Source of the DNA: an uncultured Candidatus Saccharibacteria bacterium | Lineage (GTDB): Bacteria > Patescibacteriota > Minisyncoccia > Minisyncoccales > CAZKCU01 | Reading direction: 5' to 3' | NCBI GenBank assembly: GCA_964551595.1 | Contig: CAZKCU010000003.1 | Location: 16,030-72,756, forward strand | DNA length: 56,727 nt | Shown: positions 1 through 56,727 of the stretch, in pieces | Numbering within the stretch: position 1 is the stretch's first letter | Layout: each line of letters starts with the position of its first letter | Notes under the pieces: generated by a model | Seen by the model: the letters and a program-made list of their open reading frames with translations, nothing else | Database searches by the model: none | Told to the model about the DNA's origin: nothing | Made by a program: the position numbers and the translations under genes

Positions 1-370
1 CCTGTTGGTCTTGTAATACAAGCAATTACACCTGTTATTCTCACACCTATTCTGGTAATTACTGTCCTTCAGGAACATATTCAAGCTCTTCTTCCTGCCA
101 GAACAACTGCCAGCAGTCTACAATTACCTGTTGGTCTTGTAATACAAGCAATTACACCTGTTATTCTCACACCTATTCTGGCAATTACTGTCCTTCAGGA
201 ACATATTCAAGCTCTTCTTCCTGCCGGGATGCTTGCGAGGAATCTACAATTAGATGCTGGTCTTGCAATACAAACAATGGTACCTGTTCTTCCCGGACCT
301 ATTCAGGATATTACTGTCCTTCAGGAACATATTCAAGCTCTTCTTCCTGCCGGAGTGCCTGCCAGCCACC
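1..370 (+). repeat. Coding tandem repeat, 126-bp unit, about 3 copies (more may lie upstream of the window)
   Basis: cctgttggtcttgtaatacaagc occurs at 1 and 127, with a diverged third copy from about 253. Confidence 0.95.
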
Positions 371-1010
371 TCCAGACTCTCCTGTATTAAATGTTTCAAA
401 AACTGTCCGAAATATTACTGATAATACTACTTTTCAGAATTCAGTGTCAGCTGATCCTTTAGAGAGATTAGAATTTAAGATAAAAGTTAGCTCTACTGGA
501 AGCATTAGAGCTAAAAATGTAATAGTAAAAGACACTTTGCCTTGGCAGATAACATATCAGAATAATTTAAAGATTAACGGAGTGTCTTCTGCCGGCAATA
601 TTTTGACAGGATTAAATTTAGGAACAGTATATCCTGGTTATTCAAAGATAATCACTTTTGAGGCCAAGGTTGTTTCAGAAGATAAATTTATTTATGGAAT
701 AACTACTTTAACAAATACAGCTATGGCTTATAGTGTAAATACTGAAGATACCGATACAGCCAAGATTGTTGTTAGCAGAAAAGCTGTAGCTGGAGTCGCT
801 ACCGAAGTAAAAACAGGTATTGTTGGTGGGCTTTTAGATTATTTTCTATTTCCTTTGATAATAGCTTTTATAATGATTTTGGTTTTCAAAAATTATTTTA
901 TCTTTTTAAATGAATGGTTCGAAAAAAGAAAAAATGGAGCGATTGAATATCGAGCAAACAAAGACTTGAAAAAAGTTATTTCCCGCATTAAAGCCAGAGA
1001 GAGATTTTAG
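3..1010 (+). CDS. 5'-truncated cell-surface protein: Cys-rich 42-aa repeats, DUF11-like domain, C-terminal TM anchor and basic tail
   Basis: The frame of ORF 444..1010 is open back to the window edge. It encodes repeats TCWSCNTSNYTCYSHTYSGNYCPSGTYSSSSSCQNNCQQSTI, then LNVSKTVRN...FKIKVSSTG...VIVKDTLP (DUF11-like) and hydrophobic YFLFPLIIAFIMILVF. Confidence 0.8.
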   Translation, partial: CWSCNTSNYTCYSHTYSGNYCPSGTYSSSSSCQNNCQQSTITCWSCNTSNYTCYSHTYSGNYCPSGTYSSSSSCRDACEESTIRCWSCNTNNGTCSSRTYSGYYCPSGTYSSSSSCRSACQPPPDSPVLNVSKTVRNITDNTTFQNSVSADPLERLEFKIKVSSTGSIRAKNVIVKDTLPWQITYQNNLKINGVSSAGNILTGLNLGTVYPGYSKIITFEAKVVSEDKFIYGITTLTNTAMAYSVNTEDTDTAKIVVSRKAVAGVATEVKTGIVGGLLDYFLFPLIIAFIMILVFKNYFIFLNEWFEKRKNGAIEYRANKDLKKVISRIKARERF

Positions 1011-1040
1011 AAGAAAAAGGCTTTAAAAATTTAAGAAATT

Positions 1041-1083
1041 AGAAAACTTAAAATCGCCCCTGAGGGGCGATTTTAAGTTTTCT
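1041..1083. terminator. Bidirectional intrinsic terminator-like perfect 20-bp inverted repeat
   Basis: agaaaacttaaaatcgcccc-tga-ggggcgattttaagttttct. Confidence 0.8.
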
Positions 1084-1094
1084 TTTAAGCTACC

Positions 1095-1276
1095 TGTGGA
1101 CGCCACCCACCTACCGCCCTTCAAGGTTGTGGATATCCTGTGGAAAGAAATGAGTTTTTATCTTATTTTTAAGGTATTTTAATTTCGGTTGACTTGGGGC
1201 TATGAAGTGGAATATAGTAAAGGTGAAAGGACAAATTGTGGATAAGAGTGGGATAAAGACCTAAATCTGTGGATAA
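1095..1276 (+). promoter_or_regulatory. mraZ/dcw promoter with phased GTGG boxes and DnaA-box-like TGTGGATAA motifs
   Basis: TTGACT(1189)-18-TATAGT(1213). GTGG at 1207, 1238, 1248, 1269. Perfect TGTGGATAA at 1237 and 1268, near matches at 1095, 1128, 1139. Confidence 0.6.
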
Positions 1277-1314
1277 CTTTAAGTATCTAGAAAAGAAACT
1301 TTTAATAAATTAGC

Positions 1315-1746
1315 ATGTTCATAGGAGAATATAGACATACCATTGATATTAAAAAAAGACTGGCTCTTCCTGCCAAATTCCGAAAGGAACTGGGCAAAAC
1401 TATAATAATTACCCGCGGCTTGGATAATTGTTTAGTTGTTTATACTTTAAAAGAATGGAAGACGATGTCTGATAAGTTAGGGAAGTTGCCAGCAAGTCAG
1501 CTTGAGGCTCGAGGTTTCGCTCGAATTATGTTGGCCGGAGCTATGGCAGTAGAACTCGATAGGTTGGGCCGAATTCTTATTCCGGAGTATTTAAAAACTT
1601 ATGCTAATTTAAAAAAGAATGTAGTAATTTGCGGTCTTTATAATCGATTGGAAATTTGGGATGGTCGAAACTGGGAAATCTATAAGAAAAAAGTAGAAAA
1701 AGAAGTAGGTGATTTCGCAGCTAAATTGGGAGAGCTCGGAATCTAA
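1315..1746 (+). CDS. mraZ: Division/cell wall cluster transcriptional repressor MraZ
   Basis: MFIGEYRHTID.K.RL.LPAKFR and LD..GRILIP motifs; first gene of dcw. Confidence 0.97.
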   Translation: MFIGEYRHTIDIKKRLALPAKFRKELGKTIIITRGLDNCLVVYTLKEWKTMSDKLGKLPASQLEARGFARIMLAGAMAVELDRLGRILIPEYLKTYANLKKNVVICGLYNRLEIWDGRNWEIYKKKVEKEVGDFAAKLGELGI

Positions 1747-1756
1747 TTTAAAGGGA

Positions 1757-2731
1757 ATGAGTCATATCTCCGTATTACAAAAAGAAGTGCTTAGATATCT
1801 TGACCCTAAGCCCAATCAGAATTTTATTGATTGTACAATTGGTGAAGCCGGCCATACTTTAGCAATTTGTTCTCCCTTGGCGAAGAAATCTTCAGCTGAG
1901 CTGAACATTTTAGAAAAAAACAGACCGAAGGGAAAAGTACTTGGTATTGATTGGAGTTCTGAACTAATAAAAAGTTTAGAGTTTAAAGTTAAAAGTTTAA
2001 AGTTAAGTCGGAGACTCATCCTTGTTTGTGATAATTTTGCCAATTTAAAAGAGATTGTTGAAAGAGAAAAATTTAGGCCGATTCAAGGAATTCTATTTGA
2101 CTTAGGAATGTCAAGCTGGCATTTAGAGGAGTCAGGCAGAGGATTCAGTTTTTTGAGAAAAGAACCGCTGGATATGAGATACAATTCTCAAAATCCTTTA
2201 ACGGCAGAAAAAATAGTGAATTATCGGTCAGAATCAGAGATAGAAAAAATTCTAAGAGAATACGGAGAAGAGCGTTTTGCCGGGAAAATTGCCAGGGAAA
2301 TTATTAAGGAGAGAAAAGCAAAGCCAATCAAAAACACATCTCAGTTGATAGAAGTTTTAAAAAGAGCAATTCCTTCCAGATATCAGCATCGGAAAATCCC
2401 CCGAAGGAAAGCCTCCGGCTTCCTACGGGGCAGGCATTTTGCCACCCGAACTTTTCAGGCTTTGAGAATTACTGTTAACGATGAACTAAATAATTTGAGA
2501 AAAGCCTTACATCAAACCTTAGAGATTTTAGAGCCAGGGGGAAGAATAGTAATAATCTCTTTCCATTCTTTAGAAGACAGAATCGTCAAAAATTTCTTCA
2601 GAAACCGGGCCAAAGAAGAATCGCTTAAAATTTTAACTAAAAAACCAATCACACCACGCGAGGAAGAAATTAAAATTAATCCTCGCTCAAGGTCGGCAAA
2701 GTTAAGAGCAGCCAGAAAAGTAAGTTCGTAG
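1757..2731 (+). CDS. rsmH: 16S rRNA m4C1402 methyltransferase RsmH (with two short in-frame insertions)
   Basis: HISVL...DCTIGEAGH, FDLGMSSWHL, LDMR, ATRTFQALRI, ISFHSLEDRIVK, NPRSRSAKLR. ATG 1757 is preferred over the track start. Confidence 0.96.
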   Translation: MSHISVLQKEVLRYLDPKPNQNFIDCTIGEAGHTLAICSPLAKKSSAELNILEKNRPKGKVLGIDWSSELIKSLEFKVKSLKLSRRLILVCDNFANLKEIVEREKFRPIQGILFDLGMSSWHLEESGRGFSFLRKEPLDMRYNSQNPLTAEKIVNYRSESEIEKILREYGEERFAGKIAREIIKERKAKPIKNTSQLIEVLKRAIPSRYQHRKIPRRKASGFLRGRHFATRTFQALRITVNDELNNLRKALHQTLEILEPGGRIVIISFHSLEDRIVKNFFRNRAKEESLKILTKKPITPREEEIKINPRSRSAKLRAARKVSS

Positions 2732-2744
2732 AATATCTACTCAA

Positions 2745-3089
2745 ATGAATATTTTAGCCCTTAATCCATCTGTTCCCGTTATTCGGCCTTTAGCTTTAAA
2801 AAGAAAATTTAGCCTGAAAGCTTTCTGGATTTTGAGTTTTATTTCAATAATATCGCTTTTAATATTTTATATTTTTCAGGTAAATAGCATGATTAGAGAG
2901 ACTTATCTGATTCAAAATTATCAAAGAAAAATAAAGGAGCTGTCTCAGGAAAATAAAACTCTGGAGATTAATTTTTTTCAGGCAAATTCCTTATCTACCA
3001 TTGAGAGTTTAGTAAAAAATCTAAATTTTGAAAAAGTAGAACGAATTCATTATATTCAGGTTTTGGAAAGCCAGGTTGTTGCAAAGTAG
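2745..3089 (+). CDS. FtsL-like bitopic membrane/coiled-coil protein
   Basis: Single TM followed by a coiled coil; position between rsmH and ftsI. Confidence 0.65.
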   Translation: MNILALNPSVPVIRPLALKRKFSLKAFWILSFISIISLLIFYIFQVNSMIRETYLIQNYQRKIKELSQENKTLEINFFQANSLSTIESLVKNLNFEKVERIHYIQVLESQVVAK

Positions 3090-3130
3090 ATAGCAGGAAA
3101 TTTGATAACCGTCAGCTATCGTAAATTAAA

Positions 3131-4828
3131 ATGAAAAGGGGGAGGATAAATCTAATTTTAATTTTAATAATATTATTTGGAGCAGCTATTATAGGGAGGC
3201 TTTTTTTTATTCAGATACTTAATTATGAATATTGGAAGGCTTTGGCTCAAGGTCAGCAAAAATTTTTTGCCCAAATTAAAGGAGAGAGAGGAGAAATTTT
3301 TTTACAGAATAAAGAAGGAAATTTATATACCTTAGCCTCAAATAAAAATTGGGAATTAGCTTATATTTCTCCAGAAGAAATTACTACCAAAGGGCAAGAT
3401 TCAATAGAAATAGCTAAAGCCCTGAGCCAGACATTGAATTTAGATGAAGACTTAATTTTAGAAAAAATTAAAAAAGCAGACAGTCTCTATGAGCTAATAA
3501 AAAGTAAATTAACTCAGGAAGAGATAGAACTTTTAAAAAAATTAAATTTACCAGGAGTTTATTTAGGCTCAGAGACCTTAAGATATTATCCTCAAGAAAC
3601 TCTAGCTTCTCATTTAGTTGGATTTTTAGGGGGAGATAACGTTGGACAATACGGGGTAGAAGGGTATTACAATGACATTCTTAAGGGGTCAGAAGGATTT
3701 CAAGAGGGAGAAAAGGGTGCGCAAGGGTATTTAGTCAAGACGACCTCAGGTGTTGTTAAAGGAGGTGCTGACCTTATTTTAACCTTTGATTACAATATCC
3801 AATTTATGACTGAAAAGCTATTAAGAGAAGCTAAAGAAAATTTAGATATCGAGAGGGGTCAAATTATAGTCGGAGACCCTAATTCAGGAAAAATTTTGGC
3901 TCTGGCTAATTTTCCGAATTTTAATCCCAATCAGTATTGGAAAGAATCGAATTTAGAAATTTTCCAAAATGGGGCAAGCCAGAAGCTTTTTGAACCGGGT
4001 TCGGTTTTTAAACCAATCACTATGGCAGCAGCTTTGAATGAAGAGAAAATAACTCCTCAGACTACCTATATTGACCCGGGAATAATAGAAATCGGAGGTT
4101 GGCCTATTTATAATTACGACCAAAGGGTTTATTCAGGCAAGATAACTATGACCGAGGTTTTGGAAAAATCAATTAATACCGGGGCAGTATTTGCTGAGAG
4201 GCAAATTGCTCACCAGACTTTCTTAGATTATATTGAAAAATTCGGGTTTTTTGAGCCAACCGGAATTGGCTTACAAGGGGAGGTCTCTTCTACGAATTCA
4301 AATTTAAAAAAAGGCTATGAAGTAAACTTTGCTACAGCTTCTTTTGGGCAAGGTATTGAAATGACTCCAATACAATTATTCAGAGCAATTTGTGCCATTG
4401 CCAATGGAGGGAAATTAATTAAACCTTATGTCTTAGAAAATCCTGGCCCTAATTTAGATGAAATAAAAGGAAAGCAGATAATTTCGCAAAAAACAGCCAC
4501 CCAATTAACAGCAATGTTGGTTTCAGTGGTAGAGAATGGTTTTGCCAAGCGAGCTAAGATTCCCGGCTATTATATTGCTGGTAAAACCGGAACTGCCCAG
4601 ATAGCTTTTTCAGCTTTAGGAATTGATAAATCGGGTTATTCTGAAAAAACTATTCAAACTTTTGCTGGATTTGCTCCGGCTTTTAATCCCCGGTTTTTGA
4701 TTCTGATAAAATTAGATAATCCAAAAACCAAAACAGCTGAATATTCGGCTACCCCCATATTTCGAGAACTTGCTAAATATATTATAGATTACTATCAGAT
4801 TCCCCCTGATTATGATTATGAAGAATAA
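3131..4828 (+). CDS. ftsI: Class B penicillin-binding protein (FtsI/PBP2-like)
   Basis: N-terminal TM, RGEI dimerisation-domain start, EPGSVFK (SxxK), KSIN (SxN), GKTGT (KTG). Confidence 0.9.
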   Translation: MKRGRINLILILIILFGAAIIGRLFFIQILNYEYWKALAQGQQKFFAQIKGERGEIFLQNKEGNLYTLASNKNWELAYISPEEITTKGQDSIEIAKALSQTLNLDEDLILEKIKKADSLYELIKSKLTQEEIELLKKLNLPGVYLGSETLRYYPQETLASHLVGFLGGDNVGQYGVEGYYNDILKGSEGFQEGEKGAQGYLVKTTSGVVKGGADLILTFDYNIQFMTEKLLREAKENLDIERGQIIVGDPNSGKILALANFPNFNPNQYWKESNLEIFQNGASQKLFEPGSVFKPITMAAALNEEKITPQTTYIDPGIIEIGGWPIYNYDQRVYSGKITMTEVLEKSINTGAVFAERQIAHQTFLDYIEKFGFFEPTGIGLQGEVSSTNSNLKKGYEVNFATASFGQGIEMTPIQLFRAICAIANGGKLIKPYVLENPGPNLDEIKGKQIISQKTATQLTAMLVSVVENGFAKRAKIPGYYIAGKTGTAQIAFSALGIDKSGYSEKTIQTFAGFAPAFNPRFLILIKLDNPKTKTAEYSATPIFRELAKYIIDYYQIPPDYDYEE

Positions 4829-4864
4829 ATTGTGGAAAGTTCGAAATGGATTTTTCGCTAAATT

Positions 4865-5593
4865 ATGTTTAATTTTTTATCTAAACTTATTTTTTTCTGG
4901 AAAAAGCCCAAAATTATAATTATTACTGGTCAAGGAAAAACTTCTGCTGCTGAAGCTGTTTTTCAGGTTTTAAGGCAGTATTTTAAAGTTGGGAGATTAA
5001 CGAATTTTCCTTCTTCCTTGAGTTTTGAGCAAATTTTAAGTAAACAAATTCTAATTTTTGAAGCTGATTTAAAAAATAATAGCCGAGATTTTGAATTTTT
5101 AGTAAAAAATTCTTCTCTGCCAATTTTACTTGTGACCCATATTGGAGATATTCCTTCTGATAAAGACTTCTTTGCCGGTGATAAGAAAAAAACCAAAGAA
5201 ATTCGAAAATTAGCAAAAATTTTACCTTCCCAAGGTTATTTAATTTTAAATTTTGATGACGAGACAGTCAGAGAAATCAAAGACGAAACTAATTTGCAGG
5301 ACTCCAAACCGCCCATCACCCTCCCGCCAAGGCGGGCCCCTATAACCTTTGGTTTTCAGGAAAGAGCTGATTTTCGAGCCTCAGATATAAGGTTAAACAA
5401 TGGAACGAATTTTAAAGTAAACTATAAAGGAAATATTGTTCCAATTTGGCTAGAGAAACTTTTTGGCAAAGAGCAAATTTACGCCAGTCTTTCTGCTGTT
5501 AGTATAGGAGTAATATTCGATTTAAATTTGGTTGAAATTTCCCAGCTGTTAAAAAATTATCAGGGAATTGCCGGCAAAAGGAATGGTGCTTGA
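4865..5593 (+). pseudogene. Mur ligase (MurF-like) central domain only, lacking the C-terminal domain
   Basis: IIIITGQGKTSAAEAV P-loop and LILNFDD; ends at LKNYQGIAGKR, the usual domain 2/3 linker. Confidence 0.65.
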
Positions 5594-5746
5594 AAATATT
5601 TTTCAATTTGGTATAATGGAAGATAGTAAAACCCGACTCCAAAACGAGATAAGAGACGGTGATTTAATTTTAATAAGGAAAAGAAGGCAAATAGATATTT
5701 TACATAAAAGAAAATAAGATTGAGAAGAAAGGAGAATTAAAATAAA

Positions 5747-5977
5747 ATGGCGCTAATATGTCCATTTTGCACTGACGAGAAGGGAAGAGTTAAACTTAAA
5801 CTATCAAAGAAGCATAAAACTAATAATTGGTTTTTCTGCCCGAAATGTCTCAAAGAATTTCATATTAAACAGAAGCACAACGGTAAGAAAAAAGCCACTT
5901 GCTGCCCTGAAGAACCTAAAGGTAAAACGGGTCATGGAAATGGAAGAGGAATTGACTATCGCTTGTTAGAAGCATAG
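5747..5977 (+). CDS. Small basic Zn-ribbon-like hypothetical protein
   Basis: CPFC...CPKC; own promoter TTGAAA(5590)-16-TATAAT(5612) and AGGAG RBS. Confidence 0.6.
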   Translation: MALICPFCTDEKGRVKLKLSKKHKTNNWFFCPKCLKEFHIKQKHNGKKKATCCPEEPKGKTGHGNGRGIDYRLLEA

Positions 5978-6010
5978 GAGCGGAATTAAAAGAAGTAGTT
6001 CTTTTTTAAT

Positions 6011-6036
6011 AGAGGACAAGCAATTGCTTGTCCTCT
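6011..6036. terminator. Hairpin terminator
   Basis: agaggacaagc-aatt-gcttgtcctct. Confidence 0.7.
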
Positions 6037-6125
6037 TCTATTTAAATGGACAATACTTAAATTCTGTGATATATTTGATAATGGTTCTTATTAAAAAAAG
6101 GTGATGATCCAAAAGGAGGTAAAGA

Positions 6126-6536
6126 ATGGCAAAAAAGAAAAAGATAACAAAGTTGATGCGAAGCGGTTTAAAACGTGTATCAGGTAGCTTGCGAGACGAC
6201 TTTCCTCCGGAAATCGTTCAAAAAATGGATGAGATAATAGAGGGGATATTAACTAATAACCGAGTCTTAGATGAAAAGGAGTTATGGTTAATAAAGTATA
6301 TTGGGACATTTCTCGAATTTCGGGAAGCTAATTGGGAGGGAAAAGTGAGAACTATTAGAAAGGTTAACAAGGCTGTAGCTGTAGCTGTAAAAGAAGGTTA
6401 TCTCACCAATGAAGAAGATGAAGAAATTGGCGGAATTAACCGAGCATTGCTTAAGAAAGAAGAGAAGGCGAATTTTGACTCTTTCAAAAAAAGAGTCAAA
6501 GAAATCAAAGAAAGAAGTAAAAAATATAAAAAATAA
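6126..6536 (+). CDS. Hypothetical protein
   Basis: Promoter TGGACA-17-TATATT with TG extension, AGGAGG RBS; no recognisable family. Confidence 0.7.
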   Translation: MAKKKKITKLMRSGLKRVSGSLRDDFPPEIVQKMDEIIEGILTNNRVLDEKELWLIKYIGTFLEFREANWEGKVRTIRKVNKAVAVAVKEGYLTNEEDEEIGGINRALLKKEEKANFDSFKKRVKEIKERSKKYKK

Positions 6537-6561
6537 CGGATCATCACCTTCTACTCTTTCT

Positions 6562-6637
6562 GGCCCCATCGTCTAGTGGTTTAGGACGCATGGTTCTCAT
6601 CCATGTAACTCGGGTTCAAATCCCGATGAGGCCACCA
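6562..6637 (+). tRNA. tRNA-Glu(CTC), CCA encoded, C5-A68 mismatch in the acceptor stem
   Basis: GGCCCCA...catgg-ttCTCat-ccatg...tcggg-TTCAAAT-cccga-TGAGGCC-A-CCA. Confidence 0.93.
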
Positions 6638-6684
6638 TTTTTGAGAGACTTTTAATCGGTCTCTTTTTTGGATATAATAAATTA

Positions 6685-9264
6685 ATGGGAAAAATCTCCT
6701 GGCATAATCTTACTTGGAAAGAAGTAACAAAATTATTATATTCTGACGTTAAGAAAGGCCTATCTGAGAAAGAAGTAAAATTTCGACAACGAAAATCAGG
6801 CAAAAACTTACTTCCAGAAGAAGAGCCTTTATCTCGATTAAGAATATTTTTAGAGCAATTTAGAAGCCCCCTAATTTATATTTTAGTAATAGCGGGAATT
6901 ATTACTTTGTTTTTGAGAGATTATACCGACGCCATTGTTATTTTCGGCGCTGTTTTTTTAAATACAATTGTTGGATTTTTTCAGGAAGACAAAGCATATC
7001 AAGCTTTAAGAGAGTTAAAAAAAGCGGTTAAACATACAGCTGAAGTTTTAAGAGAAGGAAATTTAAAAATTGTTGGTTCAGAAGAAGTTGTTCCCGGCGA
7101 TATTATTATTTTGAATCCAGGAGATAAAGTCCCGGCTGATGGCAGAATCATTGAATGCCATGATTTAAAAATTAATGAAATGGCTTTGACAGGAGAGTGG
7201 TTATCAGCAAAAAAATTGTCAGAGGTTTTGCCAAAAGAGAAACCTTTAGCTGATAGAGATAATATGGTCTATATGGGTTGTGTAGTTGAAGATGGAACGG
7301 GAAAAGTGATAGTTTCTGAAACAGGGGTTCAAACTGAAATTGGAAAAGTAGCTAAAATAATTAAGGAGACTAGGGAGGAAAAAACTCCCTATCAAAAAAA
7401 ATTAGCCGCTTTTTCTAAAATTGTCGGAATAGTTATTAGTATAATTTGTATTGGAATTTTTATTGAAGGGATGATAACTGGCGGAAAATTTATCGAAATG
7501 TTTACGACAGCCGTGGCAGTGGCAGTAGCAGCTATCCCTGAGGGATTACCAGTGGCAATGACAGTGATTTTAGCTCTCGGAATGCAAAGGATATTAAAAA
7601 AGAAGGGATTGGTGAGAAAATTAGCTTCAGCAGAAACATTGGGGAGCACTTCGGTGATTTGTAGCGATAAAACCGCCACCTTAACCGAGGGAAAAATGAA
7701 AGCTGGAGAAGTAATAGGGGATAAATTTTTAACTTTAAAAGCGGCTACTCTAACTTCAGCGGCTTTTATTGAAAATCCTACAGAGCCAAAAGAAGAATGG
7801 ATTTTCAGAGGGAGACCAACTGATAGGGCTTTACTTGAGGCTGGAATTGAAGTTGGAATTAACCCCAAAAAAAAGTTTGAAAAAAAGAAAATAGCTGAAA
7901 TCTCCTTTAACCCAATAAATAAATTTGCCGCCACTTTGTATAAGGAAAATGAGGGAAGTTTTTTGTATGCTTGCGGAGCTCCAGAGAAAATTTTAGAACT
8001 TTCAAGTTTAAAAAAAGAAGCTAAAGAAAATTTACAAAAAAAATTAGAGGAATTAGCTCAAAAAGGTTTAAGGGTAGTAGCTTCAGCTTACCGAAAAATC
8101 AAATTACCAGAGAACCGTTCTCTGTCTATTGAGGAATTATGTAAGGATTTAACCTTTCTTGGTTTTATCACCTTAAAGGACCCTGTTAGAAAAGAAGTAA
8201 AAGAAGCAATGAAAGTTTGTAGACGGGCAGGAATGAGTCCAATTATTATTACCGGTGACCATAAATTGACGGCAAAAGCTGTAGCTGAGGAGTTGGGTTT
8301 TAAAGTAAAAGAAGGAAATATTATGGAAGGAAGAGAGCTTGATCAACTTTCAGATGAAGAGTTTGAAAAAAAAGTGAAAGACATTCAAATTTATGCCAGA
8401 GTTGAACCAAAACATAAACTTCGTATTATTGAAGCATGGCAAGGAAAAGGAAAAGTAGTGGCGATGACCGGTGATGGAATTAATGACGCTCCGGCGTTAA
8501 AGAAAGCTGACATTGGAGTAGCTTTGGGTTCTGGAACCGAAGTGGCAAAAGAAACTTCAGATTTGATTTTATTAAATGATAGTTTTTCTATTATTGTGGC
8601 GGCAGTTGAAGAAGGGAGGGCAATTATTGATAATATCAGAAAGGTTATTACTTATTTATTATCTGATAGCTTTACCGAAATAATTTTAATCGGAGTGAGT
8701 CTTCTTTTGGGCTGGCCTCTTCCTATTTTAGCTGCTCAAATTTTGTGGGTGAATCTTATTGAAGATGGTCCCCTCGGCCTCTGTTTGGCTTTTGAACCAA
8801 AAGCAAAAGACCTAATGAAGCAGAAACCCCGAGGTCATGATATTCCTCTTTTAACCCGGGAGATGAAGGCCTTAATTTTTATTATCGGATTAGTGACCGA
8901 TCTTTTACTTTTAGGGCTCCTTTTCTGGCTAATAAAATATTCAGGTTATGAAATTCTTCATATCAGGTCAATAATCTTTACAGGACTTACCGTTGATTCG
9001 ATTTTTTATGTTTTCTCTTGTAAAAACTTAAGAAAAAATCTCTGGCAGATAAATCCTTTCTCCAATAAATTTTTAGTTTTTGCCTGGATTTTCGGTGTTA
9101 TAATGTTGATATCCGCTCTTTATCTTCCTCCATTACAAACACTTTTAAAAACAGTTCCCCTAAATCTTTTTGACTGGCAACTAATTTTAGGTTTAGGATT
9201 AATAAATATAATTTTAATTGAAGCAACTAAATGGCATTTTATTGCTAAAAAAGAATATGTTTAA
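6685..9264 (+). CDS. P-type cation-transporting ATPase (type II, Ca2+-ATPase-like) with variant motifs
   Basis: GDKVPAD, AIPEGLP, CSDKTATLT, KGAPE-like CGAPE, ITGD, MTGDGINDAPALK. Confidence 0.93.
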   Translation: MGKISWHNLTWKEVTKLLYSDVKKGLSEKEVKFRQRKSGKNLLPEEEPLSRLRIFLEQFRSPLIYILVIAGIITLFLRDYTDAIVIFGAVFLNTIVGFFQEDKAYQALRELKKAVKHTAEVLREGNLKIVGSEEVVPGDIIILNPGDKVPADGRIIECHDLKINEMALTGEWLSAKKLSEVLPKEKPLADRDNMVYMGCVVEDGTGKVIVSETGVQTEIGKVAKIIKETREEKTPYQKKLAAFSKIVGIVISIICIGIFIEGMITGGKFIEMFTTAVAVAVAAIPEGLPVAMTVILALGMQRILKKKGLVRKLASAETLGSTSVICSDKTATLTEGKMKAGEVIGDKFLTLKAATLTSAAFIENPTEPKEEWIFRGRPTDRALLEAGIEVGINPKKKFEKKKIAEISFNPINKFAATLYKENEGSFLYACGAPEKILELSSLKKEAKENLQKKLEELAQKGLRVVASAYRKIKLPENRSLSIEELCKDLTFLGFITLKDPVRKEVKEAMKVCRRAGMSPIIITGDHKLTAKAVAEELGFKVKEGNIMEGRELDQLSDEEFEKKVKDIQIYARVEPKHKLRIIEAWQGKGKVVAMTGDGINDAPALKKADIGVALGSGTEVAKETSDLILLNDSFSIIVAAVEEGRAIIDNIRKVITYLLSDSFTEIILIGVSLLLGWPLPILAAQILWVNLIEDGPLGLCLAFEPKAKDLMKQKPRGHDIPLLTREMKALIFIIGLVTDLLLLGLLFWLIKYSGYEILHIRSIIFTGLTVDSIFYVFSCKNLRKNLWQINPFSNKFLVFAWIFGVIMLISALYLPPLQTLLKTVPLNLFDWQLILGLGLINIILIEATKWHFIAKKEYV

Positions 9265-10372
9265 AAACGTTAAAACATTCATCTATCCAATAGCTATGCT
9301 TTCTGGAACCATTATTGGCGTTGGGCTTTTTTCTTTGCCTTATATCACCTCAAAGGTTGGCTTTGGGGTAATTCTTGGCTATTTTTTGGTTTTAGGAGCC
9401 GTAGCTATTTTAATTCATTTGTTTTTTGGAGAATTGGCCCTAAAAACTCCGGATTTTAAAAGACTGCCTGGCTTTGCCAAGCTTTATTTGGGGAAATGGG
9501 GTCAAAAATTAGCTTTAATTTCAACCATTTTAGGGCTTTTTGGCGCTATTTTAGCTTATTTGATTGTTGGCGGTGAATTTTTTAAAGAACTCTTGTCTCC
9601 AATTTTCGGGGGAAACACAACTCTTTATACCCTCTTTTATTTTGTAATTGGGGCTAGTATTATTTATTCCGGGATTAAGGCAATTGCCAAAGTGGAATTC
9701 TGGGGATTGATTTTTTTCTTTTTAATTTTGATTGCCATATTTTTCCGTGGTCAAGATTTTTTGAATATCCAAAATCTTTTTCCCGTTCCCGACTGGTCTT
9801 TTATATTTTTGCCTTATGGAATCATTCTTTTTTCTATCTGGGGAGCAGCTTTAATTCCCGAGGCAGAGGAAATGCTGGGGGAAAAGAAAAATTTACTTTT
9901 AAAAATTATCCCTATTGCCATTTTAATTCCGATAGTTGTTTATCTCTTTTTTATCTATCTAATTTTAGGCATTACCGGACCCCAAACCACAGAATCGGCC
10001 TTAACCGGATTGAGAGATGTTTTGGGCGACGGAATAGTTTCTTCGGCTCTCATTTTCGGGCTTTTAACAACTTTTACATCTTTTATTGCCTTAGGCCTTA
10101 CCTTAAAGAAGGTTTTTTGGTATGATTTAAAAATTGGAAAAAATTTGGCCTGGGTAGTTACTTGTTTTTTACCCCTAATTCTTTTTTTAATTGGAGTTAA
10201 AAGCTTTATTCCGGTAATATCTGTTGTTGGTGGAGTGATGCTTGGTATTGATGGCATTTTGATTTTGCTAATGTACCGGAAAATCAGACCTGAAAGAAAA
10301 TTCTTAATTTATCCTTTAGTTTTAATATTTTTCGGAGGGATTATATATGAGATAATATACTTTGTAAAATAA
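9257..10372 (+). CDS. Amino acid permease (aromatic/hydroxy amino acid transporter-like)
   Basis: GTIIGVGLFSLPY motif, about 11 TM segments; ATG 9257 overlaps the ATPase stop. Confidence 0.8.
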   Translation: MFKNVKTFIYPIAMLSGTIIGVGLFSLPYITSKVGFGVILGYFLVLGAVAILIHLFFGELALKTPDFKRLPGFAKLYLGKWGQKLALISTILGLFGAILAYLIVGGEFFKELLSPIFGGNTTLYTLFYFVIGASIIYSGIKAIAKVEFWGLIFFFLILIAIFFRGQDFLNIQNLFPVPDWSFIFLPYGIILFSIWGAALIPEAEEMLGEKKNLLLKIIPIAILIPIVVYLFFIYLILGITGPQTTESALTGLRDVLGDGIVSSALIFGLLTTFTSFIALGLTLKKVFWYDLKIGKNLAWVVTCFLPLILFLIGVKSFIPVISVVGGVMLGIDGILILLMYRKIRPERKFLIYPLVLIFFGGIIYEIIYFVK

Positions 10373-10373
10373 T

Positions 10374-11330
10374 ATGATTTTATTTTATATTTTCATTTTT
10401 TTAACTTCTTTTGCTTTACTTTTTTGGTCGGCGAAATTGTTAGTCGATGCCTTAACTAGAGTGGCTCGATTTTTGGAATGGAGGGAATTTGTGGTAGCTT
10501 TTTTTGTTATGGCAATAGCGGGCTCTTTACCTAATCTTTTCGTTGGCATTTCTTCAGCCCTTCATAAAATTCCTCAACTTTCTTTTGGCGACATAGTTGG
10601 TGGAAATCTCGTTGACCTAACAATGGTTGCAGCTTTAGCGGCTTTAATTGCTAAAGGACTCCCAGCTAGAAGCAGGATGGTTCAAACTTCTTCAATTTTT
10701 ACTATCTGCATTGCCATTTTACCCTTACTTTTAATTTTAGATGGGGTTTTGGGGAGGGGAGACGGAATTTTCTTAATTTTAGTTTTCGCTTTTTACGTCT
10801 TTTGGCTTTTTTCCAAAGAAGAAAGATTTAAAAAAGTCTATGAAGAAAACAAAATTTCTACTGCTAAAGAATTTAAAGTTTTTATAAAAGACCTCGGAAA
10901 AGTAATTTTGGGAATAATCTTTTTATTAGCAGCTGCCGAAGGAATTGTTAAATCAGCCCAATTTTTTGCCGGAAGTTTTAATTTACCAATAGCCATAATT
11001 GGAATTTTAATTATTGGATTAGGGAATGCTCTACCTGAAGCCTATTTTGCAATTGCCTCTGCCAGAAAGGGCCAGACCTGGATGATTCTCGGTAATTTGA
11101 TAGGTTCAATTATGGTTCCAGCCACCCTGGTACTCGGGATTGTCGCTCTAATTTGTCCAATTGAGATTGTTGATTTTTCACCATTTGCCATAGGCCGGCT
11201 CTTTCTGGTAATTTCAGCTATATTTTTCTTGTGGGTTGTCCGAAGCGGTCAGAAAATTACCAAAAAAGAAGCCTTATTTCTATTAGGAACTTATATTCTC
11301 TTTGTCATAGTTGAAATTTTGATGAAGTAG
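10374..11330 (+). CDS. Ca2+/Na+ (CaCA family) antiporter
   Basis: Two alpha-repeat-like motifs, AGSLPNL...GDIVGGN and GNALPE...GNLIGS. Confidence 0.85.
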   Translation: MILFYIFIFLTSFALLFWSAKLLVDALTRVARFLEWREFVVAFFVMAIAGSLPNLFVGISSALHKIPQLSFGDIVGGNLVDLTMVAALAALIAKGLPARSRMVQTSSIFTICIAILPLLLILDGVLGRGDGIFLILVFAFYVFWLFSKEERFKKVYEENKISTAKEFKVFIKDLGKVILGIIFLLAAAEGIVKSAQFFAGSFNLPIAIIGILIIGLGNALPEAYFAIASARKGQTWMILGNLIGSIMVPATLVLGIVALICPIEIVDFSPFAIGRLFLVISAIFFLWVVRSGQKITKKEALFLLGTYILFVIVEILMK

Positions 11331-11400
11331 TGTTAATATACGTTAATCTCTACTCCAAAATTGCTTTCACAATTTTGGACGCCCCGACCGAGACTACAAC

Positions 11401-12405
11401 ATGAACAATTCCCTTTTTGTTTTAATATTATTTCTAATTGTGGCTGGAGGAGCGGCAATTTGGCTTTTTTACATTAGAAAATCAGCAATTGACCGCAGCC
11501 AGACAACAGCAATAAGAGATTTAGAAAGACGATTAACTGATTTAATGACTAACCAATTAAAGGAGATTCGAGGAAATGTAGATGGGACCTCTCGGGCAAT
11601 GCATGAACAAATTTCTTCTTTTACAAAAGAAACAGTTCAAATTCGTCAAGAATTAAAACAAGTTCAGGAGACAATGAAGGGTATTTCCTCTTCCCAGGAG
11701 ATTTTTAAATCCCCGAAACTTAGAGGGCAATGGGGAGAAGCTTCTTTAGAGCACATCTTGAGCCAGCATTTCCCCAAAGAACTTTATCAAACTCAATATC
11801 TTTTTTCTTCTGGAGAACAAGTTGATGCAGTATTAAAACTCCCTGATGGCAAATTGTTGCCAATTGATGCTAAATTTTCCTCTGTCAATTTTGAAAAAAT
11901 GAAAGAAGCTGAATCTGATAAAGAAATAGCTCTTTTCCGCAAAAAATTTATTGGAGACGTGAAATTTAATATAGATAAAATTTCTTCAAAATATATTTTA
12001 CCCTCAGAAGGTACTCTCGATTACGCTTTAATGTATATTCCGGCAGAAGCTATTTATTATGAAATAATGGCAAAAGAAATAGATTTAATAAAATATGCTC
12101 AAGAAAAAAAGGTTACTTTAGCCTCACCTAATACTTTTTATTCAGCTTTGCGAACAATCGAACATTGGTTTCGAAGTATGCGGATTTCTCGCCAAACTCA
12201 GCAAATTCTAAAAAGACTTGACCGTGTTTATCAAGATGCTCAAAAATTAAAGAACGATTTTAGAAAACTGGGAAACCATTTAAGAGATGCTTCATCAAGC
12301 TATGATACTTCAGGAAAACGACTTTCTTTACTTGGAGAAAGAATAGAAAGATTAGCCGAGGTTGACGAAACTAAAAAATTAAAAAAAGGAAAACAAAACT
12401 CGTAG
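11401..12405 (+). CDS. rmuC: DNA recombination protein RmuC
   Basis: N-terminal TM, coiled coil, RGQWGE, VDAVLKLPDG..LPIDAKF, YALMYIPAEAIY. Confidence 0.92.
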   Translation: MNNSLFVLILFLIVAGGAAIWLFYIRKSAIDRSQTTAIRDLERRLTDLMTNQLKEIRGNVDGTSRAMHEQISSFTKETVQIRQELKQVQETMKGISSSQEIFKSPKLRGQWGEASLEHILSQHFPKELYQTQYLFSSGEQVDAVLKLPDGKLLPIDAKFSSVNFEKMKEAESDKEIALFRKKFIGDVKFNIDKISSKYILPSEGTLDYALMYIPAEAIYYEIMAKEIDLIKYAQEKKVTLASPNTFYSALRTIEHWFRSMRISRQTQQILKRLDRVYQDAQKLKNDFRKLGNHLRDASSSYDTSGKRLSLLGERIERLAEVDETKKLKKGKQNS

Positions 12406-12408
12406 AAT

Positions 12409-12720
12409 ATGTTAGCTATTATTAAAACCGGGGGCAAGCAATATCTTGTTAAGCCCGGCGACAAAATAAAAATTGAGAAAATTGATAAAAAAGAAGGTTC
12501 TGAAATCACCTTTAAAGAAGTTTTATTACTGGAAAAGGGCAAAAAAATGGACATCGGATATCCATTAATTAAGGGGGCAAAGGTTACCGGGAAAATTACT
12601 GGCCAAGGCAAAGGTAAAAAAATAATCATTTTTAAATACAAACCAAAAACCCGCTACAAAGTAAAAAAAGGCCATCGTCAGCCCTTTACAGAAGTAGAGA
12701 TATTGAAAATTGAAAATTGA
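12409..12720 (+). CDS. rplU: 50S ribosomal protein L21
   Basis: AIIKTGGKQYLV; KGHRQPFT. Confidence 0.98.
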   Translation: MLAIIKTGGKQYLVKPGDKIKIEKIDKKEGSEITFKEVLLLEKGKKMDIGYPLIKGAKVTGKITGQGKGKKIIIFKYKPKTRYKVKKGHRQPFTEVEILKIEN

Positions 12721-12723
12721 AAA

Positions 12724-13374
12724 TTATCTTCGGCTTTCTAAAGCCGAAGATAGCGTTTCTTCGTCAGCGTATTCTAATTCCCCGCCAACTGGCAAGCCCC
12801 GACCTAGCCGGGTAATTTTTTTATTTAAGGGCTTTAAAAAACGTTCGAGATATAAAGCCGTGGCTTCGCCCTCATTAGTAGGATTGATGGCAATAATGAT
12901 TTCTTTAAAATCAGTTTTCGGAAGCCCAAAAATTTCAGGATTTTTTATTCTTTCTTCTAATTCTTTTATTTTTAGTTTTTTAATATTTTCCTTCCTAAGT
13001 TTTGAAATCATTCCTCCCAAAATAAAATAAAGGCCCTTATATTTTTTTGTTTTTTCAATTGAAACTAAATCAGTTTCTTTCTCAATCACACAAAGAAGCG
13101 TTCTATCTCTTGAGGCATCTTGGCAGATGGGACAGAGGACTGTTGCAGCTTTAGCTGGCGGTGAAATTTCTCTAGTGCCTATCTCGAAAGAATTAAAACA
13201 AAAAGAGCAAATCTTTACTGCTTCTTTGAGATTAGAAATTGATTTTATTAAATCATTAATTTCCTCTTTTGGTTTTCTAATTAAATAAAAAACAAAACGG
13301 GCAGCAGTTCGCGGCCCAACCGTTGGAAATTTAGAGAAGATATCAATGAGTTTTTGGATAGATTTAGGATACAT
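12724..13374 (-). CDS. recR: Recombination mediator RecR
   Basis: FPTVGPRTAAR HhH, C4 zinc finger, Toprim NPTNEGEATA, GLPVGGELEYAD. Confidence 0.97.
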   Translation of the reverse strand: MYPKSIQKLIDIFSKFPTVGPRTAARFVFYLIRKPKEEINDLIKSISNLKEAVKICSFCFNSFEIGTREISPPAKAATVLCPICQDASRDRTLLCVIEKETDLVSIEKTKKYKGLYFILGGMISKLRKENIKKLKIKELEERIKNPEIFGLPKTDFKEIIIAINPTNEGEATALYLERFLKPLNKKITRLGRGLPVGGELEYADEETLSSALESRR

Positions 13375-14740
13375 CGTGTTCTTTTTCTAAATTTCTAAAA
13401 CTGACTCGTCTTTCATCGAAATATAATTCAATTTTTCCCACTGGACCATTGCGATGCTTAGCTATAATTATATCTGCAATATTTTTCCTTGAAGTATCCG
13501 GGCGATAACGATCCTCCCTGTGAATAAATAAAACAACGTCTGCATCCTGTTCCAGCGCGCCAGTTTCTCTCAAGTCAGATAATCTTGGAATTTGAGGAGA
13601 ACGCTGCTCTACTGCCCGTGATAATTGCGATAAAGCCAAAACTGGAACATTAATTTCTCTGGCTAAAGCTTTTAAAGAACGAGAAACCTCGGTCATCTGT
13701 TGAACCATATTGACTGTAGGATTTCTCGGCTCCATCAATTGTAAATAATCAACAATAATTAGCCCCAGTCCTTTTTCTACCTGCAATCTGCGGGCCATTG
13801 CCCTCATTTGTAAAATGTTTGAAATAGCGGCATCATCAATATAAATTGGGGCCTCAGATAAAATAGCCAGAGCCTGTTGAATTCTTGAAAAATCATTATC
13901 TTCGCCCTCATCAGAAAGTCTGCCCGTCCTCAATCTCCATAAGTCAACATTAGCCAGCCCGGCAATTAATCTGTCTACCACCTGGTCTTTTGACATTTCA
14001 AGCGAAAATATACCAACCGGCAGCTTATCGTTCGTAGTAATGTTAGCAGCAATGTTCAAAGCCATGGCGCTTTTGCCAAGGCTGGGTCTGGAAGCCAAAA
14101 TAATAAGGTCAGATTTTTGAAGACCAGCCAGAATGTTATCTAAATCGGCAAAACCAGTAGGAAGTCCCCGGGGAGCTCCCTGGTGCTTGGATAATCTGTC
14201 AATTCTTTCAAAAGCTTCTTCCAAGGCTTCTTTAACAGGTAAAAAATTTTGAGTTAAGCTTTTTTGAGCAATGCTGAAAATTCTTTTTTCAGCTTTATCT
14301 AATAAAATATCAACATCTTCTGACTCATTATAACCCATGTTGCCAATTTCTTGACTGGCTTCAATCAAATCTCGGAGGATTCTTTTTCTCTGAACAATCT
14401 TGGCGTAGTTTAGGACGTGGCTGGCAGTGGGAACGCAATTAATAAGCTCTGTTAAATAACTTGCCCCACCAATTTCTTCAAGGAGATTTTTTTCTTTTAA
14501 GCGGGTGGAAGTTGATAACAGGTCAATGGGCTCTCCTTTTTCAAAAAGTTCAATTATTGCTTGATAAATTTGCTGATGAATTTTTTTATAAAAATCTCGA
14601 GTTTGCAAAAAATCAGCCACTCGAATTATGGCATTTTTATCAAGAAGTAAGCAGCCGAGCAGCGATTTCTCAGCTTCAATGCTTTGAGGAGGAAGTTTTT
14701 CCGGTAATTCACTTTTTGAAAATTCATTATCCATATCCAT
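13364..14740 (-). CDS. dnaB: Replicative DNA helicase
   Basis: PPQSIEAE, ASRPSLGKS, FSLEM, IIVDYLQLM, LSQLSRAVE, DLRETGALEQDAD, AKHRNGP. Confidence 0.98.
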   Translation of the reverse strand: MDMDNEFSKSELPEKLPPQSIEAEKSLLGCLLLDKNAIIRVADFLQTRDFYKKIHQQIYQAIIELFEKGEPIDLLSTSTRLKEKNLLEEIGGASYLTELINCVPTASHVLNYAKIVQRKRILRDLIEASQEIGNMGYNESEDVDILLDKAEKRIFSIAQKSLTQNFLPVKEALEEAFERIDRLSKHQGAPRGLPTGFADLDNILAGLQKSDLIILASRPSLGKSAMALNIAANITTNDKLPVGIFSLEMSKDQVVDRLIAGLANVDLWRLRTGRLSDEGEDNDFSRIQQALAILSEAPIYIDDAAISNILQMRAMARRLQVEKGLGLIIVDYLQLMEPRNPTVNMVQQMTEVSRSLKALAREINVPVLALSQLSRAVEQRSPQIPRLSDLRETGALEQDADVVLFIHREDRYRPDTSRKNIADIIIAKHRNGPVGKIELYFDERRVSFRNLEKEHDVS

Positions 14741-14794
14741 CGATTACCCGAGCCACAGGCGAAGGGTAAAGAAGAGATTTATCTCTTCGATTAC
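14741..14794 (-). repeat. Dispersed hairpin element flanked by a 7-bp direct repeat (CGATTAC), immediately upstream of dnaB
   Basis: Minus strand reads gtaatcg-aagagataaatctcttc-tttacccttcg-cctgtgg-ctcgg-gtaatcg-ATG. Confidence 0.75.
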
Positions 14795-14885
14795 AGTATA
14801 GCAAATGGAAGAAAGGTTGGCAACGAGTTGACAATTTTATTTGAAGTTGCCATAATAAAAACATAAAAGGGAGAGAGGAAAAACA

Positions 14886-15224
14886 ATGTATAAAACAGAT
14901 ATTAGAACTTTAAAAAAGGAGACAGAGGTTTTTAGATTCGGAGCTTCTACCAAAGGAGGCCAGAGAGCCAACAAAAAAGAGACCGGAATCCATCTTCGTC
15001 ATATTCCTTCCGGAATAAAAGTTAGAGTGATTGAAGAGAGATCTCAGGCTCGAAATTTAGCAATTGCGTTTGAACGGCTTCGAGAAAGACTTGAGCAATT
15101 AAACCGACCAGAAACACCCAGAATTCCTACAAAAGTCCCCAAGTCTGCCAAAAGAGAAAGACTGAGGGAAAGAAAAGCGCATTCCGAAAAAAAGAAGCTA
15201 CGGAAAAAACCAATTTTGGGATAG
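14886..15224 (+). CDS. Peptidyl-tRNA hydrolase / release-factor-like protein (ArfB/YaeJ type)
   Basis: GGQ motif (STKGGQRANK), HIPSGIKV, ERSQARN, basic C-terminal tail; own TTGACA-17-CATAAT promoter. Confidence 0.85.
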   Translation: MYKTDIRTLKKETEVFRFGASTKGGQRANKKETGIHLRHIPSGIKVRVIEERSQARNLAIAFERLRERLEQLNRPETPRIPTKVPKSAKRERLRERKAHSEKKKLRKKPILG

Positions 15225-15227
15225 AGA

Positions 15228-15251
15228 AAGGCACCTTTCCTAAGGTGCCTT
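15228..15251. terminator. Bidirectional terminator between convergent genes
   Basis: aaggcacctt-tcct-aaggtgcctt. Confidence 0.75.
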
Positions 15252-15268
15252 CTTTTCATAATTCACCA

Positions 15269-16660
15269 TTACAACTTCTTAATTTTCGTTCCCTCTTTTG
15301 TATCTTCGGCCCAATAGCCCTTCTTCTTTATTTTTTTCCTGATTTCATCAGCTTTTTGCCATTGTTTTTTTTGACGGTATTCCTCTCTTGCTTTTACTAA
15401 TCTTAAAATATTTTCAGGGATTTTCTTTTTTTCCGGTCTTCCCCAAAATATAAAATTAAAAACTTCGTCAATCTTCCTTAATCGCTTCAGGATTTCTTTG
15501 GCATTTTCGGGGCTTAATTTATTTTGAGCAATCAGAGAATTTCCTTTATTAATTAAATTAAAAACTGAAGCTAAGGCTTTTGAAGTATTGAAATCATTAT
15601 CCATGGCTTTTTCAAATTCCTTTTCATATTTTGAAATTTGAAATTTGGATTTATTTTGGATTTTGGATTTTGTGCTTTGGATCTTTTCTATAAATTCGTC
15701 TATTTTCTCCAATTCTCTTTTTGTTTGCAAAATTAAATTATCATTATAATCAAGAGGAGAGCGATAATGAGTTTTTGTCACCAAAAGCCGTAAAAGGCGA
15801 GGGGAGTGCTCTTTCAGAAACTCTCTTATGGTAATAAAATTACCTAAAGATTTTGCCATCTTTTGGCTTTTTACAGTTAGAAAACCTGAATGAATCCAAT
15901 ATTTGACCATAGGTTTTCTTTTAGATATAGCTTCCATTTGAGAAATTTCAGCTTCGTGGTGAGGGAAAATCAAATCTTTGGCTCCACCGTGAATATTATA
16001 TTGGAAACCGAAATATTTTTCAGTGATAGCTGTATCTTCAATATGCCAACCGGGTCTGCCATGCCCGAAAGGACTTGGCCATTTTGGCTCACCGGGTTTG
16101 GAAAATTTCCAGAGACAAAAATCTCCTTTGTTTCTCTTTTCTTCAGCTGTATCAATTCTGGAAACACCATCTTCAGCCTGCAAAACCGTTCTTCTTGACA
16201 ACTTTCCGTAATCTTTAAATTTCAAAATGTCATAGTAAATACCATCTTTTATTTGATAGGCGTAACCTTTTTTCAAAAGCCTTTCAACCTGACTTATAAT
16301 TTCTTTAATATGGTCTGTAGCTCTGGCGTATTTTGTTACACTATCAATTTTCAAACTTTTCATATCCTTCAAATATTCTTTTTCAAAAAGTAAAGCTAAT
16401 TTTCTTGGAGTCGTTTTTTTCTCTTTTGCTCTAGCGATTATCTTGTCATCAATATCAGTAATATTTTGAAGATAAAAAACATTAAACTTTTTCTCTCTCA
16501 GATATTTTGCAATCACATCAAAAACAATATAGGTCCTGGCATGCCCAATATGGGAGAAATCGTAAACCGTTGGTCCACAGACAAACATATTTACTTTCTT
16601 TGCTTTTTTTGGTCTGAAGATTTCTTTTTTTCGAGACAGAGTATTATAAAGTTTGAGCAT
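15269..16660 (-). CDS. cysS: Cysteine--tRNA ligase
   Basis: CGPTVYDFSHIGHAR, GRPGWHIE, DLIFPHHE, KMAKSLGN. Confidence 0.97.
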   Translation of the reverse strand: MLKLYNTLSRKKEIFRPKKAKKVNMFVCGPTVYDFSHIGHARTYIVFDVIAKYLREKKFNVFYLQNITDIDDKIIARAKEKKTTPRKLALLFEKEYLKDMKSLKIDSVTKYARATDHIKEIISQVERLLKKGYAYQIKDGIYYDILKFKDYGKLSRRTVLQAEDGVSRIDTAEEKRNKGDFCLWKFSKPGEPKWPSPFGHGRPGWHIEDTAITEKYFGFQYNIHGGAKDLIFPHHEAEISQMEAISKRKPMVKYWIHSGFLTVKSQKMAKSLGNFITIREFLKEHSPRLLRLLVTKTHYRSPLDYNDNLILQTKRELEKIDEFIEKIQSTKSKIQNKSKFQISKYEKEFEKAMDNDFNTSKALASVFNLINKGNSLIAQNKLSPENAKEILKRLRKIDEVFNFIFWGRPEKKKIPENILRLVKAREEYRQKKQWQKADEIRKKIKKKGYWAEDTKEGTKIKKL

Positions 16661-16679
16661 AATATTCTATTAAACTATT

Positions 16680-17516
16680 TTACCATAATTCAAGATATCT
16701 TTCAGCTCGATCTGGTAAAACAGTTACTACGTTTTTGTATTTTTTACTTAATCTTAGAGCAGCCAAGACATTTGCTCCCGAAGAAATACCAACCAATAAT
16801 CCTTTCTTTTTGGCTAATTTTTTAGTTATTAAAACAGCATCCTTGCTTTTTATTTTAATTATTTCATCAATTAGGCTAAAATCCAAAATTTTTGGTACTA
16901 TTCCATCACTAATTCCTTCTATTTGATGAGGTGATTCAACAGCTTCCACCCCAATTATTTTTACTTTTGGGAATTTCTCCTTTAGAGTTTTGGTCACCCC
17001 TATTAATGTTCCTCCGGTTCCGATCCCGGCTACAAAAGCATCAATTTTATCAACTTGTTTTAAAATTTCTTTACCTAAACCTCTTCTATGAGCTTTAACA
17101 TTATCAGGATTTTCAAATTGCCTTGGTAACCAAACTTTCTCATATTTTTCCGCTAACTCCTTTGTCTTCTTAATCGCCCCAGATAAATTCTCTTTTTTGG
17201 GAGTTAAAATAAAATTTGCCCCAAATAAACTCATCAGTTTTAGTTTTCTTTTACTTATGTTCTCTGGCACTACTGCTATCATTTTAAACCCTTTTATTGC
17301 TGAAATCATAGCAAAACTAACTCCGGTGTTTCCCGAGGTGGCTTCAATTATTGTATAACCTTTTTTGAGTTCTTCTCTTTCTTCTGCTTTTTCTACCATA
17401 TACTTTGCCATTCTGTCTTTAATGCTACCACTTGGATTAGTGGTTTCTAACTTAGCGTAAATTCGCCCGATTTTAATTAAAGGTGTATTGCCAATTGTAT
17501 CTAAAATATTTTGCAT
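16680..17516 (-). CDS. cysK: Cysteine synthase (PLP-dependent, CysK/CysM family)
   Basis: IGNTPL, AKLETTNPSGSIKDR, EATSGNTG, QFENPDN, GIGTGGT, GISSGAN. Confidence 0.92.
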   Translation of the reverse strand: MQNILDTIGNTPLIKIGRIYAKLETTNPSGSIKDRMAKYMVEKAEEREELKKGYTIIEATSGNTGVSFAMISAIKGFKMIAVVPENISKRKLKLMSLFGANFILTPKKENLSGAIKKTKELAEKYEKVWLPRQFENPDNVKAHRRGLGKEILKQVDKIDAFVAGIGTGGTLIGVTKTLKEKFPKVKIIGVEAVESPHQIEGISDGIVPKILDFSLIDEIIKIKSKDAVLITKKLAKKKGLLVGISSGANVLAALRLSKKYKNVVTVLPDRAERYLELW

Positions 17517-17523
17517 AGTGCTT

Positions 17524-17620
17524 AAACAAAAAGACCTCTCAGAAGAGGCCAGTTGGTTAAGAATTTTATATAAAATTAACTTTATCTAAAAACCAAACTA
17601 ACCTCTTCTCTTAGAGAGGT
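17524..17620 (-). promoter_or_regulatory. Transcription attenuator (protector 1:2, antiterminator 2:3, terminator 3:4)
   Basis: Terminator ggcctct-tctg-agaggtc-tttttgttt (17550-17524). Antiterminator aagaggttagtttggtt pairs with aaccaactggcctctt. Confidence 0.8.
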
Positions 17621-17668
17621 GCAACAATCGCAACAACTAATAGATTTGGGGTTAATCTGAATTTTCAT
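17582..17668 (-). CDS. Cys-rich leader peptide MKIQINPKSISCCDCCTSLREEVSLVFR (28 aa)
   Basis: Four Cys codons in five positions; upstream TTGACA(17707)-17-TAATCT promoter with TG extension; directly upstream of cysK. Confidence 0.8.
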   Translation of the reverse strand: MKIQINPKSISCCDCCTSLREEVSLVFR

Positions 17669-17736
17669 AATCTGTTTTTAGATTAACAACTTCAAGATTA
17701 GTTGTCAAGAACCTTAATTTGTGATAGGATAAAAAA

Positions 17737-18330
17737 ATGAAAAAAGTAGACGCGATAATCAGTATTATAATTGGTTTTTTAATAGGAGTTTTTTTCTTTA
17801 TTGGCTTGAAAAATATCGGAAAAAGCTTTCCTTATAGCTGGGTGCTTTTGATTATTTTTCCTCCCCTTGCCTTACTTGGAATGTTCCTTGCTTCCTATAT
17901 TGGTAAAAAGCTTTTAATTATTTACCAGGCAGCAAAATTTGTTTTGGTAGGGGCTCTTAATACTTTTATTGATTTGGGAGTGCTAAATGGATTAATCTGG
18001 GTTTCAGGAATTGCCACCGGTCTTTCCTTTTCGGTCTTTAAAGGAATCTCTTTTTTGCTCGCAACCTTAAATAGTTATTTCTGGAATAAACACTGGACTT
18101 TTCGCAAAAGAGAGAAAGTTTTTGCTCCCAGGGAATTTTCTAAGTTTTTGGTAGTAACTAGCATTGGTCTTTTTATTAACGTGGGAATTGCTTCTTTTGT
18201 GGTGAATATTATCGGACCTCAATATGGCATAGCAGAGAAAATGTGGGCAAATGTTGGAGCATTCGCTGCCGTTTTATTTGCCTGGGTCTGGAATTTTTTA
18301 GCATCCAAATTTATTGTATTTAAAAAGTGA
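17737..18330 (+). CDS. GtrA family membrane protein
   Basis: KFVLVGALNTFIDLGVLN and NSYFWNKHWTF motifs. Confidence 0.88.
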   Translation: MKKVDAIISIIIGFLIGVFFFIGLKNIGKSFPYSWVLLIIFPPLALLGMFLASYIGKKLLIIYQAAKFVLVGALNTFIDLGVLNGLIWVSGIATGLSFSVFKGISFLLATLNSYFWNKHWTFRKREKVFAPREFSKFLVVTSIGLFINVGIASFVVNIIGPQYGIAEKMWANVGAFAAVLFAWVWNFLASKFIVFKK

Positions 18331-19451
18331 TGACAAATTTGGTCCTTTATCGCAAATACAGACCGCAAACTTTTGCTGAAATTATCGGTCAAGAACATAT
18401 TGTTCAGACTTTAACCAATGCCATTTCAACAGGGATGATTTCCCATGCCTATTTGTTTTCCGGGCCTAAAGGATCAGGAAAAACGACAATTGCCAGGCTT
18501 TTAGCAAAAGCAGTTAATTGCGAAAATCGAAAAGATGACCAATATGAGCCCTGTAATAAATGCTCTTCATGCCTTGAGATTATGGAAGGGAGGTCTATGG
18601 ATTTAATTGAAATTGATGCCGCTTCCCATCGGGGAATTGATGAAATGAGAGAATTGAAAGATGGGATTAGATTTGTGCCTACAAAGTCAAAATATAAGGT
18701 ATTTATAATTGACGAAAGTCATCAGCTTACGAAAGAAGCTGCCAATGCCCTCTTAAAAACTTTAGAAGAACCGCCAGCTCACGCTGTTTTTGTTTTAGCC
18801 ACCACCGAAATCCATAAAATGATTCCAACCATTATTTCTCGCTGCCAAAGATTTGATTTCAGAAAACTAACTTTGCCAGAAATCATCAAAAGATTAGAAA
18901 TTATTTCCAAGAAAGAAAAAGCTAAAATCGAAAAAGCGGCCTTAGAATTAATTGCCTTGAATTCTGGAGGTTCAATTAGGGATGGTGAGAGCTTATTAGA
19001 CCAGATTCTAACTTTCGCCGGAACTTCTGGGGAAGGGAAAGAAATAAAAGCTGAAGACATTAAAGATTTACTGGGATTGGTTGAAATAAATTTAGTGAGC
19101 AATTTTTGCGATTTTATTGCCGAAAAAAAAGTTTCAAAAGCTATTACTTTTTTAAACGATACAATTGATAAAGGATTAGACCTTCAAAACTTTACCAAAG
19201 CTCTGATTAATTATTTAAGACAAACTTTAATTTTAAAAATGACCGGCGGAGGAAAAGGAAATTCAATAATTACCGGATTAACCAAAGAGGAGTTTCAAAA
19301 ACTTGAAAAGCAAGCAACTTTCTTTAAAGAAGATGAGCTTCGAAATATTTTAGAGCTCTTCTTGGAAGCCGAAAATAAAATGAAATATTCCTCAATACCC
19401 CAATTACCCCTGGAATTAGCAATAATTGAAGCAATCGGAGCAGGGGAGTAA
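18327..19451 (+). CDS. dnaX: DNA polymerase III subunit gamma/tau (short form)
   Basis: LYRKYRPQTF, GPKGSGKTT, EIDAASHRG, IIDESH, LLKTLEEPP, SRCQRF. Confidence 0.97.
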   Translation: MMTNLVLYRKYRPQTFAEIIGQEHIVQTLTNAISTGMISHAYLFSGPKGSGKTTIARLLAKAVNCENRKDDQYEPCNKCSSCLEIMEGRSMDLIEIDAASHRGIDEMRELKDGIRFVPTKSKYKVFIIDESHQLTKEAANALLKTLEEPPAHAVFVLATTEIHKMIPTIISRCQRFDFRKLTLPEIIKRLEIISKKEKAKIEKAALELIALNSGGSIRDGESLLDQILTFAGTSGEGKEIKAEDIKDLLGLVEINLVSNFCDFIAEKKVSKAITFLNDTIDKGLDLQNFTKALINYLRQTLILKMTGGGKGNSIITGLTKEEFQKLEKQATFFKEDELRNILELFLEAENKMKYSSIPQLPLELAIIEAIGAGE

Positions 19452-19455
19452 TTAT

Positions 19456-19526
19456 TCCGGGGTCGTCTAATGGTAGGACATCACCCCTTGGAGGTGACTA
19501 TCTTCGTTCGAATCGAAGCCCCGGAG
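19456..19526 (+). tRNA. tRNA-Gln(TTG) with C at position 33, CCA not encoded
   Basis: TCCGGGG/CCCCGGA acceptor with U1-A72; anticodon arm tcacc-ccTTGga-ggtga; T arm cttcg-TTCGAAT-cgaag. Confidence 0.88.
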
Positions 19527-19661
19527 CCCGAATAATCAGATACGAACTCGTTTTCTTGAACCAAAACTAAACTTTGATGTAAGCTAAAATATTTAACTCC
19601 GCGAACTTTATTTGGAACTGAAAGTTCTTTAAAAACCATTTAAAAACCAAAGGAGGTTGTT

Positions 19662-20039
19662 ATGTCTGATATTCAGAAAAAACCATGGTGGCGCCGTGAG
19701 CTCTATTTTATTGTGGGCTCCTTGCTATATGTTTTAGCAAATTGCTTTGACTACTACTGCACCGTCTGGGGGATTAGAGTAACCACTATGCCCGAAGGAA
19801 ACCCTATTATTCGAAATTATATGGAATTTTTAGGGGTCAAGGAAGGTCTATTCGTCTATAAGCTGATTGGAGTGTTTCTCGTTATAGCCCTAGTTAAATT
19901 AATTGAAATAGCGGCCAGAATAAAAAAGCTTCCTAAGTCCCCACTATTGAAAAAAATTTCTTACGGCGTATTGTATACCGGGACAGTTATTACAGTTTTA
20001 GCCGGGTCATCCTGGATAATTTTTGACTTTTACTCGTAG
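19662..20039 (+). CDS. DUF5658-like small membrane protein
   Basis: ANCFDYYCTVWG...EGNPII pattern, several TMs, AGGAGG RBS. Confidence 0.6.
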   Translation: MSDIQKKPWWRRELYFIVGSLLYVLANCFDYYCTVWGIRVTTMPEGNPIIRNYMEFLGVKEGLFVYKLIGVFLVIALVKLIEIAARIKKLPKSPLLKKISYGVLYTGTVITVLAGSSWIIFDFYS

Positions 20040-20146
20040 CGAACAACGCTACGAGTAATTTATTACTGAAAAGTTCTAAATATTTCACAGCCCCAGCCTT
20101 TTAATTTACATGTGACAAAATAAGACATTTGGTATACAATGAAAAT

Positions 20147-20335
20147 ATGGATAAATTGTTAACCCTAAAAGAAACAGCTAAAATATTGCGAGTTAGTGAA
20201 CGTACCATAATGCGCTATCTTAAATCCGGGAAGCTCAAAGCTTCAAAGCTCGGCCAATGGAGAATTAAACAAAGCGACCTTAATAAATTTTTAGAAAAAC
20301 ACTTAAATGTCAAAAGAAAATCCAGGAAAAAATAA
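20147..20335 (+). CDS. Excisionase-type (HTH_17/MerR-like) DNA-binding protein
   Basis: LLTLKETAKILRVSERTIMRYLKSGKLKASKLGQWRI; leaderless promoter GTGACA-17-TACAAT, 6 nt before ATG. Confidence 0.88.
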   Translation: MDKLLTLKETAKILRVSERTIMRYLKSGKLKASKLGQWRIKQSDLNKFLEKHLNVKRKSRKK

Positions 20336-20530
20336 GATAAAAGACCTGCCCAAAAAACGGCCTCCCTGGACTTTATCCAAGAAAAAATCAGTTAAAATTG
20401 CCAGGCAAATTCGCCGGTTTTGGGGTTTAGCCACAAGATTAGAGCATAGAAGAATCAAAAGCAAGAAAAAATGAAACTCCGCAACCCTTCGTCGCAAATT
20501 TAAACCTCGGTGTGTGCCTGTTGAATTAAT

Positions 20531-20656
20531 ATGACGAAAAAAGAACAAAAACTTTATAGAAAATTAAGCAGGAGGAAGAAAAAGGAGATTAATAAATTCG
20601 TTCATAAAGTGGTTAAAGAATACGGAGAAACTTTAAAAATGTTAAGTAAAAATTAA
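20531..20656 (+). CDS. Small basic hypothetical protein (41 aa), not in the ORF track
   Basis: MTKKEQKLYRKLSRRKKKEINKFVHKVVKEYGETLKMLSKN; stop overlaps the next ATG (TAATG). Confidence 0.55.
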   Translation: MTKKEQKLYRKLSRRKKKEINKFVHKVVKEYGETLKMLSKN

Positions 20657-20721
20657 TGAAACTAAAATCTTTGCCAAAAATCGAAAGACCGAGAGAAAAA
20701 CTAATTTTTAGAGAATATTAG
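20656..20721 (+). pseudogene. RadC (UPF0758) N-terminal stub
   Basis: MKLKSLPKIERPREKLI matches the RadC N-terminal signature; stop after 21 codons. Confidence 0.7.
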
Positions 20722-20882
20722 AGATAAATTCAAAGATAAAATTCTGGGATTTTCAAAATCAAAAAAATATAAAATTACTGGAGTACCATTTTATCAGAGT
20801 GAAAATGAAAATGAGTTTAAAAGAAAATTGTTTGAAACCATAGATATAAAGTCGAAGAATTAACTGAGAAAAAAATAAAATT

Positions 20883-21392
20883 ATGGATATAAAAGAAGTT
20901 ATTCAAAAAAGATATAGCTGCCGGAGTTATAAAGATACTCCAGTGCCAGATGAGAAATTAAAAAGTATTCTTGAGGCAACTCGACTTGCTCCTTCAGCTT
21001 CGAATCGTCAGCCATACAAATTTATTATTGTCAAGGATAAAGAAAAACGGGAAAAATTGGCTGAGGCAGCTGGTCAAAATTTTATTGCTGAAGCTGCAAT
21101 TATTATTGCCGGTGTTTCTTTAGAACCGGAAAGAATAATGAGTTGCGAAGTCCCAACTTATGCAGTTGATGTAGCAGTTGCAATGGAACATATAGCCCTT
21201 CAAGCTTGCGCGGAGGGCCTTGGAAGCTGTTGGATTGGAGCATTTGCTCAACAAGAAACAAAGAAGATTCTTGAAGTTCCGGAAAAATATAAAGTAGTTA
21301 CTTTAATGCCTATTGGCTATCCAGCAGATTCTTCTGGACCAAAAGACAGAAAGAGTTTAGGTGAGTTAGTTTCTTATGAAAAATTTGATTAG
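20883..21392 (+). CDS. Nitroreductase family protein
   Basis: RYSCRSY, APSASNRQP, GLGSCWIGAF, LMPIGYP. Confidence 0.93.
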   Translation: MDIKEVIQKRYSCRSYKDTPVPDEKLKSILEATRLAPSASNRQPYKFIIVKDKEKREKLAEAAGQNFIAEAAIIIAGVSLEPERIMSCEVPTYAVDVAVAMEHIALQACAEGLGSCWIGAFAQQETKKILEVPEKYKVVTLMPIGYPADSSGPKDRKSLGELVSYEKFD

Positions 21393-21449
21393 ATAAATAA
21401 TCAAAATTTAGGCCGAAGTTGAGGGAAATTTAAAAACTATATAAAGATT

Positions 21450-22013
21450 ATGGCATTAAAAGTAGGTATAATTGGACCCGCTAATATTCCGAAAATAAGT
21501 AAAATTGTTGGGAAACCAGTAGGTTTTTTTCTTGAGAGGGGTGATAAGATTGGAGAAATTTTAGCCGAAACTGGTTGTGAATTGTGGGTAAATAGTGATA
21601 AAGGTATGCTGGCTAAAATTGCCAGAGCTTATAAGAAAAATAATGGTAAAAAATTAGTTATTCTATATCCTGGTAAAGGCGAGCCATGGCCTAAAGATCA
21701 TGCCGAATTATACAGAAAATACGGAGATGAAATCAGAAAAGAACTTAACTGGTTTTGGTCAAATTATAATGTAGTTTCATTACCAGATGTTTATATTTGT
21801 GTAGGATTAAGCGCTGGTGGTTTGAGTGAATTGGCATATATTAAATGGAATTACTCATTGAAATGTGGGAATTTAAAAAAATTAATTGCAATAAAAGAAA
21901 TGTTAAGAGGTGGTAAGTTACCACCAGAAATTGAATTTGACATCCAAAAAATATTAATATACGTCAATAAAGCTGAGGAATTAAAGGAACTTTTAGAAAA
22001 ACTTTCTAAATAA
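21450..22013 (+). CDS. Hypothetical protein, possible LOG/SLOG-type Rossmann fold
   Basis: KVGIIG start, GEILAETG, VGLSAGGLSE segments. Confidence 0.5.
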   Translation: MALKVGIIGPANIPKISKIVGKPVGFFLERGDKIGEILAETGCELWVNSDKGMLAKIARAYKKNNGKKLVILYPGKGEPWPKDHAELYRKYGDEIRKELNWFWSNYNVVSLPDVYICVGLSAGGLSELAYIKWNYSLKCGNLKKLIAIKEMLRGGKLPPEIEFDIQKILIYVNKAEELKELLEKLSK

Positions 22014-22059
22014 ATCTTTTTAGTTAAAAAAAAGCCCACCGCTGGGCAATTTTTATTTA

Positions 22060-22088
22060 TCGCCAAGGTTGCGGTTTTTTGGTAGAAT
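22060..22088 (+). promoter_or_regulatory. Portable hairpin-promoter TCGCCA-17-TAGAAT, leaderless
   Basis: tcgcca-aggttgcggttttttgg-tagaat-aaagt-ATG; same unit at 48594, 49258 and 56681. Confidence 0.7.
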
Positions 22089-22093
22089 AAAGT

Positions 22094-22798
22094 ATGATTG
22101 ACCCTAATAAATTTGAAGTTTTAAGTTTTGATTGTTACGGAACACTTATTGATTGGGAAAGTGGTATTTTGGCGGCACTAAAGCCAGTTTTGTTGAGCTA
22201 TAATAAAGAACTTGACGAGAAGCAGATTCTTGAACTCTATGCGGAAACTGAATCAAAGATAGAAAAAGGTGAATTTATTAAGTACAAAGATGTCCTAAGA
22301 AGGGTGATGCAGGAGATCGGTATTAAACTTGGGTTTAATATTTCTTTCTCTCAACGAGAATGTCTTGTCGATTCATTAAAAAATTGGGAGCCATTTCCAG
22401 ATACGGTAGAAGCATTGCAAAATCTCAAGAAAATGTTTAAGTTGGCGGTTATTTCTAATATTGACAATGACCTTTTCTCTTCATCTGTAAAACACCTAAA
22501 AGTTGAATTTGACTATTTAATCACGGCTGAACAGATGGGAAGCTACAAACCATCATTGAATAACTTCAAGTTTGCTATAGAGAAAATAGGTGTTTCACCC
22601 GAAAAGATTCTACATATTGCACAAAGTATTTATCATGATATTATTCCAGCAAAAACATTGGGTTTATCGACTGTTTGGGTTAACAGAAGGAAGGGTAAAG
22701 AAGGAAGCGGGGCGACTCCTCCAGCAAGCGGCCAACCTGACCTTGAAGTACCTGATTTAAAGAAGTTAGTTCAGATTATAGACTTAGAGTTGAAATAA
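22094..22798 (+). CDS. HAD-superfamily hydrolase, haloacid dehalogenase type II-like
   Basis: FDCYGTLIDWESGI, ISNIDND, SYKPS, HIAQSIYHDIIPA. Confidence 0.9.
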   Translation: MIDPNKFEVLSFDCYGTLIDWESGILAALKPVLLSYNKELDEKQILELYAETESKIEKGEFIKYKDVLRRVMQEIGIKLGFNISFSQRECLVDSLKNWEPFPDTVEALQNLKKMFKLAVISNIDNDLFSSSVKHLKVEFDYLITAEQMGSYKPSLNNFKFAIEKIGVSPEKILHIAQSIYHDIIPAKTLGLSTVWVNRRKGKEGSGATPPASGQPDLEVPDLKKLVQIIDLELK

Positions 22799-22925
22799 GA
22801 AGAGAAAAGCTTGACAAATTTTATAGGATATGCTATTCTAAAAAAAGAAACGAGAATTACTTGTTTCTTTTAGTAGCAACTTAAAATAAAAATACTGGAC
22901 GTAGCAAGAGTGAAAGGAGTAAAAA

Positions 22926-23357
22926 ATGAAGAAAAATCATAGAAAAAGAGTAGTCAGTGTCAATGAAGTGTTTGTTGTTGTGATAGGTTTGATTATTGTA
23001 ATCTTCGCTGTATTGTGTAAGTTTGGACTAATAAGTGGAGATATCGAGATAGAAATACCTCGCAATGATGTTGCTTTTAGAGCTAAGAGAATGTATAGTG
23101 AAGATCTACCAATAATTCCGGTAAGTCGAGAGGAATTCAAGAAGATTGATTTAACTGATGAAGAAAAATTAGTCTTCTTAGATGTTTCTGATTTTCAGTC
23201 TGGTTTGGAGGTTATTAAAATTTGGATCATGGCTGAGGGGAAAATCTTCTTTTACGTAGAAGAGATAAAGGGTTATCCTCTTTTAACGAGTATCAGTGAT
23301 ATTGATGTTCGTTTTTTTTCTCACATAAACAAGATGAAGATAATCTTATATAGGTAG
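22926..23357 (+). CDS. Hypothetical bitopic membrane protein
   Basis: N-terminal TM; promoter TTGACA(22811)-17-TATTCT and AGGAG RBS. Confidence 0.7.
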   Translation: MKKNHRKRVVSVNEVFVVVIGLIIVIFAVLCKFGLISGDIEIEIPRNDVAFRAKRMYSEDLPIIPVSREEFKKIDLTDEEKLVFLDVSDFQSGLEVIKIWIMAEGKIFFYVEEIKGYPLLTSISDIDVRFFSHINKMKIILYR

Positions 23358-23604
23358 ATATTTTGCCTGTGGGGGCTTTTTTATAAAAGTATGGTAATTT
23401 TGTGATAGCGAGTATTATTATTATCTTGCTATCAAACACTATCTAATTTTATTTTCTCTTAAGAAAATCGCCAAAAAGGCGATTTTTAATTAGAAAAATT
23501 GACTTATTTTTGAGTCAGTGCTAAAGTTAAAAAGTGGAGGGCTAATTGAAAGCTCTTTTTATATATATAATTTCTAGCAAATGATAGTAAATAAAGGAGA
23601 CAAA

Positions 23605-24471
23605 ATGAATGTAAGGAAAGGGATTTTAATTATTCTGCTAATAGGGGTATTATTGTTTTTGACAATACCCGGCTGTGCAAGAGAAGGTGATGATGAACCA
23701 GACTTATCCATAGGAACTCCGGGAGAAAATCCAGACGATGAATTACAGATACCAATAGGAACTCCAAGTGATTATTTCCCAATTGATACAGGAAGAGAAT
23801 GGACTTATGAGATAAAAATAGGAGGATCTGAGTCTATATATTATTACGAGACTTCATGGCCATTAGGAGAAGGAAGACTGGTTCAATCTACGACAGGTCG
23901 TTTCATGCCGCTTCTTGAAGATGGACCTCCAAAAAGTTTCCTTCTTAAAATAAGAGTAAAGGGACCTGCAGCTCAACAAGGACCTCTTGAATATCCAACC
24001 GGAGTAGAATTGAAGATTGAAGAAGATGAACTTGGCATTTTTGAATATCACGAGGAAGTCTTTTGGGCGATTACAAACTCGCAAGGATTTATGGCTCAAC
24101 AGGTAGTTACTTTCGCACCCGATACTCTAGGCGCTCCGACCGGAACTTGGGGCAGCTGGGGACAAGAAAAAGGTTATTCAATAAGATTGTTGCTTTTTGG
24201 AGAAGAGCCAGGAATTGGTATAGGATTTGAGAATTCTCCAGATATACTCTATTTCAACGGAATTGAAACCGATGTTCCCGATTACAGGGAAATCCCTTGT
24301 CTTCATTTCCAAAGAGTAGTGAATTTAAAAAAATTAGGAGATGAGGATGAAACTGGTTATACTCTAAACAAAGACTTTACCGAAGATACCTGGTTTGCCA
24401 AGGGAATAGGGCTTGTTCGGCTCGAACAAAAAGTAGAAGGAAAGAGCTCAATGACCTGGATACTTAAATAA
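23605..24471 (+). CDS. Predicted lipoprotein, beta-rich
   Basis: Signal peptide ending LTIPGC; AGGAG RBS before ATG 23605; C-terminal TWFAKGIGLVR motif. Confidence 0.7.
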   Translation: MNVRKGILIILLIGVLLFLTIPGCAREGDDEPDLSIGTPGENPDDELQIPIGTPSDYFPIDTGREWTYEIKIGGSESIYYYETSWPLGEGRLVQSTTGRFMPLLEDGPPKSFLLKIRVKGPAAQQGPLEYPTGVELKIEEDELGIFEYHEEVFWAITNSQGFMAQQVVTFAPDTLGAPTGTWGSWGQEKGYSIRLLLFGEEPGIGIGFENSPDILYFNGIETDVPDYREIPCLHFQRVVNLKKLGDEDETGYTLNKDFTEDTWFAKGIGLVRLEQKVEGKSSMTWILK

Positions 24472-24473
24472 AC

Positions 24474-24522
24474 TAAGAGAAAATCCCTGGGTCTCAAATG
24501 AGATTCAGGGATTTTTATTTTT
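24474..24522. terminator. Bidirectional terminator, copy 1 of a twin pair
   Basis: taagagaaaatccctg...attcagggatttttatttttt. Confidence 0.7.
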
Positions 24523-24988
24523 TGGTCGCTATCGAGGAAAGCTTTTCTTTTTTCAAAGCTTTTTTGAATTTAGAAATATTATCTTTGTCTTTCTGGGTAG
24601 CTTTCAACTCATTCAAAGAATTAAAAACTAAAAAGAGGTCAGACTCAGTACGTTTATCATGAGGAAAATAATAAAACAATATATGGCGACAATTATTGGA
24701 TAATACAGTACCTGCATGAGTCCATACAGCAGAAACATGAAAAGCTCTTTCCCAGGCAGATAAAATTTCTCTCCATAATTCCTTATCATTGGGGAGACTA
24801 TACTGTTGTATCCATTCTCTTCTATCAAAAACCCTTCCTTCCTCTTTGAGCACCCCATTCTTAGAAAAATATATAAGAGAACGAGGTCTGACATAGAAGA
24901 TATATCCGTCAGGAGTTTCTATAATAAAGTCAGTAGCTTCTTTATTGAAAAATTCAATTTTCTTGCAGATAAGACATTTATTATTCAT
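24515..24988 (-). CDS. Hypothetical protein
   Basis: Start MNNKCLICKK at 24988 overlaps the upstream stop (ATGA); the track extends it with a spurious N-terminus. Confidence 0.6.
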   Translation of the reverse strand: MNNKCLICKKIEFFNKEATDFIIETPDGYIFYVRPRSLIYFSKNGVLKEEGRVFDRREWIQQYSLPNDKELWREILSAWERAFHVSAVWTHAGTVLSNNCRHILFYYFPHDKRTESDLFLVFNSLNELKATQKDKDNISKFKKALKKEKLSSIATKK

Positions 24989-25248
24989 CTTTTTCTCACT
25001 CTCCTTTCTTTTTTCAAATTCTTTATGAGGCTTGAAGTCTCTTTGTCGACGATTCCAGTAAAGTAACGAGCGGTGAGAACAGTTAAAATAAGACCCGGGA
25101 TAAGAAAAGCTAACCCTAAAAACCAAATTTTTTCCGGAAAATTACAGACTACTGTTATAAAACCGGCCACTAATAAAGCAAGACCAGCTAAAAACCCAAA
25201 GATTGAAAAAATAGATTTCCTAAATAGATTATTCATTTCTTCTTTCAT
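24985..25248 (-). CDS. Small two-TM hypothetical protein
   Basis: GGAGG RBS; two hydrophobic helices. Confidence 0.6.
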   Translation of the reverse strand: MKEEMNNLFRKSIFSIFGFLAGLALLVAGFITVVCNFPEKIWFLGLAFLIPGLILTVLTARYFTGIVDKETSSLIKNLKKERRVRKR

Positions 25249-25260
25249 ACCTCCTTTTTC

Positions 25261-25395
25261 TTAATTAGTTTTTTTATCATCTCCATCATCCGTTTCTTCA
25301 GCTTCAGAAGAACCGCATGACAAAAGCTCTATTATCGCTGTTTTCTTTTTCTCGTCATCAAATATCTTTCTTCTTATCTTTATTTTTTCAAACAT
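25261..25395 (-). CDS. Small hypothetical protein (44 aa), not in the ORF track
   Basis: MFEKIKIRRKIFDDEKKKTAIIELLSCGSSEAEETDDGDDKKTN; AAAGGA RBS and upstream TTGACT...CATAAT promoter. Confidence 0.4.
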   Translation of the reverse strand: MFEKIKIRRKIFDDEKKKTAIIELLSCGSSEAEETDDGDDKKTN

Positions 25396-25523
25396 TTTTC
25401 AGTCCTTTCTGTTAAGGTTAATATTTAATTTTTGAAGAACAACATCAACTAATTTTAATTATGATATAAAAGGAAATAAAGTCAAATTGGGAGAAGGTTT
25501 TTAGAAAAGAAAATTGTCCGCTA

Positions 25524-25566
25524 TAAGAGAAAATCCCTGAACTTTATTCAGGGATTTTTATTTTTT
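25524..25566. terminator. Terminator, copy 2 of a twin pair
   Basis: taagagaaaatccctgaactttattcagggatttttatttttt. Confidence 0.7.
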
Positions 25567-25600
25567 TCTCGTTTTCCCTTATTTTAATTTTGGCCAGGCT

Positions 25601-25900
25601 CTATTCGAAAGAATCAGGATTTTTCTTATATTTCTTATAATTTTTAATCCACAAAGGCACAAATGCACCGAAAGAAATAATCAAAACAAACAATACAATA
25701 GATGAAAGAATAAGATTATAAAGCGAGAAGCAATACACATTTACCTCTTGTACCTCTTGGACAATCGAATAAATAAAAACGCCTATCATTGAAGGTAAAA
25801 CCACAAACCCTAATACTGACCACCAAATAAATTTTAAGGCTGACTTTTTCACTTTTTTCCTCACTCCTTTCTTAATATTTCTTACTACAAAGTCAGACAA
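25601..25900 (-). CDS. Two-TM hypothetical protein, start uncertain (possible 1-nt frameshift after the GGAGG-ATG at 25920)
   Basis: Hydrophobic helices; the RBS-linked ATG is out of frame by one base. Confidence 0.45.
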   Translation of the reverse strand: MSDFVVRNIKKGVRKKVKKSALKFIWWSVLGFVVLPSMIGVFIYSIVQEVQEVNVYCFSLYNLILSSIVLFVLIISFGAFVPLWIKNYKKYKKNPDSFE

Positions 25901-25909
25901 AGAGATTCA

Positions 25910-26056
25910 TCAGGCAACATTTTTTCCCTCCTTTTTATTCTTTTTCTTATCTTTTGCTGGAGAGTAATATCTACCCATTTGCCTTTCATACTGCCGTGTT
26001 ATTGACCAGGTTAAAGCTCCTAAAGCCATAACACCTATTAAAACAAACCAGATCAT
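25910..26056 (-). CDS. Small single-TM protein (48 aa), not in the ORF track
   Basis: MIWFVLIGVLWLLGALTWSITRQYERQMGRYY...; AGGAG RBS; TTGACG...TAAAAT promoter near 26200. Confidence 0.55.
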   Translation of the reverse strand: MIWFVLIGVMALGALTWSITRQYERQMGRYYSPAKDKKKNKKEGKNVA

Positions 26057-26233
26057 TTTCTTGTCTCTCCTTTCTTGAATAAATTTAAATATACAATAAT
26101 AATAGATAACTTAAATAATATCAGTAAAGCCCAATTATTCCATTGTTAAAGAAACTATTCAATATAATATATTTTACCATAAATTAGCAGATTTCGTCAA
26201 GACTCGTTGACGGATTTCATAAAAAGAAATTTT

Positions 26234-26797
26234 TTACTCGATTCTTCTTACATACTGGCCGGTTTGGGTATTTACCTCAACAATATCTCCCTCTTTAATG
26301 AATAGGGGGACGCTTATTGTGGCTCTGGTTCCCAAAGTAACTTGTTTAGTTCCGGCTTCTGCTCGGCCGGCCCTGATTCCTGGTGGGGCTTCAACAACTT
26401 TTAAATGAACCTTAACTGGTAAAGAAATATTAACAATTTTCCCTTTATAAGCCAGGACTTCAATAGTCTGCTCTGGCTTTAGAAATTGGGACTGAGGGCC
26501 AATTTGACTTTGACTCAAATTAAATCTCTTAGCTGGCTGGTCAACTTCTGAAAAAAAATATTGACTGCGATGAGCATACAAAAACTTTGCCTGAAGTTTC
26601 TTTAATTCTGCCTCTTCAAAAATATCTGAGGGGTGAAAAGTCTGGGAAATTACATTCCCGGTAATCAAATTTTTAATTTTTGCTTGCAAAACAGAATGAC
26701 CTCTTCCTTTAAAAAGAGGCCGAGCTTCCAAAATTTCGTGGGGTTCTTTATTTAAAATAATCCTTAATCCTTTTTTGAGTTCGCTGTAAGAAATCAT
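26234..26797 (-). CDS. efp: Translation elongation factor P
   Basis: KGRG loop, VVEAPPGIRAG, ISVPLFIKEGDIVEVNTQTGQYV. Confidence 0.95.
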   Translation of the reverse strand: MISYSELKKGLRIILNKEPHEILEARPLFKGRGHSVLQAKIKNLITGNVISQTFHPSDIFEEAELKKLQAKFLYAHRSQYFFSEVDQPAKRFNLSQSQIGPQSQFLKPEQTIEVLAYKGKIVNISLPVKVHLKVVEAPPGIRAGRAEAGTKQVTLGTRATISVPLFIKEGDIVEVNTQTGQYVRRIE

Positions 26798-26803
26798 TAT
26801 GAG

Positions 26804-27775
26804 TTATTTGAGCACTAAACCGATGAGTTTTAAGTGGCCCCTTAAAAATTCTTCAGAACTCATTGGTTTTTTCCCCTCAAGTTGAAGTTTTTCAATTACA
26901 AGAAAATCTTTTCCAGCCTGAACGGCAATTTTATCATCGGGAGCTAAATAAGTCTTCCCAGGAACACCAAAGGGACCATTTTTTGTTTGCTTTAAAACAT
27001 CAGCTTTTAATATCTTTAATTTTTGAGACTTTTGATTTGAAATTTCTAACTCAGAGAAACTTCCTGGCCAGGGTTGAAAAGCCCTAATTTGCCGCTCAAT
27101 ACATTCTGCTGGTTTTTTCCAATCAATTTTCCCATCTTGTTTCTTAAGAATTTTTATATAAGTTGACCTTGAGTCATCTTGGGGTTTTGGCTCAATTTCA
27201 CCATTTACCCATTTTGGAATAGTTTCTAGAAGGAGTTTAGCTCCTAACTCTGCTAATTTTTGAGAAAGTTCTGGATAAGTAATTTTCTCATTGGAAATTG
27301 GAAATTGGAAATTGGAAATTACCTTGCCCTGGTCCAGTTTCTCTGTCATTAGAATTATTGTTACACCGGTTTCTTTTTCACCATTTAAAATAGTGTATTG
27401 GATTGGAGAGCTACCGCGATATTTTGGTAATAATGAAGGATGAACATTAAGAGAACCATACTGAGGAATATCTAATATATCATTAGATATTATTTGACCA
27501 TAAGCTGCTGCTATAATTAAATCGGGATTTAATTTTTTAATTTTCAATTTATAATTTTCGATTTTATCGGGCTGACAAACTTCAATATTATATTTTTTAG
27601 CTGAAATTTTGACTGGTGGGAGAGTGATGATTTGTTTACGGCCAACCGGTTTGTCAGGCGCAGTTACAACTAAAACTGGCTTAAAATTTGCCTTAATAAG
27701 CTCTTCCAAAATAATTACTCCAAATTCTGGAGTACCCAGAAAGATAATTTTCAATTTACAATTTTCAGTTTTCAT
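26804..27775 (-). CDS. fmt: Methionyl-tRNA formyltransferase
   Basis: IIFLGTPEFG, PDKPVGR, AAYGQII, NVHPSLLPKYRG, IRAFQPWP; ATG 27775 preferred. Confidence 0.96.
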   Translation of the reverse strand: MKTENCKLKIIFLGTPEFGVIILEELIKANFKPVLVVTAPDKPVGRKQIITLPPVKISAKKYNIEVCQPDKIENYKLKIKKLNPDLIIAAAYGQIISNDILDIPQYGSLNVHPSLLPKYRGSSPIQYTILNGEKETGVTIILMTEKLDQGKVISNFQFPISNEKITYPELSQKLAELGAKLLLETIPKWVNGEIEPKPQDDSRSTYIKILKKQDGKIDWKKPAECIERQIRAFQPWPGSFSELEISNQKSQKLKILKADVLKQTKNGPFGVPGKTYLAPDDKIAVQAGKDFLVIEKLQLEGKKPMSSEEFLRGHLKLIGLVLK

Positions 27776-27804
27776 TAAAATTTTCAATTTTATAATTTTC
27801 AAAC

Positions 27805-28470
27805 TTACTTTATCACTCGCCATTCTATTTCTTCTTTTTTTCCTGCAAATTCTAGCCAATCGCCTTCCGGGCTAATTACATACCATTTTCTCTTAGTTTC
27901 TGACCAAACCATTGGATTGTTTTGATAGTAAGGTTTCTTAACAATTTCTTTTGGTTTTAATCTATCTAATTCTAACCATTTTTTAAAAACGGTCTCAATA
28001 GCATAATCTAAGTTCCTTGATTTTGCCCATTCAGCCACTTTATCTATTGCTTTTTTGGCTTTTTTTATTGAACCAGCTAGCTCGAGCAGCTGTTTTGCCG
28101 GCCTGGTAAATCTCGAATAAATTATTTTTCTTTTTTTAGCGTTTCTTTTTAATTCATATAGGCTCAACCCTTTAGTTTTAAAATAATAAGTAATAATTTG
28201 ACGGATCGCTGTTTCTTTTTTTAGCTCTTCGTAATACTTAATTTTTCCTTTTTTTAGATACTTTTCAATTTTCTTAGCAATGCTTTTGCCTATTCCTGGA
28301 ATTTTTTCAATTCCCTTAATGCCTTCTTCTCTATAAATTAAAGAAATATCCTTTTTTAAACTTTCCAAAGCTCCAGCTGCCCTTCGGTAAGCTCTGGGCT
28401 TAAAAGCCACCCCTTTTATTTCCAAAAGTTCGGCTATTTTATAAAATATCTTTGCAATTTTTTTCTTCAT
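27805..28470 (-). CDS. Fusion of a PolX/Pol-beta N-terminal HhH domain to an uncharacterised C-terminal domain
   Basis: IAELLEIKG...RAYRRAA...IPGIGKSIAKKI...ELK; no polymerase palm follows. Confidence 0.75.
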   Translation of the reverse strand: MKKKIAKIFYKIAELLEIKGVAFKPRAYRRAAGALESLKKDISLIYREEGIKGIEKIPGIGKSIAKKIEKYLKKGKIKYYEELKKETAIRQIITYYFKTKGLSLYELKRNAKKRKIIYSRFTRPAKQLLELAGSIKKAKKAIDKVAEWAKSRNLDYAIETVFKKWLELDRLKPKEIVKKPYYQNNPMVWSETKRKWYVISPEGDWLEFAGKKEEIEWRVIK

Positions 28471-28471
28471 T

Positions 28472-29035
28472 TTATTGATATTTCTTTACAGTAAACCTAT
28501 AAATTATAATTTTTTCTTTTTTAGGGTCTATTCTTCCTTTCTGGCAGGCAATAGAAATTTGTTTTTCAATTGTATCTATTCCTTCTAAATCCGGCAGCAA
28601 GAGAGCGGATTTTTCTACAGCGTGACCGTTAAAAACCACGTCTGTCCTATTGGGTGAGAGAATGGGGGTTGTTTTGACAATAATACCATATTTTTTAGAG
28701 TCTAACTCGTTTATATTTTTTACTAACTCTGGCTCGCTCAGAATATAAACAGTATAGGAAAGATAGGGGAGCTCAGTTTTTTGAATTGGCCCGAAACGGT
28801 AATCCTCGGTGACAGTGGCAATAGCATTATGAATTATTTCTTCAGCAATATTCTCTTTTGTCGGCAGGTAAGTCCCAATACACCCCCGCAATTGGCCATT
28901 TTTCTCAATAGTAACAAAAGTGCCGGCTTTTCGGTCTTGTATCTCTTTTACTAAATCATTTGGTACCTCAATAATTTCTCCTTTTTCAACATAACTTTCC
29001 ACCGTTTGTTTAGCAAGTGAAGCTAAAAGGTTCAT
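28472..29035 (-). CDS. amrA: AmmeMemoRadiSam system protein A (AMMECR1 family)
   Basis: GTFVTI...LRGCIG, DYRF, YGIIV, LLLPDLEG. Confidence 0.92.
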   Translation of the reverse strand: MNLLASLAKQTVESYVEKGEIIEVPNDLVKEIQDRKAGTFVTIEKNGQLRGCIGTYLPTKENIAEEIIHNAIATVTEDYRFGPIQKTELPYLSYTVYILSEPELVKNINELDSKKYGIIVKTTPILSPNRTDVVFNGHAVEKSALLLPDLEGIDTIEKQISIACQKGRIDPKKEKIIIYRFTVKKYQ

Positions 29036-29041
29036 AGGCTA

Positions 29042-29350
29042 TTATCTTTTTAATATTTGTTTAATTCTTTTTACTTCGGCTTCTACGACCTTGCCTTCAT
29101 ACTCCCCAGCGTGGGCTGGAGCCCCTTTATAAATGGGCTTTTTCTGATCAAGGTGCAAGTTAATAAATATCTCTCCGGTCTTTTTATTTTCTTTGAGGTA
29201 AATATGGAATCGGGGATAGTTGTTTGGACCAAGAGAGCGGGTGAAAGTTAATTCCTCTTTTTCCTTGTTTATTCCTTGGAAATGATAACCAATCTCCCTC
29301 ATTAAATTTATAACATTCTCCCCAGATTTATTTTTTACAACAAATTTCAT
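29042..29350 (-). CDS. Conserved-looking hypothetical protein within the AmmeMemoRadiSam cluster
   Basis: YPRFHIY...NLHLDQKKP.Y.G..AH.GEY pattern; overlaps its neighbours. Confidence 0.7.
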   Translation of the reverse strand: MKFVVKNKSGENVINLMREIGYHFQGINKEKEELTFTRSLGPNNYPRFHIYLKENKKTGEIFINLHLDQKKPIYKGAPAHAGEYEGKVVEAEVKRIKQILKR

Positions 29351-29982
29351 TTTAAATTGAAACTAGCTACTAAATATCCGACTCCAAAAGGGCCTTCGTA
29401 AGATAAAATTTCTGGTTGCCAATTTGCACCCGAAGCCTCTAAAATTCCCAAAAGAAAACAAAATGACCTCAAACCACATTCGCCAGCTTCAGGATACATT
29501 TCGTCTAATTTTAGAATACTTTCTACGTCTTTATTTTTTAAAAATTCTATCAAGGCCTTATCAAATTTTGGACCATCAGGATGGAAACCATAAGGACCCT
29601 CTTCTTTTAGACAATGAGAAAGGTCTCCCGACGCGATAACGGCGATTTTGGGTTTTAGATTTGATTTGTCATTTGGATTTTGGATTTTAGATTTGTAGAC
29701 CTTTTTACCTTCTTCGAAATAAAATTGCGGTGATTCTAAACCAATTAAACTTTCTTTAATTTCGCCCTTAAACTCTTTTGCTAAAAAGTACAAAGGGACA
29801 TTAAACCCCCAGTCCGGATGAGGAGAGGAAATAATAATTGTATCTGGTTTCTTTTTCTTTAATCTTTTCCCCAATTTTTCCAAGGACTCAATTATATCTT
29901 TAACTTGAGCTCGATCTTCGAGTGAACCAACTGTTGGCAAAATTATTGGTGGATGAGGAGAAATTACGGCAAAAATTAACAT
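29347..29982 (-). CDS. amrB: AmmeMemoRadiSam protein B / MEMO-LigB-like protein (short)
   Basis: SPHPP, IISSPH, IASGDLSH, GECG, YEGPFGVGYLVA. Confidence 0.75.
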   Translation of the reverse strand: MLIFAVISPHPPIILPTVGSLEDRAQVKDIIESLEKLGKRLKKKKPDTIIISSPHPDWGFNVPLYFLAKEFKGEIKESLIGLESPQFYFEEGKKVYKSKIQNPNDKSNLKPKIAVIASGDLSHCLKEEGPYGFHPDGPKFDKALIEFLKNKDVESILKLDEMYPEAGECGLRSFCFLLGILEASGANWQPEILSYEGPFGVGYLVASFNLK

Positions 29983-29986
29983 AATT

Positions 29987-30889
29987 TTATTCTGTGTTTA
30001 GTCCTGGAATATTTCCAATATGGACATATTTCAAACCAACTTTTTTACCTATTCGATATGCTTTTTTAAGGGTTTCAACTGACGTATTGGAGAGATGTTG
30101 AAGCTTCCAGGAAATTGCTCCACAAAATTGACTAATATGCCATGGGGTTTCGGGCCCCAACTCTTCTTTTATAAACTTGGCGATTTTTTTAAAGTTTTCT
30201 TCGGAATCATTTAAGGTTGGGATAACTAAAGTTGTTATTTCCAACCAAATTTTTTTCTGCTTTATTCTTTTCAAGGTATCTAAAACAGGTTGGAGCCGGC
30301 CGCCACAATATTTAATATAAAATTCATTAGTAAAACCTTTTAAATCAATATTGGCTGCATCCAAATAAGGAGAAATTAAATCGAAAAGTTCTTTTGACCA
30401 AAACCCGTTGCTCACCCAGTTATTTTTTAAACCTGCTTTTTTGGCTAATTTCATGGTATCTAAAGCATATTCGGAAAAGACTCCAGGCTCAGTATAGGTA
30501 TAAGAAATACTGGGTAATTTGTTTTTTAAGGCTATTTGGACAAGTTTTTTTGGAGAAATGTCTTCTCCTTCAATCCTTCCGGTTAATTGAGGCATCTGGG
30601 AAATATCATAGTTCTGGCAGGTCATGCATTTGAAATTACAGCCAACAGTAGCAACTGATAAAGAATAAGTTCCCGGTAAAAAATGGAAAAATGGTTTCTT
30701 TTCAATTGGGTCAATATTTAAAGCAATAGCTTTACCATAAACCAAAGAGTAAAGTTTTCCATTATGATTTTCTCGAACTCCGCAAATCCCTCTTTTAGCA
30801 TTTTCAATAATACAATAATGAGCACAATTTCGGCATTGGACTCTTTTATTAAAGAGTTTTTTATATAAATAAGCTTCTTTCATATTCAA
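29987..30889 (-). CDS. amrS: AmmeMemoRadiSam system radical SAM enzyme
   Basis: VQCRNCAHYC...GICGVR, DPIEKKP, GCNFKCMTCQNYDISQ (CxxxCxxC), YTYTEP, NIDLKGF. Confidence 0.93.
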   Translation of the reverse strand: MNMKEAYLYKKLFNKRVQCRNCAHYCIIENAKRGICGVRENHNGKLYSLVYGKAIALNIDPIEKKPFFHFLPGTYSLSVATVGCNFKCMTCQNYDISQMPQLTGRIEGEDISPKKLVQIALKNKLPSISYTYTEPGVFSEYALDTMKLAKKAGLKNNWVSNGFWSKELFDLISPYLDAANIDLKGFTNEFYIKYCGGRLQPVLDTLKRIKQKKIWLEITTLVIPTLNDSEENFKKIAKFIKEELGPETPWHISQFCGAISWKLQHLSNTSVETLKKAYRIGKKVGLKYVHIGNIPGLNTE

Positions 30890-30979
30890 TTTATTTTATC
30901 ATTTATCGTTATTTTTTAAAAGAAAAAGGCTCAGGTTCCAAAGAATCTGAGCCTTTTATTAGCGATAAGATAATTAATT

Positions 30980-31321
30980 CTAATCTTCAAGCTTTTTTAC
31001 GGTAACTACCCAGGGACTAGAAGTAAACTTACCGGTAGAAATATCATTCCCCACATATCGTTTTTGTCCATCTCCTATTTTAAGCATAGAGAATTGAAAA
31101 GAGATATTCTTTTCTTTTCTTTTAATAATACATTGGAGATGGTCAGAATAGTCGGATCGTACATTGATTTCTAGGCTATTGCCTCCTTCTCCAAAAAGAA
31201 GAAAGGGCTTGAGCATTCCATCACTCTTTATCTCGATGGCTTTAGTAAATAGCATCCCTATGATTCCAGCAAATAATACAGTTCTTATTTCTTTATCTCT
31301 AACATAAACTCCTACTTTCAT
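30980..31321 (-). CDS. Hypothetical protein
   Basis: Own TTGACA promoter near 31386, AGGAGG RBS, terminator at about 30926-30954. Confidence 0.65.
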   Translation of the reverse strand: MKVGVYVRDKEIRTVLFAGIIGMLFTKAIEIKSDGMLKPFLLFGEGGNSLEINVRSDYSDHLQCIIKRKEKNISFQFSMLKIGDGQKRYVGNDISTGKFTSSPWVVTVKKLED

Positions 31322-31414
31322 TCTCCCTCCTTATGAAATTATTTAATAACCGATTCCAGTTTATATCACCAAGAAATCTTTGTCAAACAAAAAAATTATG
31401 TTAAAATATTCTTA

Positions 31415-31984
31415 ATGAGGCATCGGATTTTTATTGCCATAAATCTGCCGGAAGAAATAAAAAGGAGACTTTCAGAATATGAGGGAAAATGGCCAGAGCT
31501 TCCTATAAGATGGACAAAAGAAGAAAATCTCCATATTACTTTAATTTTTCTTGGTTATCTTTCAGATGAAGAACTTTTGGAAATCTGTAAAATTACCAAA
31601 GAGGTAGCCTCAAGAAATCAATCTTTTTCAATAAATTTAAATAAAATTTGTTATGGCCCTCCTAAAAAGATACCACCTCGAATGATTTGGGTTAACGGAG
31701 AAAAATCTCGAGAATTCACTACTTTAAAAGATGATATAGAAAAATCTTTAGGTACTTCAGAAAGGGTAAGTTTTTCTCCGGAAAAGCGAGTTTTCTCACC
31801 TCATATCACTCTGGGAAGAATTAGAGCCTGGGAATTTCGGCAAATTGAACCTGAAGAAAGGCCGGAAGTTGATGAAGATATCGGTTTAAGTTTTGAAGTA
31901 AATTCAATTGAAGTTATGGAAAGCCAACTAAAAAGAGGAGGACCTAATTACACGGTGCTAGAATCAGTACCCTTAAAATCCTAA
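31415..31984 (+). CDS. thpR: RNA 2',3'-cyclic phosphodiesterase
   Basis: RIFIAI, NLHITLIFLG and PHITLGR (two HxT motifs). Confidence 0.92.
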   Translation: MRHRIFIAINLPEEIKRRLSEYEGKWPELPIRWTKEENLHITLIFLGYLSDEELLEICKITKEVASRNQSFSINLNKICYGPPKKIPPRMIWVNGEKSREFTTLKDDIEKSLGTSERVSFSPEKRVFSPHITLGRIRAWEFRQIEPEERPEVDEDIGLSFEVNSIEVMESQLKRGGPNYTVLESVPLKS

Positions 31985-31996
31985 TTTCTAAACAAA

Positions 31997-33307
31997 ATGA
32001 AGATACATTTTATTGGCATTGGGGGAATTGGTGTTTCCGCCCTTGCCAAATATTACCTAGAAAAGGGGCACAAAATTAGTGGTTCTGATTTAATTTCTTC
32101 TGAAATTACTGAAGCCCTTAAAAAATTAGGAGCCAAAATTTATATTGGCAAACATAAAGCCAAAAACTTACCAGAAGACACTGATTTGGTAATTCATAGT
32201 CTGGCAGTACAACCAAACAACCCCGAACTTATTAGTGGACATCGGATGTCTACCATATTGAGTTATCCTCAGGCATTGGGAGAACTGACAAAACAATACT
32301 TTACTATCGCTGTTTCTGGAACTCATGGGAAAAGCACAACGACAGCGATGATTGGTTTAATTTTAGTTAAAGCCGGATTAGACCCTACGGTAATTGTTGG
32401 AACAAAACTTAAGGAATTCGGGAATTCCAATTGCAGAGTAGGGAAGGGTAAACATTTAGTGATTGAGGCTGATGAGTGGCAAGCCTCTTTTTTAAATTAC
32501 TGGCCCAAGCTAATTGTTTTAACAAATATTGAAAAAGAACATCTGGATTACTACAAAGACTTGAGGCATATTCTCAGGACTTATCGAGAATTTGTTAGCC
32601 ATTTGCCAAGAGATGGGATTTTAGTAACAAATAGAGAGGACAAGAATATCCGAAAAATAATTTTCAATCAATTCTCAATTTTCAATTTTCAAAAAGATAA
32701 ATCTAAAAACAAACAAAAACTTAAAAAACTACTCAAAGTTCCCGGGGAACATAATGTTCTGAATGGGTTAGCGGCTTTGACAACAGTTCGAGCTTTAAAA
32801 ATTCCTGATAAAATCTCCCTCAAGGCCCTTTCAGAATATAAGGGTTGCTGGCGTCGCTTTGAAGAAAAAACTATTAAGCTAAAAGCTAAAGGCTGTAAGC
32901 TGATAAGCGATTATGCTCATCATCCGACAGAGATAAAAGCGACATTAAAAGTAATCCGAGAAAAATTTTCGGGAAAAGAAATCTGGTGTATTTTTCAACC
33001 CCATCAATATCAAAGAACATTTTATTTATTCGACGATTTTGTAAAAGTTTTTAAAGAAGCTTCAATTGATAGATTAATTATTACCGATATTTACGACGTT
33101 GCTGGCAGAGAAAACAAAAAAATAAAGAAAAAAATAAGCGCAAGAAAATTAATTAAAGCAATTAACAAACCTCAAGCAATTTATATTTCCACAATTAAAA
33201 AAGCAGCTGATTATCTAAAGAAAAATCTTCAGGGTAGGGAAGTGGTAATAATTATGGGCGCAGGAGATATTTATAAATTGGGTGAACAATTGAACAATTT
33301 TAAATAG
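31997..33307 (+). CDS. murC: UDP-N-acetylmuramate--L-alanine ligase
   Basis: IHFIGIGGIGVSALA, SGTHGKSTTT, EADE, DYAHHPTEI, FQPHQY, MGAGDI. Confidence 0.96.
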   Translation: MKIHFIGIGGIGVSALAKYYLEKGHKISGSDLISSEITEALKKLGAKIYIGKHKAKNLPEDTDLVIHSLAVQPNNPELISGHRMSTILSYPQALGELTKQYFTIAVSGTHGKSTTTAMIGLILVKAGLDPTVIVGTKLKEFGNSNCRVGKGKHLVIEADEWQASFLNYWPKLIVLTNIEKEHLDYYKDLRHILRTYREFVSHLPRDGILVTNREDKNIRKIIFNQFSIFNFQKDKSKNKQKLKKLLKVPGEHNVLNGLAALTTVRALKIPDKISLKALSEYKGCWRRFEEKTIKLKAKGCKLISDYAHHPTEIKATLKVIREKFSGKEIWCIFQPHQYQRTFYLFDDFVKVFKEASIDRLIITDIYDVAGRENKKIKKKISARKLIKAINKPQAIYISTIKKAADYLKKNLQGREVVIIMGAGDIYKLGEQLNNFK

Positions 33308-33397
33308 CTCTTATCTATCCACTTGACAAAGGAAAGATAAAAAGACAAAATAAAATAAGAAGTTTTCTTCTTTAAAAGGTCGCAACAATTAAGACCA

Positions 33398-33490
33398 AAT
33401 AGCCAATTCCCAATAACCAATAAAAATAGTAGTTAGAGTTTAGAGAATTGGGATTCAATTAAAAATTGGTGCTTGGGATTGGGATTTTTA
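33398..33490. repeat. Inverted heptamer-like arrays (ccaat-type / attgg-type) forming an intergenic hairpin
   Basis: aatagccaattcccaataaccaata ... gaattgggatt...aattggtgcttgggattgggatt. Confidence 0.6.
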
Positions 33491-33496
33491 ACTATT

Positions 33497-33616
33497 ATGA
33501 CTCTTTTTTGGATAATCGTAGCTATTGTGGTGGTAGGATTAATAATCTGGTTTTTAAAAGGAAAAAAGAAAAAAGGATCAGGGATTTCACCACCATCGGG
33601 AGGCCCGACAGTTTAA
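33497..33616 (+). CDS. Small single-TM protein (39 aa), not in the ORF track
   Basis: MTLFWIIVAIVVVGLIIWFLKGKKKKGSGISPPSGGPTV; positive-inside topology; upstream TTGACA promoter. Confidence 0.65.
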   Translation: MTLFWIIVAIVVVGLIIWFLKGKKKKGSGISPPSGGPTV

Positions 33617-33743
33617 ATTCTCAATTCAGAAAGAAAAATTAAAATAAAAAGCAGGGGCTGTTTTAATGGTCCCTGCTTTATTTTTGTAACCAATTGATTC
33701 CGGGCGTCTTTTCAAGTAATAAAAAATTTACTATAATTAATTT

Positions 33744-35141
33744 ATGGAAAGAATTTTAAATAAGCAAACGCCTAATTATCTCGGGAAACCAGTCAAGGTC
33801 TGCGGTTGGGTAAAAACTATAAGGTCTCATGGTAAGATTATTTTTATTGATCTTCGGGATAGAAGCGGGATTTTGCAATTAGTTTTTACCCCAAGGACTC
33901 CTTCTTTATATGCAAGGGCTCAACAATTGAGACCAGAGTGGGTAATTGCCGCTGAAGGTAAAATCAAAGAAAGACCAAAAGAAATGATAAATCCTAAATT
34001 GGAAACTGGCAAAATAGAACTTCAGCCAGGAAAATTAGAAATTTTTTCTCAGGCAAAAACTCTGCCTTTTTCTATTGATACTTCAGGCTATGAAATAACA
34101 GAAGAAAAGAGGCTAAAATACAGGTATCTTGATTTGAGAAGAGAGAGAATGAGAAAAAATTTACAATGGCGCCAGAAAGTTATTCAGTTTATGAGAGATT
34201 TTCTCCAGAAAGAAGGATTTATAGAAGTGGAAACGCCAATTTTAACCAAATCAACGCCAGAGGGGGCCAGGGATTTCTTGGTTCCATCAAGATTGCAACC
34301 TGGTAAATTTTACGCTCTTCCCCAATCGCCCCAGCAATATAAACAATTATTAATGGTTGCTGGAATAGAAAAATACTTTCAAATAGCCAGATGTTTAAGA
34401 GACGAGGACCCGAGGGCAGATAGACAAGCAGAGCATACCCAATTAGATATTGAAATGGCATTTACTTCCCAAGAAGAGATTTTAGATTTAGTCGAGAGAT
34501 TATATATAGTTTTAGCTAAGAAATTATTTCCCGAAAAGAAAATTACAAAAATTCCTTTCCCCAAAATAAATTATAAAGAGGCAATTAAAAAATACAGCTC
34601 TGATAAACCCGATCTACGAAAAAATAAAAAAAATCCAGATGAACTTGCCTTTTGCTTTATTGTTGATTTCCCAATGTTTGAATGGCATAAAAAGGAAAAA
34701 AGATGGGGAGCAGTGCATCATCCTTTTACCAAACCCCAAACCGAGAATATCTCTGAGATTAAAAAGCATCCAGAAAGAATTTTGGCTTACCAATATGACT
34801 TTGTTTTAAACGGCTCTGAAATTGCCGGCGGCAGTCTAAGAACCACTAATTTAGACGTATTAACCGCCGTCTTTGAGGTTTTGGGTCATAAAAAACAGGA
34901 GATTAGAAAACTGTTTAGTAATTATTTTGAAGCATTTAGTTATGGAGTTCCGCCTCATGGCGGGATTGCTCCAGGTATTGATAGATTTTTGGCAGTTCTC
35001 TTAGCAGAACCCAATATTCGAGAAGTAATGGCTTTCCCTAAAACCGGAGACAATCGAGACCTAATGATGGACCTACCATCGGAGGTTTCTAAAGAACAGT
35101 TAAAGGAATTGTATATTAAAATTGAGAAAAAGAAAAAATGA
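33744..35141 (+). CDS. aspS: Aspartate--tRNA ligase, short form without the GAD domain
   Basis: RSHGKIIFIDLRD, STPEGARDFLVP, LPQSPQQYKQ, RDEDPRADRQAEHTQLD, PPHGGIAPG. Confidence 0.96.
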   Translation: MERILNKQTPNYLGKPVKVCGWVKTIRSHGKIIFIDLRDRSGILQLVFTPRTPSLYARAQQLRPEWVIAAEGKIKERPKEMINPKLETGKIELQPGKLEIFSQAKTLPFSIDTSGYEITEEKRLKYRYLDLRRERMRKNLQWRQKVIQFMRDFLQKEGFIEVETPILTKSTPEGARDFLVPSRLQPGKFYALPQSPQQYKQLLMVAGIEKYFQIARCLRDEDPRADRQAEHTQLDIEMAFTSQEEILDLVERLYIVLAKKLFPEKKITKIPFPKINYKEAIKKYSSDKPDLRKNKKNPDELAFCFIVDFPMFEWHKKEKRWGAVHHPFTKPQTENISEIKKHPERILAYQYDFVLNGSEIAGGSLRTTNLDVLTAVFEVLGHKKQEIRKLFSNYFEAFSYGVPPHGGIAPGIDRFLAVLLAEPNIREVMAFPKTGDNRDLMMDLPSEVSKEQLKELYIKIEKKKK

Positions 35142-36103
35142 GCAGGAATTTTAAATTTTTTTTAGTAACTCTTGTTTTAAGTTTGCCTTTTTGGTGGGGG
35201 ATAAATGTTTTGGAAGAAAGATTGGAAAATTTTTTTTATTGGCAAGAATTAAGTCAAAATGCTCAAATTTTCACTGCTCAAATAGGCCTTGAAGAGAGAT
35301 TAAACGAATTAAAACCTATTCGTCATGGAAATGTGAAAGATTTAGAGTTAAAAGCGACATCAGCAATTTCAGTTTTCTTAGATAATAAGGGTAAAGAAAA
35401 AATTCTTTTTGAAAAAGAAAGTGGCAAAATTTTACCGATTGCAAGCTTAACTAAACTGATGACAGCAAATGTTGTTTTAGAAAACTACGGCCTTTCAAAA
35501 GAAATTAAAATTTCTGAAAAAGCAGTGGAACAACCAGAAGATCTCGGAAAATTAGCGGCTGAAAGAATTTTCCCGGTAAAATATCTTCTTTATCCATTAC
35601 TAATGGAATCAAGTAACGATGCGGCTTTTTCCCTGGCTAATGATTATGATGGCATGACAATAGAAAAATTCGTTGCATTGATGAATTCCACGGCTCAAAA
35701 GTTAAATCTTAACGATACTTTTTTTGTAAATCCTAGCGGCCTCGACCCGGAAGAAAATAAACCTAAAACTAAGATAAATTATTCAACTACAAGCAACTTA
35801 GCAAAACTCACTAAAGAATTATTAAAAAAACCCTTAATTTGGGAAATTCTCTCTACTCCAAAATATGACTCCTATGGTCCAAAGCTTATAAATACTAATG
35901 AACTTTTAGGAGAAATTCCGGGAATAGTTGGAGGAAAAACCGGCTATACCTATGCGGCCGGGGGCTGCATAATTTTGGTGACAATCGCCCCAAAAGATGC
36001 AGGTTTCTTAGTAAATATAATTTTAGGAGCAGATGGACAAAACGGCAGATTTGGCGAAATGGAAAAATTAGTAAATTGGTTAAATACGGCTTATAAATGG
36101 TAA
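35138..36103 (+). CDS. D-alanyl-D-alanine carboxypeptidase (peptidase S11)
   Basis: PIASLTKLMTA (SxxK), SSNDAA (SxN), GGKTGYT. Confidence 0.92.
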   Translation: MSRNFKFFLVTLVLSLPFWWGINVLEERLENFFYWQELSQNAQIFTAQIGLEERLNELKPIRHGNVKDLELKATSAISVFLDNKGKEKILFEKESGKILPIASLTKLMTANVVLENYGLSKEIKISEKAVEQPEDLGKLAAERIFPVKYLLYPLLMESSNDAAFSLANDYDGMTIEKFVALMNSTAQKLNLNDTFFVNPSGLDPEENKPKTKINYSTTSNLAKLTKELLKKPLIWEILSTPKYDSYGPKLINTNELLGEIPGIVGGKTGYTYAAGGCIILVTIAPKDAGFLVNIILGADGQNGRFGEMEKLVNWLNTAYKW

Positions 36104-36116
36104 TCCACAAGCTATT

Positions 36117-37184
36117 ATGTATTTACCGGAAGCAGCTATAGACGTTATCAAAATCTTTGCTTTGGGAGCAGTTGCTTTTATTGTAGCTTTTTTATTTACG
36201 CCAATTTTGACCCGTTTTTTATATAAATATAAATTCTGGAGAAAAGAAGTAAGAAATAAATCTTTAGATGGTAAAGAAGTACCGATTTTCCAGAAATTTC
36301 ATTCTGAGGGTGAAACTAATATTCCAAGACTTGGCGGGCTTTTAGTTTGGGGAACAACTTTAATTTTAATTTTTTTATTTTTTGGAATCTCTCAGATTAC
36401 TGACATTTGGTGGCTAAAAAAACTTAATTTTTTAAGCAGAAGCCAAACCTGGCTTCCTTTATTTGCCTTAGTGGCTGCTTCTTTGTTGGGCTTAGTTGAT
36501 GATGTTTTACAGATTTTTGGCAAGGGAAAATATATCGGTGGGGGATTGAGTTTAAAAAAACGCCTCCTCTTAGTTGCCTTAATTGGTTTAATTGGAGCTC
36601 TGTGGTTTTATTTTAAATTGGATTGGCACACAATTCATGTTCCCGGGATGGGGGATTTTGGGATTAATGGCTGGTATATCCCACTTTTCGTTTTTGTTAT
36701 GATGGCTGTTTATTCAGGCGGAGTTATTGATGGGATAGACGGTTTGGCAGGCGGCGCTTTTGCCTCAATTTTCGCAGCCTACGCCGGAATTGCTTTGTTT
36801 TTGGGCCAAATTGATATAGCCGCTTTTTGCACTGTCATTTTAGGGGCTTTGTTGGCTTTTCTATGGTTTAATATTCCTCCAGCCAGGTTTTATATGGGAG
36901 AAACTGGAATGTTAGGTCTTTGCGCCTCTTTAACTGTTGTCGCCTTTTTAACTGATTCAGTTTTAGTTTTGCCAATAATTGGATTTTTATTAGTGATTGA
37001 ATCGGGATCAGTGATTTTGCAACTTCTTTCAAAAAAATTTTGCCATAAAAAACTGTTTTTAGCTGCTCCCCTTCATTACCATTTTGAAGCAAAAGGCTGG
37101 CTTCATTATAAAGTTACTATGAGATTCTGGGTAATTGGAGTGATTATGGCAATCATGGGGGTTACTATAAGATTATTAGGATAA
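36117..37184 (+). CDS. mraY: Phospho-N-acetylmuramoyl-pentapeptide transferase
   Basis: GLVDD, DGIDGLAGG, FLWFNIPPARFYMGETG, APLHYHFE. Confidence 0.92.
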   Translation: MYLPEAAIDVIKIFALGAVAFIVAFLFTPILTRFLYKYKFWRKEVRNKSLDGKEVPIFQKFHSEGETNIPRLGGLLVWGTTLILIFLFFGISQITDIWWLKKLNFLSRSQTWLPLFALVAASLLGLVDDVLQIFGKGKYIGGGLSLKKRLLLVALIGLIGALWFYFKLDWHTIHVPGMGDFGINGWYIPLFVFVMMAVYSGGVIDGIDGLAGGAFASIFAAYAGIALFLGQIDIAAFCTVILGALLAFLWFNIPPARFYMGETGMLGLCASLTVVAFLTDSVLVLPIIGFLLVIESGSVILQLLSKKFCHKKLFLAAPLHYHFEAKGWLHYKVTMRFWVIGVIMAIMGVTIRLLG

Positions 37185-37188
37185 ATAT

Positions 37189-38493
37189 ATGAAATTTTCA
37201 AGATTGAGAAAAAAATATCCAAGGTTTACTTACGAAAAATATTCCTACAAAATCTCTGGTAAAAATTTAGAGATTTTTTTTGATTTTTTAATAGGGATTA
37301 AAATTAAATTTAGACCAAAAATAATAATCGAAAATATTGATAAATCCCAGATTGACAAAATAGAGGAGAGGATATTGAATAATTTAATTTTTAATCTAGG
37401 ATTGATGGAAATTCCCACTTATTGGAAAGTAACTTGTTCGCCAGAAATTATAATTAAAGCTGGCTTTTTAAATTCAGAGCAAGTCAACTTTTGGAAAGAT
37501 TTGATAATACAAGGTATGGGCCAGTTTTTTTACGAAAACAGAATTAACTTTAAAAAATTAGCATTTTTGGACATCCGATGTCCAAAATCGAATCAATTAT
37601 CGAGGTCCGATCTCGATAGATTTAATGGTAAATTGAAAAATCGATTTCTGGTGCCAATAGGAGGAGGGAAAGATTCAATAGTTACTTTAGAAATCTTAAA
37701 AAAAGCTAAAAAAGAGATATGCTCCTTTTTGGTAAATCCTACTAAAGCAGCTAAAAAAGTAGTAAAAATTGCTGGAATTAAAAAGCCAGTTATTGTCCAG
37801 AGAAAAATCGACCCCTTCTTATTGAAACTTAATAAAAAAGGTTATCTCAATGGCCACACTCCCTTTACCGCTGTTTTATCATTTTTAAGTGTCTTTTGTG
37901 CAGTTTTATTTGATTATAAAAATATTGCTTTTTCCAATGAAAAAAGCGCTGATGAGGGCAATGTTAAATATTTGGGCAAGATAATCAACCATCAATATTC
38001 AAAAACCTCTGAATTTGAAAGAAAATTCAAAAATCATTGCAAAAAATATTTGGCAAAAAATATAAATTATTTCAGTTTTTCGCAACCTTATACCGAATTG
38101 GAAATCTCAAAAATGTTTACAAAATATCCCGAATATTTTTTAGTTTTTTCCAGTTGTAATCGGGCATCAAAAATAGGAGAAAGGTGGTGCGGAAATTGCC
38201 CGAAGTGTTTATTCATTTACACCGCCTTGTATTCTTTTTTAGAAAAAAAACAACTTTTGAAAATTTTTGGACAAGACTTATTCAAAAAAAAAGAATTATT
38301 ACCAATAATGCAAGAACTGATAGGGGAAAGGGGATTCAAACCTTTTGAATGCGTGGGAACAAAAAAAGAAAACCTAATTGCCTTCTATTTAAGTTGGAAA
38401 AAATACAGGGGTCGGGTTGCGGTTAAGCTTCCTTTCCTATTGGAATATTTTGAAAAGAAAATATTACCTAAAGAGTTTGGGGGAATATTTTAA
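37189..38493 (+). CDS. murL: UDP-MurNAc-L-Ala-L-Glu epimerase (MurL-like)
   Basis: VPIGGGKDSIV, NGHTPFTA, SNEKSADEGN, NHQYSKTSEFE, FSSCN, WCGNCPKC, KPFECVG; located between mraY and murD. Confidence 0.8.
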   Translation: MKFSRLRKKYPRFTYEKYSYKISGKNLEIFFDFLIGIKIKFRPKIIIENIDKSQIDKIEERILNNLIFNLGLMEIPTYWKVTCSPEIIIKAGFLNSEQVNFWKDLIIQGMGQFFYENRINFKKLAFLDIRCPKSNQLSRSDLDRFNGKLKNRFLVPIGGGKDSIVTLEILKKAKKEICSFLVNPTKAAKKVVKIAGIKKPVIVQRKIDPFLLKLNKKGYLNGHTPFTAVLSFLSVFCAVLFDYKNIAFSNEKSADEGNVKYLGKIINHQYSKTSEFERKFKNHCKKYLAKNINYFSFSQPYTELEISKMFTKYPEYFLVFSSCNRASKIGERWCGNCPKCLFIYTALYSFLEKKQLLKIFGQDLFKKKELLPIMQELIGERGFKPFECVGTKKENLIAFYLSWKKYRGRVAVKLPFLLEYFEKKILPKEFGGIF

Positions 38494-38558
38494 AAACCTT
38501 ACCATTGACAGAAATAGAATAATATGCTATTATTACAGTATAAGGAAAGGTTAATTTG

Positions 38559-38604
38559 CAGTGAGATGTCTAAATACTAACTAAAAAGAGTAGACATCTC
38601 ACTG
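38559..38604. promoter_or_regulatory. Perfect 14-bp inverted repeat in the leader after promoter TTGACA(38505)-17-TATTAT
   Basis: cagtgagatgtcta-N18-tagacatctcactg. Confidence 0.55.
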
Positions 38605-38641
38605 GAGATGTTTGCTCTTTAAAAAAGAAAGGAGAAAAAAC

Positions 38642-38908
38642 ATGGAAAAGAGCGAGATTGGAGGATATATTTTAGAGAAGGATGGAGGGAAAATTATTGC
38701 AATAACCCCAGCCGGTTCTACACACACGATTAGAGTTGGGCAGGAAGTCGTTGCGAATGGCCGTATGTTTTTCCCCGCCGGAACAAAAGGTAAGGTTATA
38801 AAAATATATGAACCACATGCCGAGAGACTAACAAGCGATGTTATCGGGGTTCAATTTGAGGGTGAATCGTGCTGTTCTTTTATGAAGTTCAAAGATCTTC
38901 TATCTTAA
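38642..38908 (+). CDS. Hypothetical small beta-barrel-like protein
   Basis: AGGAG RBS before ATG 38642; VGQEVVAN...GTKGKVIKI...GVQFEG. Confidence 0.65.
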   Translation: MEKSEIGGYILEKDGGKIIAITPAGSTHTIRVGQEVVANGRMFFPAGTKGKVIKIYEPHAERLTSDVIGVQFEGESCCSFMKFKDLLS

Positions 38909-38909
38909 T

Positions 38910-39249
38910 CGCTGGAGCGCTAGATACGACCTCTGATATCGTCGTTCTTGGAGAAGCAAATAGCTTATCTGTAATCCCAAAAAAAAGGAGAAGGCAGGGT
39001 TGAACCGTAAGGTTCCTAAAAAGGTAATTGAACTTCCTTTGTAAAAGTTACAAAGTAAAGGCAGAACAAGAACTTTTCCTCCCTTCTCCCCACGCCTGAA
39101 TTTAAATTGTAGCTTTATCGAGCTTCGGCTCGAGACAGATCGATCCTATATTGGAGAGTTAGAAAAAATCTTTCCAGATGTTGGAAACCATCTTAAATGT
39201 TTCTACCTCTGAAATCGAAAGATTTTCTCCTTCCTCTCCTATTTTTTTT
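38910..39249 (+). ncRNA. Candidate structured RNA (unassigned)
   Basis: Long-range ggagaagg/ccttctcc and ggagag/ctctcc helices, GTAA and cTTCGg tetraloop hairpins, terminal T-run. Confidence 0.25.
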
Positions 39250-39280
39250 GGTTTAAATTTGTGGTATTCTAAAAGTAGAG

Positions 39281-39337
39281 GTCGAAGAGAACTTTGTTCT
39301 CTTCTTTCACCTTTATTTTCGCTACGCGAAAACTCGG
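39281..39337 (+). repeat. Dispersed double-hairpin element immediately upstream of murD
   Basis: gtc-gaagagaac-ttt-gttctcttc-tttcaccttta-ttttcgctacgcgaaaa-ctcgg-t-ATG. Confidence 0.8.
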
Positions 39338-39338
39338 T

Positions 39339-40661
39339 ATGAAATTAAAAGAATTAAAAGACAAAAGCGTGCTAATTTTGGGTTTTAGCAGGGAAGGGAT
39401 GGACAGTTTTAAATTTTTGAGAAAACTTTTTCCGAAAAAGATTTTAGGAATAGCAGACAGAAACGAAAATGTCAAATGTCAAATGTCAAATGTCAAATGT
39501 TATTTGGGTAAAAATTATCTTAAGGCACTTAAAAATTATGATGTTATAATTAAGTCACCGGGAATCTCGCCAAAAGTTATAGCTCCTTTTATCAGCAAAA
39601 GGCAGAGAATTACCTCCCAAACCGAAATTTTCTTTGAAAATTTTCCTGGAAAAATTATCGGCATCACCGGTACCAAGGGAAAAGGCACAACCAGCTCTTT
39701 AATCTACAGAATTTTAAAGGAAGGGGGATTCAAGGCCTATTTGGTTGGCAATATTGAAAAACCGGTTTTATCAACACTCTTTAAGGCTAAGGATGATGAT
39801 ATCTTTGTCTATGAACTATCCAGCCATCAACTATATAATCTTAAAAGGAGCTGCCAAATTGCTGTTTTTTTAAACCTTTTTGCGGCCCATTTAGATTATT
39901 ACAAAAATTTTAGAGAATATATTAATGCTAAGGCAAATATAACCCGTTATCAGGCAAATCGAGACTATTTAATTTTTAATTCTCAAGATAAGCTTGTTAA
40001 AAAAATTGCCAAAAGTTCCCGAGCTAAAAAAATTCCAATCCCTACGAGTTACGAATATCTTACAAATATACGAATTCCTCTGATAGGTAAATTTAACTTA
40101 AAAAATGTAATGGCGGCAGTGGTGGTGGGGGAGTTGCTTAATATTCCCAAGAAAAAAATAAGAGAGGCAATAAAATCTTTCAAACCCTTACCTCATCGCT
40201 TAGAATTTATTAGCAAATACAGGGGAATAGAATTTTATAATGATTCTTTAGCAACTGTTCCTCAGGCGGTTGAGGCGGCATTGGAGGCCTTAGAAAATAA
40301 TAAAGTAAAAACTCTGATTTTGGGCGGCTATGACCGCGGAAGCATTGATTTTGCTTCCCTAGCAAAAAAGATTTTAGAAAGCAAAATAAGGACTCTTATT
40401 TTTCTCTCGCCTGGCACCGCTGAAATAATCTGGCAGAAAATTTTATCTTTAAAAACAAAAAGAAGAAGTTTACCTGAAGCATTTTTTGTCTCCTCAATGA
40501 AAGAAGCAGTTAAGCTCGCTTATCAAAAAACAAAAAAGGGAGAAACTTGCCTGCTTTCACCGGCCAGCCCGAGTTTTAATCTTTTCCGAGATTACAAAGA
40601 AAGAGGCAATTTATTTAAAAAATATGTAAAAAAGTATGGTAAGAAATCCTATTCGTCCTGA
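39339..40661 (+). CDS. murD: UDP-MurNAc-L-Ala--Glu ligase (MurD, possibly the L-Glu-using MurD2 type)
   Basis: SPGI, GITGTKGKGTT, ELSSHQL, HLDY, FYNDSLAT, LILGG, LLSPASPSF; ATG 39339. Confidence 0.93.
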   Translation: MKLKELKDKSVLILGFSREGMDSFKFLRKLFPKKILGIADRNENVKCQMSNVKCYLGKNYLKALKNYDVIIKSPGISPKVIAPFISKRQRITSQTEIFFENFPGKIIGITGTKGKGTTSSLIYRILKEGGFKAYLVGNIEKPVLSTLFKAKDDDIFVYELSSHQLYNLKRSCQIAVFLNLFAAHLDYYKNFREYINAKANITRYQANRDYLIFNSQDKLVKKIAKSSRAKKIPIPTSYEYLTNIRIPLIGKFNLKNVMAAVVVGELLNIPKKKIREAIKSFKPLPHRLEFISKYRGIEFYNDSLATVPQAVEAALEALENNKVKTLILGGYDRGSIDFASLAKKILESKIRTLIFLSPGTAEIIWQKILSLKTKRRSLPEAFFVSSMKEAVKLAYQKTKKGETCLLSPASPSFNLFRDYKERGNLFKKYVKKYGKKSYSS

Positions 40662-41754
40662 TTATATTTTAGCTGGAGTTATAATGATTTTGTTGATTTT
40701 GGGAATTTTAATCCTATCTAGTGTTTCAGCTACCCTTTCTCAGGAAAGATTTGGCACTACTTTTTACTTTTTAAATCACCAAATCTTTTTCGGATTAATT
40801 CCGGGGATAATCTTAGCTTTTCTATTTTTTAAGATTAAATTGGGTTTTTTAAAAAAATGGTCTCCGGTCTTACTTTTAATAAATTTAGGGCTAGTAGGAA
40901 TGATTTTTTTACCTAAAATTGGAACTGGAGCTGGAGGGGCAATGAGATGGATTTCAGCAGGTCCAATTTCCTTTCAGCCTTCAGAATTTTTAAAACTTAC
41001 CTTTATCTTATATTTAGCAAGTTGGTTAACCAGCAAGGCCAAAAAAACTATACCAAGTAAAAAACCAAAAGTATTCAGTGAAGCCTTAATTGCTTTCTTA
41101 ATAATAATCGGGATAATAAGTTTGTTTTTAATTTTTCAGCCAGATATTAGCACCCTGGGAATAATTGTTTTAGTGGCAGCCTTAATGTATTTTATATCTA
41201 GTACTCCTTTGTGGCATAGTATCTTAATATTTTTAGTTGCTTCAGGAAGTCTATTGGCTTTAATAAAAATTGCTCCTTATAGAGCCAACCGTCTTTCAGT
41301 TTTTTTAAACCCTTTGCTCGATCCAATGGGAAAAGGTTATCAGATAAAACAGGCCCTGATTACTGTGGGGTCGGGAGGAATATCTGGTTTAGGCCTTGGA
41401 ATGAGTCTCCAAAAATTTGGGTTTTTACCCCAATCAATGTCAGATACAATTTTTGCCATATTTGCTGAAGAAACAGGATTTATTGGATGTTTAATTTTAA
41501 TTTTTCTATTTTTAATTTTTTTCTGGCGGGGATTTAAAATTGGGAAATCCACTCAAGATAAATTTTCTCAATTAATCGCTATGGGAATTAGTTCCTGGAT
41601 TGTCCTTCAAGGATTTATTAATATCGGAGCTATGATTGGAATTTTACCCCTAACTGGCGTTCCCTTGCCTTTTATCAGTTATGGAGGATCGCATGTAGTT
41701 GTCGAGTTAATTGGAATTGGAATCTTACTTAATATTTCAAAACACAAAGCATGA
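40636..41754 (+). CDS. ftsW: SEDS family peptidoglycan glycosyltransferase
   Basis: GAMRWI, FQPSEFLK, QPDIST, GYQIKQALI..GSGG, DTIFAIFAEE, GVPLPFISYGGS. Confidence 0.92.
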   Translation: MVRNPIRPDYILAGVIMILLILGILILSSVSATLSQERFGTTFYFLNHQIFFGLIPGIILAFLFFKIKLGFLKKWSPVLLLINLGLVGMIFLPKIGTGAGGAMRWISAGPISFQPSEFLKLTFILYLASWLTSKAKKTIPSKKPKVFSEALIAFLIIIGIISLFLIFQPDISTLGIIVLVAALMYFISSTPLWHSILIFLVASGSLLALIKIAPYRANRLSVFLNPLLDPMGKGYQIKQALITVGSGGISGLGLGMSLQKFGFLPQSMSDTIFAIFAEETGFIGCLILIFLFLIFFWRGFKIGKSTQDKFSQLIAMGISSWIVLQGFINIGAMIGILPLTGVPLPFISYGGSHVVVELIGIGILLNISKHKA

Positions 41755-42884
41755 GAATTTTATTTACCGGTGGAGGCACCGGAGGCCATATTTTTCCAAT
41801 AATCGCCCTTGTGAGAGAGATAAGAAGAGTTTTTCCAAACTCAGAAAAACTGGAGTTTTACTATATTGGCCCGAAAGATGAAATTTCCGCGATTTTACTT
41901 TCTCAGGAGGAAATTAATGTTAAAAGAGTTTTAACCGGAAAAATTCGGCGGTATTTCGGATTTCTTGCAATCTTGCAAAATTTTATAGATGTTTTATTTA
42001 AAATCCCAATAGGTATAATTCAGGCTCTTTTTTATATTTTCTTTCTGGCTCCTGACCTTATTTTCAGCAAAGGAGGATATGGTTCAATTCCAGCCGTAAT
42101 CTCTGGCCGGCTTTTGGCAGTCCCGATTTTTTTACATGAATCAGATATTGCTCCAGGTCTTGCTAATAGATTTTTAAGTCGATTTGCTCTGGAAATTTTT
42201 GTTTCTTTTCCAGTTCAAAAAACTGAATTTTTTTCACCAAAAAAAATGATTTCAGTTGGCAACCCAATCAGGAAAGAACTATTGGAGAGTTCAAAAGAAA
42301 CAGCCAAAAAAACATTTAAATTGACAGGAGAAAAACCGATAATTTTGGTTCTAGGCGGTTCTCAGGGAGCCCAAAGAATTAATGATATGTTGCTTCAAAT
42401 TTTACCTCAAATCTTGCTAAATTTTGAAATAATTCATCAAACAGGTCTAAAAAATTTCAAAGAGGTTGAGGCTGAAGCAAATATTGTAATAAGCAAAGAA
42501 TTAAAAAGGTATTATCATCCTTTCCCGTTTTTAGAAGAAACAAATCTCAGCCAGGCCTACCAGGCTGCAGATTTAGTTGTAGCAAGAGCGGGATCTGGAA
42601 CTATTTTTGAGATTTCAGCTGTAGGAATACCAAGTATTTTAATTCCCTTACCTGAATCTGCCCAAAACCATCAAGTAAAAAATGCCTATTTATATGCTGA
42701 AACAGGAGCTGCTTTAGTGCTTGAGGAGGAAAATTTAACTCCCCATTTTTTCTTTGAAAGACTAGAATATTTATTTTCTCATCCAGAAGAGCTGGAAAAA
42801 ATGAGAAGAGAAGCCAAAGAATTTTCCAAACCCCGAGCGGCTCGAGTAATTGCCGAATACATTGGGGAATATTTAACTCAATAG
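41751..42884 (+). CDS. murG: Undecaprenyl-PP-MurNAc-pentapeptide GlcNAc transferase
   Basis: TGGGTGGHIFP, KGGYGSIP, HESD..PGLANR, GGSQGA, RAGSGT, HQVKNA. Confidence 0.96.
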   Translation: MRILFTGGGTGGHIFPIIALVREIRRVFPNSEKLEFYYIGPKDEISAILLSQEEINVKRVLTGKIRRYFGFLAILQNFIDVLFKIPIGIIQALFYIFFLAPDLIFSKGGYGSIPAVISGRLLAVPIFLHESDIAPGLANRFLSRFALEIFVSFPVQKTEFFSPKKMISVGNPIRKELLESSKETAKKTFKLTGEKPIILVLGGSQGAQRINDMLLQILPQILLNFEIIHQTGLKNFKEVEAEANIVISKELKRYYHPFPFLEETNLSQAYQAADLVVARAGSGTIFEISAVGIPSILIPLPESAQNHQVKNAYLYAETGAALVLEEENLTPHFFFERLEYLFSHPEELEKMRREAKEFSKPRAARVIAEYIGEYLTQ

Positions 42885-42888
42885 AAAA

Positions 42889-44499
42889 ATGAATCCCGAA
42901 GACTTTAAATTAAAAAAACCAGGAGAAATAAGGACGCGATTTGCTCCCTCACCAACCGGTTTTTTGCATGTTGGCGCTGCCAGAACTGCTCTTTTTAACT
43001 ATCTCTTCGCTAAAAAAAATCAGGGTATTTTTGTCTTAAGGATTGAAAATACCGATATTAAAAGGTCTAGCCGTCTGTTTGAAAAAGACATTATAGAAAG
43101 CTTAAAATGGCTGGGAATTGAATGGGATGAAGGCCCAGTCGAAAGTCAAAAGTATTTAGGAGAATACGGACCTTACAGACAAAGTGAGAGGCTAAATATC
43201 TACAAGAAATACTTAGAAAAATTATTAAAAGAAGATAAGGCTTATCATTGTTTTTGTTCGGAAGAAGAACTGGAAGCTCAAAGGCAATACCAAATGAGTA
43301 TTGGCCAGCCTCCTCGCTATAATGGGAAATGCCGAGATCTTTCCTCAAAAACAATAAAAAAGTATTTAGCTGAAGGAAAAAAGTCTGTCATCAGATTTAA
43401 GGTTTTACCAAAAAAAGTAAAGTTCGAGGATATGATCCGGGGTCAGATAGAATTCGATGCCAGTTTGCTTGGAGATATTACCATTGCTAAAAATTTAACT
43501 GCGCCTCTCTATAATTTCGCCGTAGTAGTAGATGACTTTGAGATGAAAATTACTCATATAATTAGGGGAGAAGACCTTCTTTCCAACACCCCAAAACAGA
43601 TTTTGATTCAAGAGGCTCTAAGCTTCCCGCCGTTAAAATATGCTCATCTGCCCCTAATTTTAGGTCCAGACAGAGCTAAATTATCAAAAAGGCATGGAGC
43701 AATAGCTATTGCTGATTATAGAAAAGCAGGTTATCTGCCAGAAGCCTTAATCAATTTTATGGCTTTTTTGGGTTGGAATCCGGGCGAGGAAAGAGAAATT
43801 TATTCCCTTCTATCTCTGATTAAAGAATTTTCAATTGAGAGATGTCAAAAAGGAGGAGCAATTTTTAACATTAAAAGGTTAGACTTTTTAAACGGTTTTT
43901 ACATCCGTCAGCGGTCAATTGAAAAATTAACAAAAATCTGCCTTCCTTATTTATTGGAAGCTGAATTAATAGAAGGATGCAAACCATCTACAGCTATCTA
44001 CCCGAAGAAGACTCCAAAGAGAGGAAATCCTGAAACACTAAAGCTTATTTCAGAAACCGAGCCAAAATTTAAAATCAAAGAAACCGGAGAAATTATAGGC
44101 TTAGATGAATTAGAAAAAATTGTTTCAATTTATCAAGAAAGATTAAAGAAATTGTCTGAAATTTCCGAATTAACTGATTTTTTCTTTAAAGAGAAATTAG
44201 AATATGATAAAAATTTATTGAGATGGGAAAAAATGTCAGATAAAGAAATAAGACATTCTCTTGACAAATTAGAAAAAATATTATCTAAAATAGAAGAGGA
44301 AAATTGGTCAAAAGAAAATTTAGAAAAAGTTTTAATGCCAGAAGCAGAAAAAATAGGGGATAAGGGAAATCTTTTGTGGCCCTTAAGGGTTGCTTTAACC
44401 GGTAAAGAAGCCTCGGCTGGACCATTTGAAATAGCCGAAATATTGGGAAAAGAGAAAGTGTTAAAAAGAATAAAAGAAGCTAGGGGATTAAGTCGATGA
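42889..44499 (+). CDS. gltX: Glutamate--tRNA ligase
   Basis: RTRFAPSPTGFLHVG, YRQSER, IRGEDLL, KLSKRHG, LRVALTG. Confidence 0.96.
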   Translation: MNPEDFKLKKPGEIRTRFAPSPTGFLHVGAARTALFNYLFAKKNQGIFVLRIENTDIKRSSRLFEKDIIESLKWLGIEWDEGPVESQKYLGEYGPYRQSERLNIYKKYLEKLLKEDKAYHCFCSEEELEAQRQYQMSIGQPPRYNGKCRDLSSKTIKKYLAEGKKSVIRFKVLPKKVKFEDMIRGQIEFDASLLGDITIAKNLTAPLYNFAVVVDDFEMKITHIIRGEDLLSNTPKQILIQEALSFPPLKYAHLPLILGPDRAKLSKRHGAIAIADYRKAGYLPEALINFMAFLGWNPGEEREIYSLLSLIKEFSIERCQKGGAIFNIKRLDFLNGFYIRQRSIEKLTKICLPYLLEAELIEGCKPSTAIYPKKTPKRGNPETLKLISETEPKFKIKETGEIIGLDELEKIVSIYQERLKKLSEISELTDFFFKEKLEYDKNLLRWEKMSDKEIRHSLDKLEKILSKIEEENWSKENLEKVLMPEAEKIGDKGNLLWPLRVALTGKEASAGPFEIAEILGKEKVLKRIKEARGLSR

Positions 44500-44606
44500 A
44501 GACTTTGTCCTCATCTTCACCTTCGCTTTTGCTACACAAAAGCTTGCTGGTCGATGAAACTAACGTTTCATCTTCATCTTCGTTTTTGTTGCGCAAAAAC
44601 TTGCTC
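44492..44606 (+). repeat. Two tandem copies (58-bp period) of the double-hairpin element
   Basis: gtcgatgaagactttgtcctcatc-ttcaccttcg-cttttgctacacaaaag-cttgct, then gtcgatgaaactaacgtttcatc-ttcatcttcg-tttttgttgcgcaaaaa-cttgct. Confidence 0.85.
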
Positions 44607-44607
44607 T

Positions 44608-45015
44608 ATGAAGAAAACAATAACAATTTTAATCCTATTTGGGCTTTTATTGCCAGGTTTTTATTTTGTTCAGGGAGTTAATCAATCTCCCCAACCACCG
44701 GAAACTTTAAAAGAAGCAGAAGTTGTTGGAGGGAAGGTTTTAAGACTTCTTCCTGAGGCCTTAAAAAAAGTCTGGCAGGAGGCTTCGGAAATTTGGCAAA
44801 TAATGGGGGAGAAGGTTAAAAATTTCTGGAATTCTTACATTTTGCCCTGGTTTCAAAATATCTGGCAGAAAATCCAATCTTCCTTTGGAAAAGAAATAGA
44901 AGAAAGAAAACCAGTTATTGAAGAAGAATTTAAAAAAGAAAAAGAGGAAATGAAAACTGATTTACCAAAAGTTGGAGAATCGCTCTGGGAAAGGTTTAAG
45001 GAATTAATAAAGTAA
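44608..45015 (+). CDS. Secreted/membrane hypothetical protein with Trp-rich amphipathic helices
   Basis: Signal-like MKKTITILILFGLLLPGFYFVQG at ATG 44608; the track N-terminal extension is repeat-derived. Confidence 0.7.
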   Translation: MKKTITILILFGLLLPGFYFVQGVNQSPQPPETLKEAEVVGGKVLRLLPEALKKVWQEASEIWQIMGEKVKNFWNSYILPWFQNIWQKIQSSFGKEIEERKPVIEEEFKKEKEEMKTDLPKVGESLWERFKELIK

Positions 45016-45179
45016 AAAAAGAGGGACTAGTATTTTTATTTTATCAGTTAAGTCAATCTGGGATTGACTTTTTTGAAAAGAAATATATAATCTTTTTAGG
45101 ACACAAGCGCTGATTTATTCAGCCCCCTGACCTGACAAAAATCAGGCAGGTAAAATAAAAAAAAGAAAAGGGAGGAGTT

Positions 45180-45464
45180 ATGGAAGTATCAGGACCCAAA
45201 ATCTTGATAATAAGGGTTCCCACAAAAGAACTCTATGAAGAAGTTGTAAAAAAGGCAATTAAGGAAGGCTGCAGTTGGCGCGATGGTAACGGTAATAAAG
45301 ATAAAAAAATAAACCAACGTTATTGGGACTATTGGAACTATGTGGGAAAAAATACTGTAATATACATAAGAAAGAAAGTGCTAACGTATGGCAGCTTCGA
45401 GCGTAAAAGAGATAATAATAGCTATATTATTCTGACAGCGCAGGAGTATCTACAGAGAAAATAA
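45180..45464 (+). CDS. Hypothetical protein
   Basis: Own TTGACT...TATAAT promoter, GGAGG RBS, downstream hairpin agcgccc/gggcgct. Confidence 0.65.
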   Translation: MEVSGPKILIIRVPTKELYEEVVKKAIKEGCSWRDGNGNKDKKINQRYWDYWNYVGKNTVIYIRKKVLTYGSFERKRDNNSYIILTAQEYLQRK

Positions 45465-45582
45465 TATTTTTTTGTAAAATCAAAAGGTTTTAGTAGCGCC
45501 CATTAGCCGTGGAGAAATCCTAAAGGGCGCTTTATTATTTAAAAATAAAAAAGTCTTACCATCTCTAACTACGGGGGAGTAC

Positions 45583-45650
45583 TTGACAGAGGTCTTTGCC
45601 CCCTTTATTATTAAGATAGATATAGTCGGACAATGTAGGTAAAGCGACGC
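45583..45650 (+). promoter_or_regulatory. Recombinase promoter with a 28-bp dif-like site in the leader
   Basis: TTGACA(45583)-17-TATTAT(45606), then TAGTCGGACAA-TGTAGG-TAAAGCGACGC (45623-45650). Confidence 0.7.
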
Positions 45651-45694
45651 TTTATAGATAGCCAAAAGAGACTCTTAACCAGTCCCCTATAAAT

Positions 45695-46651
45695 ATGAAA
45701 AAATCTAATATACCAATAATAAAACATATCCCCGACTTTTTAGATTATTGTGAAGTTGAAAAAGGTTTAGCAGATAGAACTCAAGAAAATTATCAGCACT
45801 ATCTCCAAAAGCTCGTCTCCTGGCTGAAAAAGACTAAAAAAGAGACTCTCCTACCGCATGAGCTTACGGCTGAGGATATCTGGGCTTACCGCCTATATTT
45901 ATCTCGTTATACAGACGAAAAGGGCCGTCCCTTGAAGAAAGTCACTCAGAACTACTATTTAATCGCTCTAAGAGCCCTCCTGGGTTATTTTACTGCCAAG
46001 GACGTGATTTCGCTCCCTGCTGATAAAATAGCCCTTCCAAAGGACGCCAGAGCCGAAAAAACGGTAAAATTCCTTAATTTAGACCAGGTTGAGAAGCTTT
46101 TACTGGCTCCCAATACCAGTACCCCAATCGGCTTAAGGGACAGGGCTATTTTGGAATCTCTTTTTTCAACCGGTCTTAGAATAGCCGAACTGGTAGCCCT
46201 AAACCGAGAACAGTTTACCAATATAAAAGATAAAAAGGATCTGGAGCTTGGCATTATTGGTAAAGGGGCTCATCCCCGGACAGTTTACTTTTCTGAAAGA
46301 GCTCTTTCTTGGGTTAAGAAATATCTGGATACCCGCAAGGATAAAGAAAAACCATTATTTATACACTATAGAGCCAGACAAAATGCCGAGCCTCGTCTCA
46401 CGGCCCGCTCAATAGAAAGAATCGTCAAAAAATATGCCATCTTAGCTGGCGTTCCTATCTTCACCACTCCCCACACCCTTCGCCACAGCATGGCAACTGA
46501 TCTTTTAACTCAAGGTGTTGATTTAAGAACCATTCAGGAATTTTTAGGTCACAGAAATATTGTCACAACTCAAATATATACCCACGTAACAAACAAACGC
46601 CTCCGCGACATCCACCGCCAGTTCCACAGCGGCAAAAATTTAAAAGAATAA
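45695..46651 (+). CDS. Xer-family tyrosine recombinase
   Basis: SAM-like N-domain; LRDRAILESLFSTGLRIAEL (R), GKG (K), TPHTLRHSMAT (HxxR), LGH, TTQIYTHV (Y); no IntI-specific insertion. Confidence 0.95.
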   Translation: MKKSNIPIIKHIPDFLDYCEVEKGLADRTQENYQHYLQKLVSWLKKTKKETLLPHELTAEDIWAYRLYLSRYTDEKGRPLKKVTQNYYLIALRALLGYFTAKDVISLPADKIALPKDARAEKTVKFLNLDQVEKLLLAPNTSTPIGLRDRAILESLFSTGLRIAELVALNREQFTNIKDKKDLELGIIGKGAHPRTVYFSERALSWVKKYLDTRKDKEKPLFIHYRARQNAEPRLTARSIERIVKKYAILAGVPIFTTPHTLRHSMATDLLTQGVDLRTIQEFLGHRNIVTTQIYTHVTNKRLRDIHRQFHSGKNLKE

Positions 46652-46657
46652 AAAGAG

Positions 46658-46681
46658 GCCTATCGATTTCTTGATAGGCCC
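46658..46681. terminator. Terminator between convergent genes
   Basis: ggcctatc-gatttctt-gataggcc. Confidence 0.7.
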
Positions 46682-46706
46682 CATATACCTAGAGCTTTAT
46701 ACTCCA

Positions 46707-47216
46707 TTACTTCTTCAAGCCCTTTAAAAGCTCTTTCTTCTCAATTACCTCACTAATAAGGTGAATCTCCCATCCATAAAGAGTGTTAGGAAACTGTAGG
46801 CTGGCGAATTCTATCGCATCTTTCTTGTTAACAAAATAAAAATAAGAAAGAAATGCTCGAGGGTTTAAACCGACCCGGCCATCGGCCACAATCTCCCAGT
46901 TTCCTTCTGGTTGAAAAGAAAGAATCCCAAGGGTCATTAGAATATGATGGAATCTTTCTTTTCGGTCTGAAAAGCGACTTTCCGAGAAGAAATCTTGATA
47001 ATGCGGCCAATTTACTGTTGGCTTGCCGGATTTTGATATTTTAATGAACTCCTTGACCTTTCCTTCAAAATCCTGTACCCATAATTCCTTAGCACATTCC
47101 TCACACGTCAGACCGTCTTTAGATATTTTCACGGTCATGCCCAGATAAGTAAAAGAAATATCTTCATACTTTCCGGGGCTATTCTGCTTGCATCTATAAC
47201 ACAATCTCTTTTCCAT
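46707..47216 (-). CDS. Hypothetical protein with an N-terminal CxxC...CxxC zinc finger
   Basis: LCYRCK...TCEECAK; GGGGG RBS. Confidence 0.7.
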   Translation of the reverse strand: MEKRLCYRCKQNSPGKYEDISFTYLGMTVKISKDGLTCEECAKELWVQDFEGKVKEFIKISKSGKPTVNWPHYQDFFSESRFSDRKERFHHILMTLGILSFQPEGNWEIVADGRVGLNPRAFLSYFYFVNKKDAIEFASLQFPNTLYGWEIHLISEVIEKKELLKGLKK

Positions 47217-47256
47217 CTTTTCCCCCTTATCTTTATATTAAGAACTTATAAATAAA

Positions 47257-47288
47257 ATATCGCATAAATATAATTAAATGTCGCACAA
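47257..47288 (+). other. Two tandem recombinase half-site-like boxes
   Basis: ATATCGCATAA (47257) and ATGTCGCACAA (47278). Confidence 0.55.
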
Positions 47289-47319
47289 TATTATCTACTT
47301 TTTTGCCTATGTTTTATGT

Positions 47320-47799
47320 TTAAGGTAGGGTCTCACATGCTAGGCCATCATTATCTCTATCAAGATCATGTATGTCATTATTTATTCCTCCACAATATTC
47401 AAAAGCCTCTTGAGCTTCTGCATGGGTTCTAAAATCGGAACAATTATATGCATTATAGGAACAAATTATTGTTTTAACTGGCGATGAAGGTGCCGTAGAT
47501 GGCGGCTCTAGTTCGGGTTCATATAAGGGTTCTGGTTCTGAGATGGGTTCGGGTTCAGGTTCGAGTTCAAGTTGGGATTCGGCTTCTGGGATTTGATTTT
47601 CGGTTCTTTGTGATTCCTCTTGTTCTGTTGTTTTGAGCTCCTCGTCAGACTCATCCTCTCTTAACGGCTCAGAGACCGAAGCTGGAAGTTTAGGAATAAT
47701 TTCTTCTTGAGTTGTGTTGTCACCAGATAAAGCAATAATAACAAAAACAATAATAAATCCTCCAAATCCAATAAGTGCTAATTTTAAAATTTTCTTCAT
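47320..47799 (-). CDS. Membrane-anchored protein with Pro/Glu linker and Excalibur Ca-binding domain
   Basis: N-terminal TM, EPEPEP linker, YNCSDF...AQ...[14 protein letters not shown]. Confidence 0.85.
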
Positions 47800-47893
47800 A
47801 ATTTTATCTTATAGCTCTTTAGAAAATTGGCGGTCTACCCTCAATCTGACCCCATTTTAAAAGAATGTCAAGGTAATAAAAAACCGCCGGAAT

Positions 47894-47921
47894 ACGACGA
47901 ACAGTACGCCTTGTGCGACAT
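47894..47921 (-). other. 28-bp dif-like site (degenerate)
   Basis: Minus strand: ATGTCGCACAA-GGCGTA-CTGTTCGTCGT. Confidence 0.55.
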
Positions 47922-47944
47922 TTTCCTCAACTTCGGGCTAAATT

Positions 47945-48586
47945 TTAATTCCATAAATCTTTTTCTATGACCGTCCAGTCTTTCCGCCTCTTTAAAGATT
48001 TCTCTACTTTTTTAAAGTGCCCTCTTTTTTCAATAAATCCATCTCCGCTTATTTCTTTTCCTTTTTTAGTAAAGAAATCTTTGTTTGTATATTTTCTTTT
48101 AAGAATAAATTGAGCCCACTCTTCTATTGGTCTTTTTAATTCATATTGGGCCCGATAAGTGGAAAACATACCTCCAATTCCACTTTTCTCCAATAAATCA
48201 GCATCAAAGACAATTTTAGATTCTAATGTTTCTTGCGCTCCTCTTTCTTTATGAAGTTTTACGCAATAAGCAATTTGTTCAATTTCTTTCTTTGTATAAC
48301 CCATTTTAGATAAGTCTCGTTTCGTTATTCTAGCACCTACTTCTGCATGTTTTTTATAATCTCTAGCCTCAGTAACTCCGATATCATGAAGAATAATCGC
48401 TGGAATTAAAACAGAATAATCAACGTCCTTAATTGTTTCAGCAATAACTAATCCCCTATATAAATCCCTTATTATATGTTCCCAATTATGCTGAGGTTTG
48501 TTTGCTTTTAAATATTTCTTCTTTGCGTAGTTATAAACCCTCTTAATCCTTTTGTCTTTTTTAATAAAATAGTTAATTTTTTTCAT
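47945..48586 (-). CDS. HD-domain phosphohydrolase
   Basis: HNWEHIIR, IILHDIG, HAEVGA, VFDADLLE; ATG 48586 lies 7 nt after the -10 box. Confidence 0.88.
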   Translation of the reverse strand: MKKINYFIKKDKRIKRVYNYAKKKYLKANKPQHNWEHIIRDLYRGLVIAETIKDVDYSVLIPAIILHDIGVTEARDYKKHAEVGARITKRDLSKMGYTKKEIEQIAYCVKLHKERGAQETLESKIVFDADLLEKSGIGGMFSTYRAQYELKRPIEEWAQFILKRKYTNKDFFTKKGKEISGDGFIEKRGHFKKVEKSLKRRKDWTVIEKDLWN

Positions 48587-48593
48587 ATTATTC

Positions 48594-48626
48594 ATTCTAA
48601 CAAAAAACTGCCTTCTTGGCGATTTT
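48594..48626 (-). promoter_or_regulatory. Portable hairpin-promoter, leaderless
   Basis: tcgcca-agaaggcagttttttgt-tagaat-gaataat-ATG. Confidence 0.7.
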
Positions 48627-48675
48627 TTTTGAATTTAGCTCCGGGGACTAGACTATATTAAAATCTGTTTGAGAC

Positions 48676-49251
48676 TTATTGTTCTTCATGTTTTACTTCT
48701 TCTGGAAACAATAACTGAAATGGATAACCTACGTAATTTCTTTTTATTTGTCCACAACCAACGCTTTTAAGAAAATCAATCATTTCTTCTGTAATCTTTT
48801 TTGGGTCCACCTTTTCTTCTTTCCCAATATACTCAATTTCTACAAAATCTCCAAGCCCTTTTACTGAATCTACGGCAATCTCATAATCCTTATATGTCCA
48901 AACTTTTCTTAATTTGTCTACTTTAACAAGAGGCTTAAAATTAAGAACATCTAATATCTTCCTTAATTGAGTTAAATCTTCTATTTTGGTTTCGTATTCA
49001 TCACAATACTGACTTCTACCATTTTCATCATAATGCCAGTTTTTATAATTTATAGAATATTTACCGCCAGAATCTCTTAACCTCAACCACTTCTTAACTG
49101 GACGAACATCAATAAAATTACGATGAATTGGAGAAAAATATTCATCTATTTGCTGTCTTTCTTTTTGAAAGTCAGCATTCTTTTCTAAAAATTCTATTAA
49201 GGGTTTACCATTTTCAATAGTAACTTGAATTTCTATTTCAATGTCTTTCAT
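48676..49251 (-). CDS. CYTH-domain protein (class IV adenylate cyclase-like)
   Basis: EIEIQV, QIDEYF, LRLR, EYETKI, KLRKVW, GDFVEIE. Confidence 0.88.
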   Translation of the reverse strand: MKDIEIEIQVTIENGKPLIEFLEKNADFQKERQQIDEYFSPIHRNFIDVRPVKKWLRLRDSGGKYSINYKNWHYDENGRSQYCDEYETKIEDLTQLRKILDVLNFKPLVKVDKLRKVWTYKDYEIAVDSVKGLGDFVEIEYIGKEEKVDPKKITEEMIDFLKSVGCGQIKRNYVGYPFQLLFPEEVKHEEQ

Positions 49252-49257
49252 GTTTTC

Positions 49258-49290
49258 ATCTTACCAAAAAACCGCCTACTTGGCGATTTT
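49258..49290 (-). promoter_or_regulatory. Portable hairpin-promoter, leaderless
   Basis: tcgcca-agtaggcggttttttgg-taagat-gaaaac-ATG. Confidence 0.7.
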
Positions 49291-49331
49291 ATATTTATAT
49301 CCCCTACTCTTTTGTACCCTTTGTCTATTTT

Positions 49332-49388
49332 TATACCTAGTCTGATTATTTTGCGACCCTGAGTCATCAATCCCATATTGTCTGACTA
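49332..49388 (-). other. Composite dif-like site with an adjacent accessory box
   Basis: Plus strand: TTTTGCGACCC-t-GAGTCATCAAT-CCCATA-TTGTCTGACTA, same layout as 54946-54985. Confidence 0.55.
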
Positions 49389-49411
49389 TCCATAACTTAT
49401 TTCGCCCTGTC

Positions 49412-50368
49412 TTATTTCAAGTATTTCTCAATATTTTGTAGATGTTCCTCGTAGGTCTTGGCAAGATGAGTTATTCCCTCGCTATCGTGCAGATAATACA
49501 AATATTCGCTGTCTTCGGAGTTTATCACGGCGTCAATCGCCGCCAATCCCGGATTGCAGATCGGAGACGGCGGGCGACCTTTGTGGATATAGGTATTATA
49601 AGGAGAATCGATTTTATAATCATCCGGCTTTATAACTGGCCACCAATTTCCCGGATCTCCTAAAGCGTACTGTATAGTTGCATCTATTTGGAATGGCATG
49701 TCTTTCAGCCATCTGTTCCAGATTACCCCGGCGATTAAGGGCATCTCCTCTTCATTTGCGACTTCTCTCTGAACTAAAGATGCCAAAACTATCAGAGTAT
49801 CGTTTTTTATGTTTTTTTCTGCAGCTTCTTTGAATAAATCTGTCGTTTTCTCATTAAATTGGTTTTTCATTCTTTTTGCAACATCCGCACCTGTAAAATC
49901 TAAATTTAAAAGGTAAGTGTTGGGAAAGAGATAACCTTCGTTTGCTTCAACAAGAAATTCTCCTTTTGCAAGATTACTCCAGTTCAGTTCTTTTTGCAGT
50001 TTTTCTGCGATTTCTGTCGCCCGCAGCCCTTCGGGTATAACCAGCCATTTTTGATATGCATGATTCACAAGTGTATCCGCCAACTGCCAAGCATCCATTG
50101 CTTTGGAAGCCATATATCCGCCCGGCTCTATTTTCCCTTCCCACCCTTTTCTTTTTAATACAAACTTAAATGCCCATTCGCTTCTTATATATCCTTGCTC
50201 TTTTAATTTGGGAATAAGTTCTTCTTCGGTTGTGTCAAGATTGATAACAATTCTCTCCATTTCTAATTCTCTTTCCGGTGCCGAAAACAAAAAATAATAT
50301 ATTCCAATGGGAATTCCTATCAGTAATACTATTGCACCTACTATTACGATTTTCTTATTTCTACTCAT
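49412..50368 (-). CDS. mltG: Endolytic transglycosylase MltG family protein
   Basis: N-terminal TM, IPEG, EGYLFPNTY, LASLVQRE, LQIDAT-like FQIDATIQY, SPYNTY..GRPPSPICNPG. Confidence 0.9.
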   Translation of the reverse strand: MSRNKKIVIVGAIVLLIGIPIGIYYFLFSAPERELEMERIVINLDTTEEELIPKLKEQGYIRSEWAFKFVLKRKGWEGKIEPGGYMASKAMDAWQLADTLVNHAYQKWLVIPEGLRATEIAEKLQKELNWSNLAKGEFLVEANEGYLFPNTYLLNLDFTGADVAKRMKNQFNEKTTDLFKEAAEKNIKNDTLIVLASLVQREVANEEEMPLIAGVIWNRWLKDMPFQIDATIQYALGDPGNWWPVIKPDDYKIDSPYNTYIHKGRPPSPICNPGLAAIDAVINSEDSEYLYYLHDSEGITHLAKTYEEHLQNIEKYLK

Positions 50369-50486
50369 AGTTTCTTAATAAAACGGCACTTTTTGTTGGC
50401 ATATAATTATTCTCGATATACTGTCTGATAATATACCAAAACCATCTTTTGAGAAATCGATCGAAATCAGCTCTCTTAACAATAAT

Positions 50487-50663
50487 CTATTTACTTAAAA
50501 TCTCAAAAGCTTGATAGACTAAAAATGCTGGCCAGACCAAAGCTTTTAAAAAACCAAGAACCCCCATCCAAAATGTTTCAGAATGACTGATAAAATAGAC
50601 GGCTGCGCCGATAAGTCCCAGGCCGTAAACCGCGCTGGCCCCGCCTTTATGAATGTTGCACAT
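50487..50663 (-). CDS. Small membrane protein (58 aa), not in the ORF track
   Basis: MCNIHKGGASAVYGLGLIGAAVYFISHSETFWMGVLGFLKALVWPAFLVYQAFEILSK. Confidence 0.75.
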   Translation of the reverse strand: MCNIHKGGASAVYGLGLIGAAVYFISHSETFWMGVLGFLKALVWPAFLVYQAFEILSK

Positions 50664-50745
50664 AGTTTTTTATTTCGAGCGAAGCGAGAAAAAATGTTCT
50701 GCCTCGCAGGTTCTTATTAATTATTTTTACACTTCGACCTAAATT

Positions 50746-51273
50746 TTATTTTATAAGACCCTTTTCTTTAGCTAATAATATTGCCGCAATGGTTGTCATA
50801 CATTTAATTTTCCCTTGCTTTATTAATTTCAACACGCTACCAATTTTTAAAAATTTAATCTTTTTTTTACGCTCCGCCAAATCATTATTGATTTTCTTTT
50901 TTTTCAATTTCTTAACATCTCTAACAAGGAATATCGTGCATTTATCAGTGACTCTTGTAGGGTTCGAAAATGCATTACCTATATTTTTAAAATCGTCTCC
51001 TATAAAACCAGCTTCTTCTTTTAATTCTCTTTTAGCTGCTTCTTCTGCGCTTTCTCTTTTATCAATTCTTCCCCCCGGTAAATTAATAATTTTCTTATTT
51101 ACCGCAGGACGAAATTGTTCTATAAATATTAATTCTTCTTTTTTTGTTAAAGCAACTACTACTGTCCCTCTTGGGCAAAAAGTTATCACAGAATACTGGA
51201 TTCCTTTTGGTTTTTTATAAAGGTTATGTTTTAGCACTAAATATGTATCTTCTATCTCCCATTCTTTGCTCAT
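50746..51273 (-). CDS. NUDIX hydrolase (ADP-ribose pyrophosphatase-like)
   Basis: LPGGRIDKRESAEEAAKRELKEEAG Nudix box; EQFRPAV. Confidence 0.92.
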   Translation of the reverse strand: MSKEWEIEDTYLVLKHNLYKKPKGIQYSVITFCPRGTVVVALTKKEELIFIEQFRPAVNKKIINLPGGRIDKRESAEEAAKRELKEEAGFIGDDFKNIGNAFSNPTRVTDKCTIFLVRDVKKLKKKKINNDLAERKKKIKFLKIGSVLKLIKQGKIKCMTTIAAILLAKEKGLIK

Positions 51274-51317
51274 AATCTTAAAAATTTTTTCCAGCTTCGG
51301 CCAAAATTTTGATTATT

Positions 51318-51779
51318 TTATACTAAAATTCCGCCGGCGTAGAAAAACGTATAAATTTCTTTATCTCTCTTGAGAATCTTTTCCGCGCCAGCTAACTCAT
51401 CAATAGAACCTTTAAAATCCGGCTGGCAAATATATTTATAATCATCTTTCTCCTATTCTACTTTTTTCCAAATTCTTACATTTTGCCAATTTGCTATAAG
51501 TGCTTTCCTTAAAATTTTATCCATTTCCTCTTCGGACATCCCTTTATAGTTTCCATAATACGACATTGACCAAACAGCTTTCTCCTGATAATAAACAGCT
51601 TCCAGTCCCATAAAAATTCCCTTTCCATTATAATAAACATCCCGATAAAACCAATCCCCTTCTCTATATTCAAGTTGATCTGAACCCTTAAAAACCGGCT
51701 TTACTTTTCCACCAGCTCCGGCATAAGTTTTCGTCCTCGCATTTAATAAAAATTGTAAGAGTTTCTCTTTATCTACCAT
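51318..51779 (-). pseudogene. DUF5680-like protein interrupted by an in-frame TAG at 51455-51453
   Basis: FLLNARTKTYAG...YRDVY.G...F.G.E; the frame continues 44 codons after TAG to YTFFYAGGILV. Confidence 0.75.
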
Positions 51780-51824
51780 TTTTTATTTTTATTATCCCCT
51801 ACTCTTTTATATTTGGGCTAAATT

Positions 51825-52106
51825 TTAATTATTTCCGAAACCAATCTTTTCTTGCCCTCCAGTTTCTCTTTTTTCGAGAAGCTGAGTTTCAAGTGGACCA
51901 AATTTCTTTTCGTATTCATTAAGAGATTTACCCAGAAGTAAATAAATTCGCTTTGCATGTTTCGGTGATACTTGAAACTGACGACCTTGATTCCCTGAAA
52001 TCAATAGGAAATCAAAAACTTCTTCCCCAAAGCGTATATTAACGTTAGAGAGCGCGTAAAGAATCGGATCAAGATTAATTTTAATTTGTTTTTGTTCTTC
52101 TGCCAT
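51825..52106 (-). CDS. DUF3467-like hypothetical protein
   Basis: SPKHAKRI...LNEYEKKFG pattern. Confidence 0.6.
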   Translation of the reverse strand: MAEEQKQIKINLDPILYALSNVNIRFGEEVFDFLLISGNQGRQFQVSPKHAKRIYLLLGKSLNEYEKKFGPLETQLLEKRETGGQEKIGFGNN

Positions 52107-52173
52107 ATTTTCAAAAATTTAATTTTAATTAATTCTTCGACTTTTTTTAAATTCCCTTTAACTTCGGGCTAAA

Positions 52174-52215
52174 TTATTCTTCAGTTGAAACTCTGGCTAA
52201 AATTAAAGCTTTCAT
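52174..52215 (-). pseudogene. Serine recombinase N-terminal stub MKALILARVSTEE
   Basis: Matches the resolvase N-terminal YARVST motif; stop coincides with the shared junction motif. Confidence 0.6.
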
Positions 52216-52242
52216 AAATTGTATAATTATTCCACAGTAACA

Positions 52243-52701
52243 CTAAAAGAAGATACGCAAAGTGCCCTGTATCCATTTTATAGCTCGTTTCAATATGCTC
52301 ACTTTCTCATTCATCATTCCCATACTGGAATTACATTGTCTACAAACCCATCCCCTTATCTCGCCAGTTTCGGAGTTGTGGTCTAATACAACATCGTTTT
52401 TATATTGCCTGATTATCGTTCTATCACAAACGGGGCAATGAAAAGGCTTACCTATAGGTGGTCGTGGGTGTGTTTTTTCATACTCAATCCTTATTTTGAT
52501 GGGTATGGGTTTTCTCCACTTGCGGCATTCCTTACACTCACCTCTTCTTGAGACTTTGCCTCTAATAGTTCTTTGATTCTTTTCAAACTCAAAAATGCTT
52601 TTCCGTTGTTGGCAAGTGCGGCATATTTTTGTTTCGTTGAAACAGGAATCACAAAACTTTCCATGTGTCGCCTTATTACGATTACATTCAATACATTTCA
52701 T
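52243..52701 (-). CDS. Hpy99I-like beta-beta-alpha-Me (endonuclease VII type) restriction endonuclease
   Basis: KICRTC...FEKNQ...CKECRK, FHCPVC, LDHNSETGEIRGWVCRQCNSSMG. Confidence 0.75.
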   Translation of the reverse strand: MKCIECNRNKATHGKFCDSCFNETKICRTCQQRKSIFEFEKNQRTIRGKVSRRGECKECRKWRKPIPIKIRIEYEKTHPRPPIGKPFHCPVCDRTIIRQYKNDVVLDHNSETGEIRGWVCRQCNSSMGMMNEKVSILKRAIKWIQGTLRIFF

Positions 52702-53522
52702 AAAAGATTCTTAATTCTTTTTTGTGCTATCTTATAATACTTATTAGATAATTCACTACCTATATATTTTCTATTGTTGAGAATAGCCATTTTTGCTGTC
52801 GTGCCACTACCTATGAAGGGGTCGTATACAATATCACCTTTATTACTCCATGAGATTATATGGTCTTGTGCCAACTTTTCTGGGAATATGGCGGGATGTT
52901 CATAAGCAATTTTATCACTTGCGGAGTGCCCCTTTCCTATAAGATATTTCCACACATTTGTTCGCCTGCCGTATTTAGAATATCCAGCCCTACTTTGTTT
53001 CAATAGTGAGCCATCATACAGCCGTTTTGTGCCGTTATCGCCACCTCGCTCCTCTTTATTCTCCCTGTCTTTTATAAGATTTATTGTCTTTGGTGTATCT
53101 TTGCTTAATATGAACATATACTCAAATGTCTGCCAGTATGTTTTATTATTTCCAACTGCTCCTCGTGGTGTTTTAAGGTATATCATTGTGTCAAAAAGAT
53201 TAAAACCTATCTGTTTGAAATATAGAGCGTGTCTGAAAGACGTTCCTGTTTCGTTTCCCTTAACTGTTTGATCTCCGACAACCCACACAACTACACCCCC
53301 CCTTTTAGTAACACGATATAGCTCTTGTGCTATCAATTCAAATTCACTAAAAGTGTCGCCACCATATTTTCGTATATTATCATACGGAGGCGAGGTTATT
53401 GTTAAATCAACAAAATTGTTAGGCATTTTTGCCATAGTGTATAGGCAATTTTCATTATAGATTTTGTTTAATTTAAGACCCCTCTCCTTTATTGGACTTT
53501 TGTTTTTATTTTGTCTTTGCAT
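52698..53522 (-). CDS. N4-cytosine/N6-adenine DNA methyltransferase (beta class)
   Basis: TSPPY, HPAIFP, VYDPFIGSGTT; overlaps the endonuclease start. Confidence 0.92.
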   Translation of the reverse strand: MQRQNKNKSPIKERGLKLNKIYNENCLYTMAKMPNNFVDLTITSPPYDNIRKYGGDTFSEFELIAQELYRVTKRGGVVVWVVGDQTVKGNETGTSFRHALYFKQIGFNLFDTMIYLKTPRGAVGNNKTYWQTFEYMFILSKDTPKTINLIKDRENKEERGGDNGTKRLYDGSLLKQSRAGYSKYGRRTNVWKYLIGKGHSASDKIAYEHPAIFPEKLAQDHIISWSNKGDIVYDPFIGSGTTAKMAILNNRKYIGSELSNKYYKIAQKRIKNLL

Positions 53523-53631
53523 ATTCTAGAAATCTGTTTAATTCCTTTTTATCAATTCTAAACTCTTTGCCTATTTTGTAGGCTTTCAATACTAATTCCC
53601 TTACAAGGTAGAATTTTTTTTGGTCATTCAT
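53506..53631 (-). pseudogene. HTH_17 excisionase-like gene with the central helices deleted (41 aa)
   Basis: MNDQKKFYLVREL//VLKAYKIGKEFRIDKKELNRFLEY. Confidence 0.6.
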
Positions 53632-53646
53632 GATTGTAAGTATTCA

Positions 53647-54039
53647 TTATTTAATTTCTTCTTCAATTTCTTCGTCAATTTTAGCTAAAGATTTTTTCAT
53701 TTCTTTTATAATTAAAAAAAAGAGCATTTTCTTGTTAAACTCCCTTTCTTCCTTGCCTGTTATTATTTTTTCAAAGGATTGAAAAACTTCCTTAGGAAAA
53801 TAAAATTGAAGATCGCTTATCATATCTATGTCATAACTGTTCTTTGTCATCCCGTCTAATATTTCTTTTTTGGCCTTATTAAACACTTGCTCTAATTTAT
53901 CTCGCCTCAATCTTAAGTGTTGAATTTTTATTTCTTTTTTCCATTTTCGGTAGTTTAAAAAATGTGTAATAAATTGAGCAACAGTTACGATGAGGCCACC
54001 AATTATAACACCAATTAAACCGATTATAGCTTCTGACAT
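53647..54039 (-). CDS. Hypothetical protein with an N-terminal TM
   Basis: IIGLIGVIIGGLIVTVAQFI followed by a charged helical domain. Confidence 0.7.
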   Translation of the reverse strand: MSEAIIGLIGVIIGGLIVTVAQFITHFLNYRKWKKEIKIQHLRLRRDKLEQVFNKAKKEILDGMTKNSYDIDMISDLQFYFPKEVFQSFEKIITGKEEREFNKKMLFFLIIKEMKKSLAKIDEEIEEEIK

Positions 54040-54126
54040 AGTTTTAATAATTTAATTTATGTTTCAACACTGCTTTCATTATACTTTACAATTATTTACA
54101 GGACAATGGAGCAAATATAAGTTTAA

Positions 54127-54224
54127 ATGTCGCACAAGATGCGTAGTGCGACGTAAAAAACCACTTTCTTGAGAGAGCGGCGGCCGAAATCGGGACTACT
54201 GCCCTAGTTAGACAATATTAGAGC
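54127..54224 (+). repeat. Cassette trailer copy A, with a symmetric 28-bp site
   Basis: ATGTCGCACAA-GATGCG-TAGTGCGACGT, terminator-like hairpin, ccctagttagacaatattagagc. Confidence 0.75.
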
Positions 54225-54238
54225 TTGTTTAGTGCGGG

Positions 54239-54622
54239 TTATTTATTTTTTGCTTTGTATTTTGCAACTAGAAAACCAATCTGTTGCCCGACGGCTAACG
54301 ATAATAAGAGTATGGTAATTTTTTTATTGCTCCCAATAATGCCCTCGATTATATAAGAAATTATGGCAAAAATTAATAAAAAAATAAAAAGGGCGTTTCT
54401 TTTTTGTCTATTGGCAAATTTATCGCCAATATATTGTCCAATGTTCAATACAAAGAAAAACATACTAATATTTTTTTCTTTTCCAGTGATACTTTCAAGT
54501 ATATAAAAAAATATAGTAAAAATTAATAAAAAAATCGAAAGAAAGTTTTTTCTTGTTACAATATATATTGATTTTTGATACCACTTAGTCATATAGTTGT
54601 TTACTTTTATAATTTTATTCAA
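54239..54622 (-). CDS. Membrane protein with two internal ~49-aa repeats, start uncertain
   Basis: IFLLIFTIFFYILESITG...IGQYIG versus IFLLIFAIISYIIEGIIG...VGQQIG. Confidence 0.6.
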   Translation of the reverse strand: MNKIIKVNNYMTKWYQKSIYIVTRKNFLSIFLLIFTIFFYILESITGKEKNISMFFFVLNIGQYIGDKFANRQKRNALFIFLLIFAIISYIIEGIIGSNKKITILLLSLAVGQQIGFLVAKYKAKNK

Positions 54623-54928
54623 AAAAACCTACCTGCCTAATAAAATCAACCAGCTTTGAAATATAACCATAGGCTAATTACTATATATATCTAGCAATAA
54701 GAGGCCAAACAAAACACAAAATCGCAAGTATTCTTAAAATCCATTTTTCTGAATTTTTTGTCGCTTTTGTGCAAAATATAAAAAAACAACTCCTACAATC
54801 CAAGAACCAAAAACTGCTATAACCATAAATTAGTTCAATATTTAATCTTATGAATTTGACCTTTCTTCTCTAATCCTACCAAAAAACCGTCTAAGTAAAT
54901 AGGCGGAATTCCCGGATCCGCGGGTAAG

Positions 54929-55085
54929 ATTCTAACTAATACAAATTATGCGACATTGACTCCTCATTCATAGATTGTGAGACAAGATAAGCTTTTGACT
55001 CCTCATTGATGCGTAGTGCGACGTAAAAACCGCCTTCTTGAGAAAGCGGCTGAACTGATCTCCCCTAGCTGGACGATGTTAGAAC
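54929..55085 (+). repeat. Cluster of three 28-bp dif-like sites plus cassette trailer copy B
   Basis: Sites at 54929-54956, 54958-54985 and 54997-55024, then aaaaaccgcc hairpin and ccctagctggacgatgttagaac. Confidence 0.75.
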
Positions 55086-55101
55086 CTGTTTTTAAAAGAT
55101 G

Positions 55102-55128
55102 AGAGAGCGTTCGTTAGGAACGCTCTCT
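55102..55128. terminator. Hairpin terminator
   Basis: agagagcgttc-gttag-gaacgctctct. Confidence 0.7.
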
Positions 55129-55149
55129 TGAGAAAATCCTCTTGGCTGA

Positions 55150-56055
55150 TTAATGTTCGAATATCCTTATACTAAGCTTTCCTCCGTGCTCTGTCGCTTC
55201 TTTTATTGAGTGCAACCAAAATACTTCCTGAAACGATTTAGATTCTTTTTCGGCTTCCCGCATATAATCTACTATTTGCTTTGTGTATTCTCGTAGACTG
55301 ATGGCGAAAATTCTGGATAGTTCATCGTTAACAAATCCTTCCAAAAATGAGTCTGTTCCTCTCAGAAATCTTTTCCTAGATTGTCTTTGGCGAGTTAGAA
55401 CTTCTGCCATATCTCTAAGTATACAAAGTATATCGCTAACCATTCCAGTTAAGACTTTTGATACCTCATGAGCTTTTTCGAGGTTTTGGTTGACCTTTTT
55501 CCACTTAATACTTGAAATCGAATCATATTGGGGAATTAAATCAATTCTTACGGCTTCCTCGCCGTTATACATATAATTCTGCAACTTACTATCTCCAGGA
55601 ATAACTCCCTTTAAGCAAAAGAGGTAAACTGTCTTGCCCAGGGCTTTCAATTCTTTATGCGGTATTACTACCCGGAAAAAGGAAATCCCTTCATCAGCTA
55701 AGATAATTTCTTTATAATCTCTCCCGTTTATTCTATCGATTATTACTATGTCTCCTACGTTGTCATTGTTCACGCCCATTGCTACAGGGTTCTCTACGGG
55801 TAATCCTAGGCTCTGGCAGTACTTTAAGAATCCAAAAGATTCGGGAGGGTAAAATTTAAGCAAATATCTTCCGAATCTATATGTGTGTTCTGTTAGTATT
55901 TCGGGCTCAAGGCTCGAAAGATAACCTAAAATTACCGCCAAATCTATACCTTTAGGTGAATAAAAGTCTTTTATTCCTATCTTTTTCAAATCCCCCTTAG
56001 CCTTCATTCTGTGATACTGACCTACGAATTCTGTGCCTATTATTTTATTTTTCAA
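55150..56055 (-). CDS. Hypothetical protein, probable atypical kinase fold (Kdo/WaaP/RIO-like)
   Basis: YLLKFY, GLPVENP, GVIPGDSKLQNYM, VRIDL; TTGACA-17-TATAAT promoter and AGGAGG RBS. Confidence 0.55.
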   Translation of the reverse strand: MKNKIIGTEFVGQYHRMKAKGDLKKIGIKDFYSPKGIDLAVILGYLSSLEPEILTEHTYRFGRYLLKFYPPESFGFLKYCQSLGLPVENPVAMGVNNDNVGDIVIIDRINGRDYKEIILADEGISFFRVVIPHKELKALGKTVYLFCLKGVIPGDSKLQNYMYNGEEAVRIDLIPQYDSISSIKWKKVNQNLEKAHEVSKVLTGMVSDILCILRDMAEVLTRQRQSRKRFLRGTDSFLEGFVNDELSRIFAISLREYTKQIVDYMREAEKESKSFQEVFWLHSIKEATEHGGKLSIRIFEH

Positions 56056-56222
56056 GGTGCCCTCCCTCCTTATTATTGACTTATGATTTATTTTTTATGA
56101 TTTATTTTTTAGTTAATTTAGAATTCTTAATTATACAATTCATATTTAATTTTGTCAATAAAAAGCGGCATAGTGGCTTAAAATATTTTGCTCCAGAGGT
56201 AAGGCTCGAACCAATAAAAATC

Positions 56223-56312
56223 TTGACTCCTCATTGATGCGTAGTGCGACGTAAAAAACCGCCCAAATAAATAGGCAGAATCTCGGCTCCCTTGGCTGGA
56301 CGATGTTAGAAC
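56223..56312 (+). repeat. Cassette trailer copy C, with a 28-bp site identical to 54997-55024
   Basis: GACTCCTCATT-GATGCG-TAGTGCGACGT, hairpin, ccttggctggacgatgttagaac. Confidence 0.8.
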
Positions 56313-56317
56313 TTTTT

Positions 56318-56674
56318 TTATTTAGATTTCATAATCTTACTAACTTTAACCAATATAGCGCCTTTGGCGGGCAGTCCTCTATTTTCTTTTAATTTCTTTA
56401 CATATTGAATCCATTTCCCTTTTTTAAAATATTTACACCTACCAAGAAATTGGTATCCTTCCCACTTCTTATCCCAAACTATTAATGCAACATTATTGTT
56501 TTTAAGAATGTTTTCTACTGTAATCTTCATAAAACTATCGGTTACCAATATCTCATCGTTGCCCATAACCTTACAACAAGCGACAGCGATAGCATAAGGT
56601 TTACCATCTCTAACAGTGGCGAGGGTCATAGGGTTTTCTTCAACTATCTTTTTAATCTTTGGGGTAATTTTCAT
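56318..56674 (-). CDS. Pyridoxamine 5'-phosphate oxidase-like FMN-binding protein
   Basis: LATV..GKPY, D.FM..T.ENILKNNNVALIVW, GYQFLG. Confidence 0.85.
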   Translation of the reverse strand: MKITPKIKKIVEENPMTLATVRDGKPYAIAVACCKVMGNDEILVTDSFMKITVENILKNNNVALIVWDKKWEGYQFLGRCKYFKKGKWIQYVKKLKENRGLPAKGAILVKVSKIMKSK

Positions 56675-56680
56675 ATTTCC

Positions 56681-56714
56681 ATTCTACCAAAAAATCGCCT
56701 TCTTGGCGATTTTC
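56681..56714 (-). promoter_or_regulatory. Portable hairpin-promoter, leaderless
   Basis: aaaa-tcgcca-agaaggcgattttttgg-tagaat-ggaaat-ATG. Confidence 0.72.
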
Positions 56715-56727
56715 TGAAGCTAACTCC

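Follow-up and report, generated by a model that had tools for sequence, protein, structure and literature searches.

Among the described systems closest to the locus presented here, IMEXs have attachment sites in which one Xer arm and the centre are kept and the other arm is divergent, and the XerS/difSL systems of streptococci and lactococci hold a single xer gene and its adjacent palindromic target as one module, for which a cassette array or secondary site classes are not reported in the review (PMC5357621). Full-text literature searches returned work on IMEXs, pdif modules and integrons, and nothing on Xer-linked cassette arrays in CPR bacteria. The pdif modules of Acinetobacter lie on plasmids and have their sites in inverted C/D-D/C orientation. 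To our knowledge, few classical mobile elements have been recognised in the tiny genomes of CPR bacteria, and the gain and swapping of accessory genes in these organisms are poorly understood.

The locus lies in a window of 56,727 nt, by which the whole stretch of DNA that was analysed is meant, from a Patescibacteria genome. Its best reading is an array of cassettes moved by Xer, which would be a new variant among the modules that exploit Xer. The coordinates of its features are collected in Table 1, and loci and contigs from other assemblies are given L numbers.

Table 1. Features of the array and its surroundings, with positions in the window.
Feature	Position	Strand	Remarks
dif0, palindromic 11-6-11 site TAGTCGGACAA-TGTAGG-TAAAGCGACGC	45623..45650	+	~45-70 nt upstream of xer
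xer	45695..46651	+	Pfam Phage_integrase, 1.9e-37; only tyrosine recombinase of the window
S1, AAATGTCGCACAA+TATTA	47276..47293	+	arm and centre conserved, DNA to the right variable
S2, full site ATGTCGCACAA-GGCGTA-CTGTTCGTCGT	47894..47921	-	inverted relative to S1; same type in L021
S3, full palindromic site ATGTCGCACAA-GATGCG-TAGTGCGACGT	54125..54159	+	centre and right arm as in D1
D2 copy A, diverged	54197..54224	+	belongs to the unit holding S3
S4, dif-like site ATGTCGCATAA-TTTGTA-TTAGTTAGAAT	54929..54956	-	kept in L018, L096
S5, diverged D1-type site TTGACTCCTCATT-CATAGA-TTGTGAGACAA	54956..54990	+	71% copy of D1
D1 copy B	54995..55029	+	CTCC-rich arm TTGACTCCTCATT, centre GATGCG, Xer-type arm TAGTGCGACGT, then AAAAA; exact 35-mer
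D2 copy B	55058..55085	+	gene strand: GTTCTAACATC (XerD-arm-like), GTCCAG, CTAGGGGAGAT
g301 intrinsic terminator (hairpin)	55102..55128	-	predicted; kept in L096, L099, L121
Cargo gene g301	55150..56055	-	301 aa, TTG start; sole ORF of the interval
g301 promoter TTGACA-17-TATAAT	56130..56158	-	12/12 consensus; kept in L096, L097, L099
Degenerate D2-type junction	56190..56217	+	gene strand: GGTTCGAGCC-TTACCTCT-GGAGC
D1 copy C	56223..56257	+	as copy B, direct orientation; exact 35-mer
D2 copy C	56285..56312	+	begins 5 nt past the PNPOx stop codon

Repeated sites downstream of a single xer gene

The sequence TTGACTCCTCATTGATGCGTAGTGCGACGTAAAAA occurs as two exact copies of 35 nt (D1 copies B and C), 1228 nt apart from start to start. 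Its last 22 nt, GATGCG followed by TAGTGCGACGTAAAAA, are found in a third exact copy at 54138-54159, 870 nt from the next at 55008, and this 22-mer has three matches in the window compared with 0 in each of 100 shuffles. An earlier note on this DNA had reported both the identical 35-mers, at 54995 and 56223, and a site at 54127 sharing their centre and right arm, and both observations are confirmed. The assembly artefact that it had named as a possible source of the repeat is ruled out, since both copies and the gene between them are also carried by an ENA scaffold (L001; 8 SNPs over 6299 nt) and by a JGI contig (L003; no difference in the 5148 nt that it shares with the window, and reaching 2.7 kb past its end), which gives the same arrangement in three independent assemblies. 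A Logan contig of 1253 nt (L002) covers exactly 55000-56252; this extent is that expected when a k=31 graph breaks at a repeat of 35 nt, with 1193 unique nt and a further 30 nt on either side. The contig therefore offers no evidence of a circle and was rejected as one.

Only one arm of the 35-mer belongs to the Xer family, and the other, CTCC-rich arm (GACTCCTCATT) is not an inverted copy of it, so that D1 alone is not a canonical two-arm site. Two arms of the Xer/dif type are found at 45623 and at 54127, where the inverted-repeat arms of S3 match at 9/11 positions and the CTCC left arm is replaced by ATGTCGCACAA; the S3 type of site is also present in L096, L017, L021 and L013. The reading of the 35-mers as tyrosine-recombinase sites is supported by their Xer-type core anatomy and by the xer gene 8-10 kb away; judged by sequence, the two 35-mers are credible recombination sites.

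The 35-mer forms the first part of a ~100-nt unit, in which there follow a G+C hairpin and T-run, serving the gene strand as terminator, and a second core (D2) that reads GTTCTAACATC-GTCCAG-..GGGAGC on the gene strand, GTTCTAACATC being similar to a XerD arm. Units of this kind are present at 54125, 54995 and 56223, and a weaker match to D2 was seen at 48639. The two units around the 35-mers are only 82% alike outside the 35-mer, which indicates that they are not recent copies of one another. The ~134-nt unit of D1 copy C is 86.6% identical to L015, whose neighbouring genes differ. Folding of the 151-nt unit was no better than that of shuffles on either strand (z = +2.4 and -0.03), the ~90-nt conserved junction element has no covarying structure, and a structured RNA was rejected, since Rfam gave nothing for the array, L096, L018, L003 or L012, whether gathering or E-value thresholds were applied. 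The sequence GGTATATT was considered as a junction site that recurs, but the window shows no enrichment for it. A likeness to the 3' end of the tRNA-Gln at 19455-19529 is seen in the junction motif GTTCGAnnCC..GGAGC. A tRNA or tmRNA target, as in tycheposon-like islands, was rejected, with ARAGORN finding none in the array or in nine related loci.

S1 gives the top shared 12-mers downstream of xer, in up to 22/36 loci, and with its arm and centre conserved and the DNA to the right variable it marks the xer-proximal edge of the variable DNA; the dominant shared word downstream of xer is AAATGTCGCACAATATTA. Arms of the ATGTCGCACAA type have further copies at 47278, at 47911 (-) in a full site, at 54946 (-) in the dif-like site and at 54975 (-), and inverted arms flank only the Excalibur-domain gene at 47320-47799. 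S4 matches 17/28 positions of the E. coli dif sequence, and S5 is kept in L013, L018, L019 and L096.

The protein encoded by xer has 318 aa. It matches the NCBIfam XerD and XerC models over its full length at ~213 bits, below the equivalog cut-offs, and integron-integrase models over its C-terminal part only; its best PDB sequence match is E. coli XerD, and no paralogue was found in the window. It is a candidate cognate recombinase for sites of the Xer/dif type. A site of the dif0 type is present 34-263 nt upstream of xer in 32/79 loci, and dif0 is probably the cognate dif. It is unoccupied, and its centre is TGTAGG, compared with GATGCG in D1, the copies of which lie 8.3-9.6 kb from xer and 9.3-10.6 kb from dif0. 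Cumulative GC skew peaks at ~45-46 kb, and in 30/30 relatives examined the genes in the first 6 kb or more downstream of xer are antiparallel to it, both of which would be consistent with a replication terminus. In the window, this downstream DNA consists of ~10 kb of single-gene modules, all antiparallel to xer; g127 is an orphan gene.

A genome scan with the Xer protein gave 80 loci in Patescibacteria, the best being Ca. Paceibacter normanii at 92%, with one complete Nealsonbacteria genome. The g377-gltX-xer synteny upstream is kept in >40 loci. Downstream of xer, none of the array genes of the window recur in the 80 loci except for a weak CYTH match (30% identity, L017).

The 22-mer is exact in nine other metagenome contigs that have no flanking sequence in common with the window. 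On its left it is preceded in some by a palindromic arm and in others by a CTCC-rich one, such as TTAGCTCCTCAsT, and the conservation of the CTCC arm across genomes suggests that it is functional. In total, 14 sites with a GATGCG centre are present in 12 sources (the window and 11 loci), in which the centre is invariant and the left arm varies. Six sources (window, L012, L013, L016, L017 and L021) have xer on the same contig, and in 6/6 of them the site is found 2.6-9.6 kb downstream of it, always in the same orientation. By likeness of their arms, D1 and the palindrome upstream of xer are of one GTCGCAC family, in which the central regions fall into the classes TGTAGG, TATTAr, GATGCG and GrCGTr. 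Searches of phage, plasmid and IMG/VR sequences with the g301 module and the D1 site gave no match; AATGTCGCACAATATTA has 18 matches in IMG/VR, mostly chance ones inside phage genes. Two of these contigs (L108 and L116) have full palindromic sites near their ends.

The enclosed gene and the shuffling of modules

The earlier note had described one gene with promoter, RBS and terminator between the 35-mers, and this is borne out by a single ORF, a 12/12 promoter, an AAGGAGG box immediately 5' of the start of g301 and a terminator-like hairpin. The g301 protein has no match in Pfam, NCBIfam, PADLOC or PHROG. Its AF2 model (mean pLDDT 85.8) resembles a protein-kinase-like fold, with Bud32/PRPK, WaaP and RIO atypical kinases as the best PDB folds (E = 3e-6, TM 0.40-0.46), and the invariant residues K67, D155, N160 and D172 would be compatible with kinase catalytic motifs. 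Only nine homologues of g301 were found. More remote homologues adjoin a SAM-dependent methyltransferase in archaeal contigs.

The neighbours of g301 differ between relatives. In L096 and L097 (93% aa, 96% nt identity) it stands between 293-aa and 37-aa genes and a 157-aa gene, in L099 (83% aa) between a HAD hydrolase and a 56-aa gene, and in L098 (72% aa) between a CYTH gene and 159-aa and 243-aa genes that are followed by xer. A wider rearrangement is seen in L126, from a sample shared with L097, which carries five modules of the window at 92-97.6% nt identity with their orientation kept and their order permuted. The order in the window is PNPOx, g93, DUF5680, NUDIX+g58 and YceG; in L126 it is YceG, PNPOx, g93, NUDIX+g58 and DUF5680, with other genes interleaved. 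From this alignment, what sets the two close relatives apart is a shuffling of cassettes that keeps their orientation. The 96% nt identity of g301 to L096 between unalignable flanks had suggested a distant horizontal transfer; this was rejected, as L126, a close relative, shares five other modules at 92-97%.

Several of the points at which relatives part from the window lie at site junctions. On the gene strand, the g301 module becomes alike in the window, L096 and L099 from GGAGC|AAAATATTTT onwards (~56194-56199), and the arms before this point are of a GTTC.. type and different in each genome. The window and L099 diverge right after GTTCTAACAT(C/T)-GTCCAG-C in D2 copy B, and likeness to L126 ends at 56303, the arm/centre junction of D2 copy C. 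Compared with L096, the window has 84 nt instead of 19 nt, ending at the arm/centre junction of D1 copy B, and the next 87 nt (54929-55015), which include S4, are 94% alike, so that S4 accompanies g301 in L096. Three breakpoints (with L096 at D1, and with L099 and L126 at D2) are thus <=2 nt from predicted arm/centre junctions. Other breakpoints with L126, at GGTATATT, AGAGTAGGGGATA and a terminator/promoter linker, have no Xer-like arm.

On these comparisons, g301 is a mobile module, and its borders in relatives are D2-type junctions with the GGAGC arm (~55069 to ~56200, ~1.13 kb) and not the two 35-mers. The proposal of an excisable single-gene module therefore holds for the mobility of the gene, whose neighbours change, and has to be revised for its borders. 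Excision of 1,228 bp, which had also been predicted, was not borne out, as neither an empty site nor a circle was found in contigs by way of the exact flanking proteins and their closest homologues. The contigs obtained were either occupied or broken; all those of sufficient length carry the gene, and the k=31 contigs have no bearing on the question. In L126, the one informative close relative, PNPOx is joined to g93, and what is absent is therefore a block of 4,156 nt (52147-56302), more than the 1,228 nt alone. The two 35-mers could recombine with each other, which would release a circle of 1,228 bp, but this is not the event documented by the comparison; it would give an empty-site junction of AGACAAGATAAGCTT, the 35-mer and ACCGCCCAAATAAATAGG, and a circle junction of GGCTCGAACCAATAAAAATC, the 35-mer and CCGCCTTCTTGAGAAAGCGG. 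The suggestion that the gene is the most recent insertion of the array is likewise not upheld, since the D1 sequence is matched at 36/36 nt in the unrelated contig L011 and the two units are 82% alike, which makes the exact identity of the 35-mers no sign of recency. If insertion took place at the full site at 54127, the newest unit would be the adjoining one of 870 bp and not g301.

Explanations for the array

In the explanation to which we give a somewhat better than even chance, Xer catalyses exchange between sites of matching centre, and modules are cut out as circles and inserted again. The 35-mers would then be two directly repeated Xer-type core sites (an 11-bp arm of the GTCGCAC family, the 6-bp GATGCG and a CTCC-rich non-palindromic arm), each inside an inter-gene unit of ~100 bp, where a terminator hairpin separates this core from another, of 11-6-11 make-up and with a GTTCTAACATC arm. 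Such units would punctuate a ~10-kb array of single-gene modules, directly downstream of and antiparallel to the single conserved xer, probably at the replication terminus of a Patescibacteria chromosome of the Paceibacteria type. Strand exchange by the chromosomal Xer would take place where the arms meet the 6-bp centre, between sites with a common centre, and modules, the kinase-like gene at 55150-56055 among them, would leave as circles and re-enter the same array elsewhere or the array of another cell with their orientation kept. The repeat, the family of sites, its linkage to xer, the shuffling of modules and the breakpoints at site junctions are observed, whereas catalysis by Xer and movement as circles are inferred.

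It is doubtful that the units are instead regulatory parts held in common (terminators, promoters, protein-binding or UTR elements), which RecA-type or slipped recombination would shuffle without the 35-mer being a recombinase target. Several linker families do recur in the array, such as a terminator with a TGnTAGAAT promoter before three genes, and AAATTTAGCCCGAAG; L126 has the breakpoints outside Xer-like arms described above, and in L121-L123 the g301 homologue is bordered only by direct repeats of a terminator and TTGACA. Against this reading, however, stand the three breakpoints at arm/centre junctions, a 6-bp centre that is invariant in all 12 sources beside a variable left arm, an arm family that is that of the xer-adjacent palindrome, and a constant orientation to xer; in addition, 35 bp of identity is close to the lower limit for RecA-dependent exchange. 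One-way accretion of the IMEX type, in which circles with a CTCC arm, GATGCG and a Xer arm would integrate serially at 54127, as Vibrio IMEXs do at dif, and leave the 35-mers as right-end scars, is unlikely. On this reading, the defective arm of the scars would make the gene not readily excisable. The palindrome at 45623 has another centre than the site at 54127, which is for this reason not the probable dif; conservation of the CTCC arm suggests a function for it; and modules permuted between relatives require both excision and insertion. What agrees with accretion is the layout (the full site at 54127, a unit of 870 bp, D1, a unit of 1,228 bp and D1), together with L012, where two direct copies of D1 lie 337 nt apart downstream of xer, and with IMEX attachment sites, which retain the XerC side and the centre and diverge on the XerD side (PMC5357621).

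The ~100-nt unit of core, hairpin and core could itself be mobile or copy-pasted, two copies having landed beside the gene without defining it, and in comparison with L096, with which the g301 module is otherwise collinear, the window does have additional unit sequence to either side of the module. Upstream this amounts to 108 nt between two GGAGC arms, a piece that is also present without a gene in L015 beside unrelated genes, and downstream to the 84 nt that replace 19 nt. A mobile unit of this kind is nevertheless very unlikely, given that the units around the two copies differ as described, that a transposase, target duplication and terminal inverted repeats were not seen, and that the unit borders coincide with recombinase-type junctions.

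Comparison with known systems

Exchange of modules by Xer leads to a wider proposal, which we hold tentatively: Patescibacteria of the Paceibacteria/Nealsonbacteria type may possess an undescribed integron-like system, in which a single housekeeping Xer would act on promoter-bearing cassettes at the terminus through sites of three arm types (GTCGCAC, GTTCTAAC and GGAGC), with centre classes as compatibility groups and with exchange and permutation at the level of strains. If this is true, a dimer resolvase running a cassette array would be a compact route to strain-level gene turnover, and a third solution, beside integrons and IMEX/pdif modules, for the movement of single genes by a tyrosine recombinase. 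The idea of a Xer cassette array is directly testable, given short, defined sites and a recombinase that consists of one protein of 318 aa.

The likeness to integrons lies in a one-orientation array of single genes beside a tyrosine recombinase, permuted in order between relatives, and in a ~100-bp site after each gene with a predicted crossover at a conserved core. The recombinase here, however, is without the IntI-specific region, the match to the TIGR02249 model being confined to residues 234-303 (88.7 bits, where the cut-off is 265) and IntI4 (2a3v) aligning to xer residues 239-301 only. Sites of the attC type were rejected, with R''/R' boxes unpaired, no folding signal, no IntI domain and no Rfam match. 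Unlike those of integrons, the cassettes here carry their own promoters, g301 having both its 12/12 promoter and a terminator, and the array converges on the recombinase gene rather than diverging from it.

IMEXs (CTX-phi, VGJ-phi and TLC-phi in Vibrio, and the gonococcal genetic island) are similar in that their cargo is without a recombinase of its own and that tandem arrays stand beside a full site, with the host Xer as the presumed catalyst (PMC5357621). D1 has the make-up of an IMEX site, with one Xer arm and the centre kept and the other arm divergent, and the kinase-like protein of 301 aa is the sole product encoded in the 1,228-nt interval, which would leave its movement to Xer. Integration at the chromosomal dif was not found, dif0 being unoccupied. 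In contrast to IMEXs, the modules here are single genes of ~1 kb and not phages or islands, their sites lie 1-10 kb from the probable dif and fall into several centre classes, there is also a second type of core, one arm of which is XerD-like, and the modules are permuted between relatives. The pdif modules of Acinetobacter plasmids (PMC7399989, PMC5790767) are likewise small, often of a single gene, with 28-bp Xer-type borders and in varied contexts. The sites here differ from these in being direct repeats in a chromosomal array beside xer; the two 35-mers are not inverted, and inverted arms are found only around 47320-47799. With XerS/difSL the locus shares a palindrome, dif0, directly beside a single xer, but the site is 11-6-11 here and there 31 bp with an 11-bp centre.

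xer and the junctions of the array

Across loci L016–L050, the nucleotide identity of xer, the sole tyrosine recombinase gene of the window, is 80–84% to the window copy, whereas the protein encoded by the adjoining gltX shares just 52–70% identity in the same loci. Judged by these identities, xer is therefore unusually conserved relative to its neighbourhood.

Within the array, one ~45-nt linker stands before three unlike genes (HD, CYTH, and PNPOx), and is made up of a terminator hairpin (CGCCAAGAAGGCG) leading directly into a TGnTAGAAT extended -10 and then the start codon. The AAATTTAGCCCGAAG motif lies 3' of five window genes, and is also found at the ends of genes in the related contigs L018 and L126. 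A ~90-nt non-coding element (GACCGAGAsGC..TTrTGAGACA..TTAATTT..GGTTCGAGACCGACTAGGGGAGC) is conserved in L003, which overlaps the window, and in the relatives L096 and L018; its terminal sequence resembles the 3' end of tRNA-Gln. This element has no match in Rfam and shows no covarying fold.

Coordinates of the features discussed (window unless another locus is named; AAATTTAGCCCGAAG read on the gene strand)
Feature	Position	Strand
xer	45695–46651	+
ATGTCGCACAA arm, copy 1	47278–47288	+
Excalibur-domain gene	47320–47799	
ATGTCGCACAA arm, copy 2	47911–47921	-
~45-nt linker	48582–48626, 49246–49290, 56669–56713	
AAATTTAGCCCGAAG junction motif	47932, 50733, 51296, 51812, 52163	
N4/N6 DNA methyltransferase gene and overlapping Endonuclease-VII/His-Me-finger gene	52243–53522	-
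GAATTCCCGGATCCGCGG	54906–54923	
~90-nt element	L003 ~2595–2712 (right beyond window end); L096 ~7725–7815, 6938–7025; L018 intergenic	L018: rc
GATGCG-class pair	L012 3989–4360	

Gene content and a restriction-site cluster

The methyltransferase and Endonuclease-VII genes possibly constitute a small R-M module; PADLOC gave an orphan MTase as the top match for the former, and REase_II (2.5e-18) for the latter. Both fall within a block absent from L126. Homologues of g301, the 301-aa kinase-like protein, occur at 40% identity in the archaeal contigs L118–L120 (ribosomal L21e, Rpb4), with a SAM-dependent methyltransferase gene directly 3'. EcoRI, BamHI, and SacII sites fall within the 18 nt of GAATTCCCGGATCCGCGG, in a genome of 34% G+C, but this sequence looks natural rather than vector-derived, since the homologous stretch of L018 differs.

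Sites of the same family and layout of the modules

In L012, from a different genome, two direct GATGCG-class sites 337 nt apart lie 3' of xer, and as they enclose a promoter without a sizeable ORF, they may carry a small RNA or a peptide as cargo. Between strains L007 and L010 (97–98% nucleotide identity), ~2 kb of sequence is replaced and a 68-nt indel is present, with both differences adjoining sites of this family. Two ~16-kb predicted viral contigs from IMG/VR (L108 and L116) carry complete palindromes (AATGTCGCACAA-TATTAr-TTTTACGACrTT) ~100 nt from their ends, which are candidate TATTA-class phage attachment sites.

The Excalibur-domain secreted-protein gene sits between two inverted ATGTCGCACAA arms, a layout similar to that of pdif modules, whereas the two identical 35-mers around g301 are direct repeats.
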